Shown: positions 1 to 64,000, counted from the first letter of the stretch. The stretch: DNA of 64,000 bases from Vitrella brassicaformis CCMP3155 (GCA_001179505.1 CDMY01000324.1:1-64000); one strand, 5' to 3'. A program made the numbers and translations. The notes: generated by a model not told the origin, from the letters alone.

Positions 1-721
1 TGTCGATGAGATGCTGTCGATGAGATGATGTGTGTGTCCCCCTCACACACTGGCTGAAGATGAAGTGACATAGCTGCCTAGTAGTGCACGCCCGCCCCAT
101 CACGACCCAAACCCAGATGCACAGAACAGCTAGACAGCAGAGGAAAGAGAGGCCAGAAGGGCAACAAAGCAGTCCAGCCTCAGGCGCAGAACGTGCAGGC
201 AAGTAAAGATGCTGTGTCGATGAGATGCTGTCGATGAGATGATGTGTGTGTCCCCCTCACACACTGGCTGAAGATGAAGTGACATAGCTGCCTAGTAGTG
301 CACGCCCGCCCCATCACACACGACCGATCCACCCAAACCCAGATGCACAGAACAGCCAGACAGCAGAGGAAAGAGAGGCCAGAAGGGCAACAAAGCAGTC
401 CAGCCTCAGGCGCAGAACGTGCAGGCAAGTAAAGATGCTGTGTCGATGAGATGCTGTCGATGAGATGATGTGTGTGTCCCTCTCACACACTGGCTGAAGA
501 TGAAGTGACATAGCTGCCTAGTAGTGCACGCCCGCCCCATCACACACGACTGATCCACTGTAAACCCAGATGCATAGAATAGCCAGACAGCAGGAGAGAG
601 AGAGGCCAGAAGGGCAACAGAGCAGGCCAGCCTCCGGCGTGTGTGATGGGGCGGGGGTGCACGCCAGCCCCATCACACACGACTGATCCACCCCACACCC
701 AGATGCACAGAACAGCCAGAC
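1..721. repeat. Tandem repeat, ~214-226 bp unit (units start at 1, 215, 441; partial sub-unit at ~656-721), truncated by the window start
   Basis: TGTCGATGAGATGCTGTCGATGAGATGATGTGTGTGTCCC...GCAAGTAAAGATGCTG recurs at 1, 215 and 441 with small indels; the ACCCAGATGCACAGAACAGC sub-block recurs again near 697. Confidence 0.9.
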
Positions 722-1073
722 GGAGGGAAAGGAAAGCAGTAGAATAGACAGAGGGAGGGGGGGCGACCGAGACACAAACTGACAGGCAGGCAAAGAACCC
801 CCCCCGCCTCACCCACCCGGCCGTCTTCGCTTCAAAGGGTCTCGAAAGGACATAGGCCAGGACACCAGGTAGTCACCGTCACCGCCGAGATGATGCGAGA
901 GCGCCGGCACGCCAAGCTCCTTCGAGCGATGTCGAGCGATGTTGTAAGACCAGATCTATGCCGGGAGTCGCCAGACCGGCTGACAGTAGAGCCGTAGAGT
1001 GGCTGAGAGCTCGAAGGGGCGCGTGGTGGTGACACATCTGCCGCTCGTGGAAAGAGGTGTCGAATGAGAACGA

Positions 1074-4000
1074 ATGACAGGTCGACAGGACCGGGAGGGC
1101 GAGGCGGAGCCGATGGCAAGCTCCCCCCCCCGCCCTCGAGGGCAAGGAGGGGTGCTGTTGGCCGATCTCAGTGCGAGCTTAGTGTTGCATGCAAAGCCCC
1201 CAAGCTCGCATATGCGTTCGTTCTCCCCCCCCCACCCTCCTTTGTACAGATGGTGCGTCCATGAAAATAGTGCGAGTCCCGGAAAAGAACGGGGACGAAG
1301 GTGAGAGACGAAATGGATGTCGCTGAAGAGGCTCACCGAGGCGTCATTCCCACGTTTATCGCCCAGTGCGTGAAGGAGTACTCGACGACACCGTCATTCA
1401 CTTGCGTGACGAGGCTGCGGGAGAAGAGAACGGCTGTCCCAGGTCATGAGGAGACGGGCAGGGCAACGTTGAACCAACATCCTTGGTCACGAGTGAGCGA
1501 CTGCAGGAGAAAGCGGCTCTTTTCCACAGCGGAGCCTTCACAAGACTTAGTGTGTGTGTTTCTTCGTGCTTGAATGGTGTGTTCAGAGTCCTCGTTACGA
1601 GCCTGGTTTGGTTGAGTCGACGCTGAGAGCTCCGACAAAGGACGAGAAACCTATCCTGAGGTGACTCCTGTAACAGTTCCGCACACTGCAGTGAACCGGA
1701 TCTCTTTTGTTTGTCTCCAGAGTTCACTCGTACCTGGAGCACCTTCATGGCGAACTCGACAGGCAAAACATCGCTCTGCAGGTAAGCTCAATGCCGCTGC
1801 CTCTCTCGTCTCGATCTCAGCCCGCCTTCCCTTTGTCCGCTCTCAGCAGTCCCTGTTGCATGCGCAGAATCTTCGGAACGGAGAACGGGGAAAACGACGA
1901 TCCCCATCAACCTTTCTCGGATCTGGCCGAGCCGACTGCTCCCTGTATCAGGAGCAGGCAGAAGATGGTCTTCGCAGAGCCATCAGGAAACAGCCACCCG
2001 AAGAGAGGGACGCAGGTGAGACAAATATCCAACGGACAATGTCTGTCATCACTCCTGACATCGCTTGTTGTCAAGTTAGGCCGACATGTAAGAGGGAGCA
2101 GTCGGCTGAACGGCGGCATGACGCATGTATGCAAGGCAAAAACACCCTGATTCATTGAAGTCTTCATTCTCACTCTATGCAGGGGATCGATGGCGAGTGC
2201 CATGTCCGCAGACTTGATAAACGTGACCTCGGCGCACTGATCCCGTCATTTTATCCACCGCGGCCGGCCAAGCGTCTTCGCTCTCGGTCCCTCCCACCCC
2301 CAGAAACACAGGACGAGCAACAGGCACTGCTTCGCGACACGAGCGGTGAAAAAGAGCCGGGATTCGACGATGTCTTTGAGAAAGAAGCCGACACTGTCAG
2401 GGCGCAAACGAGAGACGGGATCCTCTTCCGTGATGGCCATCTGCTGACCCCTACTGCGAGAAACGAGCCAAGAGTATCATCGGTTCCGCCAGTGCCGCGC
2501 TCGACCGGGGTGATTATGAGAGAGCTGAAGCCCCATCCCAATCCTCTCGTCCTGCCGGCAGTCTCTCTCCGCCACTACCCAAACGAATACAGACAATGGC
2601 CAAGCCTCGACCCTTGTCCGCAAATGGCTGCGCAACTGAAGAATCTGGATGAGAGGAAAACGGCTCTGCTCCACCAGTCTAGGAGGGGCGAGAAGCGGGC
2701 GGCAAACGAGCAAGAACCATTCGATGTCATGTCTTGGTGGCGGGGAGACAGAATGCAGCATGGAGTCAATGCAAGAGAGGAAACGACGAAGCAACACAAT
2801 CCAGCGGAGGTCAGGCCCACGCCAGCAGACCAGACGGAGCCAAGAAAACCTGCGGAAGCGAGCCAACTTCAACCACAGCCAGATCCTCCGAGGACTGAAG
2901 ACAATGCGCCGTCACTGTCTGTATCGGCCTCGCCCCCGCCGCGCTCGCCCTCCCCCCACGACGAGCAAGCGCTCATACATCGCGATCGGTGAGACAAAAC
3001 ACGCCCGATACGCATTTTCGCTGCGATGACGTTTCCTTCTGCTGCTTCCGTGCAGTCAAGTGGTGAGATATTCAATTCGATGCCACCAGTCAGTGCGACA
3101 GCTCCTGAACAGCCCCCACAGCAGCCTGTTGATGCGGGATTTGAAAACGTCGCCGTGCCGGCGTTCAGCTTACCGCAAGAACCGGCTAAGGGCCCTTCGA
3201 GTGAGGAGATGCATAAGCAGGAAAGTATACATGACGAAAGTAGCGACATGTTTGGATCTGGCGGGTTGCAAGAGCGGCCAAGAGGCCTACACCGGGTATG
3301 GTTGCAGTCGAGCCAGCCATGGAAGAGGAAGAGGAAGAGGAAGAAGAGATCACAGCGTTGAACTTGACGGACGAGGTAAGGAGGAAGAACGACAAAGTCG
3401 ATCTGACTGCAATTCTCATTCTCTTATCTCCCGTAGATGGTGGCAAACGACGAAGACGTAGAGGACGTCGTCGAGCCTGCCGCCGAAGGTATGTCAACCA
3501 CGGTTGTGCGCAATGTCCAGCCATCCATCGACCACCCCGCATCCGTGTCTCTACCAAGGATCAAGAGGAGCGGTTCCTTCTCTCGCCATCCATCCAGAGA
3601 GTCCTATTCGTCATCTTCCACTTCGGTTTCACCTGTCGCTCCTCCAGCTCCCTGGGTCACGCCCCCCCATACACCGCCAATGCCCTCACCCAAGGCTGTC
3701 CATGCCGCACGAAGGAATTCTGACGCCCTCGTCGGGGCGATTGCCAAGTCTGGTGGTCTCAAAAAACTGTCGAGAGAGTGCGTCGTGCGTCGCTGCAGAC
3801 GCCCTTCCCGCGTCTTCGCTTACTGGCATTGACAGCCACTGTCGAAGACTAACACCGGAGGGGCTCGGTGTCGATGGTCGTGGAGGAGAAGGAAGAGCCT
3901 GAAGAAGTCCAGGCGGAAAGTGAAATGGCGCATCCCGCCGGTTCCGATGCTGGAAGCGTGGCGGGGAGGTCTGGGCGGGGTGAGGTGATAAGCCTGATGC

Positions 4001-6423
4001 AGACTGTGGGGGAGATTGTGAGGCAGCCGCAGTCATTCATGGAGAGGCTTGAGGGCTTTCTGCCTGCGACCCAGCCGGCTGAGCCGACCAAGACATCACC
4101 CGTGTCTCCACCAAAGAAGAGAAGCTCTCTTTCGTCCCTTCCGTCGTTCCCTCTCGGCTCACTTGCGGAGGAAGTGCCTGCATCGTCCAGCGCTGAAGAG
4201 AGCCCCGAGACAGAGGAGAGCGAGAGGTCGGTGGAGCGAGGCCCAGTGGCACGGATGGGTGATCGAGTGACCAACCTAATCACTGGGGCGCTGGACAATA
4301 TCGGGCTTGGTTCTCAAACGACGCCCGAGAAGGCTGAATCACCGCCTAGGCCATCCCTATCTGTTGCACCTCCCCCTCCTCCCCCTCCTCCCCGGCTGGA
4401 AGAGAAGAGGCGATCGAGCACTGACAAAGACATACGGCCCTCCGTCTTCTCACAAGTGTCGACATACGCTCCCACACAGATGTTCCGTCAATCGGTCGCT
4501 GCGCGGGAGGAGGCTGACGAGCCGTCAATGTCATCATCAGAGGCTGAGGGAGAAACTGAGACAGGTGTGTTTCAACTAAGGCGGTTCCTGCCCCAGCAAC
4601 TCTTTGCCGCGGCACTCACGGCCAAGGATTCCTTTCCATCATTGCCCGAGTTGAAAAACGTCGCAGAGAGGGATGAGAGTTTGTCGTCGGCGTCTTTCAC
4701 GCCTTCTTCTGAGCGGCAAACAAGGGCTGCAAAGGCGCAGGCATCGCGGCCGACGTCTCCGCCAGTCCGTGTACCGCCACTGAAGCTACACACACGTGGG
4801 ACCGCCCCGAAGGATGAAAAGATCTCGCCCATCAAGACGGTTATTCGGGCGAAAGAACAAGTCAGCCCGCCACGACCAATCACCAAAGCAGGTAGATATT
4901 CATAGAATAGCGAGGACAGGCACCAGCCCTTGAATGCGTGTCTGTCTGTCTGTCTGTCTATCTCTGTCTGTCTCTTTTGCCTGCAGCTGCCAGCACTGCC
5001 AAAGAGCAACTGGCTCCTGCAGAGTCTGCCACGGCAGAAGAGCCGTCAGGGATGCCATCGAGGACCCAGTCAGTGCCGTTCAAGACAGGAAGGAGCCGTG
5101 AGTCCCTCCAGTCACAGCACAGATACTATACCGCCAAGTCGCCAACCTCACTCACCGACAGGGACAGACGCCTGTCAGGTAACACACCAACGAATACAAT
5201 GTGTTCGACAGAATGTGCCTCTTTCCACTTCCCTGACAGGTCGAAGACGCATGACGGCGGACCCACCCGCCCATTTGACATCGATGCACGCCATGTCCTT
5301 CAAGACTTACACCGACGAGGCCCCCATCATGGCTGACGAAGCATTCGAGAGCCTTCCCTCCTCTGAAGCCACATCCCATCAGCCGCTCGAAGTTGAAACG
5401 AAGGAGGAAGCAGCTATTGACCATCAAGCGGAACTTGTCTCGGAGTCCGCAAGCGACACACGGCGGGAAATCATCCAAGCGCCAGCAAGCAGCGAGCAGC
5501 AAGCGCCCCCCGTGGGGCCGATTCCGCCAAGGAAGGATGTCTGGCTACCAGAGGCCAAGACAGAGAAGATCGATGAGGCTCCGCCAGCTCTGCCGATTCA
5601 TTCGAGGCCAACGGACGATGGAGTGGCTGCTCGTGTTGAAAAGGAAGCGGGCAAAGAAGTGAATGAAGCTGCGCCAGAAGATGCGGAGGCAAAGTTCTCT
5701 GACCAGGTCGTGGCCGTGGGGGAGAGTGAAAGGGAGAGGGCAGAGGACACTGATGAAGCTCCACAGCAGCTCGAAGAGCCGCAGCCGGCAGTCAAAGCAG
5801 CATCGCTGATCCCTCTGGTTGTTGAGCAAGATCTCCAGACTGGAACAAAAGATGTGGCTGAAGTTCCGGAGCAGCATCAAAGTGACAAGGCGGAGTACAC
5901 TGATGAAGTGCCACAACAGCCAGAGGGGCCACCACCGGCAGCCGACGCGGCATTCGCACCTATCGCTGCAGCGGCGATCCCTGCAAAAGCAGAGCCGGTG
6001 CTCGAGGTGGAAAGAAAAGGCTCGGCTGATGTTCTGGAGACACGAGGAGACTTGCGTGCAGCGCTTCCGCTTCCCCCACCGAGTCCTCCAGAAAGCGAAG
6101 CCTCGCATGAGGGGGACAAGTCTGTAGCTGCAGAGGAGAGGAGCGGCTCTGACGATAGTGTCCCGCCACCGCCGCAACCAGCGCCCTATGCTCAAGAGCC
6201 GATCGAGGTTGCAGCCGCTCCCGCTGCCCATCCCCCACGGCTACCTAGCCCCTCTGCGTCTCCCAGCTCATCCATTGAGACATCCTCCCGCCGCTCTCTA
6301 CCTTCACAATCTCGACGACCCCCGCCCCTTCCACCACCTGCCCCGCCTCAAGCCCCTGACGAGGCGGTATCGCTATCATCGCATGGGTCCCTGTCGATGC
6401 AAGACGAAGGTGATAGTGGATGA
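1074..6423 (+). CDS. Large multi-exon low-complexity (P/S/E-rich) hypothetical protein; 5' end uncertain
   Basis: Long ORFs 2177-2992, 3868-4905 and 4930-6423 are linked in frame by GT-AG introns (e.g. 3201-3307 joins PS-I-EPAMEEEE); internal duplication AEDTDEAPQQ/AEYTDEVPQQ; no recognisable domain. Confidence 0.65.
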
Positions 6424-6879
6424 GTGTGAGATGATGAGATGATTGTCCTGTATGTGTCTGTGTCGAGCCACGATCTTTGCATGAAGACATTGCGATTCAT
6501 CAAAATTGTCACGGTGTAACTGACCAGTCAAAACGTCGGCTTGCGCCCTTCCATCAATCTTCTGTTTCCTTTCTCCCGACCTTACTGGCCGAGTGCGTTA
6601 CCACCGACTCACTGTTTCCTTTCCGTTCCCACCACCTCACTTTTGTCTTCGATTACTCTGCCTCCTCTTCCTCCTCACTCTCTTCCTCCTCTCCCTCCTC
6701 CCTCTCTCCCTCCTCTCCCTCCTCCCCTTCGTCGTCATCCTCATCCCCTTCGTCGTCATCCTCATCCTCCACCTCTCCACTGCCCCACCCCCTCTCACAC
6801 TCGCCCTCCTCACTCTCTCCCTCCCCCTCTCCCTCCTCTCCCTCCACCTCCTCACTGCCCCGACACTTCTTCTTCTTCT

Positions 6880-7536
6880 TCCTTCTCTGCCGTAGCATCT
6901 CGCCACACAGCCGAGCGGCCAGTCCAGCAGGCTTGGCTGGTCGACCCTTGGCGCAGGTCGGCCAGACGAACTGACCCTTGTTGTCAGTCTGCAACGAGCA
7001 CACAGACGACTCGTGCAGACGGGCCGGCGTATACTGACTGCCTTATTCTGCATATCAATGCAGTGTGGTGGACCATCCGGCCAGCCACAGAAACCTCCCG
7101 TCACTTACTCGACAACACAAACGCTGCCAATCCCGACTTGTCTTTCCGTGTCTGAAGGTTCCGATCCCGAGTCCGCCAAGTACTGCCACCTCTTCAGTGG
7201 TGTGCCGGCAGAATGGGACAAGGAATTCGATGAATTGCCCGCATTCCTCGAGGCTCTCCGCTCAGCCAACGCTGTGAGTACACGCTGACATACACACCCC
7301 ATCCAATGGAAAAGACACGGACACATTCTCTCTCTCTCTCTGTGTGCTGTATTATCCAGCACTGGTGGCCTGCATCTGACTGCAGTCCTGACCACGACAA
7401 CACGCCGGCAGGCGCAATGGTGAACCAATTCTCGGGAATGCTGCAAAGATCAGGCGGACACACACACTGGTGGACTCCTTCATCGTGGGATGCTTCCACA
7501 GTCACCTCTTCTTGGTGTTCTGGCCGTAGAAATTGA
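6880..7536 (+). CDS. Putative small spliced hypothetical gene (exon GSDPESAKYCHLFSGVPAEWDKEFDELPAFLEALRSANA)
   Basis: GC3-rich exon ~7159-7273, donor GTGAGT at 7274, acceptor at 7359; start not resolved. Confidence 0.35.
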
Positions 7537-7936
7537 TGTGGTAAAGATCAGGACTGCAGGGCTCGGCTTTGGTGGAGTGTCCGGCCACGACACCACCAGC
7601 TGTGGCATCCAGGATCAAGACTTGGCAGTCCGCATCGCCGTTGTGGAGCTTGACCCCCGTTCTGCTGTACACACGGCCGCCGCTCCTCCAGACGTAGAGA
7701 TGCTGACCACGGGATGGTGCGATTGTTGCCATGATGCCTTGACACACGAGTTTGCCGCTAGGCAACCATATGTGAGGACGGAAATTGAAGTGGAAAACAG
7801 AGGGGAAAAGTGGTGGGCGGCCAGTGCATCCTGGCCCGGGGGGGCTCGGCGTCTTTTTCCACTGGGTGGGTATACACCGAGAATACGGACGCCAACAGCC
7901 ACAGTGGAGAGGCTGTCGAGCCAGCCCTGGCCTCAT
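7360..7936 (-). CDS. Putative spliced hypothetical gene (FHFNFRPHIW...FYGQNTKK|SIPENWFTIAP); ends uncertain
   Basis: GC3-rich ORF 7502-7936; intron 7505-7441 with a GTGT-rich 3' end preserves the frame. Confidence 0.4.
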
Positions 7937-8093
7937 TCTTGCAGAGGGCGATGAAGGTGAGCCAGCCCTGCCTCATTCTTGCAGAGGGCGATGAAGGTGA
8001 TAGTGGAGAGGAGTTCTTGCAGAGGGCGATGAAGGTGATAGTGGAGAGGAGGGGTGATAGTGGAGAGGAGGGGTGATAGTGGAGAGGAGGGAG
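7920..8093. repeat. Nested short tandem duplications: TTCTTGCAGAGGGCGATGAAGGTGA x3 and GGTGATAGTGGAGAGGA x4
   Basis: Directly visible repeats. Confidence 0.85.
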
Positions 8094-8130
8094 CGTCACT
8101 GGCTTCATCCGCCGGGCTGCGTCGAGAGAC

Positions 8131-8640
8131 ATGGCGTCATTCCTCCCACAACAGCTGTTCGGGCCGACTCCTCCCCCGCCACCAGACAAGCGAGCGTCGG
8201 CTGCCAGCGTTCTTTCAACACATGAGCCCCCGGTGCCGAGCCCAGCAGCCGCAAAGGCAAAGATCGCTCCTGCCACACCTCCCCCAGCCCCCCCTGCCGA
8301 TCTCTTCGACGAATCTGAGAAGTCCGACACGTCTTTGCGTGGTCGACTGGCAGCAAATCTTATCAAGGGCCGTGAGTTTGCGGCGACAGTTCTCAACAAC
8401 ATGAGGGGTCAGACGGGACAGGGGACTGCAGCGCCACCTCGGCCTCCCCCTGCGCCCCATCGGCCTTCTCCAATGGCATCGATGCCGAGTGGCACGTTCT
8501 CTGAGAAAGCATCTGTCTCGCGATCATCATCCTCTGTTGGAGCTGCCCCCGGTGTCGCCTCTCGGCCGAAACCGAAGCCCCGTCCCCCCCCAATGATCCC
8601 GTTGCTGCACAGATCGCCTGGCTCCGCCGACTCAGACTGA
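8131..8640 (+). CDS. Proline-rich hypothetical protein, 169 aa
   Basis: Uninterrupted ORF with protein-like composition; no domain recognised. Confidence 0.5.
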   Translation: MASFLPQQLFGPTPPPPPDKRASAASVLSTHEPPVPSPAAAKAKIAPATPPPAPPADLFDESEKSDTSLRGRLAANLIKGREFAATVLNNMRGQTGQGTAAPPRPPPAPHRPSPMASMPSGTFSEKASVSRSSSSVGAAPGVASRPKPKPRPPPMIPLLHRSPGSADSD

Positions 8641-9077
8641 GAAACCGGCCAGGATAGGGAGGGGGGGAAGGGAAAGAGGGGCGGTTCTTTGAGAGATATT
8701 GATTGACGTCATAGGGCCCTTTGTCTCATAGATAGATAGTGTGGCATCGTCCATAGAGTCTTCGCTGCCGACGATTTGTGTCTGTTGTGTGTGGATTATT
8801 GCCGGTGTGTCGGTGTCCCTCAGCCCTACGTGTGTGCCTTGATCTCACCCTCCCTGCATGCGAGCAAGAAGCTCATCAAACACACGCAGAAACACCAGAG
8901 GCTCTCCTTCTTGACCCCCTACAAAGTCAAGAATTGAGCACGATCACGTACCTCGTGGTTTTGCATAGTTTTCCTTGAGAGCATGCTTCCGATGAGGCAG
9001 CGTCGTCCGCCGTGACGCCATCCGTCCCAGCGGTCACACCGATCCATCCGTCAGCCTCCCTCCCATCTTCTCGTGCG

Positions 9078-11149
9078 ATGTCCCAGGGTGACCCTCTGCC
9101 CTTCACAGGGAAGGTGACGCAGCGATGGAACGCTGAGACCATCCGGGATGAGACCAACAACATGGCGGTCAAGACGCTGCGCGTGTTCGTCAAGAACTCG
9201 GTGCCGACGCCGAGGGGAGGCGGGTCGGGGCACATAGCGAAGGTCAAGAGCATCTATCGGACGCTGGAAGGTCAGCGGGAATGCATAAGGAGTCATTGTT
9301 GGGGTCCCAGAGGGTGTGGGTGTGATGATGCCGTGTTAATGTGTGATGTGTTTGCAGACCGTCCTGAGGTAGAGATTCGTTTGCTTGGGAACTTTGCCAC
9401 CGTGTTGGACTTCGTCAAGGCAGGGGTGGGCAGGGCAGGGCAGGCAACACGCGCGCAGCACACACTTGTCTGTCTTCCTTTCAACCATTCACTGGTGTGC
9501 CTGTGTCAATATGGTGGGCGGGTGGTTTGGTTCAGGACGAGATCCGTCTTGATTTCGCTGAGTGGAAGTTCCGCAACGCTCCTCAGGAGCAGCACCAGCT
9601 CAACGACAACTACGCCATCATGGACCCGACGGCAGCCAACCCAGAGGCCAGAGTACGCCACAAACTCACACACTCATGACATTCGGTAACCTGCTCTCCC
9701 CATCCATGCAGGTGCAGGTGGTTCGTCAGGACTACGAAGGCTTCCCCGCGAGCGTCAAGGCAGAGGATGCGGCCACATCCGACCCAACAGCCATCGTCCT
9801 CCGCCTGCCCAAGTGGACCCAGCAGTGCCGCCCGCCAGCAGGTGTGTCGGGAGCGACGAGTGCAGGGACGGCTCCGGGAGGGGGAGGGAGGGGGGCGGGG
9901 GGCGGTGCTCGGGCTGCCAAGGCGCGCAAGTACTACTATCAGCAGCTGGCGCAACTCAATGAGCGGGCGGAGGTAGGGATGTATGTTGGCACATTCTGTC
10001 TGTCTGTCGGGGTAGGGATGTGCATCTGACCCGGTGTGTGTGGGTGCGGTGCTGTGCTGTGCTGTGCTGTGCTGTCGGCAGAGTAATCTGTATGGCGTCG
10101 TTTGGGAGAACTCGAACAAGCCCCAAAGACCGTCCAGTGGGAACGGTACGCATGCAGCACATGGGCGGAAAAAGCAGCACACGATTGGCTTTGTGTTTGT
10201 GTCCTTCCTTCCTTCCTTCCTTGCTCCCTCGCCTCTGCAGTGGCTTTTTACAACGTGTTGCTGGTTGACGAGAGCACGGGCATTCCGACGGCTCAGCCAC
10301 AGCCCGAGAAGCCCATCCACTCGCTGCAGCTCACCTGTGACACGCCAGACCAGCTGCCATTCCTCACAGCGGGCGACATCGTCCGGGTCCACAGGACGCG
10401 CGTGAGCCAACGACACTTAGATCCATCGCACCATATGACCACGGAGGCATTTCTGCATCTCTCTCTCTCTCTCTCTCAGCCGCTGTTCAAGAATGTTTTG
10501 GGGCAGCGTTACATGAACCTCCAGTTCGACAACTGGAAGACCAGCGTGCGCTACTGGACGGGCGATGCCGCCTCGACGCCCACACAGGCCAATGCCGGTG
10601 AGCGTCCACCCATCCATCCATCCTCTGGTGAATGCGTCGCGGTCACCTCTGTGTGTTGTGTGAAGGCATAGTGGGGAGCCGTCAGATCAAGACGACGTTC
10701 GAGCAGGACGACGAGACGACCATACAGCAGCTCAAGAAATGGGCACACGACCACATGGAGAACAACGCCGGTACGCATACACACTAACGTGCTCCACATG
10801 AATTCACTGCGCTGCTCCATGTCTGTGTCCATCCATCCATCAGTGTACTCCTCTCGCTATGTCAAGAGCCTGAGCGACGTGCTGCACAACACCACCGACA
10901 AGTACTTCGACGTCATCGCACGGGTAACAGAGAGAGAAAGAGCCTACCCCAATCCCTTCTCCCATTTCGTGTGCATCAGGTGTATGAGGTGAGGTTTGCC
11001 CCCCCGCTGCCCCGCGTCATGCCCAACGGCGTCGTGGAGCAGCCCATGACGGACGCCCACGGGCGCCACGCTTTCAGACTCATTGTAGAGGACGGCACCA
11101 CCACGTGAGCAACCTGCTGACTCAAGAGGGAGGACGGCGGGCGTGGACA

Positions 11150-11185
<36 letters not shown>

Positions 11186-11480
11186 TGTGTGCAGTGACAG
11201 GTTTCACGTATCTGGCGTCTCTGAGGACACGGCGGCCTTCCTCATGAGCGAGCCGGTCTGCCAGCCAGACAGTCAGCCGCGCAGCCGTGCATCATGCGCA
11301 TGTCCTGCGTGTGTGTGTGTCTGCCTGTGTCTGTGTGTCCCCAGGGCGCCCTGCAGCCGTTCGATTGGATCCGCCTGCGCAACATCTTCCTCATGGATGA
11401 GAAACTCAAAGACGAAGCCGGACAAGAGCGTACGGGTGGAGCCAGTCAGGGAGATGACAGAGGCGCTGCACACGAGACCA

Positions 11481-11517
<37 letters not shown>

Positions 11518-13653
11518 TGTGTGGCTCCCTCCCTGCCTCCCGTTGATCAGTGCATCTGCTCCATGCCAACCATGAGAGGGTCACGCGGCTCCCGCTCTGG
11601 TGCAAAGACGTCCAGGACCGCGCTATGTAAGCCAACACCACAGCCACCACAACGTCACACACAGAGAGATCCATCCGTCCATCCATCCATGTGTGCCCGG
11701 CCTCTGTCAACCATTCACTCATCAGCAACCTGGGCGCGGCCCCCGATGCCGCCCCCCGCACAGCAGCAGCAGCAGCAAAGGGCAAGGCGGCCCCAAAGGC
11801 CAGACCGGTACACACACACACACACACAGACCCTTACACAGCCCTTATTCGCTCTCTCCCTGCCTGTCCACCCATCCATCCATCCATCCATCAGGCTGTG
11901 CCGCGAGCGCCTGCAGCGGCAGCAGCTGCGGCAGCGGCTGGTGGTGGAGTTGGTGCAGCGGCGTTCAAGCGCAAGGCGGGCGAGGGCATGCTTAACGGCG
12001 TGGGGGGCGGCGAGGCGGCTAACGACAGGGAGAGGAAACGGGGCAGGGGGGAGGAGGTGGGTGAGATTCGTGCCAACGTGATGGATGCATCTTCCCGGTG
12101 GATGGAGAAGTGATCCGTGTGTGTGTCCTCTGTGTGTGTGTGTGTGTGTGCAGGTTGGTATGGGTGTTCGTCGGTATCGCTTCACGAGTAGCGAGTCCAA
12201 CTTGCAGCCCACGTCGATCACCATGGTGCTGCAGCACCACAAGGTAGGCAGCCACCTGGCCACAACTCAACTGACTGACGATGTGTGTGTCCGTGTGTGT
12301 GCAGGATGTGAGCGACTTTCTGTTGCCGGAGGTGAGCATCGCCTATGCCAAGGACTACATCAACAAGTGAGTCGGGAGGGAGGGAGGGCAACTGAGGGAT
12401 GGTGCACCCTTCATTTGGTGTGTGTGTGTGTGTCGATCAACCGATCAGCCCCAAGGAGATGGTCCGTGTGCGGTGCAACATCTGCGAGAAGAGCGACNNN
12501 NNNNNNNNNNNNNNNNNNNNNNNNNNNNNNNNNNNNNNNNNNNNNNNNNNNNNNNNNNNNNNNNNNNNNNNNNNNNNNNNNNNNNNNNNNNNNNNNNNNN
12601 NNNNNNNNNNNNNNNNNNNNNNNNNNNNNNNNNNNNNNNNNNNNNNNNNNNNNNNNNNNNNNNNNNNNNNNNNNNNNNNNNNNNNNNNNNNNNNNNNNNN
12701 NNNNNNNNNNNNNNNNNNNNNNNNNNNNNNNNNNNNNNNNNNNNNNNNNNNNNNNNNNNNNNNNNNNNNNNNNNNNNNNNNNNNNNNNNNNNNNNNNCCC
12801 CCAACACACACACATATCCAGCACACACTCTCTCTCTCCCATCCCCCCCCCCTCTCGTCAGCTACCCCCTCACTACGGCGGCCCGGGTACGCTCCCACAC
12901 ACCCACAGCACAGCCCAGCAGCCAGCCCAACCGTTGTGTTTGCGTGAATCAGAGGTCGCCCCGTCTTGGCGGCCCGTCTGTCGAGTCGGGTGGTGAGGGC
13001 CCCGTGGTGCTCAAGTGCGGCCACTCGGACGTCAGATACCTGTACGTGAGGTGTCGAAGGCACCCACTCACTCACTCACTCACGGCACACACGGCAGACA
13101 CGGGAGATCTGTGTGCCTGTGTGTGGATGTGTGTGTCCTTCAGGTGGTACATGATTGTGAGAGTGAAGGACCCCAGCGGCACCGAACTGGTGGTCGTCAT
13201 TCTAGACGACGACGTACGCACCCCACCCCCACCGCCCCACACACACACATACTCACACACACGCTCAGCTGCTCCCATGTCTGTCTGTCTGTGTGTGTGT
13301 GTGTGTGTGCAGGGTACCATGCTGGGCATCCGTCCGTCGGACCTGTCTGAGCCGGCCGATGAGGCCAGGCTGAAGGAGCTGCTCGTCGGGCTGCAGGGGC
13401 CGGGCAAGCGGGACCCCAGGCACTGGCTGCACAAGCTCTCCGTCGCCTCATATGTCCCCGAAAGGTCTGAACACTCTGTCTGTGTGTGTGTGTGTATGAG
13501 ACTCATCGTGTCTGTGTGTGATTGTGTGCTGTGTGCAGGAACAAGGCGATAGCTGCCGAGATAGCAGAGGAGAACTACATGGAGCGGTCGTACAAGGTGC
13601 GGTGCTACCGAGTCAGGCCGACCAGCAACAGAGTCGAGGATGTCACCTCATGA
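9078..13653 (+). CDS. POT1: POT1-like telomeric ssDNA-binding OB-fold protein (multi-exon, interrupted by an assembly gap)
   Basis: Spliced exons give YYYQQLAQL...NLYGVVWE...LPFLTAGDIVRVHR (POT1 OB1-like), YFDVIAR, FDWIRLRN, and C-terminal CNIC...CGH plus YMIVRVKDPSG (Zn-containing C-terminal OB-like); stop at 13651-13653. Confidence 0.75.
12498..12797. other. Assembly gap, 300 N, inside the POT1-like gene
   Basis: N run. Confidence 1.
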
Positions 13654-14101
13654 AATATATACCCCACACGAACACACAGACAGACAGACAGACAGACAGG
13701 CCGGTCATTGGAGAGACTGTGTAGGGGCCTCCCTCCCTGCCTGTGGAGTGGTCAGTAGCAGCTAGTCCTGCGGTTGGTTAAGGGCTGTTTGGCGGGGGGC
13801 TGTGCTCTTGTACATTGATTGACACACACACCGAGATGGGTGTGCGGGCTTGTACCTGTATGGCTTGCACTGAAACCCACTGAACGATGGGGAATGAGTC
13901 CGATCCACATCTCCACAACTTAGCTCGCAGATCCTTCAGTTGTGCTCTTCTTTTCTTTTCCGCCTCTTTTGCAGCGGCGAAGATCTTGTGAGTGAGGATC
14001 TCGCTGATTGATTGAAGCCTGCCTGTCTGCTCTGTCAATGAAGTGGACAAGACGCAGCAGCAGCATCCGCTCTCTGTGAGAAGGGCCAGCCCACTCAGCC
14101 A

Positions 14102-15601
14102 ATGGCGCGGCACAACTCATCATCCCGGACGAAGGGCGAGGGCGAACCGCCGAGGTGGAAAACAGTCGCTGTGGTGAGCCGCGATGCTGCTGATCTTCCT
14201 CCGCATTCCATAGCCATCCATCCATGTGTGTGTCTGTGTCGTGTGGCGTGTGCGTTGTCTGCCATGTCAGCTTGCGGGGGGTCTGATCTTCAACTTGACG
14301 ATGGGTAGCATGTACACCTTCGGCAACCTCAATCTGTACATCACCTCCTACATGCGGCACAAGAGCCACATCCCCATCAGATACAAAGACACCGCATGGA
14401 TCACCACTTCTGGTGAGGCGAGGCGAGGCGAAGGAGGCGAGGCGCGACCGACTGATTGATTCGTTCATTTCGTGTGCCTGCTGTGCATTCGCATGTGTGT
14501 GTGTGTGTGTGTGTTGTGCAGCCGTGATTGGGGGCGGTCTGATGATTCCGTTCGGCGGCAAACTGGAGCAGACAATCGGACCAAGGTGACACCAGCCAAC
14601 ACCACACAATCTCACACAATCTCACCTCACCCTCGTTGTGGTCTTCCTTCCCTCCCTCCCTCCCTCCCTCCCACTCTGCAGATGGGGTGCGCTGCTGGGC
14701 GGCTTCCTCATGTCGAGTGGCGTCCTGCTGTCGGCATGGACAGTGCGGTCGTACCCCCTGTTTCTCCTCACTTACGGCATCCAGTTCGGCCTCGCCAACG
14801 GCATCGCCTTCCCATGCCCACTTGCATGCGCCTTCCGGTGGATGCCCAAGAGGAGGGGCCTGGCCAGCGGGGTCATTCTGTCCGGCGTGGGGCTGAGTGC
14901 TCTCGTGTTGGGGCCGATACAGGTGAATAGGTGCGTTGGGTGTGTGGGATGGGGAGAGGATCGCTATGGATTGTCTGTGCTGTGGGGCTGGCTGTTGTGT
15001 GACAGACGTGGTATGTGAATCCTGACAATGTTCGTCCGGATGTGGCGCCCTATGCCGCGCATCCCGAGGAGAGGTACTTTGACGACCCTCAGGTGCTCGA
15101 CAGGCTGCCCAAGCTGTTCTTCTGGAGGTCAGGCCAGACACATAGCACACCGTAATGAGGATTCTCGTCACGTATGTTGCGTATGCCTGTGTGTCGGCTG
15201 TCAGTGGTTTGGTCTACGGTGTGATCCAGTTTATTGGTGCGTGTCTTCTGATCGACCCGCCAGAGCCGTCCCCACCCCCCTACAGCCATCGCAAGGTAGC
15301 ACCCACTCCTCCACCACACGGAATGTGTACCACCTCCCCTCCTCTCCATTTGTGTGTCTTACCTCGATCAGCGTGTGTCAACTGAGGCGGATGAGTCGTC
15401 CGAGGCGCACATGCTGCACCGTGTGGTCGACCCGCAGCTGTCGCCGAGTGAGGCACTGACCACGCCGCAGTTCTGGCTCCTGTGGGCGCTCTTTTTCCTC
15501 AACTCACATGTGGTGTCCTTCCTGGCCACTTTCTGGAAGGTATGTAACCAGACAGGATCAGTATGTGGGCGGTGCTTATGGTGCACCTGTGTCTGCCTTG
15601 C

Positions 15602-15635
<34 letters not shown>

Positions 15636-16530
15636 GGTGTTGGGTCACTCCGAGGGTCGTTTGAGCGACCACACGTTGGCCTACATGGGGAGCACGACGG
15701 CGGCCATCGCGAATTGCCTGGGGCGGGTGGGGTGGGGCTACCTCACGGACCAATTCACCTTCAAGTTCTGCGTGGTATATAGGGCGACAAGAGCACACAC
15801 ATATGGGGGAATGGATGGATGGATGGATGTGTGTGCAGATGGCATTGGCGCTGATTGTGTGTGTCTTTGGGCTGAGCATCCGTTGGGCGGCCAGGTGGGG
15901 TGTGGTGCCCTTCTTCGTCTGGCTGTTCGCACTCTACTTCTGTGTCGGAGGTCAGGCAATCAATCAGTAATCAGCAAACACGGACACACACCACACAGAC
16001 GAAGGAACAGTCAGTCACCATCCACCCATTCGCTCCTGTCGTTGTGTCTATCGTTTCTGGTGAGTGCAGGCAACTTTGCCATGTTCCCTGCGGTGCGTGC
16101 AGACACACACCAATGCAGGGAGGCAGCAGGCATGCATATCGGCAGCCAAGTGGTGTGGTGTGGTGTGTCGCTGTCATTCCTGCAGGCGACTGCTCACACG
16201 TTTGGGGCGCAACACTTCGGTCCCAACTACGGGCTCATCTACACAGCCCGCGTTGCCAGCTCCCTACTGGTGGCCTCCCTCTTGGCATATACCTACCACC
16301 CTGCCGGCTTGGCGGGCGTGACATTCTGCATCGGCATGTGCAGCCTTCTCAGCATCTTTCTGGCGGCCTTTTTTGACCCGCAGCCTCTGCGACTGCGCCT
16401 TGACGCCTTCCAAAGCGATGTCCCGATCAGCACGACGGAGAGGCAGGTCCATCATGCGCCTCCGTGGCAGACGAGGCACCACTTTAGGGAGAGGAAGAGG
16501 GGGCATCAGAGACAATATGCAGCTCGGTGA
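14102..16530 (+). CDS. MFS transporter, oxalate:formate antiporter (OFA/OxlT)-like family
   Basis: Spliced TM-rich exons: GSMYTFGNLNLYITSY, GIQFGLANGIAFPCPLACAFRWMPKRRGLASG, EALTTPQFWLLW, LGRVGWGYLTD, GNFAMFPA, FGAQHFGPNYGLIYTA. Confidence 0.85.
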
Positions 16531-17024
16531 CATTTGTTGAGTTGCTGCTGGTCGGTGCTGAGTATGGATGTGGCTGTGCTGAAATCGCATGATGTGATGT
16601 GTGTTTTTCTGTGACCTGGTTGCAATTATTGTGTGCTCTGTCTGTATCTTCATGAGCCTTTGTGGTGCGGGCGATACAGACAGAGAGTACATTGACGGAG
16701 ACACTGCTCATATTTGTCACTTGAATGTCAGTGATGATGATATCAGTGACGTCTCTCTCTACACGAACATGTCACGCCTTGACATTCAACCATGGACGTC
16801 CGTGCGGAGAAAAAGTGCTAGCACATGGGAAAAGAATGAATCGTCGGTCTCTTTGAAGATGGATGCTAAAGTGGATGTCCATTTGTACCACCTCCTACCC
16901 GTCGGCTCACTCTGTCAGTGATCCAGAGGGCAAATGGCTGAGAAAGTGTGGCCGCCTTCCTTGCCTGCCGAACGCACTGCTGAGCTGGCTGCCGCCGTAG
17001 TTTGGCTGCAGTTTGTTGAGGTAG

Positions 17025-17125
17025 GGGTGACTCGGAACTGTGGGACCAGAAGGGAATTGGGTAGTGACACCAAGTGGCCCTGACCACCGAAGGCGAAGCT
17101 AGTGTTGTAGCATCTCGTGTTGGTG
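17025..17125 (-). mobile_element. Helitron Rep N-terminal-like fragment (TNTRCYNTSFAFGGQG...PQFRV)
   Basis: Resembles the Helitron NIRxYNxxFAF..G...FRI motif; short, no helicase seen. Confidence 0.4.
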
Positions 17126-17427
17126 GGCACCGCACCCACTCATAGGCGCCGCCGGTGGTTGGCACGGCGCCTGACGGGGTATTTGTGGGTGGTGTACTTC
17201 TCGTCAATATCCATAGGCCGCTCCCAGTACGAGACACGAGGGGGGTTGGCGACAGTAAGACCAACTGCACCACGCATACATACATACAAGCAGACAGACA
17301 GAGAATGAGGCCCTGCCGGCCGACCCGTCAGCTCCCCAACTGACTGACCTCGACACGGAATGCCTCTTGCTGGCCGCCGTCGGTCGGGGTCAGAGTTACG
17401 CCAGCGATGCGGTCGGGCACCATGCTG

Positions 17428-17560
17428 TTAGGCGTCGCAATTGGCGTCACTGTTCGGGTTCCTCGGACACTCGTGATGAAAGCGTTTCAAACCGCAGAAC
17501 TTGCATGTGATGTGGCACGGAAGGGGGCAGTTCCTGACTGTGTGCTCGACCTCCTTCATG
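17428..17560 (-). mobile_element. Gag-like C-terminal double zinc-knuckle fragment, copy A (HTVRNCPLPCHITCKFCGLKRFHHECPRNPNSDAN)
   Basis: Cys/His pattern ending in a stop at 17428; clear paralog at 19204-19365. Confidence 0.6.
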
Positions 17561-17639
17561 TACCACTTCCGCCCTCGACTTGGGAGTTGAAGATGTACAG
17601 ACTCCTTGCCGCCAGTCGAGGGCTTGATAATGTATAGAC

Positions 17640-18947
17640 AGACTCCTTGCCCCCAGTGATGCAAGATGTCATACGGCACGTTCTTCGCAGGACAGAAATT
17701 CTCAAAGCCAAACAACGCTATGCCGTCGGGGCAGTGCCGCATGCTGTAAGCCGACTCGGCCCTTTAGTAGCATCAGAGCCGTGTCTCTCGTCAACCAAAT
17801 CAACCCACCTCTTGCGCTTGTTCTTGGGGCTTGCCGCTCATCTATTTCGTCAATGATCTGCTCCTTGGAGTAGAGAAACCCCACCAGCTCGTATTCGTTT
17901 CGCCGGTCGTACTCAGCTGTGTTGAGGAAGCGGTCGACTCTCTCGCGAATGGTTCTGGACGCCGTGTGGCGGATGAGCAGGGGGCCACAAACGAGGTCAG
18001 AGGTCCCTGCCTCGCTGAAGAGGGAACCAGACAACAGCACTGGATGCACTATCACACCCCAAACGCATTCGCTTACTTTCGTCGGGGATCTCCTGGATGG
18101 CTATGGGGTCGCCGCCCTCTGAACACAAACATACAAACACACACAAGTAACACACACAGAGACACACACACAGAGACACACACAGACACACGCAGAGAGC
18201 AGGGAAATGGAGAAGTGACAGCAAGTGCATCAGTGTGGGGCTGTTGAGTCTGACCTCTCGAGGGCTGCACCGGCTGTCCATTCTCATCGTCCTCACCGAT
18301 AAGACGTGCTGGACGGAGGGTTGGGGTGGACACCGACGCTCGCCCGAGAGGGAGAAGTATGCCGACGCTCACCCGAGTGAGAAGCACGAGGGTGCATACC
18401 TGAGTGAGAAGCACAGGGCATGCGCGACACCCCGGTCCGCTATGTTCTTGATCGCCTTATACGTACGCCCATCGCATGCATGTCCAGTACAAGTGGGCTC
18501 AATCTGAAGCACAAATTGGCCATCAAAGAGACAGGCCGTTACTCGCTAGGACTCCAAATCGATCGACATTACCTCAATCGCTTTCAGATGTATTCGTTGC
18601 GCGCGAAACACCGACATCTGCATGGCCTCGACGGTGAAGGGCTGCTGTATGCACAGAGGGCTCTGGAGCCTCACGGGAATAAGGGGATATTTTGTCTCCA
18701 CTACCGGTACGTCTACCGGTGTACTGCAAAGAGCCAATTCAATCCAAGCCGTGACAGACCTCGCGTGTATATGTATGTGCATTCTTACTCGTCCTTCATG
18801 TGTCTGGAGATCTTCGGTACACAGAGGATGCAATCATCAGACAGCATCAGCCGGCTGTGTTCCAGTCTTGTGTAGTTCATCAGAATGTTCAGGTCCTGGG
18901 TGCCCTCGGACTGCACAGAGATCACCTGGCCGGATACCGTTGTGATG
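17640..18947 (-). mobile_element. Intron-containing, frameshifted CMC (CACTA/Plavaka-like) transposase fragment
   Basis: Exons 18947-18789, 18723-18574, 18503-~18410 and 18118 onward splice in frame; ends FGFENFCPAKNVPYDILHHWGQGV (F-D-P..P-x-D-x-L-H..G-V-like motif); 1-nt frameshift near 17825; truncated at 17640. Confidence 0.5.
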
Positions 18948-19203
18948 CTGCGAGCAAACAAATGCCAACCAACAGATACACAAACCCTAGACATCCAAGA
19001 TACCCTCCTTACGCTCACGCCAGAAAGTTCATGTCTGTGTCCGACGCGAGATTGCCTTTCCGCTCTTTCAAACTATACTGCCTCGTCTTCTGAAAGGGCG
19101 ACACACAACAACTCCTTGGTATTGGGGCTCCTTGGTATTGGGGAGGGGGTGAGTTTTGGGTGTGGCTATGGACCCCAGCTGTGTGTTGCCCTGTCCGGCT
19201 GGC

Positions 19204-19560
19204 TCACTGTTTATCGCGGTTTGCGTCGCTGTTTGGGTTTCTCGGACAGTCATAATGGAAGTGTTCCCGCAGAATTTGCATATAATCATGCACGGGTTGG
19301 GGCAGTTGCGGACGCTGTGCTTGTGGTATTGCGCCGTTTGCCGTGTCCTGCAGTTTGCGCATTGTCCGGCTGAAACGATTCCTTCTGTTGGCGCCGCGCT
19401 TGCCGTGGTGTGCTGCTGGAACGCTGGTGGGGTTATGGGGCGAGGGCGAGCCGCGAGAGTCCGCAGTGGGTTGATGGGAGGAGCCAGGACGGCCGGCGGC
19501 GTGTTGGGCCTGGTAGGGGCGACTTGGGCCAGCCGGCGGACCATTCCGTGGTCCAAAGTG
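19204..19560 (-). mobile_element. Gag-like C-terminal fragment, copy B (CANC...HKHSVRNCPNPCMIICKFCG-fs-HFHYDCPRNPNSDAN), frameshifted
   Basis: Homologous to copy A; ~4-nt deletion near 19265 shifts the frame. Confidence 0.6.
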
Positions 19561-19580
19561 ATGGAGAAGCGGCCGCCTGC

Positions 19581-20450
19581 TCAGAGGCCGCTCGCCTGCC
19601 GAATAGCTGCCACTATGCTTTCTTCCCACATGTGCGTGTGACAGTGTGCGGCCGAGCACGCCAGGAGTGCGCTGCGGAGCTGAGCGAACCGGTGCGCGTC
19701 GGCCCTCTCGCTGTCGATGTTGGATATATTGACACACAATGTTGATGGCGACGATCTCAGGAAAAGTAACGAACGAGAACAGCGAGAACAGCGAAAACTC
19801 TTGGGCAACGCAAACTGATATGGCCTGTACATACACGCAGGCAACACACATTAATACAAATTTCGAGACACAAACAAACACAAGCAGGAGACATGGAGAC
19901 ACAAGTTTTCGCACCAGAGCTCGTTGACGGCTGCAACAGTGTTGCGACGGAAGTCATGCACGACATTCATGTCGATGACCTCCTCGCGGGGGACGAGATT
20001 CAGGGCCTGAGCTGCTGCAATAAACAAACAGTCGCCGCGGCCAGCGTTGTTCGTCCGCACGAAACGGCGGTCGTGCCGTCCCCATCTATAGCCGTCAACT
20101 CTCGCTCTGCAAGATAGACCGGACGAGCGTCTTACTGGCTTTCTTTCTACTCCTCACCTTGCAGATAATCGAGGAACTTCGGCGACGACCGGCTCCAGCT
20201 GGTGTCCCTGAGAAAGAGACGAGGGGGTCGAGGGTGGCTGAGGGATGAAGTTGAGTGGTGGTGATGGAGGCGTGAATGTCTCCTCCCAGACACACCCGCG
20301 ACACTCCCCTGCAAGCATACAGACAGGTCCATGGGTGTCCGCTTTGACGAAAACGAACTTCCTTGCTTACGTCAAGGGAGAGAACTGAAAGGGATTCACG
20401 AACTCGTCTACAAGTGAGCGCACTTTTGTCTTCTGCACAGCTACGGGGGC
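19581..20450 (-). pseudogene. Spliced OTU-like cysteine protease gene fragment
   Basis: In-frame splicing across about four introns gives ...RFVRTNNAGRGDCLFIAAAQAL...HDFRRNTVAAVNELW|PYQF; GDCLF resembles the OTU catalytic-Cys motif; no clear start. Confidence 0.55.
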
Positions 20451-20499
20451 AGTAGACGGACTGAATCGAGCCCAGCAATGCTGCCGTGAAAGACTGAGT

Positions 20500-21000
20500 G
20501 TATATCCTTGCTGGACTTGCTGGCTGATGTCCACCATGTTCAGTCGAATGAGGGAGCCTCGCTCATGGTCGGGCAGACGTCCACGGGTCCTGCGGGGCCG
20601 GTCTGGCGGTGGCTTTCGTGGTTATATTGGCGACTGCTCGGCATACTCCGACCAGCAGCTGCTCGTGCTTGTGGTCGAGGTGATTGACGATGCTGTGCAG
20701 GTCGCGCATCGAGTCAGCCAGTGTCTCCTGGACGTCTGCCACGGTGTCTCAGACGATGTCGGCACTCGTTTGCAGAGCATATCATGACCCACCACCACGG
20801 CCGCCGTGACGATCCTGATGGTATCGTCGAAGTTGGCAGAAAGTGCTTGAAACGCCGAGTTGCGTCACGAGCTGCTTGATGACGGCTTTCATGCCCGCCA
20901 GCTTCTGCCCGTCGGCAGGGAGCTGCGCAGCAATCTGCTGAGCGAGGATGCGCCGTTGATGACAAGCCGTGTCTTCTGCCGCCCGTCTGCCTTGGTCGTC
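20500..21000 (-). pseudogene. Stop-interrupted coiled-coil/gag-like ORF remnant
   Basis: One frame (ILAQQIAAQLP...DTVADVQETLADSMRDLHSIVNHLD) with several in-frame stops. Confidence 0.3.
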
Positions 21001-21004
21001 CTTC

Positions 21005-21235
21005 TGCGCGCCCCTAGGGACGTCACGTCTCTTGCGCCAAACGTAGGTCTCGTACTGCTCGAGTTTGTCGACCTCAGCAACGTCCGACTCTCGCCACCGC
21101 TGTTGGTCCTGTGGGCTCATCCTCCTGATGATGGACGGGGTGACCTTCATGCCCGGCATCCACTTGACGTAGTTGTGACCAGAAACGGATGGGCTGCCAT
21201 GGCGCCGTGGCTGGTCTGCCGTGAACGCCCAAGCT
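21005..21235 (-). mobile_element. Ty1/copia pre-RT/RT-start fragment
   Basis: SPQDQQRWRESDVAEVDKLEQYETYVWRKRRDVPRGA matches the copia W..A...E..sL....Tw.lv..P.G pattern, then breaks off. Confidence 0.6.
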
Positions 21236-21310
21236 GCTGGAAGCGGTCGACCAGCCTAGTTCATGTTCTCCCTCCACTGCTGAATCGACAGGTTGCCGCT
21301 TCAGCTGCCA

Positions 21311-21400
21311 CGCGCAGGATCGTGCATTGCAATGCGGGCACTGCACCCACGTGTCCTTTGGATATTCCTCCATGCACACCAGACAGTATTCGGAGATCCC
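21311..21400 (-). mobile_element. PHD-finger-like fragment (YCLVCMEEYPKDTWVQCPHCNARSC)
   Basis: CxxC-x7-WVQCxxC spacing typical of the first half of a PHD finger. Confidence 0.5.
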
Positions 21401-21520
21401 AGCGACGGATCGTCTCTCCCATGGCAATCGGCCGGACGCCTCCTGTCGCGACACCCTCGTCATTGGTCTTCTCGAACGCGCTCAAGCGGGCTGCTGAGAG
21501 GAAGGGGCGGAGGGAGGGGG
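21400..21520 (-). mobile_element. CRE/R2-type non-LTR retrotransposon reverse-transcriptase fragment
   Basis: AARLSAFEKTNDEGVATGGVRPIAMGETIRRW matches the RLIAL.K..GGVRPIAVGE.LRR motif. Confidence 0.7.
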
Positions 21521-21789
21521 GCACGCGTGAGTGGACGAGCAGACCGAGTTGGGGATGGGCACTTTGCATCACCAGTTGTGTTCAGCTCTTGTGTCCCTTC
21601 AACTTGCACGTTGCCCACACTGGTAGACGACTCATCACCATAAGTCGAGTCATGAACGTCGCAGGTAATTTGGCTGCATTGTGGCTGCGTTTTTAGGCTT
21701 CTAAACGTCTCAAATTCTCGACCCCCAAGCTGGCCGTCTGCAAATTCAGATGATATGCAGACTGGGGGCGAAGAGGGGGAAAACACCTC

Positions 21790-24399
21790 ATGGCATCTAC
21801 TGGGAGCAGCCAGTCTCCACGATGCGAGTACGCAGTGGACGTGCCAGGCCACCTGTCAGTCAGGGAGGTATACGCAGAAAGGACATCCCTGCATTCTGAT
21901 GAGTCAGTGATGCTATTTCCCTTCGTTACGTACAGGCTGGTGAAGAGGAAGAAAGGCCGAGAAGGGATAAGGTTGGCCAAGGAGTCAGTGCGTTGCGACA
22001 TTCGGTCTGACGACGGTATGTTGTTTCTTCAGTACATGTGTCTGGTAGATGTCAAGGACCACATTCGGCGTATCTATGAGGAGCCCAAGAAACGGCTCCG
22101 CAAGAGGGAGGTTTATGTGCCCGAGGCCGACCTCGGCCTGGCTGCTGAAGAGGCCGAGGAGCAACTTCCTGTGGAGAAGGTCAGTCATCGACAGGCCAAC
22201 CGCCATGTTTTTTTAGAGAGAGAGGAGCCCATTTGGATCTTGTTCTTTGCAGCTTGACCTCAAGAAGCCTCCGACCCCGCCCGCTTCGGAACGTGAGAGA
22301 GGGTGGATGGGGGACAGGGATGGCGACTGCAGTCAGGTTCTCTCGTCTTTCCAGGCGAGTTGGAGTTCGATGACTTCATGTTCGATGAGGATATCGCTCT
22401 CTATCGACATGAAGTCGTCATGGTACCAGCCGCCGCTGCCTCATGGTCCCTAATGTATGCCCGGCTGTCACTGCAGGAAGCTGTGAGGCCGCCACCGAAG
22501 ATCGATGACCCCATGACGCATCCAATCACTGTTGAAGGTACAGCGCGGGAGGCACGAACGATTGAGCCAAATGAGTGGCGGTATCTCGGCCTTTTCTCTG
22601 GTTCTCAGGTGACATAACGGTTGGCACTGAGGTGACCTTCGTCGACCTGTCTGAGTGGAAGAAAGAGTTCCCCGTCCATCACGTCGAGTGGTACGATAGA
22701 CAGCCAACCATCACGCTGCCCGTCATTTAGAGCAGGCGTCTCTCACCCAGGAGCATCTCCAATGACAGCCGACAGCCGCCCATCTTCCCCCCCATCCCCA
22801 TGTCCTACAAGCCCCACTTTATCCTGCCAACGCACAGCTTCTCGCGATACGTGCAAGTCAAGGCAACCAGAAGGGTTGAGGACCAGGTGAGAACTCCGGC
22901 CGCTCTGTGTGTCTCCCCAATTACAAGCATCTCTTCCTCGTTGTGTCTGTTTGCCATTCCAGATGGCATCGACGTTTGCGCGTCACAGAGAGGGTGGAAC
23001 ATTCGATACGCATGTGCGTCACTCCACACCCCACACCACCGAAACGAAAGGGAGACGCTTTGTGGTGAGACGAAAAGAATGACACGCAGTGCAGTTGGTC
23101 GGCTTCCCACACTGCCATGTCTCCCACCCTAGGACGTCATGTCGACTTCCGTCGCCGGGTGGGTAAGCATGCCTGCTGCCGATAACAGAGTGCGGCATCG
23201 TGATTGTGCTGATTGGGCAGCCCCATAGGTCTCGCCGATTCGTGGGCGTACGTGGCGCTCAAGGCACTCGCCAAGGGAGGCTTCAGGTCAGGAATGAATC
23301 GCTGAGGATTCATGCCCTCATCGCTATGGATGGTGTGCCTCCGACGTGCGTGCAGCTGTGCTGTGCGATTCAGGGGAGAGGTGGAAAGGATACCAGTAAG
23401 GGACAAAAAAATAGCAGGAACAGCAGGTACCACTCTTTCTGTGGCTCTCAAGGAAAATGTTGACGATGCGGCAACCGATCAGCAGAGCGGCAGCAAGAGC
23501 AAGACCTCCAAGAGTGGCGGCAAAAGGGCAGGGAGAAGACGGAGCTCCCAAGGGCCGAAGCAGCACGAGTCCGAGGCCGATGAAAAGACGGATGAAAGCG
23601 AGGCCTCGTCTGCAGATGCCAAGGTACGCTGGCCAGCACCCAGACCTAACAAAAGCGACGACGGCCGTGGGTTGTCCGTCCAGTTGAAATACCCCGGGAC
23701 AGTAATTACAGACCTGGCAAAAGGTGTGTCGCTGCCTGAAGAGGACACGAATACATCAGGCATCGATTCTCTCCATCTCAGGTGAGCTGACCCTCTTGTG
23801 GGCATCTGTCGTTAGCGAAAAGGAGAAGGCCGACAAAGGCCGAGACACGACAGGCACGGCATGGAGCGGCTTCGACTTTTCGGCCCTTGGGTTCAGCCTC
23901 TTCGGCTCCGGTGGGGACGACAAGGCCAAAAGAGTCAGGAAAAACGCCAAGGCCGACAAGAAGAAAGGCGCGACCAAGAAGGGAAAGAAGGCTGCTGACG
24001 AGCCGCCGGCTGCTGAGGGTGAACAAGGCAAGGAGGTCATCAGCCATCGGGTCTATGCCGTCAATTTGTTCCGCTTCCGGCCCGCGAAGGACTCTCGGAG
24101 GCTCTACATCACACTGGACGACCCATTGATCAAAGAGACCTAGTAAGATGAGACAAAAATGCCATATCAACTCTTTACTCAGCGCTCATTCAGTTGTGTG
24201 TTTGTGTTTGTGCAGTGACGTCCGTGTCGAGATTGACCCTGCAGTGGGACGCGACATCGCCCTCTATGTGCTGATGGCCTTCAGGTCTGCCCACGTCAAG
24301 GGCCTGAAGGCGGCACACTGGCAGCAGCACTTCAAGGAGGGGCAGCTGGAGGCCGTCACCGACCTTATGCTGCCGGAGGAAGAGGACTCGTATGCGTGA
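21790..24399 (+). CDS. Multi-exon hypothetical protein
   Basis: GC3-rich exons with canonical introns, ending DVRVEIDPAVGRDIALYVLMAF...EEEDSYA; the middle exons (22.6-23.3 kb) are unresolved. Confidence 0.5.
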
Positions 24400-24812
24400 A
24401 CAGAACAGATGAGAGCTGACTTGGTATTGGCTGATGTGATAGGTGCTGCAGACAGTTAGTTTTGAGTGGCTTCTGGTCAGCCGTGTGACGTGTGTCGTAA
24501 GACGTGCATGGACAAGACAATCGGTGGTAGATGTGGGCGTGTGGGATGTGATTACATGTGGTATGAGCATCGAGCCATAAGGCCCTTCACACGAAAAACA
24601 CAACAGCGAAGGTCCAGTGTGTCCAATCAATCAATCAACAGCCATTCTACTCACACCGGTGCGTCTCAGAGTGCCTCCCGGTGTGTTCGTGCCGGAGTGG
24701 CGAAGGCGCCTCAGCAGCAAACCGTCCCGTTGCTGCAAGGGACCCTGTCTACTTCGATCCGAACAAAACACCGGAAGACAGGTGTCAGACGCAACCACAC
24801 ACACACCGTCAG

Positions 24813-25367
24813 TCACGCATTGGCCTGCGCGAGGCATCTTGCCGCCTGCATCTTGGCTGCAGCCAAGTCGGGGAAGTCGCTGACGAGGAAACGGAGGGCG
24901 GCGATGACATCGCCGTGGTGCTGCCTGAGCACCCGCTCCGACACCTCCTTGTCGACCTCCATCTCGCGACAGATGAGCTCAACGTCCTCCCGCCGCAGCT
25001 TCACCTTGGCCAGCTCACGCTCCCTACATGGTGACACACACGCATCAAGCAGCACAGAGGGATGTATTCCGTGGTGGTCTGCCGTGCCGGTTCCTCTCTC
25101 TCTCTCGTTGGTAGACTGACTGACTCACCTGGCCTTCTTTTTGAGTTCCTCGTCGGTTTCGAGTTTCTGGAGGTTTGTGAGGAACTGCTGCGCCTCCTGG
25201 CTGTCGATGGGTCTCGCCCCGGTCTCGTCCTCCTCCCTCTCGACGGACGTCAGGGCGTCCAGCTGCTTGGCCTCCTTGGCGCGCTCGCCGTGCAGCTCCT
25301 CGGCGGGCTGGCCATCCTCCTCCTCCTCGCCCTCCTCACGCTGCAGATCTATCTCCTCTGCGTCCAT
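24813..25367 (-). CDS. HYPK: Huntingtin-interacting protein K (NAC-type UBA domain), 2 exons
   Basis: KQLDALT...ERELAKVKLRREDVELICREMEVDKEVSERVLRQHHGDVIAALRFLV. Confidence 0.88.
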
Positions 25368-25483
25368 TATTGCGCAACAAAAGCTCGCACGAGTGGATTT
25401 ACAGAGGGCGACGCGGTGCTGTGTATATGATGCATTCTTAGCCCTCGGGGTGCGTTGGCGTTGTTGGTGTGGGTTGGGGATAG

Positions 25484-31094
<5,611 letters not shown>

Positions 31095-31445
31095 TGACAC
31101 ACACACACACACACACATGGACACACCCGAGGGAGGCGGGGGCAGGTCTAGACAAAGGGAGGGAGGGAGGGAGGGAGGGAGGGAAGAAGGGAGGGAGTTG
31201 CAGAGGGCTGAGTTGCTGGTCTGTCTGGTGGCTGGTTGATGGGTGTCCGTCGCAATGTGCGTTGTGCGTGTCTGCAGTGGCTGGTTGCCGGTGTGTGTGT
31301 GGGTGAAATGAGTGGCTGCCGAATTCGTTCAGACCACATGTGGTTGATTGACCGTCTGTCTGTTGACGATTGCCCGAGATCTGTGTGTGTGTGACGACTC
31401 ACAGCCCCAGTGCAGAGTTTTACGCACCCTAGCTTACCCCCTCAA

Positions 31446-32932
31446 ATGCTTCAGCTTGGCCCCTACATCAGAGCTCTCCAGCCGTGCGGCATGTCGCTGT
31501 TCAAGACCCGCAGCTTCGCTGACGGGCATCAGGTGGTGGTGTGGGGCAACAGCCGGGGAGGCACGGCCTTCGACGACCGGGCGGAGCTCGTGCGGCGGTT
31601 TCCAGCGCGAGAGGCCGATGAGTACCGGATGTGCGCTATCGAATGCATCCTCGAGGGACGGGCGCTTGCACAGGTGCGGAAAATGGCATCATATGCCATT
31701 GCCTGCGCAGAGAGAGAGATGGGTGTCGAGAGATGTGTTGGTCTTTCAGGTGTCCGCGACGTACATCTCGATGGTGGACGGTCAGGACGTCACAATCACA
31801 CACGTAACTGCCCGCCACCGAGTGGGCTGGTCTGGTCTGGCTCTTCCTCATCCCTCTGTCTGTCTGCCTGACTGCCTGTGGCGTGGCGTCACGCAGGGCA
31901 TCCACACTGCGGCATCTCAGCTCAGGTGCGAGCCGCCCCTCACCTTCGCCTTCGGCCTCAACGAATGGATCACCGAGGCCGTCTGCGAACCACACGGCTA
32001 CGCCAACTGCGTCAACCGAGTCGCCATCGGCACCAACAAGAGCCGTGTCGGCAACCAAGGCCAGCAGCGGCGCATGACGTTCCGCTGCCGACATGGCAAC
32101 GACAACCACCGGCTGTATGGCGAGTGGCAGCCGCATCCGCATGGCCCGATGTTTGAGTGTGAGGTCACTGCCGGTGGGCTGGACGGAGTGGTGCCGTGGT
32201 TCCTCGTCGGGCGGGCTGGGCAGCTCATAGAGTGAGTCACTGAGTGATGGACTATCGGTTGGGTATGGTATGACATTCATTGGTTGGTTGTGTGTTGGCT
32301 TGTGTGATGTGCAAGCAGTCAGTTGGGGTTCTACTGCGACAAAAAGCCGATAGGTGCCGCGGGGGGGGGAGGGGATGGGAGGCGAGGCATGGCGAGAACA
32401 GCATGACGCCCGTCTGCACATCTCTCTCACTCTCTCTCTCTGTGTGTGTTTGTGGTCGTTCAGAGCGCTTGACCAAGATGTTCACGCCAGCGGACTTCGC
32501 GCGGCTCCCCCAGCGTGTGCAGCGACAGGTGCGCCTCCTCTGACTGACAGACAGATGCCTACCTAATGCATCTGTCATCGCATGTCAAGTATCTCCGACT
32601 CCTCACCTGTGAATGTCTGTGTATGCTGTGTGCAGGTCGTGTCGTTGTACTCCATCTGCCTCCCGGCCAACGGCTCCAAGCACGACTTCCCCTCCTTCGC
32701 GCTGCCGATCGTGACGGGGTACGCCTTCCCACACCTCACGGCGCCCCACGAGCCGCCCGAGCCGGTCATCCCACCCGCACGCAACCCCAACACACCGCCC
32801 CCACCGGCAGCGGCAGCGGGTCTCGGCAACTATCCCCCCTTTTTTTATGACGAGGGGGAAGACGATGACGACGAGGAGGAGGAGGAGGAGGAGGAGGAGG
32901 ACGACTGGGAGGACGACATGGACATCGAATAG
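31446..32932 (+). CDS. Hypothetical protein with an acidic C-terminal tail (possible lineage-expanded family)
   Basis: About five exons splice in frame (SLFKTRSFADGHQVVVWG...VVSLYSICLPANG...EEEEEDDWEDDMDIE). Confidence 0.65.
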
Positions 32933-33373
32933 TGGATGGTGGAGGGAAGGTGGGGGTGTGAAGGTCGGTCGTTGTAGGTCCCTTGATTGGATTCGTTGGG
33001 GGGGTCGGTGGGCGGCGATGAAGGGGTGAATTAGGTGGTTGGCTGGCTGGCTGGTTGGTTGGTTGCTTCTTGCTGGTCGTTTGTGTGTGGATCGGTTGCG
33101 AGCAGGCGTCTGAGGTGGAGGTGGGATGGATGGATGGATTGGGTGGCTGTGGGCTGTGCATAAGGGGGTATGACGCGTGGATGGATGGATGGATAGATAG
33201 GCGTGCCTGACACTCGCATGCAGACGTGCGCGTGCATGCCATGCAATCAACAACAGTGCAATGCATTTCACTGAGTCAGCAAAACCGACAGGATGTATCG
33301 ACCCGCACAGATGCACAGACAGATGGCGACACACGCACCACGTGACACACAAATGCATCAATCACCCCCCCCC

Positions 33374-33673
33374 NNNNNNNNNNNNNNNNNNNNNNNNNNN
33401 NNNNNNNNNNNNNNNNNNNNNNNNNNNNNNNNNNNNNNNNNNNNNNNNNNNNNNNNNNNNNNNNNNNNNNNNNNNNNNNNNNNNNNNNNNNNNNNNNNNN
33501 NNNNNNNNNNNNNNNNNNNNNNNNNNNNNNNNNNNNNNNNNNNNNNNNNNNNNNNNNNNNNNNNNNNNNNNNNNNNNNNNNNNNNNNNNNNNNNNNNNNN
33601 NNNNNNNNNNNNNNNNNNNNNNNNNNNNNNNNNNNNNNNNNNNNNNNNNNNNNNNNNNNNNNNNNNNNNNNNN
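33374..33673. other. Assembly gap, 300 N, C-run flanked
   Basis: N run. Confidence 1.
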
Positions 33674-33715
33674 CCAACCCCCCCCCCACACACACGTACA
33701 GAGAGAGCATCCACG

Positions 33716-35270
33716 TCACGTAGCCGGCAGCCCCTCCAGCCACAAATCGTCATGCTCCTCATCCGCACGTGTCCTCCTCCTTCCCCGCACCCTCCCTCTG
33801 TCCTCCCTCCTAGTCGGCCTCACCTGGGGATTCGCCCACAGATAGTCAGGCACCCACTGGATCGACCTCGCCCGCGGCGCAAACGCCCTCCTCTGTCGGT
33901 TGAACGGCGCGATGTTCCTGGCGACGAAATCATGTCGCTCCGACAGTCGATTAGCCAGATAGGCCCGCCACTCCATCTCCCTCTCCCCCTCCCTCTCCCT
34001 GCTGCTTATCGGACTCACCCCCGCCCCTGCCCCACCCACGCCAATCGATGCAGCCGACGAGATGCCGCCCTCCTCCTCTGTCCTGGGCTGCTGCACAGAC
34101 GGGGCATAGCCGCGGTGCGAGGACGGCAGAGCCGATGGTCGCTGAAGGGCCAGAGCGGCTTGTGTCATGTGTATTTGGCGTCGGCGGACGATGGGCGAGA
34201 GGGAGGGGTCGGGGGGCTGCGGTTTCTCTTTCTCGTGTGTCGTGTGCGCGTGCGCGGAGCAGGCAGTAGGCAGGGGCTGGATATTGGCATGCTTCTCTTC
34301 GCTTGTCAATGGCCTCGATGCTTGGCGCGAAGGCTGCCGAATGGGCTTCTCATTCTCGGCTTTGGCTGCTTCTGGCCTCGCCGCTCTCTCGTGTCTCTCC
34401 CGCGTCTGCACCATCAGCCGCGAGCCCTCATGACCTTCACTCCTCCCTCCTCCCCTCCCCTCTGTCGCCACATTCTCGTCTCCCCCTCTGCCGTCACCCA
34501 TCATGTGCATGAGCTGCAGCCGCTTAAGCTGCATGTGCTCCCTCAGCCGCTCGCGAGGGCTCCTGGGTCTCGGCCCAGGCACACCCCTGCCCGGCACAGG
34601 CCCCCAGTCGTGGGCCGCTTTCCACGGTCGGGGGGGAGTGGGGGGGGCCACTTGTTGCCTCTGTGCGTGTGTCAGAGGGGCGGCCGATGTGACCGAACTC
34701 TCTTGGTCGACAGTGTCCGTGGAGCGACGGGCACGGCGTCTTCGGCGACGCTCGGCAGCCAGACGAGCGCTGAGAGAGATCCAAGGGGGAGGAAGGATGA
34801 TTCGATTCCATGTTGGCGCGTCTGCGTGTCTGCGCTCACCAGACGACGCTGGCAGAGTCCATGTAGTAGACAGACGGCAAGGACGAAGCCACACACGAGT
34901 CCTCCTCCCCATCGGCGTCTCCCATTTTGTCTTCGTCGTCATTCTCAGCCTCTAGCACATCATCGAGCAGCCTCCCAGTGGGCGACTGCAGTCCATACCG
35001 GCTTTCACCATCACCCACTTGGACACGCGGCGGCTCCATCCCCCTCCTCTCGTCAGGTACCTCCATTTGCAGTGTCCGGCTGGAGACATCGTCGCATCGC
35101 TCGCCTCGTGTCTGCGTCGGACTCCTCCGGCTGGCCAGCCTCTCGCGGAAGAACTGCACGCCAGGCGGCTGTTGCCGAGCATAGGACAGGAGGCACTTGT
35201 GCTTGAGGGGGAAGTACGAGGCACCGTAGGGAGGGGAGAACGGGCCGCCGGAGAAGGACGGCGTGTCCAT
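33716..35270 (-). CDS. Low-complexity hypothetical protein (junction near 34.85 kb unresolved)
   Basis: ORFs 34836-35270 and 33716-34942. Confidence 0.45.
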
Positions 35271-36296
35271 TTTCCGCTGGTAGTCGCTCCTTTGGCGGCA
35301 TGCGCATGCGCGAGCTTGTGCGGGGCGTGGGGGCTGAGCAGTCTCTAGGAAGTGGCGGGAGAGCAGATGGGACGGGTGTGTGCATCCGCCGTGTGCTGAG
35401 GAACACGAATGCGGCGCTGTGTTGGCCGTTTTTCATGATGGATCGAACTCATGACCTCTGGGTGCCGATGAAAAGATCCAACAAGCAGACGGGGTGGAGG
35501 CAGATCTGTCGCAGATCTCGGCCGTGCGCTGTGATTGGAGAGCTGAGAGCGTCGCATGTATCATGTCCCGCACAGAGATCTATCCACAACCACTCCAGCC
35601 ATCTGGCAGCGAAAAGATAAGAATGGACGCGGTTTCGCACTAAATCCGCTAAAAATCTGTGGGCTTCGGCCTGTTGGGTTGCTGGATGTGTGTGCTGCCG
35701 CAGCCATCGGAGCAGTCGATACTGCCCTATCCAACGCTTCGGCACGCAAAGTCGGCTGGCCGTAGGGCCGGACGTCTTGGGGTAATAATGAGCCGGGGAA
35801 AGCGCGAGAGTGGTGACACAGCAGCGAGGACTGGTCGCCGTGGTGAGTGGAAGGATGACTGAGTCGAGCTCTCGGCAGTGACTGATACATACACACTCGA
35901 AACCAGTTTTTTGCACGGGTGGTGATGGGATGCTTTTGTGTGGCGTGCGCGGCTGTATTAATTGCGAATGGCACGTGAGGGAGGAACAACGGACACTTCC
36001 AAAGCCATGCAGGGATGAGCTTATCAAAGGTCGATCTGGGTGTCTTTTTTGTCTGTCTGTCGCACGAGCAACTATCTCCCTCTCAGCCATCCATCCAACC
36101 AGGCACCATGCAGCCAACGTACAAACACTCGTGTCACTGACACAAGTCAGCCCGACCGACATTGTACAAATGCTATACACAGACAGACAGACAGACAGAA
36201 TCTACCACACATGTACTGTACTCAACCACACTGTCAGTCGATTCATCCTTTGACACACACGCACCCACCCACTCACTCCCTCGGCCCTTCAGCCCC

Positions 36297-39200
36297 TCAC
36301 GCACACACTGGCGGCCCCGATATGGCCATCCCCTCCCTCCTCGCAACCCTCTCCCTCTCCCCCACGTCGCTCTTGAGCACACAGATCCGCAGCTCCGGCC
36401 GGTACGTAAAGGCCACACAGTCCGCCGTCCGTGCGCACCTCGACTGACACGCAATCGCCGACGGGGCGTTCCTCAGCGCCTTGATTGTCTTCCCCCCAAT
36501 ATATCTCGTCTGTGTCTCGAGGCACGAGCTGTGTTTCGGCCCCGAGATGACCATGTGTGTGCCGAGCTCGGTGTCGCCTCCCTCTGCCTCTGGCAGTGGC
36601 TGTCTGTCTCTGTCGCTGTCCAATAAAAGGCAGTTGACGCCGCCTTTGTCAGTTTTGGAGGCGATGTACGAGAAGTGCCGGCAGGCAGGGGAGCGTTGGC
36701 AGCGCCGCTGGCAGGCCTCTGTTGAGGGGATGTCCTCGAGACGACTGCTGGCGACCTCTACCTCTTTATCACTCTTGCTGCTGGTGCTGCTGTCGGTGGT
36801 GCTGATGGTGGGGCTGTCGTAGTAGGCCAGCTCAAAGCCGCCACTCGATGGACAAAACTTAGGGCCGCTGATACAGAGGAGAGACACACATGGCATGGTG
36901 GCCACGGGTGTGTGCACGGCTGTCTGTGTAGGTGTTTGTCTGTGGACGGACGGACAGACGGTGTACCTGACGGCCACATCGCTGCCTTTGGATGGTCTTC
37001 GTTTGGCGTCGCTGCTCTTGAGGAAGCAGTTGTCCTCTGTGTCGGCCTCGTGTGTGGGCATGTAGGTGAAGAACCGACACATGTCCTCCTTCATGCACTT
37101 GGTCTGGCACTGAGACGCGCTCCTCACCTGCACACACCGACACACACATGGATGGAGGAAGGCGCGTCAAGTGAGTGGGTGAGGTGACTCACTCTAGTGG
37201 AAGCGATTGTCTTGGTGGCAAGGGCTGTCTCCTCGAAGCAGCCCCTGCCCCCGCAGCTCCTCGGCCCGCTGATGGCCGACTCCACCCCCCCTCCCCCTAT
37301 GAGCTGGCGAGTGACGATGTTGCCCTCCTTGAGGTTGCAGTTCTCATTCTTCCGTGTGGGGTAGAAGGTGAAGTGCCTGCACTTCTTGTCCGTGAAGCAC
37401 GCCATCTGGCAGTGCTCGGCGGAGAAGGCGTGCACTGCACTGATGTCGGGAGAGCCCATGTACGCCGCACTCTCAAAGCAACCTGCATTCCATTCCATTC
37501 CCACACCACACCACTCCCGCGGCATACACACACATGCATATGCCCGCCGGCCCCCTCCACTCCACTCCCTCCCTCCCTCACTCACCGCCCATGTCGCTGT
37601 TCATGAGCACCAGCGGCTGCCCGTCATGAATTCTGGCCGTGAGGCCTTTCTTGGTCACTCGGTAGCACCCCCGCCCTCCCCCGCCCTCGTGCAGATACGC
37701 CAACGCGTCGCAGAGGAGCGTCCCCCGCTTGTGGGGCATCTTGCTGGGCGGTATGTGGACCTCTCGGCTGCCCTGGTTTTGGCCGCGGTGGTCGTTCCCG
37801 CCGCCTGTGTTGGACGTGATGATGATGGGCTGCTCCTCTGCCCCTTTGCGCGTGAAGACGTACGTGTTATCACGCACCTGCCCAGCCAGACAGACAGACA
37901 GACAGGTAGCGACGGTGGTGGTGTGTGGGTTTCCTGTGCTTACGATGAGCTCCTCTTGTCTGCCGTCGAATATGCCTTGGCTTCTGAGGAATGTCATCCG
38001 CTTGATGAGTCGGAATATTGGGTGTGTGGTGTTGTAGCCCGATAGCCACAGGGGGGAGCGGTTCGAATTGTCGTCCCACTTGCCGTCCTCCCTGGCACCA
38101 ACTGACATGGGGGCATGACCCACACACACCACACCACAGACAGACAGACAGACACACACAGATGGACGGCCGTCTGGCTGATGTGTAGTGTACCGTATCC
38201 CTGTTCGGTGCCGTAATACTGACACACACAGACCACACAGCGAGCAGAGGCAAAGGGATTTCATGTGTGTGTGTGTGTGTGTTGGTGTGTGAGAGGCTCA
38301 CAATGAAGGGTATGCCTTCGGCAGCGAGGATGAAGGTCAGTGCATTGCGGTAGAGCACCTCATCGGGCTGGGCGTACAGGAACCGAGCGAAGTCGTGGTT
38401 TTCCACGAACAGAGCCAATGCCGCCACGTCACTGCCGCCACACAGATTGATTTGTGTCCATCCCCCCCCCCCCATCGCCATGCGGGTGAGCGTGTGGACT
38501 GGACCGACCTGATTTTGTTCTTGACGTCTGTGAGTGTTCTGCTGAGGTGGTGCATGGGCCTCTTCTTGACAAACACCTCTCGCAGGGCGAAATACATCGG
38601 GTAATTCAGCATCTGCAACACAGACAACACTCTAACACACTGGTGTTCCCTCATTGATCCATCTGCACTGGACTCACGCCGTCGAACATCTTGCCGTCTT
38701 GCCACTTGCCGACGTCCTGCGCCGCCTGGCTGAGCTCCTCCCCCACAGTGAAGACGCGCCGCTGCAGCCGCTCGTGGAAGTCCTGCCAGAACCACCTGGG
38801 CACGTGCTTGACGGCGTCGATTCGGAAGCCGTCGAACTCCCACCGCACAGCCAGGTCATCGACGAAGTGCAGCAGCTGCTCCCTCACCCATGCGTCCTCC
38901 TGCAGACAGACAGGCAGACAGACAGACAGACAGATGTGCCGAGAAACAGACAGACCTCTGTGTGTGTGTGTGTGTGTATGTGTACGTGCTTGAGGTCTGG
39001 GAGTCCCCAGAGCCAGCAGGTCTCGAAGGTGCTTGGGTTCTGGAAGTCCATTTTGCAGTCGGCGTGGAAGTACTCGGTCCTGTTGAACGGCGTTATCAGG
39101 TGGAGGTTCTCCTTGCCCACAGGCGCCACGTGGTTCATCACTGCACCACACACGCAAGCAGAGAGAGGAGGAGGGCGTCATGTGATGGGAGGGCGCGGCG

Positions 39201-39845
39201 CGTTCGGGCCGGCCTACCGACGTCTGCCATGATCCAGATGTCCATGCCGTGGCTGGTAGTTATGAGGCTCTTGAGGTCATCCTCACTGCCGAAGTGGGAA
39301 TTGACGGCAGACCAGTTCCGCGGGTGATAGCCTGCCCCGCACACCCAGCCAGCAGCACACGCACGCGGCCGATATGACGCACTCAGTCTTGTGACATCAC
39401 TCACTCACCATGGTAGCCGCACTGCAGCTGGTCTTGTATTGGGCTGATCCATATCGCACTGATCCCTGCGGACAGACAGAGGGACACACAACACAACACA
39501 CCAGGCAGGCCAGCAAGTCACATAGCATTATCCGCGACACAGAAGCAAGCCATCACAAGCAGCCAGCCCACCGAGTTCTTTGAGGTACGGCAGGTGTTCC
39601 TCCATTGCCTTCCACGAGCCGCCGCAGTAGCCCCCCGAGGGGCACTCCTTCAGGCTTTTCTCACACGTGTCCTCCTTGGGGCTGGTGACGGCGAACCGGT
39701 CCGTCAGGACGTGATAGACCACTCTGCGAGAGGACACCCATTCGTCCCTTGCTTTGCCCTGCAGTGGGCGGGGCAGCCACGCCGCCACAGCCAGGAGAAG
39801 AAGGGCACGCGACAAGGCGGGGATGGTCTCTTCGGATGACGTCAT
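36297..39845 (-). CDS. Secreted GH13 alpha-amylase (Taka-amylase-like) with four C-terminal PAN/Apple domains
   Basis: Signal-like N-terminus; VYHVLTDRF, GGSWKAMEEHLPYLKELG, AIWISP, DVVMNH, DGFRIDAVKH, TVGE, FVENHD, GIPFIYYGTEQ; four C-x3-C-x5-C-x2-F-T/S-Y...C-x-L...SGP repeats. Confidence 0.9.
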
Positions 39846-39977
39846 TAGTCAGACCGAGAAATAGAAGGACGGTACATACTATTTCTGTAGCGACGATCCG
39901 TCTCGACTTTCTCTCTCCCCTGGGTTTGGTGTGCCAGTGGTTCTCCCGGACATCGATGGTTTGATGAACACCCCACC

Positions 39978-42033
39978 ATGCACAAATGGGCCTGGTCATT
40001 TGTACTGCTGCTGCTGCTGCTGCTCGCCGCTAATACAGGTGGGGCGGGCCATCCATCCAGAGGATGCTTCGTGGCGCGCGTCATGGTTTCCATTTCACTC
40101 GTTGTTGGCTGCAGCGATGACAAGAGTTGTTCCATCAAGAGAGCGTCAAATGCACGTCACAGCAGGGGGGCGGATTGAAGCTTCTGAAAGGTGGGATCAG
40201 AGGAGAGGAAGCTGGAGGACTCTGACTCATCAACCATGGCACTCTCTCGGCATTGATTGCAGGGGGGGTGGCACCGCAGTGCAGCCCATCAGCGACCACA
40301 GAAGGAGGGCCTTTGCACAGGCCGACTCGCGAATGAGCGGAAACAGCGCGGGCGTCATGACTTCTCAAGAGAGCGACGACCCGAAGGAAGTCATCCTCAC
40401 ATTCGAAGGATGGTACTTATGATGAAGGCCACACGTGCACCCAATGCACCGTGACAACACGGTGTTGGTGGTGGGTGTGGTCATCTGTGTATGGGTGCTG
40501 CCAGGGACTTGCCTGACATGGACAGCTGGCCCAAGAGTGGAGTGGGTGACTACTATGGGCGGCTGTGTGAGGGGGAGATGCCTGAGGACAGGTGCAAGGA
40601 CAGGTCGACTTGGAAGCTGCCTGTCATTAAGGGCGAGGAGAAAGACGGAAAGGGGATTGCCAAATGGGACACGGAGGTACGTAAGGAAGCAACGACACAC
40701 AGATTCCAGTGAGTCAAGGCTTGCAGAGGGTGGGTCGATTGTATGTTTGGCGGGTGGGTCAGATGGTCCGCTTCCCTTCGACAGGGAGACCAAGTACTAC
40801 GCAGCCTTTTGGGACGAAGACGACGCGGCGTCAGACGACTATGTTGGTGTGTGTGACAAGGACAGAGAAACAGAGCATGCTCCGACGGATGTCAACCTTA
40901 CTTGTTTGTCTGTTAGGCAAGACAGAGCCGTTCAAGCTCGACACCTTCCTGGTTGGGCGCTGTGCTTGTCTGTGTGCTCTTGTATGTGTGTTGTGTCTTG
41001 TGTGCGTGCGCGTGACTCTCTTGGTGTCTGTCTGCCTGCAGAAGACGGGCGATATGAGGTTCAGCCTGTCACCCAATGGAGGTAGAGAGACATGCAGTGC
41101 AGGGAGCCTTAAGGCATCCATGGTTGGTTCCCTTGTCGCTCAAGGGAGGGTCAAGGTCACCGGCGAGTATCTCGGCGGCCCGCAAGAAATGCTTGCCAGG
41201 CAGGAAGGTGAATCAGACGGCTTACTCTACCCCACCGCCATCCATCATCACACACGTCTGTGTCTCGTGTCCATCCAGAGTGCGAGGCGGCACAAGAGTT
41301 CTACAACAAGTCTGAGACAACCCCGCCCGACAAGTTCCTCGTCACCGTCGAAAAGGCCTCAGGTCAGCCAACAAGCGAACAATCCAAGCCTTTCTCTCGA
41401 GACGGCACACATGCATGGCGTTGGGCAGGTTTGCCCAAGATGGACCTGACGTGCGACGGCGAGTTTGTGGGAATGCTGTGCGAGTCTCAGCTGGAGGAGG
41501 GAGCCTGCAAGGAGAACAAGAAGATGCAGACCAAGCAGGCCGACGGCAAGAACGGCGTCGCCACGTGGAACAAGAAGTTTCAACTGCCATATGTCAAGGG
41601 CCAGAGGTTCTACCTCTCCTTCTTTGAGCACGACACCATATCGGACGATTATGTCGGTGAGTGAGTGGGCTCAGTGGGAGGGAGCCTCTGCACATGTGCT
41701 TTAACGAACCCGATTGCTCGTCTGTCGGTTGCAGGGATGACGGAGACCTTCGTGACGGAGGACGTCCTGTGCAAGCCAAAACTGTCTCTGACGATCAAGG
41801 ACAAGGGGAGATATAATGGTGGCTCAAGACACATACTCAACGCACTCAGACAGCAAGAGGAAAAACACCAATGTCTCACTATCTCGTGTGCAGGAAAGGT
41901 GGAATTGGCAGGGGAGATCTCTTTCCCGAAACTAAAGAAAAGTGGCGCGACATACTTCTCGCGCAGACAGTTGGTGGTGCAGGCCTGCTCTGCAGCTGCT
42001 GTGGCTTTTGCACTCTTCTCTCTCTGGCTGTGA
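39978..42033 (+). CDS. Secreted tandem C2-domain protein with a hydrophobic (GPI-like) C-terminus
   Basis: MHKWAWSFVLLLLLLLAANT signal; two C2-like units (DLPDMD...WDTE...FWDEDDAASDDYVG and LPKMD...WNKKF...FFEHDTISDDYVG); tail ACSAAAVAFALFSLWL. Confidence 0.75.
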
Positions 42034-42385
42034 GGATGGCACGTGTGTGTCTTTGGGGGGCGGGGGTTGTGGTGTTGGCAGGGAGTCTGGTACGCTTTAG
42101 ACATCTGTGCCTTGCTTGTTTCTTGCTGCTGCTGCTGGACTCTCTGGGTCGTTGGTGTGTCTTGTGGTGTGTGTGTGTGTCGTCCTCACGAAGACCGACA
42201 GCCGTCAGTTGGACGTGTGCCATTGCTCACTCAGTGCGTGTGTCGGTCAGTCGTAAGGCAACTACATACCCACGCCCCCACTACACAAAACGTCAAAAAC
42301 TCGCCGCCACACGCCAATCCACACACACGCCACGGAAAACACGCACACACGCCTCCTCTCCTGTCCCCCTCACGCCGCATGTCCA

Positions 42386-43098
42386 TCAGTTGGTGGCCGG
42401 CTCTCTCTCAGGAGCATCGATGGCATACCGCATCAAATCCTCCAGCTTGATTGTCCGCAACGCGTTCTCGTGCGTAGCCTTCAGCACAACTGTGAAGTCA
42501 AAAGACAAGAGGGCAGATACAGCGTGTGTGGCGGTCTGTTGTGCGCTCGTTCTCTGTATACGCACTCGGGGGAGCCACCCCAGCTCTGAGAGCCTCGGCC
42601 CATCGGTCAGCACACAGGCACCAGCGGTCACCCGGTCGCAGCCCCGGGAAGTGGGGAGGATGCGGCGTCGACAAATCGTTGCCTGCAGGCAGGCATGCAG
42701 GCAGGCATCACATCAAGCAGCAGACACGAGTGGGCGCACCTACCTTGGGCTCTCGTGTAGGCGAGGAACTCTGCCGTCACCTGTGCGCACACCACATGGC
42801 GACCGATGTCCATCGGCCCCGTGTTGCAGAACCCATCCCTGCAGGCATTCACATGACAGGACCGACACACACTCAACCGAAGATGTACGTCTTTTCTGTC
42901 CTCTTCTTATGGCAAAAGGGCGTACCTGTGGAAGCCAGTCATTGGCGACGTGCAGCAGCACTCCAGTTGGCCGCCCAACACGTTCTTCGCACCAGTGTTT
43001 GTCGTGCCCATGGAGTATGTTGCCGACGAAAAGAGAGCAGCCGGCCGAAGAAAGGCTTTCGAAATCGTGCGTGTGTGCAGCAGCACAGGGAGATGCAT
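42386..43098 (-). CDS. DUF2237-family protein with a putative mitochondrial presequence, 4 exons
   Basis: Spliced: KNVLGGQLECCCTSPMTGFHR|DGFCNTGPMDIGRHVVCAQVTAEFLAYTRAQG|NDLSTP..FPGLRPGDRWCLCADRWAEALRAGVAPP|IVLKATHENAL. Confidence 0.85.
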
Positions 43099-43196
43099 GT
43101 ATGTGCTGCCTCCCTCTGTCGCCTTGGAAAAAGCGCGCACGTCGTCTGCGACTAGGTCTGCGAGCTTAATCCGCCTGCCTCAAAGGTGAACGCGCG

Positions 43197-45805
43197 ATGA
43201 TGGAGGACGCCCACTGGGAGAGCATGGCGACGGTGATGCCCTACTTGGACCGCGGCGAGTCCAAGACCTCCCTCACGACCGACGTCGACGAGGATGATGA
43301 TGACGGTGCGGAGCAGGACTACCAGTGTCGGCAAGGCAAGCGCCCGAAGGTCCGCCGTGTGAAGGCGAAACAACACGACTTTTTGACGAAGAAAACCTTC
43401 TCGGGCGGTCAGCCGCAAACGGCTACTGATGAGAGAGCGAGAGAGCCGACGCAGTCGCGCAGGGCGCCGCCGGGAAGCCCGAAGGGTGCCGGAGCTTCAA
43501 AGGACAAGGCCGCTGCGCCTTCTTCCAGCTCCGCACCCTCCCGGTCCGACGCAGCCCCTCCCTCCACCAAGGCCACCGACGGCTCTCGAGATGCCGGCGT
43601 GACGAGCAAGAAGAGCACAAGCACCGCCCCTTCGTCACAGCAGAGCAGCAGCAGCAGCAGCGGCACCAAACCCAAGTCGCCCAGCAACAAGAGTGGAGAT
43701 CCCGTACAGCGTGCGTCATCCAAGGGGTCACTGTCGACGCAGCTGAGTCGGTCAGGGAGCAACCTCGGCTCAGAGCCGGGAGGCGGCCCTGCTGTCGACC
43801 TGAAAAAGAGAAGTGGTCTCGACGGCAAGTCGGCGTCATCCGCATCTTTGAAGACCCAGCAGCAGTCGCTGCCCATCGAGTCGAGATCCGGCGCGTCGGC
43901 CTCCCGTTCCCCTGACGGCATGATGAGCATTGGGTCGTCGATCAGCAAGGCGGCCAAGCCGGCACCGAGCACGCGACAGGCGCCGAGGCGCAGCAGGACA
44001 CAGCCACCAAGCAACCCAAGCGCTGCATCGGCCACCTCGGCGCGTCGGGCTTCTTCCCGTGGGCCGGGTGCGTCGAGGGGTCGGTCGTCTGCTCGTGTCG
44101 GCGGCCGCCACGTGCGTGTGAGGCCTGGCGGTGTTGTGCCCCGAGGTCGTCTGCGGGTAGTGGTTGTGCAGAAGGGCGTGCACGTGCTGTGGGAGTCGGC
44201 GCTGAGAGGGCCTGGGCGGCGCATGATGGGCGAGGGGCTCACCAATGCCGGACTCTCTGCTGGTGAGTGAGCAAACCAACGGGACGGACGGACGCATGGC
44301 ATGGCTTCATCAAAGGGACTCACACACCGGTCTGCTTGTCTTGTTGTGTCCCTTCCCCTCGCCCATGTCGTGTGCGGTGCGTGTCTGTCAGTGTACAACT
44401 TGGTGGTGCAGGGGAGCCGTGAGCTGCTGTGCTTGCACGACCCCGTGTTGGCCAACTTCAACCAGCTGCCCTTCTCCCAGACCCCCACCCCACGTGCCAG
44501 GCTCAAGGGCATTGCGCGGGCCCTCTGCCACTCCACTGTCCGTGACGGCGGCTGGGGGGCCGCCATCGCAGGCGTGCACTGGGCCGTCGAGAGGGGCGCA
44601 TCTCTGCCAGACTTCTCTTTGGCCACCATGCGGCGCGTGATGGGGCACCTCAAGAAGCTCAAGGGCTATGTGCCTTTTGAGGTCAGTCTGAAATAAATGA
44701 GGGCCGAATGGGATCCATTCACTGAGGTTTTCTTCATTTCTTGTGTGTCAGGCTGCTGTTGAGACGGTTGAGGGGGTGCCTGCCATGGTGCGCTGGATCT
44801 CGCGTGTCGGCTTGGCCACCTTCTGGCACGCCCTCAACATCCTCTTCGGCGGTCTGCAGCTGGCCAAGGCGCTCAAGAAATGGCGAGAGGGAGGCGAGAG
44901 CGCCACACGAGAGGGACTGAAGGAGGTACCCACGCCCAGACACACAACAGCAGCGGGCAATTGTCTGTCAAATCCTTCCCTTGCTGCACCAGGTGCTTGA
45001 CGCATTCGTGTCGACGGCGGCAGGGTCGTTCTTCATCATGTTGGGCGCGCCGGGAGCCGGCATCGGTGTGTGTTGGGGCCTCGCTGAAGGCATATTGGGC
45101 GTCCAGAGTGCCTTCACCACGCACATCGCAGCGTCGCTCGCCCCACTCTCCTCCGCCTCCCCTGCTGCGCCCGTGGTGAAGCCGCCCACCAGAGCCCTGC
45201 TCATGTCGACGATTGACCAGCACAGCATGAGCACGGTGGCCGGCTCCAGTCCCCGCAGCAGCAGCAGGAGCATCGACGACTCGCCCGCCAGCCGATTCAG
45301 AGAGAGGACCGTTCGCGAGAGGGGCGAGGAGTGGCAGCGGGTGGACCTCATGCTCAGCAGAGGGGCTTCATCCGACGACCTGCCGGCCGCATGGCCGGAT
45401 GGGCCGTTGTCGGTAGGCTTGCCGCCCAGGAGCCACCATTCCCTGCCGCACCTGCTGCCCTCACACCACTCGGACCACTCCATGGCCCCCGACCCCTGCA
45501 TGTGCCGCCACTGGTCGACAAGAGCATTTGCGCGGCTGCAGCGGGGCCTGGGGGGCGAGGGGGCCCTCCATGACATGAGCCAGTCGTATGGCTTCACGGG
45601 TGGGGAGGGATTGCGTCAGACGGTTCAGCGTGCGGTGCTGCGGCGGTGTGAGCGGTGCGAGCGGGAGAGTGCCATGGACCGCATCGCTGTGCCCTTGCCG
45701 CCACTGCTGATGCGGCGGAGCAGCTCGGCGCCCACCGAGAGTGAGAGGGAGGAGGAGGCGGCCGAGAGGGGCTATGTGGTGTCCATGCATGTGATGGCTA
45801 TGTGA
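43197..45805 (+). CDS. Multi-exon hypothetical protein with S/P-rich regions and a central hydrophobic segment
   Basis: ORFs 43197-44270, 44301-44696, 44743-45000 and 44981-45805 are linked by canonical introns. Confidence 0.6.
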
Positions 45806-47148
45806 TGGCTATGTGATGCGATGAGATGAGACGAGACCATCCAGTCAGTTTTGCGTTGCCGATCCCTCCTTGTGACGCCACTCCTTGGACGATTTTTGGA
45901 TCGTTCGTGCTTTCCTTGTACACATGATGTGGTGGGTGGTGGCTTCGCGATGTCTGAGTGGTGCTTGCTGGACTAGTCGATGGGATTTTTCTTTTGTCGA
46001 CTAGCGAGACAGATGTGTGTGTGTGTGTGCGTGTGTGTGTGCGTGCGTGTAGACGGACACCCAAGTGAAGCCAACTGTATAACTGCCTCCACACACTCAC
46101 TCTAGTCCACTCCGTCGCTCTCTCCCTTGTTCTGCTTGCTTGTGTGCTTGGTAGTGAGTCCGGCCGCCGAATGAATGGCCTTCTATGTGAGCCAGCCGGC
46201 ATGCTGCAAGCGACTTTTTGACCTGACTGAATGACTTGTGTGACGGCCGGCAGCAGCTAGGGCTACTTGACGGATAGACCATGAGCCGTACACACACATC
46301 TGTATGAGAACTGGGCTAACGAATGCACTGACATGACTTGACTTCACTGGTGTGGCTTTGTCAGCACCCCGTCCACCCCTCACACACACTCCACTTTGCC
46401 CTCCTGCCTGCCTGCCTGCCTGCCTGGCTGTCTGTCGGCTGTCTCCCTGTGTGACGGCCCGGCTGTGTGAGTGTAGTTGCTTAGGCTTGAGCAGTTCTGC
46501 TCGCTTGGATAAGCCATTCGCGCGCCGAGGCCTCCAGGGAAGACACAGCACGGACAGCCAGCCGCTTTCTCTGTTGATATGTGCACTTTGTGCAGTTGCG
46601 CCGTGTGGATAGACTGAGACACAAACGACATCATCTCGCTGCTCACTTCACTTGCCTGGCTGCTTTTCACTGGGCTCCTTGGCTTCCTTTTGGCTGGTGT
46701 TGCGCGCTCTCATCAGCTGAGGGCAACCGATTTTCCTAACCATGTGTCACACAGTTGAGAATGAATGAGACAGATTTGGTGCCGACAGGCGGCCAAAGAT
46801 GCGTTTCAATGAATGGGCCAGCGTCTGTGTGTGGTCATGATTTCGGCCGAGCAAGCAGAGTCTATCGTCAATTGGAGGAAAAGCGCCACAGCGAGCACCT
46901 CACACACACACACACACAGAGACAGACAGACATACATCGGCAGCTTCTACTCACTAGGCAGACACAGATGAGGAACCCGAAGAAAATTCCCCTGACCCCC
47001 AAAGATGCCACTTCTACTCAGCTAGGCACAGACACTTTGGTTGATATATATATAGTACGACGCATAAATGTGTATACCCTCTCCCTCCCTCCCGCATTCG
47101 CCAGTCTGTCTCTCTGCCTGCCTACTTGTCTGTCTGTCTGTCTGTCTG

Positions 47149-49267
47149 TCAAGGCCCGCGGTATGCGAGCCGCGCATTGCATCTGGGGTGCAGCTCCTTG
47201 CCCCACACGAACTGCTGCTCTGCCACCCGCCTGGCCTCACTCGCCAGCGCCCTCAAATACGACACAGCCAGAGGAAAGCCGCTGCCCCGCGGCACAGGGA
47301 ACCCCTCCAATGGGTCTTTCTCTTCCTCACCCTCCCCCTCCCTCCCAGGGTTCCTCTCGCCCTCTCCGTCCTCATCCTCTTTAAAGGTGCCATCCTCCGT
47401 GCTGTAGAGGGTGAATGTGGCCTCGACGGTGGTCTCCTTGGTGTGGCAGTGTGTCGTCTCCGTCATGGTGGTCTCGAGTGCCAGCAGCGGGAGGGCCTGT
47501 GGGTGCTCGAGCACTGTTGACACTAGCAGGGCGCTCCGGCCACGGCTCATGATGGTGGTCATGGTGATGGTCGATGTGACGCCCGTCCCCTGCCGCCGGG
47601 AGGGAATGGAGGGGCCACCACTGCGGAAGGGCTTGAAGGACGACCATCTTGCCCACCCTATCAGATTGCGAAGCTTGCACAGCACCTGCTTGCTCCTGCC
47701 GCTCGCCTGTAACACAGCCAGCACCAGACACGCAGACACGGCATGAGGATACAACGTCCCACCAAGCCCCACCCCCGCGCCCTCGGGAAGTGACCGTGAT
47801 CTGACTCAGCCGTCGGTGTGAATACTGGCCCGTGACGGTGAGGACGAACTTGCCCACCCTCTTGTCGTGTGCGTGCTGCAGCAACGGCGTGATGGCGCGG
47901 TGCATGACGTATTGCGTGAGGGAGCCGTGACGCTCGACGATGGCTGGCAGGGGGGTCTGCAGCGGTAGGGACACATCGGTGGGGAGGACGTCAATGGCTT
48001 GGTCACGGAGCATGTAGAGGGGTGGGTTCTTGGGGTCCTCGCTGTCCACCGCTGACACGTCATCTGCAAGACACACAGACAGATCCATGCATAGATAGCC
48101 TAAAGGTGGCGTGCGGTGGGGTGGGGTGCCGTTCGCTCACGTACCGAATGCCAAGTTGCCGACCGACATGGTCTCGAGCAGATCCAGGAGTCGATCGAGA
48201 GCGCCAGCATCACCACCACCATCGCCCGAGCCGCCATCGCTGTCGCCTTCGTCCTGATCCTCCTGATCCGGGTCCTGTGGAGCCTCCTCACTGCTGCCAT
48301 CCTCTCCCTCGCCCTCACCGTCACCGGCGCCGCTGCCGTCGTCTCCGGCACTCTCGCCACCAGCACCCTCCTCATCGACAGGGGCACCCTCATTCTCATC
48401 TTGACCGTCGCTGTCGTCCTCCTCGTCCTCTTCGCCGTCCTCCTCGCCGTCATCGTCGTCCTCATCATCGTCCTCGTCATCCCATTCGTCGCTGAAGACG
48501 CTGTCTGGTGGGTCGCTGTCGCCAGAGCCGATCTGGGCGATGGCACACCGCCCAGAGCTCTCCAGAGCGGTCAGCCGCAGCGTGGATGAGGCCATGACGG
48601 CAGTCGCCTTCCCCTGGTAGACGCTGGGGTCCCTGCCAATCTGCAGCTCAAAGCGACCGGCGACAGGGGGAGGGGGCGAGGCGGATGGTGTCGCGGGGCG
48701 GGTGGTGTCGGCACTCGATGAGCTGGCGGTGTCGGTGCTTGTGGCCGTCTTGCTCGCGATGTATTCGCGGATGTGACGGCCGAGTGACGCCCCGAAGATC
48801 GCGTACTGAGCGAACACCCGCGGCATGTCGTACTGCAGGTCCATGAGTGGCGGGATGGTCGCCATGTCATCGTCGCTCAGCTGCAGGTCGGAGGCCGGCA
48901 GGCCAAAATGGTGCAGCACCGCCAGGATGTCCGCCCAATCCCTCCACCTCACATCGTTGACTCCGATGCGCTCCTCTTCCCACGTGTCACGGTGGGCCAC
49001 CAGTGCCATCATCTTCGCTGCGTTGCCGGCGGTTGTCCCTCCGAAGCGCACCACGGTGAGCATCTCGGAGCCGTCTTGCAGCGCCTCCTGGGTCTGCTCG
49101 GCGAGCCGCGCTCTGAGGAACGCCGAGTTGATGGTGTGACTGAAGATACGCGACGCCAGCCGAAGATCTTGCCAGTCCTGCGAGCAGATCAGCAAGATCA
49201 GCCACGACAAATGCAGCAGAGAAGAGATGGCGTCTGTTCGCTCGTGTGTACCCAGCGTTGCAGCCAT
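47149..49267 (-). CDS. Lineage-specific hypothetical protein (F-box-like N-terminus, long acidic insert), 3 exons
   Basis: Long ORF from 49267 (LLICSQDWQDLRLASRIF), D/E/G-rich tract, in-frame introns near 48.1 and 47.75 kb. Confidence 0.65.
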
Positions 49268-49427
49268 CTTGAGGTTTTCTGGACGCAGTTGGCATCGAGT
49301 GAGGCAAGATCCACAGCCGCGGGAACGTCGCTCATCACCCGGGGAGCGGCTCAAACGCCTCCTCTTTTGACGTTTGGCGTCCCCCGCGGTCAGCGGCGCT
49401 CGCGAACGCTGCGGAGATCAGCGGCAG

Positions 49428-49592
49428 TGCGAGCTGGAGGGGGCAGTATGATGGGGGCTGAGACTGAGTCTCGCTGTAGTGACGTTCACGTTGTCAGCGC
49501 CTCTAGCTGTCTCGCGTCCGGTCAACATGCTGACTGCTCGTCTTTCCCGACGCTTCTCGCGGCTGGAAGCACTCGACAAGGGTAAGAGCCCA
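49428..49592 (+). repeat. Left arm of a diverged inverted repeat containing mini-exon MLTARLSRRFSRLEALDK (49527-49581) and a GT donor
   Basis: Reverse-complement similarity to 51255-51432. Confidence 0.8.
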
Positions 49593-51254
49593 GCACCGGC
49601 AATGAGGTCCCACGACAGCTGCAATGAGTGTGTGCTCCCTGTTGCAGTGCCATTCTTCGCCACTGAACTCATGAGGGCGAGGCTGCCGAAGAAGCGGTCG
49701 GCTCGCCCACCCGGCTCGGCACCGCCACCAGCTCTCAGACAGCCTTGATGCCAGAGGAGGACGGTGACGACACCGCCAAGAAAGACGGCCCAGAAGGAGA
49801 GATTCCAGGCCTCCCTTCCAACGGGATGGGCAACACCACCCGGCTCCCCACTCCTCGGCCGCAGCAAGCCCATCGCCAGCCCTGTCATGCTCCAGCTCTC
49901 CCCGAAACCCCCATTGCAGCCAAAGGAGCCTCAGGTGCCAAGAGCCGCCCCCGCGACTATGTCGCTGTCGACGCTCCTCTCTCCTGGCGAGGCGCCATTC
50001 TCTTTGGACAACGACAGTCAAGACGAATGGTGGCAATCGCTGCCCCATGCCAACCAGCCAGAGAAGGCCTGCTTGGCGGCAACAACAGCTGGCCCCTCCG
50101 GCAACAAGCAGAGGTCCGTCTGCGATACCTGGTGCTCACCAACAGGTCCCTTTTGCAATGCTGCATATATATACATCGTCCGTCTCTGCAGGCCCACTTT
50201 CTACAAGACCGAATGCTCTGACGAGAATGACAGCCGTGGAGGAAAACACAAGAATTGGTACACAAGGACACACACACACGTGTCTCCGGATGCTGTTCTC
50301 ATATTTTGGCCGCGTGTGCCTCAAACCCTTTTGCTGCAGCTGCAGTGGTCCGTCGAATTGTGATACCACCGAAAGGCGGCCGCACACGACTTTTTCCGCC
50401 CTGCTCGTCAACAAAGTGGCTGGGTGGTGGGCGCGTGTGAAACAGCCGTCCATAAATTGTGTGGACAAGTTCACCGAGGCCGACGCAGGAGTGGAGGATG
50501 GCTGGACCGAGCTGATGGTTGCCTAGATGTGATGTGACGCAGCTGGACGAAGAAGAGGAAGAAACGGATGCGACACGGAGACGGATGTGAGGATGCTGAT
50601 GAAAGAAAGGATGATGGAGACAAGAACTGCTGCCGCCTCGACTGAGTCGACGGGGCAAGCAAGAGGGAAAGGGCAGCGCTTTGGCTTGAAGCACCGTTTT
50701 GGCGCTTGTGTCCCATGGTCTATGTTTATATGTGAGCTGCCTACCTGTGTATAATGTGTATGAGGCCAGACGAAATCCGTGTCTCCATTGTTATGGCATC
50801 CAATCAAGATTCAAATATGTCACCAACGCACATACATATATCGAGCTGGATATATATCCTCAAGCAAATATAAACTGCAGGCAGCGATCGGTGTCTTGGT
50901 TTCACTGCCCACGCTCTTCCCTCCTCTCTTGATCCTCCGCGGTCTTGATCGAGGGCGAAGTTCGGGTAAGCCCCGTCTTGCAGAAGTTCATCGGAGGTGG
51001 GGAGCGCACTGATCGCTCTGAGTGCTCCCAGAGACAGCTGATTGGGGGCCAATCTGGAGGTAGGGCTCGTCCTCTTTACAGTGACTGCGACTAGGGGACC
51101 GACATCAGCGGCAAGTCGCAAGCTCTCCCCTCGCCCGAACATTTCTGACCGACACACACATGAATGAATAAACAGCATGGGTGGGCGGGCGGTGAGTGTG
51201 TGTGGGTCAGTGCCTGGCTGATACTTTGACGGACGGCTTGGACAGCAACTGACT

Positions 51255-51432
51255 GGGCTCTACCTTTGTCGAGTGCTTCAAGCCGCGAAAAGCGCCGAGA
51301 AAGGCGAGCACCCAACATCTTGACCGAATGCGACACAGGCAGAGGCGCTGACGACGTCCCAGTCAACCAAACGCGAGACTCCAATTGCGAGACAGTCTCA
51401 GCCCTCATCAGATTCTTGCCCCCTCAGCTCGC
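51255..51432 (-). repeat. Right arm of the inverted repeat containing mini-exon MLGARLSRRFSRLEALDK (51318-51264) and a GT donor
   Basis: Reverse-complement similarity to 49428-49592. Confidence 0.8.
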
Positions 51433-51599
51433 GCCGGCGGTCTTGCGATCGTACACCCTTCTGCGGCTTAGGATGCAGCAGCAGTGGCGGCGCGGCAGGG
51501 TTGGCGGTCGGCTTCGACCGGCCCAGGCGAGGCGAGTCGGGAGGCGTGGTCCAGGCCGGAAGCAAGAGGAACTCAGCGGGGACACTGCTGACGGACGGC

Positions 51600-53222
51600 T
51601 CTCCTGAAGGAACGAACACACAGGCCATCCACACATACCATAGCCAGCCAGTGTGTGCATTTCTCCTTCCTGGCGTGGAGTACCTCTTGCTCGTGCAACA
51701 ATCGGATCTGCTCATTGAGTCTGGCGATCTCGGCCTGAGCTTCCTCCAGACCCTGAACGACAGGCAACAGACGCAACACAGACATGGAGACATACCCAGA
51801 CAGACACATAGATGGCCGCGTTGTGCTGCGGTGCGTGTGGCGTGTGGCGTGAGGGAGCTTACCCGTTCCTGCTGCTTGCTCTCTTCGTACAATGTCGTGC
51901 ACCTGGTAGTTGAGCTCCTCGAGGTGTTGCTGAAGGGCAAACAAGTCTCGGTTGGCCTCGCGCGCCTCTCCCTCAGCCTCGCTGGCTTGGCGGCGGTAGT
52001 TGTCCTTGTCCCTCTCCAGGCCAGCTATCTTGGCATTTATCAAACTTCTCATGCGCTCATATCCCTCGGTATAGAAGTACTGCACACAGAGACCGAGACA
52101 AATGCGGTGAGTGAGTGAACGGATAAATGAGCTGCTCGCCTTGCCCTGCCCTGCCATCCTCACTGACCCGCTCACGAGAGATGCGCTCGTACCCCTCTGG
52201 CATGGGCGGCGGCATATCAGGCACGGGCGGCAAGAGGCCGCTCGAGAAGAGGAGGCCGCGAACGTACACCTCACCGATACCCTTGCCGCCCGCGCCGGCA
52301 CCTGCAGCCGCAGCAGCAGGCAGCGCAGCATTAAGCGGTCGTCGCACACACGCCGACTGGAACTCGCCCCACTCAATCTCGTCCTCGTCCGCAGTCGGCG
52401 AGGGTGGCTGGCTGCCTGGCTCACCATCGACATCCTGCAGGCAACGAACCCACACAAACACACACGCACAGCCCATCCTACCATGATTGAGTGACGAACG
52501 TGTGTGTGCGTGTGGTATGGGGTGACTTACCGCAGGCGTATCGCTGTCGTTGCTATCGCTCTCGTCGTCCCTGGGCCGCTGCTGGATGGCGGCCACGAGC
52601 AGGTCTTGCAGCTCCTCGTTGTTCTTGGAGAGGCGAAGTTTTCCTGCAACAGCTCTGCGCGGCTCTCCAGAAGCTCCTCGTTGCGGGCGATGGTACTGTT
52701 CAGCAGCTGCAGACAAAATGAGAAGATCGATCACCAGACGAAGTGAGCGGCCCGCCCCTCGTGTGTGTGCTGTTTGTTTGCCTTACCTCTCGCAGAGTGG
52801 TCTGCCTCTAATCGGCCGCCTCCAAGCCGTCTTGAGAGGCACGAAGTCGCTGGTGCAGTGCCCTCGCGGCGGTCACCTCCTCCTTGAGGCAGCTCTCCAG
52901 GCTGTCGACCTGGAGCTGCTGGCCCTGGGCGGCGGCCTCTCTCTCGGCGACTTGGCGGCGCAGGGTGGTGATGTGCTCGGTCTTGATGGCCACGATGGCC
53001 CGCTGGTCCGCTAGGGCCTCTCCACCCCTCGCTGTACCACCGGGGGCGGCTGGTTTCCACCGTGACGTCATCGAGTTCCTCAAATGCGCTGCGCAGTGTG
53101 CTGCTGCCGCCGGTCACTGGGGTGAGCCGACCCCGAAAGGTGCGCATGGCCCTTCGGCGAGCTGCTCCCCTGATGAAGTCGAGCAGGGCGGCGTCTGCAG
53201 GCCAGAGCCACAAGCGCTCCAC
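51600..53222 (-). pseudogene. Coiled-coil protein pseudogene (or a gene with assembly errors)
   Basis: In-frame TAG at 52808-52810 (LEAAD*RQTTLRE|GT); 1-nt frameshift near 52640 (ELLQE/LRLSKNNEEL); another frame switch near 53050. Confidence 0.55.
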
Positions 53223-53711
53223 GCGATGGCGATCTTCTCCGGATGGCGTTTTGCGAGGAGCGATTGTGAACTTTGAGCCAAAGCTAAAGGAGCTTGTCTC
53301 AACGGCGCGATTTTCTCGACGATCTGTTGATGATTAGCACATCTTTCGCACCGTGCCAAATCCATCGTGTAGCGTTCCGTTCAGATGACAGGATGGCGTA
53401 ACAGCTGGCCACAGCCATACACAGCCACGTAAGAAGGAAAGGAATGCATCGCCCAGCTAGTCGTCCCGGTGTGTCAGGTTGTATGTCAGTGATGGGGGCG
53501 AGGCGTTGCCTTCTCACGCCAAATGCATCACCATCGCGGGAGGTCCTGCGATGCGCACACAAGTGAGAAGACAGCCAAGGCAGTGATGTGATCCCCTTTC
53601 GCCATCATCCCGCTTCTCTTGCCTGCCTGGTGTGTGTGTGTGTGTGTATCTGTGCCACAGCCTCGATTTCACTTGATGGTTTCCTCCCACCCTGTCCGCT
53701 GAGATCTCGCG

Positions 53712-55781
53712 ATGTCTGACTCTGAGATGCACCAGCAGCAACCCAGCGAGCCCTTCGCCGTAACTCTGTCACGCGTCGGGGCACCAGCCTTTGCCCTGTC
53801 CGCCACCAAAGAGTTGGCCTTCGGCATTGACGATGGTTCCCTCTCACCTGCCGCAGCGGCCCGGCTGCTGACGCAGCAGAAGGCCGACCCCAACGGGCGG
53901 TATCGCAAGGGCAGCTGGCTGGGCGGTCGACCTGAGCCTTGGCCTTCCCTGCTGCATCTGGTTGCCCACAAATGCGTCGGAGAGGATGGTGCCGCGATGC
54001 TGGACTGCCTCCTCCGAGCCGGAGCCTCCGTGAACTATGCCACCAATAGCTACCCCGACAACGGGAGACCACTGGACATCCTGCTAGGCCGCCTGCGTTG
54101 TGCCGACCCCCGTCTGCTGTCGGCCCTCCTGCCCATGATCGACACCCTCCTGAGGCACGGCGCCAGGTGCGAGAATGGTGGCTATGGTGCGCTGCGGTGG
54201 CTCTTCGCCAGTTCCGCCATTGAAGAGATCTCGGCCACGGAGTGGCTGGAGGTCGTCACCCGGCTGACCACTGCCGCAGCAGCAGCACCCACACCACCCA
54301 GCCTCTACGGGTACTCGACTCTCAAGTTGGCGTGCAAGTGCCGGTTCCGACAGGAGGAGGAGCAGCAGCAGCTACAGGAGCAGCAGCAGCAGCAGCAGCA
54401 GGACGGCTCGCACGATGGCCAGACGGACGCCCACATCGCCATTCTCGAGAAACTAGTAGAGGGGATGGGGCGGGAGGTGGTCGAGGCGGACAGGGGTACT
54501 GGTGCGTTGAATCACGCCGTGGACAGTCAGAACAGGGCCATTATGTACTGGCTGGTTAGGCAGCAGGGGGTGAGGGCTGATGGTGGCACGCTCTCTCGTG
54601 CTCACTGGGATGTCGATGTGATATCATTTCTGGTGCGTGAGGCAGGAGCTCAGGTAGATGATGGGTGGTGGCAGCCCCTTCTCGCGTTTGTGCAGGGATG
54701 CTACCACACTGCTGCGCAGCACCTGATCCAATTGGGGGCATCGGTAGACAGAGCACTCACCCACCTTCCCACGACAGCCAGAGATAAGCAGCGCATTTTG
54801 TCGGTGTATCACGACTATCTCAATCGCTCTGTCCCCACACACGCCATGGGCTTCATCAACACGTCCCTCGCCCCTCTGCGCACTCTGTCTGCCCTGTCGG
54901 CTTCCCACTCTGTGTTCGCTCTGAGTGTGTTGTGCAGTCAGATTGCCTCATACATAGAGCCCCCCTCTCTGCCCTTCTCAAATCGCACGCCACTCGGGCG
55001 GCGGCTCAATGCGGCACTGCGGTTTTTCGTCTCGCGTGTCTGCAATGTGGCCAGCCCGTCTCTGCGGCGGCGTCTGTTTCGGCACACTGCCTTCGTCACG
55101 CCACACACCACACACAGACACATCAGACAGCCAGGGAGAGGGAGGGGGCGGGCAGGTAGACGAGGGCATCGTGTGTGGCCTCCGTGACGTGATCCACCTG
55201 ATTCGATGTCAGGAGGCGCAGCGCTATGCGCTGCCCCACATCGACAGGGGATTCGGCAATGGCGAGCCATTCGAGTGCTCGTTCGATGGCCGTGTGGTGG
55301 TGGGCGGGACGGGGGGAGGCCAGTGTGCGGTGAAGGTGATACATGGGTGGGAGGGGATGGGTGGGAGGGGGCCGCCCGGTGCGCTGTGGGGTGACGACGA
55401 GTCATCGGATGATGATATCTTGGATAGCGACGACGACCTAGATGAGGAGGACAACATCGATGAGGTCAGCAGAGGGGTAGACAGTCACATGCATGTGACG
55501 ATTCGCTGTTGTTTGTTTGCAGGATGGTATGGATGAGGACGGCCTGGAGGACGGCGGGGACGGCGAGGATCTAGATGAGGTGGAAGGAGGCACGCGCACA
55601 CACGTGCCATGTCATCCATGCCCACTCATCAATGTGTGCGGTCTGTGTATGTGTGAAGGGTTCCGTGGCCGAGGACGGCATGGGCGGCGACTCGGGAGAG
55701 GAGGAGCATGATGGCGATGTGATCGACGATGACGATGACGACGAGCAGCAGCAGCAACAGCACACGGAGGACAACCAGTGA
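53712..55781 (+). CDS. Ankyrin-repeat protein of a lineage-expanded family, acidic C-terminus
   Basis: ADPNG, SLLHLVA, LLRAGASVN, RPLDILL, ALNHAV, LVREAGAQVD, LIQLGASVD; poly-Q; frame change near 55100; terminal acidic exons. Confidence 0.75.
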
Positions 55782-56834
55782 GTTGAGGGGGGAGGGGTGG
55801 GTGGGGGCATTCTGCATGGCTACACACATGGCTGTCTGTCTGTCTCTCTCTCTCACAGGAGTGTCGATGAGATGGATGAGGAGCACAGCAGCAGCGATCG
55901 GCTCATCTGAAAGGCTGTGTACGCCAAGCGACTCGCAGACCACCGGCCTCTCTCCTCTGCTGCTGCTCACGGCTGTGTTTGGTTGTCTGTGTGGTTCAGA
56001 TCACACATAACGTCCATCTACTGATTGCCCCTGGCCGACCAGTACGTATCGTGGCCCCCTGGCTGCTGCTGCAGGAGGGCGGCTGTTGTGTAGATGATGT
56101 CCATATCTGTGTGCTGGTTGGCTGGATGGCTGGTTGGCTGGATGGATCCATGGTACACATTCGATGTGTCTGTGTCTGTGTGTGTCCATGTGTGAGACCA
56201 TTTGTGTGTGTGTGTGTGTGTGTCCGTCTTGATGCGTTCATCGTGTGTGTACAGCTAGAACCTGGTGGCCAGAAAATCCCCTTCACCCACTCACTCATCC
56301 ATCCGTACTTGTCCTTTTCAACCACACACGTGTCCGATGTCGATCGTCGGCAGATCTTCCATTACTCCGCGCTGAGTTTCAATCCATGGTACATGACAGG
56401 TGTCACCGACGTGCTAAACAAAAGAAAGAGACAGAGTGCCTACGTTCTACCGTCCACACGCATCCGTCCACAGAAAATCCTACCTACTTGCGCGACTCAC
56501 TTGCATTCCCCATGCACCCCACACGCGCTTCCATAAAGTGAGCTTGTGCGCCACTGCTTGGCTGTCCGGCACGTTCAAGTGATAAACTTACAGGCGCACC
56601 CAGATCCCCCGACAGGGAGAAAAACAAAAAAAATGCCAAAACCGGCCAACACTGGTCCACACATCCATCACATCTGTCCATGGACCCTCCAACAAATGGG
56701 CGCCGCCGCCCTCATCTCTCCCCATCCACATCACATCCGTCAACAAATGAATACCCCGCCCGTCCTTCCAGAAAAAAGAGAGAGACACGCACACGGCCGA
56801 GAGAGAAAAAAGCACATACACAATCAGATAATAG

Positions 56835-58621
56835 TCAGACTTTGGTGCTGACGGCGATGCCGCTGGGCGGCTGCTTCTTGTCTGCAGCTGTTGGTGCACT
56901 GCCCGACTCGGGGACAACGTCGGGCAGCTGCCAGAGCTTGCCGTGGGTGTCGACGTAATAGACCTCCGTGCGGTCCTCATGCCTGCAGACAGTTACATTA
57001 CACCACACAGACGGACAGTCAGACGGACAGGCGGATGTGTGTATGTACGATCCATGGTACACACGTACCACATCCACAGTTTGCGCTCTCCGCCCTCCGG
57101 TGTGGCTTCCTTCTTGCCGTTGCCGAACCGCCTATCGCGGATCTGGCGATAAATCCTGTCCGCGTCAGCCGAATAACGCACCGCAGCACGGCGGAACGTT
57201 CGCACGCCTTTTGGACACACACACACACAGACACACACACACAGAGAGAGAGAGAGAGATGGAGATGAATGGGAGCCAGACGCATCCGGTGGCCGGGCTG
57301 GGTTGGCACTCACCGCCACAGACGAAGAACGGGCAGCTGCAGAGCCTGACGGGTGTGCCGTAGAAGAGCATCCACCCCCACACGAGCAGCACGGCACACA
57401 TGGCCCACCAAGCGGGCTCGCGATACATGCCGTGCAGCAAGGCGCACATGAGGATCACGTACAGCACTCCACACACGTGGAACAACACATTCGACCTGCA
57501 GGCATATATAGCACAGTTGACACACTGACTGATGCGATGCGACCGACTGCCTTTGTCTCCTTCTCTCTGTGTGGCTGTGCTGTGTGTCTGCGCTCACACG
57601 TGGAACCATCGGTGGTATTTCCACAGCAGCGGCGGCTTGGCGATGAAGATGTGCCAGAAGAGGGGCAGAATGACCATCCCCGCCGTCAGCAGAATGTACA
57701 TCAGCAGCAGCGGGATGAAAAAAGACCGGTTGTTCTGGCTCCTCGCGCGCTGCTCGGACGACAGCACGATGGCAAAAACGATCGCCCACGGAATCAGCAG
57801 GATGGGGGCACCCGTCAGCAACGCAGAGCGCCACGACAGCTTCCTGACCACACACACGACAAACACCAATTCATTCAAAGGGGATGGATGACACACACAT
57901 GTGCTTACCCCTCGAGCATGTCGGCACATGCGTGGATTTGCGTGTTCCTGTCGGCACGAAGCAGCGTCGGCTCGGTCTCGTCCGCCCGCTGCAGCGGCTG
58001 CTGCCTCCCCTCACGGACAACGCCCGGCTCCAGATCGACGCTCGGCTTCTTGGACGAGGTTGCAGACTCCCGCCTCTCGTACTCTCGTTTCTGCTTGCGC
58101 GACGGCGTCACCTTGAGGTCCAGGCCGCTGTAGAGCAGCTTCCACCCCGGCCCGTCGATTTCGGCGCCCTCCTCCTCGTCGACAGGCGGCTTGGGCGGCG
58201 GCAGGTCGGGCATGCCGCCGCCGCCGAAGCTCCAGGGGAAGCTGATCTTGAACGAACGGCGGCTCCTGGACTCGGTGGACCCCTGGGTGTGGCCAATCGG
58301 CAAAATGTTGGTGTGCGTGGCGGCTGCAGCGGTTCCTGTGGCTCCTGTGGCCTCGGTGGTGGCGCTTCTGTCGTCGTCTCTCTCCATTCTCTCGAGTGAT
58401 GCCTGGGATGCGGGGAAGGGGTTGGATGAGCCGCTCTGAGGGGCAGCGGGTGCCTGTGCCTGCTGTGCGGGACTCTCCTCTGCGGATGGCTCGGCGGCCT
58501 CTGGGAAGGGGTTGGTCTCCTCCGCCTTGCCATCGACCTCCCCAGCGAAGGGATTCACCCCTTCCTCTTTCCTCTCCTCCATCGCAACCCCTTCAGCCTT
58601 CTTCTCTTCCGGCGTGGCCAT
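56835..58621 (-). CDS. NPF-repeat, four-TM membrane protein (SCAMP-like architecture)
   Basis: Three NPF motifs (VNPF, TNPF, SNPF) in an acidic N-terminus; four hydrophobic segments in exons at 57.3-57.85 kb. Confidence 0.7.
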
Positions 58622-58665
58622 GACGCGCCGGAACGGTTACACGCAGATACCCTAAGGCAGATGGC

Positions 58666-60597
58666 ATGGCGAGGCCGATAGATTATTCCAAGTGGGATGA
58701 CATCGCATGCTCCGACGATGAGGACGACGCGAAAGATGCGCCTCACCGCCTGCCGTACTCATCGGATGAGATCAGCGGCTACAAGGTGCGGCAGAATGCA
58801 CCCAAGAACGACTACCCCAAGCGGTGTGCGGCGATGGGCTGCACCGCCACGGCGCCTGCCGGATCACCGATGCCGATGTGCCAGCAGTGCTCGCTGGTCC
58901 ACTACTGCTCGAAGCAGGTGAGAAAGGCAAAAGCGGAGGGGCGCATCCATCCATCCATGGATGTGTGTGTATCTCTGTTGTTTCTCGGTTGTGCTGTCTG
59001 TCAGTGTCAGGTAGATGACTGGAGGAGGCGCCATAGGAAGGAGTGTAAGAGTGCACAGAAGGAGTTCTCCCGTCCCCCTCTGCACCACAACCGGGCGGCC
59101 GTCATGTTCATCTACGGGTGGCTAGACGAGGATGCCTTCTTCTCACTGCAGGTGAGAGAGCCTTTTCTCGACAGAGAAAGGGAATACAAGACATGGCTCT
59201 CTCGTCTTCTTGAATGCAGCGCGGGTCTCAGCAGGAGATCCTCAGAGAGTTCGTGACGGCCGGCCAGCACTCCGGCTGGCTGATGCTCAGACTTCGCCAG
59301 TTCCACGACCGCAGCTTCTGGTACGGCTGTCACGGTGCCATCGCAATGAGTACGTGCCTGTGTATATGTGCCCTCTCTGTCTGTCTGTCTGTCTGTCTGC
59401 AGCGTCGTTGGGCTGCACAACCCGGACAATCCGCAGGGGTCGCGGCCTCGGTGCGCATACACGACGGGCGAGGACGGCGCGGCCATATATCCCTGCTTCA
59501 TGCTAGCCCCAGTGGCACGGCGAGGAGCCGAGATGCCCTGCTGCCCCCGCAACCCTAAGATGCTGGTGATGCTGGAGGCAGCGCGCAGGACGCTCAAGAC
59601 GGCCATCGAGACCTGCATGAAGGACCCGAGGCATAGGGTGTTTCCCGTGTCGTTTGTGACGGTCACAGACGCGTGTGACACCCTTTTTTGGCGCAAGGAG
59701 GTGGTGATCACCGAAATGTGGACGTCTAGCGGCCTCCAGAATCGTGTGTGGTATTTGCGGCCGTCGATCGACATCACGCTGAGCAATGCACTGGTAAGGT
59801 CTAGGGGGCTGCCGCGAATAAGAAAGACACCGCAATTCTGTGTACGTGTGTCTTGTGGTCAGATGGAGGCGAGTTACGAGGTATTCGGGCACGAGCTTGG
59901 CCAGATCCTGGCAGAGAGATGGGCCTCGTGTGGCCATCGCATTATTAGCATACCAGAGGACTATTTGCGGCGTGAGGCGTGGCAGCGCAACCTAGTCAAC
60001 CGCATCGCCACAGACGGCGGCGCGGTCGGCCTCGACGCCATCTGCGAACAGAAGGCATGGCGACAGCCGCCCCGCCCATGTAATGTGAGGGTGTCTGCAG
60101 ATGGGGGTGGCGGCCGATGAGGTACGCCACGTCTTCATGGAGGCGGCGCTGTCGTTCACCGACCTGTTTCGCATGCACCTGATCGACTATGCCGACGAGA
60201 TGCACACCAACAGCGCAGGACGACAGTCGCTGGCGTACGAGTGCTGCATGACCGATGACGAGTACGCCCGCGTCAAGGAGGAGATAGACGTGCTCAACCC
60301 CCAGTACTCGCCAGACATGCAAAGGACCATCGACATGCCCTTCCCGGTACACACATACACACACACACAGAGAGAGAGAGAGAGATAGCGAGAGAGAAAT
60401 CGCTTTGTTGCTGTGTGCAGGGCTATTGCGAGGAGGTAGAGGGTCCTTTGGTGGAGCTAGCGGACGGCACGCTGGAGTCGGAGACGTGCGTGACGCTGAG
60501 GTCGCAGCTGGAGCCCGTCGCGCCCACAGACTGCTGCCCCTGCTGCGGGGCCGACAAAAAGGGAAGCAGTGGAGGCGGTCCAGTGATGATGAGGTAG
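58666..60597 (+). CDS. MYND zinc-finger protein with a Cdc37-like N-terminal motif
   Basis: IDYSKWDDIACSDDED; CAAMGC...CQQCSLVHYCSKQCQVDDWRRRHRKEC. Confidence 0.75.
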
Positions 60598-60980
60598 ATG
60601 GGGGGAGGGGCGGGGCGGGGTGGGGTGGGCTTGTCCATAGAAGGGCCTTCGTGTTTGATCCATATGTATATATCTGTGTTTAGAGGACGTATCATGCCTT
60701 TTTCTCTGCGTCAGCATGTGCGTGTGTGTGTGTGTGTGTCTTTGGGTCGTCCGTCCGTTGTGATGCCGGTCACTGCATTCACGCACTGCAAGGCGGTGGA
60801 TGGGGTTTGATGGTGTCGCATCGAATGGACGATCAACAGACATAAACACCTGCACCATGGTGCATACCATCTCTCATTCAATCCCCGGTGCATATCCGCA
60901 TACGAGCGTCCGCACACTCTAGCCCATTCTCGACGCGAGCTCGTCTTCTTTGGCAGATCTGTTCGCCAACAAACAATCAG

Positions 60981-63785
60981 ATGGCCGCCAGAGCACTGTC
61001 CGTCGCTCGGCGCGGACTCCAACGCCACCACAGCATCTACCAGAGGACATCAGCGCGTCTGCTTCGTCGCTTCAGCTCGGCAAGGGAAGCTGCCAGATCA
61101 CCCGAGGAGGCATCCTCCGACTCATCGAATTCAGCCGACGTGAGCTGGGACGTGACGGGCAACCTGAAGCACAAGCTGCACGGCTCTCGGCCGCTGGTCA
61201 TGGTCATTCACCCGGTGCTAAAGGGCAAGCGGAAGAGGGAGATCCTGTGGGACGCTGAGGAGGCGCTGGGGCTGGTCAGGGCAGCGCATTGGGACCCGCT
61301 GCCTGGACCTACTGAACCTGCAAGTGCGTGAAATGTAGGGGTGGCAAGGCAAGGCAAGATGACGGTGGCTGCATAGCCTGTGTGTGTGTGTGTGTGTGCA
61401 GATGGGTGGAATCAGAATGAGCTTGCCAAAGTGGGTCACCTGCAACGGCTCGTGCAGGAGGGCAACCTCACGCTGCCCAAGGAATGGCACTTCCATCGGT
61501 CAGTCAGGCACCAAGACACGCGCAGGACTGCCCCATCAGCCAGGTCCTTTCTCTTCCCATCAGGACGATGCGTGACGATGACGAGAACACCGATGAGGAG
61601 AGCGGCGACGAAGATCTCGACCCCAATGAGGCGGCGTGGCGCAACTCCACACTGAGGCGGCAGTGGGCCGAGTCGTGCTGTGTCAGAGTGCGGCAGGTCC
61701 ACCCCGGCAACTTCTTCCAAAAAGGCAAAGTAAGGAGGAAAGACACACACACAGATACACACCGACGATCCGCGCACTTGTCCTTTCCTCTGCTTGCAGC
61801 TGGAGGAGCTCGCCATGATCTACACGTACCAGCCGGCCCATTACGTCTTCGTCAACTCGTCCCTCACCGGCACGCAGCAGCGCAACCTCGAGCTCATCTT
61901 CAAGAACGCCCTCAACGTGTGGGCGGCCCGCAAGATGGAGCGCAAGGAGCTGCCCATCGCCGGCCTCGTCCACTCCGCCACCAGCATCGCCGCCAACACC
62001 ACAGAGCTCGACATTCTCGCACAGGACCGGCTGAAGCTGCAGGCCGACAGCGGCAAGGCACTCGTCGGCACAGAGGGGCAGGCGGACGCCCTTGCGCAGA
62101 TCGGTGCGGACCATCTGGGCGAGGCGGTGGCGCCGGTGGATGAGACTGAGGAAGAGATTGACGAGAGGAGGGGGGCGGCGACGAGGGTGGAGGTGGTGGA
62201 CCGCAACAGAGTGGTGCTGGAGATATTCGCTCTGAGAGCGAGAACCAGACAGGCCATACTGCAGGTAGGTCGGTCAGACGCAGACGCACGCCCACCTAGA
62301 TGCTATGTGGCGGCACATTGCTGTCTGGGTGTGTGTTGTGTGTTGTGTGTTGCTGTGTGTCGTGTAGGTTGCTCTCGCTCGTACCAACTACTTCAAGTCT
62401 CGCCTTTCCCTCAACACGCCCAACCGGTTCAAGCAGCTGCTCATGTCCGTCAAGGCAGCTGCAGGTGTCCAAAGCACCGTAAGCACCAGAGACACACATA
62501 CAGACAGACAGACAGACAGACAGAAGCACCAACACAACAAGCCACACGCACAAGTGGCAAGGAGTGTATCTCTGTTTATGTGTGCAGTATGCCGATTGGG
62601 TGGAGGACGTAAGCACGACCTACCACCTGGGAGACGGCGAGCAGATCGGCGAGTACGAGGGGCGCCTGCTAGAGATAGCCATGACCAAGCTGCGTGCACA
62701 GCTGGAGGAGGTCAAGAAGGCCAGGAAGCTGCAGAGAGAGGCCAGGAGGGGGGCGGGGACGGTGGCTTTGGTTGGCTACACCAACGTAGGCAAGACGGCC
62801 ATCATGAACCGGCTGACGGGCAGCGACCTGCGTGTGCGGGACGTGCTCTTCCAAACACTCGACACAACCATGCGGAAGGTCCGCCTGCCCTCGGGCACTA
62901 AGGCCATTCTGGTAGGCGGGCTCAGCAAAACACGTGACGTGTCTGCTGGAGGCGAGGCGAGGCGTGTGTGTGTAGGTTGATTCGGTTGGGTTCATCCAAG
63001 ACCTGCCTCACGCCCTGTATGACGCGTTCCAGGCCACTTTGGAGGAGACGATCAACGCCGACGTGCTGCTGCACGTGAGGGACGTTTCGCACCCCCAGTG
63101 GGAGATGCACAAGCAGGTGGTCCTCGACTCTCTGCACGACTGCGGCATGTCGCTCGAACGCCTCAGCTCCAATGTGGTTGAGGTCTGGAACAAAGTCGAC
63201 CTCCTCGACGAGGTGAGGAGAGACACATGTATTCGGGAGGTCTCTCTGTATGCGTGTGTGTGTGGTGTGTGGTAGGAGGGGTTTCGGTCGATGCTGTCAG
63301 AGCTGCCCCCCAACGCCGTGCCCGTGTCAGCCATGGACGCATCGGGCCTCGACGTCCTTCTCAAGGTGATTATATGACCACGGCGGGACAGAACGACACC
63401 ACCCCACATCATCCACCAACGCGCTGCACTCATTCCCTTCCTTGGCTCATTTGTTCAGTTGCTGGACCAGGTGGTCAACTCGGTGTTGTCCCGGTCGACC
63501 ATCACACTACGGCTGCCCGTCCGTGAGGTGCAGGAAAGGATGCGTGTGCTCAACAGGCTGGGCATCACCATCTCCTACGGCCGGTCGCTGGACGCCGGGA
63601 TGACGTCCGACTCTGAGGGGTGGCGGGAGACCTTCGCCAAGGAGGATGAGGACGAAGAGGGCGGCATCCGTGTGTCGGAGGACGGACAAAGTGTGCTGGT
63701 GGATGTGATTGCTGACTACCCCGCTTTGGCCAGGTATGAGGCCTTGTACGAGAAGAGGGGAGGGGAGCCTGGGGAGGGGAGGTGA
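60981..63785 (+). CDS. hflX: HflX/GTPBP6 ribosome-associated GTPase with a putative mitochondrial transit peptide
   Basis: VVDRNRVVLEIFALRARTRQAILQVALA, G1 VALVGYTNVGKT, G2 LFQTLDTT, G3 DSVGFIQDLP, LLHVRDVSHP, G4 NKVD. Confidence 0.92.
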
Positions 63786-64000
63786 TGTGACGGCCACTAG
63801 TGTAGGTGGGGGAGGGAGACGACTTGATTTCTGTACAATGTGGATATTAACATGTGATGGTGGTAGTGGTGGAAATGAGTCTCATACGATACGCACCCAC
63901 ACAAGCGGAACTATCTAACGAACGTATCTTCACCCCTGCCTGCCTCCCTCCTATCCCTCTCAACACATACTAGCTAGTTGGTCTCTTCCTCTCGAACTCT

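What the first reader, a model, noticed from the sequence alone, without database searches (positions are those of the whole stretch)
16600..21700. Single-strand patchwork of fragments from at least five unrelated mobile-element classes: candidate transposon-trap/small-RNA memory locus, or a fragment-capturing element
Seen: along the minus strand, short pieces follow one another at abrupt junctions: CRE/R2-type RT, PHD finger, copia RT start, gag-like coiled coil, spliced OTU, gag knuckle B, spliced CMC-like transposase, gag knuckle A, Helitron-Rep-like motif. None is a full element and no LTR or TIR is evident. All eight motif-recognisable pieces share one polarity (about 1/128 if independent and random), antisense to both flanking + genes. 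Known: Drosophila flamenco-type piRNA clusters hold co-oriented antisense TE fragments, and maize Helitrons capture co-oriented, intron-containing fragments. Inference: this could be an antisense TE archive feeding RNA silencing in a chromerid, or serial DNA-level capture by a rolling-circle element.
Basis: partly seen in the sequence, partly recalled or inferred. Interest (0 to 1): 0.85.

Follow-up and report, generated by a model that had tools for sequence, protein, structure and literature searches.

The report
Same-direction patchwork of retroelement fragments
A 5-kb spacer between two genes of the alga Vitrella brassicaformis is a real, old, single-copy patchwork of at least 13 short internal pieces of jumping genes and other repeats that nearly all point the same way. 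It looks like decaying repair or copying debris, and nothing tested here shows a small-RNA "memory" locus or a mobile element.

Summary
The mosaic is real. An independent DNA run tiles it at 100% identity. A marine-sediment metagenome has identical contigs across seven or more of its junctions.

About half of 16600-21700 consists of 13 pieces of 64-690 bp. Each matches a different dispersed family at 75-92% identity, with abrupt ends. As a whole the mosaic occurs once in the 72.7-Mb genome.

Identities confirmed through the donor copies:
- an RVT_1 LINE reverse transcriptase (RT);
- the start of a copia RT;
- ORF1 of a LINE that carries an AP-endonuclease (APE);
- exon 1 plus the intron of an OTU gene;
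- two zinc-knuckle pieces.

The "CMC transposase" and "Helitron Rep" pieces are not supported, and the "PHD" piece is only weakly RING-like.

All 8 pieces with a firm coding sense, and 2 probable ones, lie on the minus strand. By chance that is 1/128 to 1/512, before allowing for how the locus was picked.

No RNA contig of the mosaic exists in two transcriptome-like assemblies. There is no LTR, TIR, poly(A) or significant target-site duplication. The pieces carry stops and frameshifts and are joined out of frame.

Best reading: template-switching copy synthesis at a break, using transcription-linked templates. I prefer RT template jumping for this locus.

The scan has found a similar same-direction patchwork in this genome before (s1-205508). 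I found another at C602.

The small-RNA and Helitron readings remain untested or unsupported.

The parts
21398..21580 (-). 183-bp internal piece of a non-LTR (RVT_1) reverse-transcriptase ORF, carrying one stop and one frameshift
   Evidence: 86-90% identical to C279 (two copies), C376 and C719. The donor ORF of 700+ aa hits RVT_1 at E 4e-9 and continues on both sides of the piece.
21330..21393 (.). 64-bp Cys-rich (RING/PHD-like) piece; coding sense not resolved
   Evidence: 92% identical to C501 and 77% to C13, where it lies downstream of the OTU gene. The window ORF has a weak zf-C3HC4_2 hit, E 0.057. About 7 unassigned nt separate it from the RT piece.
20952..21176 (-). 225-bp piece of the start of a copia-type RT
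   Evidence: 75-78% identical to C164 and C258. The donor ORF hits RVT_2 at E 7e-19 inside a near full-length copia element. It is truncated inside the ORF at 20952.
20617..20957 (-). 341-bp piece of the coiled-coil ORF1 of an APE-type LINE
   Evidence: 89% identical to C359 and 75% to C613 and C541. The codon-phase test places the coding sense on the window minus strand. Exo_endo_phos and RVT_1 ORFs lie downstream on the same strand in three donors.
20346..20446 (.). 101-bp piece of a low-copy family (C499, C1028, C255); nature and sense unknown
   Evidence: 87% identical to C499. Donor ORFs have no Pfam hit.
19894..20125 (-). Exon 1 (catalytic-Cys box), an intron of about 85 nt and the first few nt of exon 2 of an OTU-protease gene
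   Evidence: 84% identical to the single full gene at C13. The alignment runs through the GT...AG intron. Donor exon 2 hits OTU at E 0.003.
19214..19321 (-). Zinc-knuckle piece B, frameshifted
   Evidence: 79% identical to C348 and 74% to knuckle A. The Cys/His motif reads on the minus strand.
18417..19106 (-). 690-bp piece of an unknown coding family (C886); sense probable only
   Evidence: 78% identical to C886:3432-4118. Substitutions show 3-base periodicity. Minus-strand frames have the higher amino-acid identity in 6 of 6 tblastx blocks. A RING ORF lies on the same strand of C886.
18306..18418 (-). End of a 27-bp minisatellite plus its flank, from the 5' region of a LINE lineage
   Evidence: Matches C642, C590, C822 and C278. 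In C590, C822 and C278 it lies 1.2-2 kb upstream of RT copies in a fixed relative orientation.
18121..18200 (-). GT-rich microsatellite as read on the minus strand, intron-like for this genome
   Evidence: skipped as a repeat.
17836..18005 (-). 170-bp piece of a Vitrella-only protein family of six or more copies
   Evidence: 76-86% identical to C492, C846, C823, C1003 and C33. The codon-phase test gives minus sense. The donor ORF is an annotated uncharacterised V. brassicaformis protein with no Pfam domain.
17639..17767 (-).
   Evidence: 92% identical to C741. The best tblastx frame is on the minus strand at 91%. No transposase relationship was found. A 20-nt direct duplication sits at its 3' end (repeat D5).
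17435..17546 (-). Zinc-knuckle piece A
   Evidence: 87% identical to C348. It shares a tail with knuckle B that C348 lacks.
17117..17245 (.).
   Evidence: 88% identical to C676 and 94% to C86. Substitutions show no codon periodicity. No Pfam hit.
16400..16740 (+). 3' end of the upstream MFS-transporter mRNA, which sets the left limit of the spacer
   Evidence: RNA contigs end at 16698 and 16740. The 1888-nt contig encodes the full 505-aa MFS protein.

Best explanation
The locus is a fixed, decaying patchwork with no shown function, and it is not a mobile element. Short internal stretches of transcribed repeats were copied and stitched head to tail into an intergenic spacer. These include two LINE families, a copia element, an OTU gene, a zinc-knuckle family and several unknown families. 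The copying polymerase switched templates repeatedly, most likely in one episode or a few episodes of chromosome-break repair.

Every piece whose sense can be read is sense on one strand, and retroelement sequence is heavily over-represented. The templates were therefore probably linked to transcription. My preferred version is a LINE reverse transcriptase jumping between sense RNAs, with the OTU piece copied from an unspliced transcript. The alternative version is DNA-level repair synthesis on exposed sense strands.

Shown here: the mosaic, its breakpoints, its polarity, that it is single-copy, and that it is real DNA. Inferred: the copying mechanism and the number of events.
For: REAL DNA
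- Independent DNA contigs and a metagenome bridge the junctions at 100% identity.

TRUE BREAKPOINTS
- Donor ORFs (RT, copia RT, LINE ORF1) continue beyond the ends of the pieces. Similarity falls from 78-89% to nothing within a few bases.
- Three junctions are direct, with 0-7 nt of filler or 1-2 nt of microhomology, and they are out of frame.

POLARITY
- 8 firm and 2 probable pieces all lie on the minus strand.

COMPOSITION
- At least 4 of the 13 pieces are retroelement sequence: the RT, the copia RT, the LINE ORF1 and the LINE 5' minisatellite. TEs make up only 1.5 of 72.7 Mb of the genome (PMC4501334).
- The other 59 kb of the window has no match to any donor locus.

EXPRESSED DONORS
- Transcripts of the RT, ORF1 and minisatellite paralogues appear in RNA assemblies.

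AGE
- No piece is more than 92% identical to any extant copy, although young copies of the RT family exist at 93-98% identity. This fits one old episode.

RECURRENCE
- A second patchwork at C602 holds another OTU-exon fragment, a ubiquitin-like piece (Pfam E 1.7e-8) and a C886 piece. The two pieces with a firm sense are co-oriented.
- An earlier scan note reports 12 co-oriented gene pieces at another locus (s1-205508).

PRECEDENT
- LINE RT template jumps give directly fused, co-oriented chimeras (PMC2104539).
- Synthesis-dependent end joining gives templated patches (PMC2943611).
Against: - There is no poly(A) and no LINE 3' end at the 3' side. The best candidate target-site duplication (13 of 14 nt) is matched or beaten in 19% of control segment pairs.
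- Known RT-jump chimeras have 2-3 parts, not 13.
- The OTU piece keeps an intron. This favours DNA or pre-mRNA over mature RNA as the template.
- Half of the region has no donor anywhere in the genome. Part of it may therefore be original spacer with pieces inserted separately.
- Short local duplications at junctions are no more frequent than in control segments.
- The co-orientation was the reason the locus was picked, so its P value is inflated by ascertainment.
- Three pieces have unknown sense, and one (17117-17245) leans weakly the other way.
Confidence: 0.5

Rival explanations
1. An ordinary TE graveyard. Independent insertions of whole or truncated elements into a tolerant spacer were later trimmed by many deletions. 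The shared orientation is then chance plus ascertainment, or mild selection against sense-strand TE signals between two co-directional genes.
For: - Vitrella is compact and TE-poor, which implies strong deletion.
- Half of the region is unique sequence that could be original spacer.
- The pieces are old and carry stops and frameshifts.
- The locus was selected because it looked co-oriented.
Against: - Every piece is a short internal fragment. No element end, LTR or LINE 3' end survives.
- No two pieces are collinear remnants of one insertion.
- Three junctions join different families base to base.
- The model needs about 20 or more well-placed deletions and 8-10 same-sense insertions, P 1/128 to 1/512.
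- A second patchwork and an earlier scan note show the same polarity.
Confidence: 0.2
2. A dead chimeric gene. The minus strand once carried a multi-exon gene assembled from element-derived exons, as in other Vitrella 'gene-building' patchworks. Only sense-oriented pieces were kept as exons, and the spacers were introns.
For: - GT-rich, intron-like tracts read on the minus strand.
- The OTU piece keeps an exon-intron structure.
- A 104-aa open frame spans two pieces and their spacer at 17431-17742.
- Earlier scan notes describe gene-building patchworks in this genome.
Against: - There are stops and frameshifts inside the pieces, and directly joined pieces are out of frame.
- No RNA contig covers it.
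- ORFs of 100-160 aa are common on both strands in this GC-rich DNA.
Confidence: 0.1
3. A uni-strand small-RNA source locus of the flamenco type. Read-through or dedicated plus-strand transcription would give RNA antisense to many element families, which is then processed into silencing small RNAs.
For: - Multi-family, co-oriented TE fragments lie antisense to the verified upstream + gene.
- Piwi-domain genes are present at four or more loci above the Pfam cut-off.
Against: - No transcript contig runs beyond 16740 in two RNA assemblies that do contain the neighbouring mRNA.
- Only 0-25% of 21-mers are shared exactly with the sampled live copies, and for most pieces under 10%.
- The locus is only about 2.6 kb of recognisable TE or repeat sequence, and all of it is old.
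- No fragment from the youngest copies has been added.
Confidence: 0.07
4. The cargo of a non-autonomous capturing transposon (Helitron, Pack-type or CACTA) that inserted here once.
For: - Co-oriented, intron-containing captured fragments are typical of maize Helitrons (established knowledge).
- A PIF1-like helicase ORF lies next to the OTU donor at C13.
Against: - The mosaic, and every pair of adjacent pieces, occurs once in the genome.
- No TIR and no terminal hairpin repeat were seen.
- No Rep domain was detected in the window or in the putative donor.
Confidence: 0.05
5. An assembly chimera made by walking through repeats.
For: The pieces are of read or k-mer scale, and the independent contigs break at repeat edges.
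Against: - A separate run gives a 3108-bp contig with no differences across eight or more junctions.
- A 2025 sediment metagenome has identical contigs across the junctions at 17117/17245, 17767/17836, 20446, 20952, 21176, 21330-21398 and 21580.
- The pieces differ by 8-25% from every other copy.
Confidence: 0.01

Closest known systems
LINE-mediated chimeric retrocopies made by RT template switching (mammalian U6/L1 chimeras; Magnaporthe MGL bipartite and tripartite chimeras, PMC2104539)
   Same: Copies of different transcripts are fused directly, all in one transcriptional orientation, with LINE sequences among them. The result is non-functional.
   Different: Known cases have 2-3 parts, a LINE or poly(A) 3' end and target-site duplications. 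Here there are at least 13 internal pieces, no 3' hallmark, no significant duplication and one retained intron.
Filler DNA and templated insertions from synthesis-dependent end joining or MMBIR-type template switching (for example PMC2943611)
   Same: Short templated patches are copied from intact donors elsewhere. Junctions are abrupt, with 0-7 nt of filler or microhomology. One 20-nt and one 16-nt local duplication sit at piece ends.
   Different: Such mechanisms do not predict a shared sense orientation or a strong bias toward retroelement sequence. The total size (about 4.5 kb) and the number of pieces are large.
Uni-strand piRNA clusters (Drosophila flamenco)
   Same: Fragments of many TE families lie in one orientation in a single locus.
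   Different: Flamenco is hundreds of kb long, is transcribed and yields abundant piRNAs. Here there is about 2.6 kb of old fragments, no transcript contig, and small RNAs are untested.
Maize non-autonomous Helitrons and Pack-MULEs carrying several gene fragments
   Same: Multi-fragment, intron-containing and mostly co-oriented cargo.
   Different: Those have defined termini and multiple copies. Here there are none.
The Vitrella gene-fragment patchwork noted earlier in this scan (s1-205508) and the C602 locus found here
   Same: Same genome, same architecture: short copies of pieces of other loci, all pointing one way, with introns retained.
   Different: Those are built mainly from host-gene pieces. 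This one is built mainly from retroelement pieces.

Membership tests
uni-strand piRNA-type cluster | Fragments of several TE families in one orientation | tested here: met
   8 firm and 2 probable pieces on the minus strand, from three or more retroelement families.
uni-strand piRNA-type cluster | Long precursor transcript across the locus | tested here: inconclusive
   Two RNA assemblies have no contig of the mosaic, although they hold the neighbouring mRNA. Contigs cannot exclude rare RNA.
uni-strand piRNA-type cluster | Abundant small RNAs antisense to the elements | not testable with these tools
   No small-RNA run was available.
uni-strand piRNA-type cluster | PIWI/Argonaute machinery in the genome | tested here: inconclusive
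   Piwi-domain hits at four loci above the cut-off. The clade (Ago versus Piwi) was not resolved.
uni-strand piRNA-type cluster | Enough identity to live elements to guide silencing | tested here: inconclusive
   For most pieces fewer than 10% of 21-mers are shared exactly with the sampled copies; RT 25%, minisatellite 30%.
Helitron with captured fragments | Defined termini (5' TC, 3' CTRR with a hairpin) | tested here: inconclusive
   No inverted repeat or hairpin at either edge in the repeat scan. The ends were read by eye only and no dedicated scanner was run.
Helitron with captured fragments | Several copies of the composite element | tested here: not met
   The whole and every adjacent pair of pieces are single-copy.
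Helitron with captured fragments | Rep/helicase remnant or an autonomous partner linked to it | tested here: not met
   The claimed Rep-like motif and its donor have no Pfam hit.
LINE template-switch chimeric retrocopy | Parts fused directly in one transcriptional orientation | tested here: met
LINE template-switch chimeric retrocopy | 3' part is a LINE 3' end or a poly(A) tail | tested here: not met
   No A or T run of 6 or more in the region. The 3'-most pieces are not LINE ends.
LINE template-switch chimeric retrocopy | Flanking target-site duplication | tested here: inconclusive
   The best candidate (13 of 14 nt, at 16997 and 21665) is equalled in 19% of control pairs. At this age power is low.
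LINE template-switch chimeric retrocopy | Copies of processed (intron-less) RNAs | tested here: not met
   The OTU piece retains the donor's inferred intron.
filler-DNA / templated-insertion patchwork | Short pieces copied from donors that remain intact elsewhere | tested here: met
filler-DNA / templated-insertion patchwork | Junctions with microhomology or a few untemplated bases | tested here: met
   Three junctions show 0-7 nt. The sample is small.
filler-DNA / templated-insertion patchwork | Excess of short local repeats at junctions (the synthesis-dependent signature) | tested here: not met
   3 local direct repeats against 0-12 in control segments.
LTR retrotransposon or nested-insertion remnant | LTRs, or collinear pieces of one element | tested here: not met
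   No long direct repeats. No second copia or LINE piece is collinear with the first.

The most novel reading that the evidence does not exclude
Vitrella may have a recurrent, transcription-linked copy-and-stitch process that builds same-direction patchworks at several loci. It could work by reverse-transcriptase template jumping on nuclear RNAs, or by repair synthesis on sense strands exposed by transcription. This locus would be its retroelement-rich product. The process would be a source of new chimeric genes. Alternatively, this product could serve as a small uni-strand antisense archive for RNA silencing in a chromerid.
Probability: 0.2. Interest if true: 0.75.

Novelty: new variant of a known kind. 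Interest (0 to 1): 0.42.

Why it matters
If the shared polarity is systematic, it points to a way of making sequence mosaics that depends on transcription, either on RNA templates or on transcription-exposed DNA. That has not been described for alveolates. It would help explain the many mosaic and "patchwork" genes of Vitrella, a free-living relative of the apicomplexan parasites.

If the polarity is chance, the locus is ordinary decaying repeat debris. Either way, the tests here give no support for treating it as a demonstrated piRNA-like cluster or Helitron.

Tried and rejected
- Pfam on the ten window ORFs gave nothing significant.
- tRNA and Rfam scans of the region gave nothing. The T-arm-like loose ends belong to the paralogue contigs, not to the window.
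- For the 'CMC transposase' I tried an Atlas feature search (best score 0.83, uninformative) and a phmmer search of 1.84 billion proteins. The phmmer hits were the protein's own cluster and a C-terminal repeat motif in giant proteins. None covered the part held by the window.
- The target-site duplication search was not significant.
- A poly(A) search found none.
- Local-repeat enrichment at junctions was not seen.
- The codon-phase test on 17117-17245 showed no signal.
- The downstream gene has no Pfam hit and no homologue in the allowed length range, which is an uninformative blank.
- The public gene annotation of the window could not be retrieved, because the genome's own records are left out.
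Exons were searched one at a time by reference.

Full report
IDENTITY OF THE GENOME. The window is contig C324 of a 72.7-Mb, 1064-contig assembly. This matches the published Vitrella brassicaformis genome (PMC4501334). Donor proteins are recorded as V. brassicaformis CCMP3155.

IS THE MOSAIC REAL?
- A DNA search of the whole genome with 16600-21700 found the full stretch only once. It also found about 40 short matches elsewhere, each covering a different sub-segment.
- I fetched 10 kb around 20 of those places and re-aligned them. The similarity never extends beyond 64-690 bp, by blastn or by tblastx.
- Contigs of an independent DNA run tile 16400-21900 with no differences. One 3108-bp contig (18385-21492) crosses eight or more junctions.
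- A 2025 marine-sediment metagenome contains identical contigs across the junctions at 17117/17245, 17767/17836, 20446, 20952, 21176, 21330-21398 and 21580.
- Misassembly is therefore excluded.

WHAT THE PIECES ARE. The window ORFs themselves hit nothing in Pfam. The donors are informative.
- 21398-21580 is 183 bp from inside an RVT_1 ORF of 700+ aa. That ORF belongs to a multi-lineage LINE family with no upstream APE in the copies read.
- 20952-21176 is the start of the RVT_2 domain of a near-complete copia element.
- 20617-20957 comes from a coiled-coil ORF. In three donors an Exo_endo_phos ORF and an RVT_1 ORF follow it on the same strand, so it is a LINE ORF1.
- 19894-20125 is exon 1 of a low-copy OTU gene at C13. 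The similarity runs through an intron of about 85 nt bounded by GT...AG and stops a few bases into exon 2.
- Two pieces (17435-17546 and 19214-19321) are diverged copies of one zinc-knuckle family.
- 18306-18418 is the end of a 27-bp minisatellite. In three contigs this minisatellite lies 1.2-2 kb upstream of LINE RT copies.
- 17836-18005 belongs to a Vitrella-only protein family.
- 18417-19106 is coding-derived, with 3-base periodicity of substitutions, but its family is unidentified.
- The 'PHD' piece is at best weakly RING-like.
- Recognisable pieces add up to about 2.6 kb. The spacers between them have no other copy in the genome.

BREAKPOINTS.
- The donor ORFs continue past the ends of the pieces, so the fragments are genuinely truncated on both sides.
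- At 20952 the copia RT piece joins the LINE ORF1 piece with 1-2 nt of shared bases, out of frame.
- About 7 unassigned nt lie between the RT piece and the Cys-rich piece. The minisatellite and C886 pieces abut directly.
- Short direct duplications (20 nt and 16 nt) sit at two piece ends. Such repeats are no commoner here than in control segments.

POLARITY.
- Coding sense was assigned in four ways: by Pfam-positive donor ORFs (RT, copia), by codon-phase tests on aligned donors (LINE ORF1 and the 17836 family; position 2 < 1 < 3 in the only stop-free frame), by motif and ORF (OTU, knuckles), and by fixed linkage to RT (minisatellite).
- All eight are sense on the window's minus strand.
- Two more are probably the same. 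For C886, minus-strand frames have the higher identity in 6 of 6 tblastx blocks. For C741, the best frame is on the minus strand.
- Three pieces are undetermined.
- The chance expectation is 1/128 to 1/512, but the locus was chosen for this property.
- The upstream gene is a verified plus-strand MFS transporter whose mRNA ends at about 16700-16740. The downstream gene's strand is only inferred.

FUNCTION.
- Two transcriptome-like assemblies contain the MFS mRNA and transcripts of paralogous RT, ORF1 and minisatellite sequences with 10 or more mismatches. They contain no contig of the mosaic.
- The pieces carry stops and frameshifts.
- Few 21-24-mers match the sampled live copies exactly.
- Piwi-domain genes exist in the genome, so a silencing role cannot be excluded. 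Nothing positive supports it.
- There is no LTR or TIR, no poly(A), no significant target-site duplication and no second copy. Nothing marks the locus as an element.

CONTEXT IN THE GENOME.
- TEs are only about 2% of this genome. Yet at least 4 of the 13 pieces are retroelement sequence, and the remaining 59 kb of the window has no match to any donor locus.
- A fragment of the same OTU exon at C602 lies in a second patchwork. That locus also holds a ubiquitin-like piece (Pfam E 1.7e-8), another part of the C886 family and two other families. The ubiquitin-like and OTU pieces are co-oriented.
- Earlier notes of this scan describe an 8-kb patchwork of 12 gene pieces 'all pointing the same way' (s1-205508). 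They also describe CRE-like retrotransposons with RING and OTU modules. I used these notes as leads only.
- The RT donors I read do not contain the OTU, zinc-finger or C886 pieces. The pieces therefore do not map to one element.

MECHANISM.
- Many short internal fragments, base-precise joins, intact donors and no element hallmarks fit template-switching copy synthesis better than insertion followed by deletion.
- The shared sense and the retroelement bias point to templates tied to transcription.
- I prefer reverse-transcriptase jumping between sense RNAs. This is known for LINEs, but only for 2-3 parts (PMC2104539).
- The retained intron, the missing 3' hallmarks and the unique spacers keep DNA-level repair synthesis (PMC2943611) and a simple graveyard alive as alternatives.
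- No piece is more than 92% identical to any extant copy, although young RT copies exist. This fits one old episode.

VERDICT. The two proposed functions are unsupported, and the class list was overstated. Similar patchworks have already been seen in this genome by this scan.

Noticed in passing
L033 (G000:C602:8523-13739), pieces at about 1579-3671: A second patchwork locus. It holds an OTU exon-1 fragment, a ubiquitin-family piece (Pfam E 1.7e-8 on donor L036), a piece of C886:5198-5547 and two other families, each matching a different contig. The OTU and ubiquitin-like pieces share one strand.
   Followed up: partly
L013 (G000:C13:5000-14999): The only full copy of the OTU gene lies next to plus-strand ORFs with a PIF1-like helicase (E 2e-6) and a GIY-YIG nuclease (E 8e-8). 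This combination may be a mobile element and was not identified further.
   Followed up: no
L012, L016, L028 (C359, C613, C541): Near-complete LINEs with a coiled-coil ORF1 followed by Exo_endo_phos and RVT_1 ORFs. Several assembly gaps lie inside them.
   Followed up: partly
L017 (G000:C164:158000-167999): A near full-length copia-type element (gag with a CCHC knuckle, integrase region, RVT_2) broken by a few frameshifts.
   Followed up: no
C590:33-93, C822:13854-13968, C278:133416-133503, L026 8005-8112 and 9249-9386: A 27-bp minisatellite sits 1.2-2 kb upstream of RT copies of one LINE lineage. It also forms arrays at C642 and is present in RNA assemblies.
   Followed up: partly
window 16400-21900 (runs X10-X13): Marine-sediment metagenomes from 2025 carry contigs 100% identical to this non-coding Vitrella spacer. 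The same strain or a very close one therefore occurs in those sediments.
   Followed up: no
L019 3240-3653 minus strand (C741): The C-terminal half of this 138-aa ORF matches a motif of about 35 aa that is repeated 9-24 times in giant (2200-4100 aa) metagenomic proteins.
   Followed up: no
L011 355-1002 minus strand (C886): A RING-finger ORF (zf-RING_2, E 1e-10) lies on the same strand as, and downstream of, the unknown coding family that donated the 690-bp piece.
   Followed up: no
window 28861-30751 plus strand: ORFs with MCM P-loop and MCM lid domains, indicating an MCM helicase gene about 7 kb downstream.
   Followed up: no
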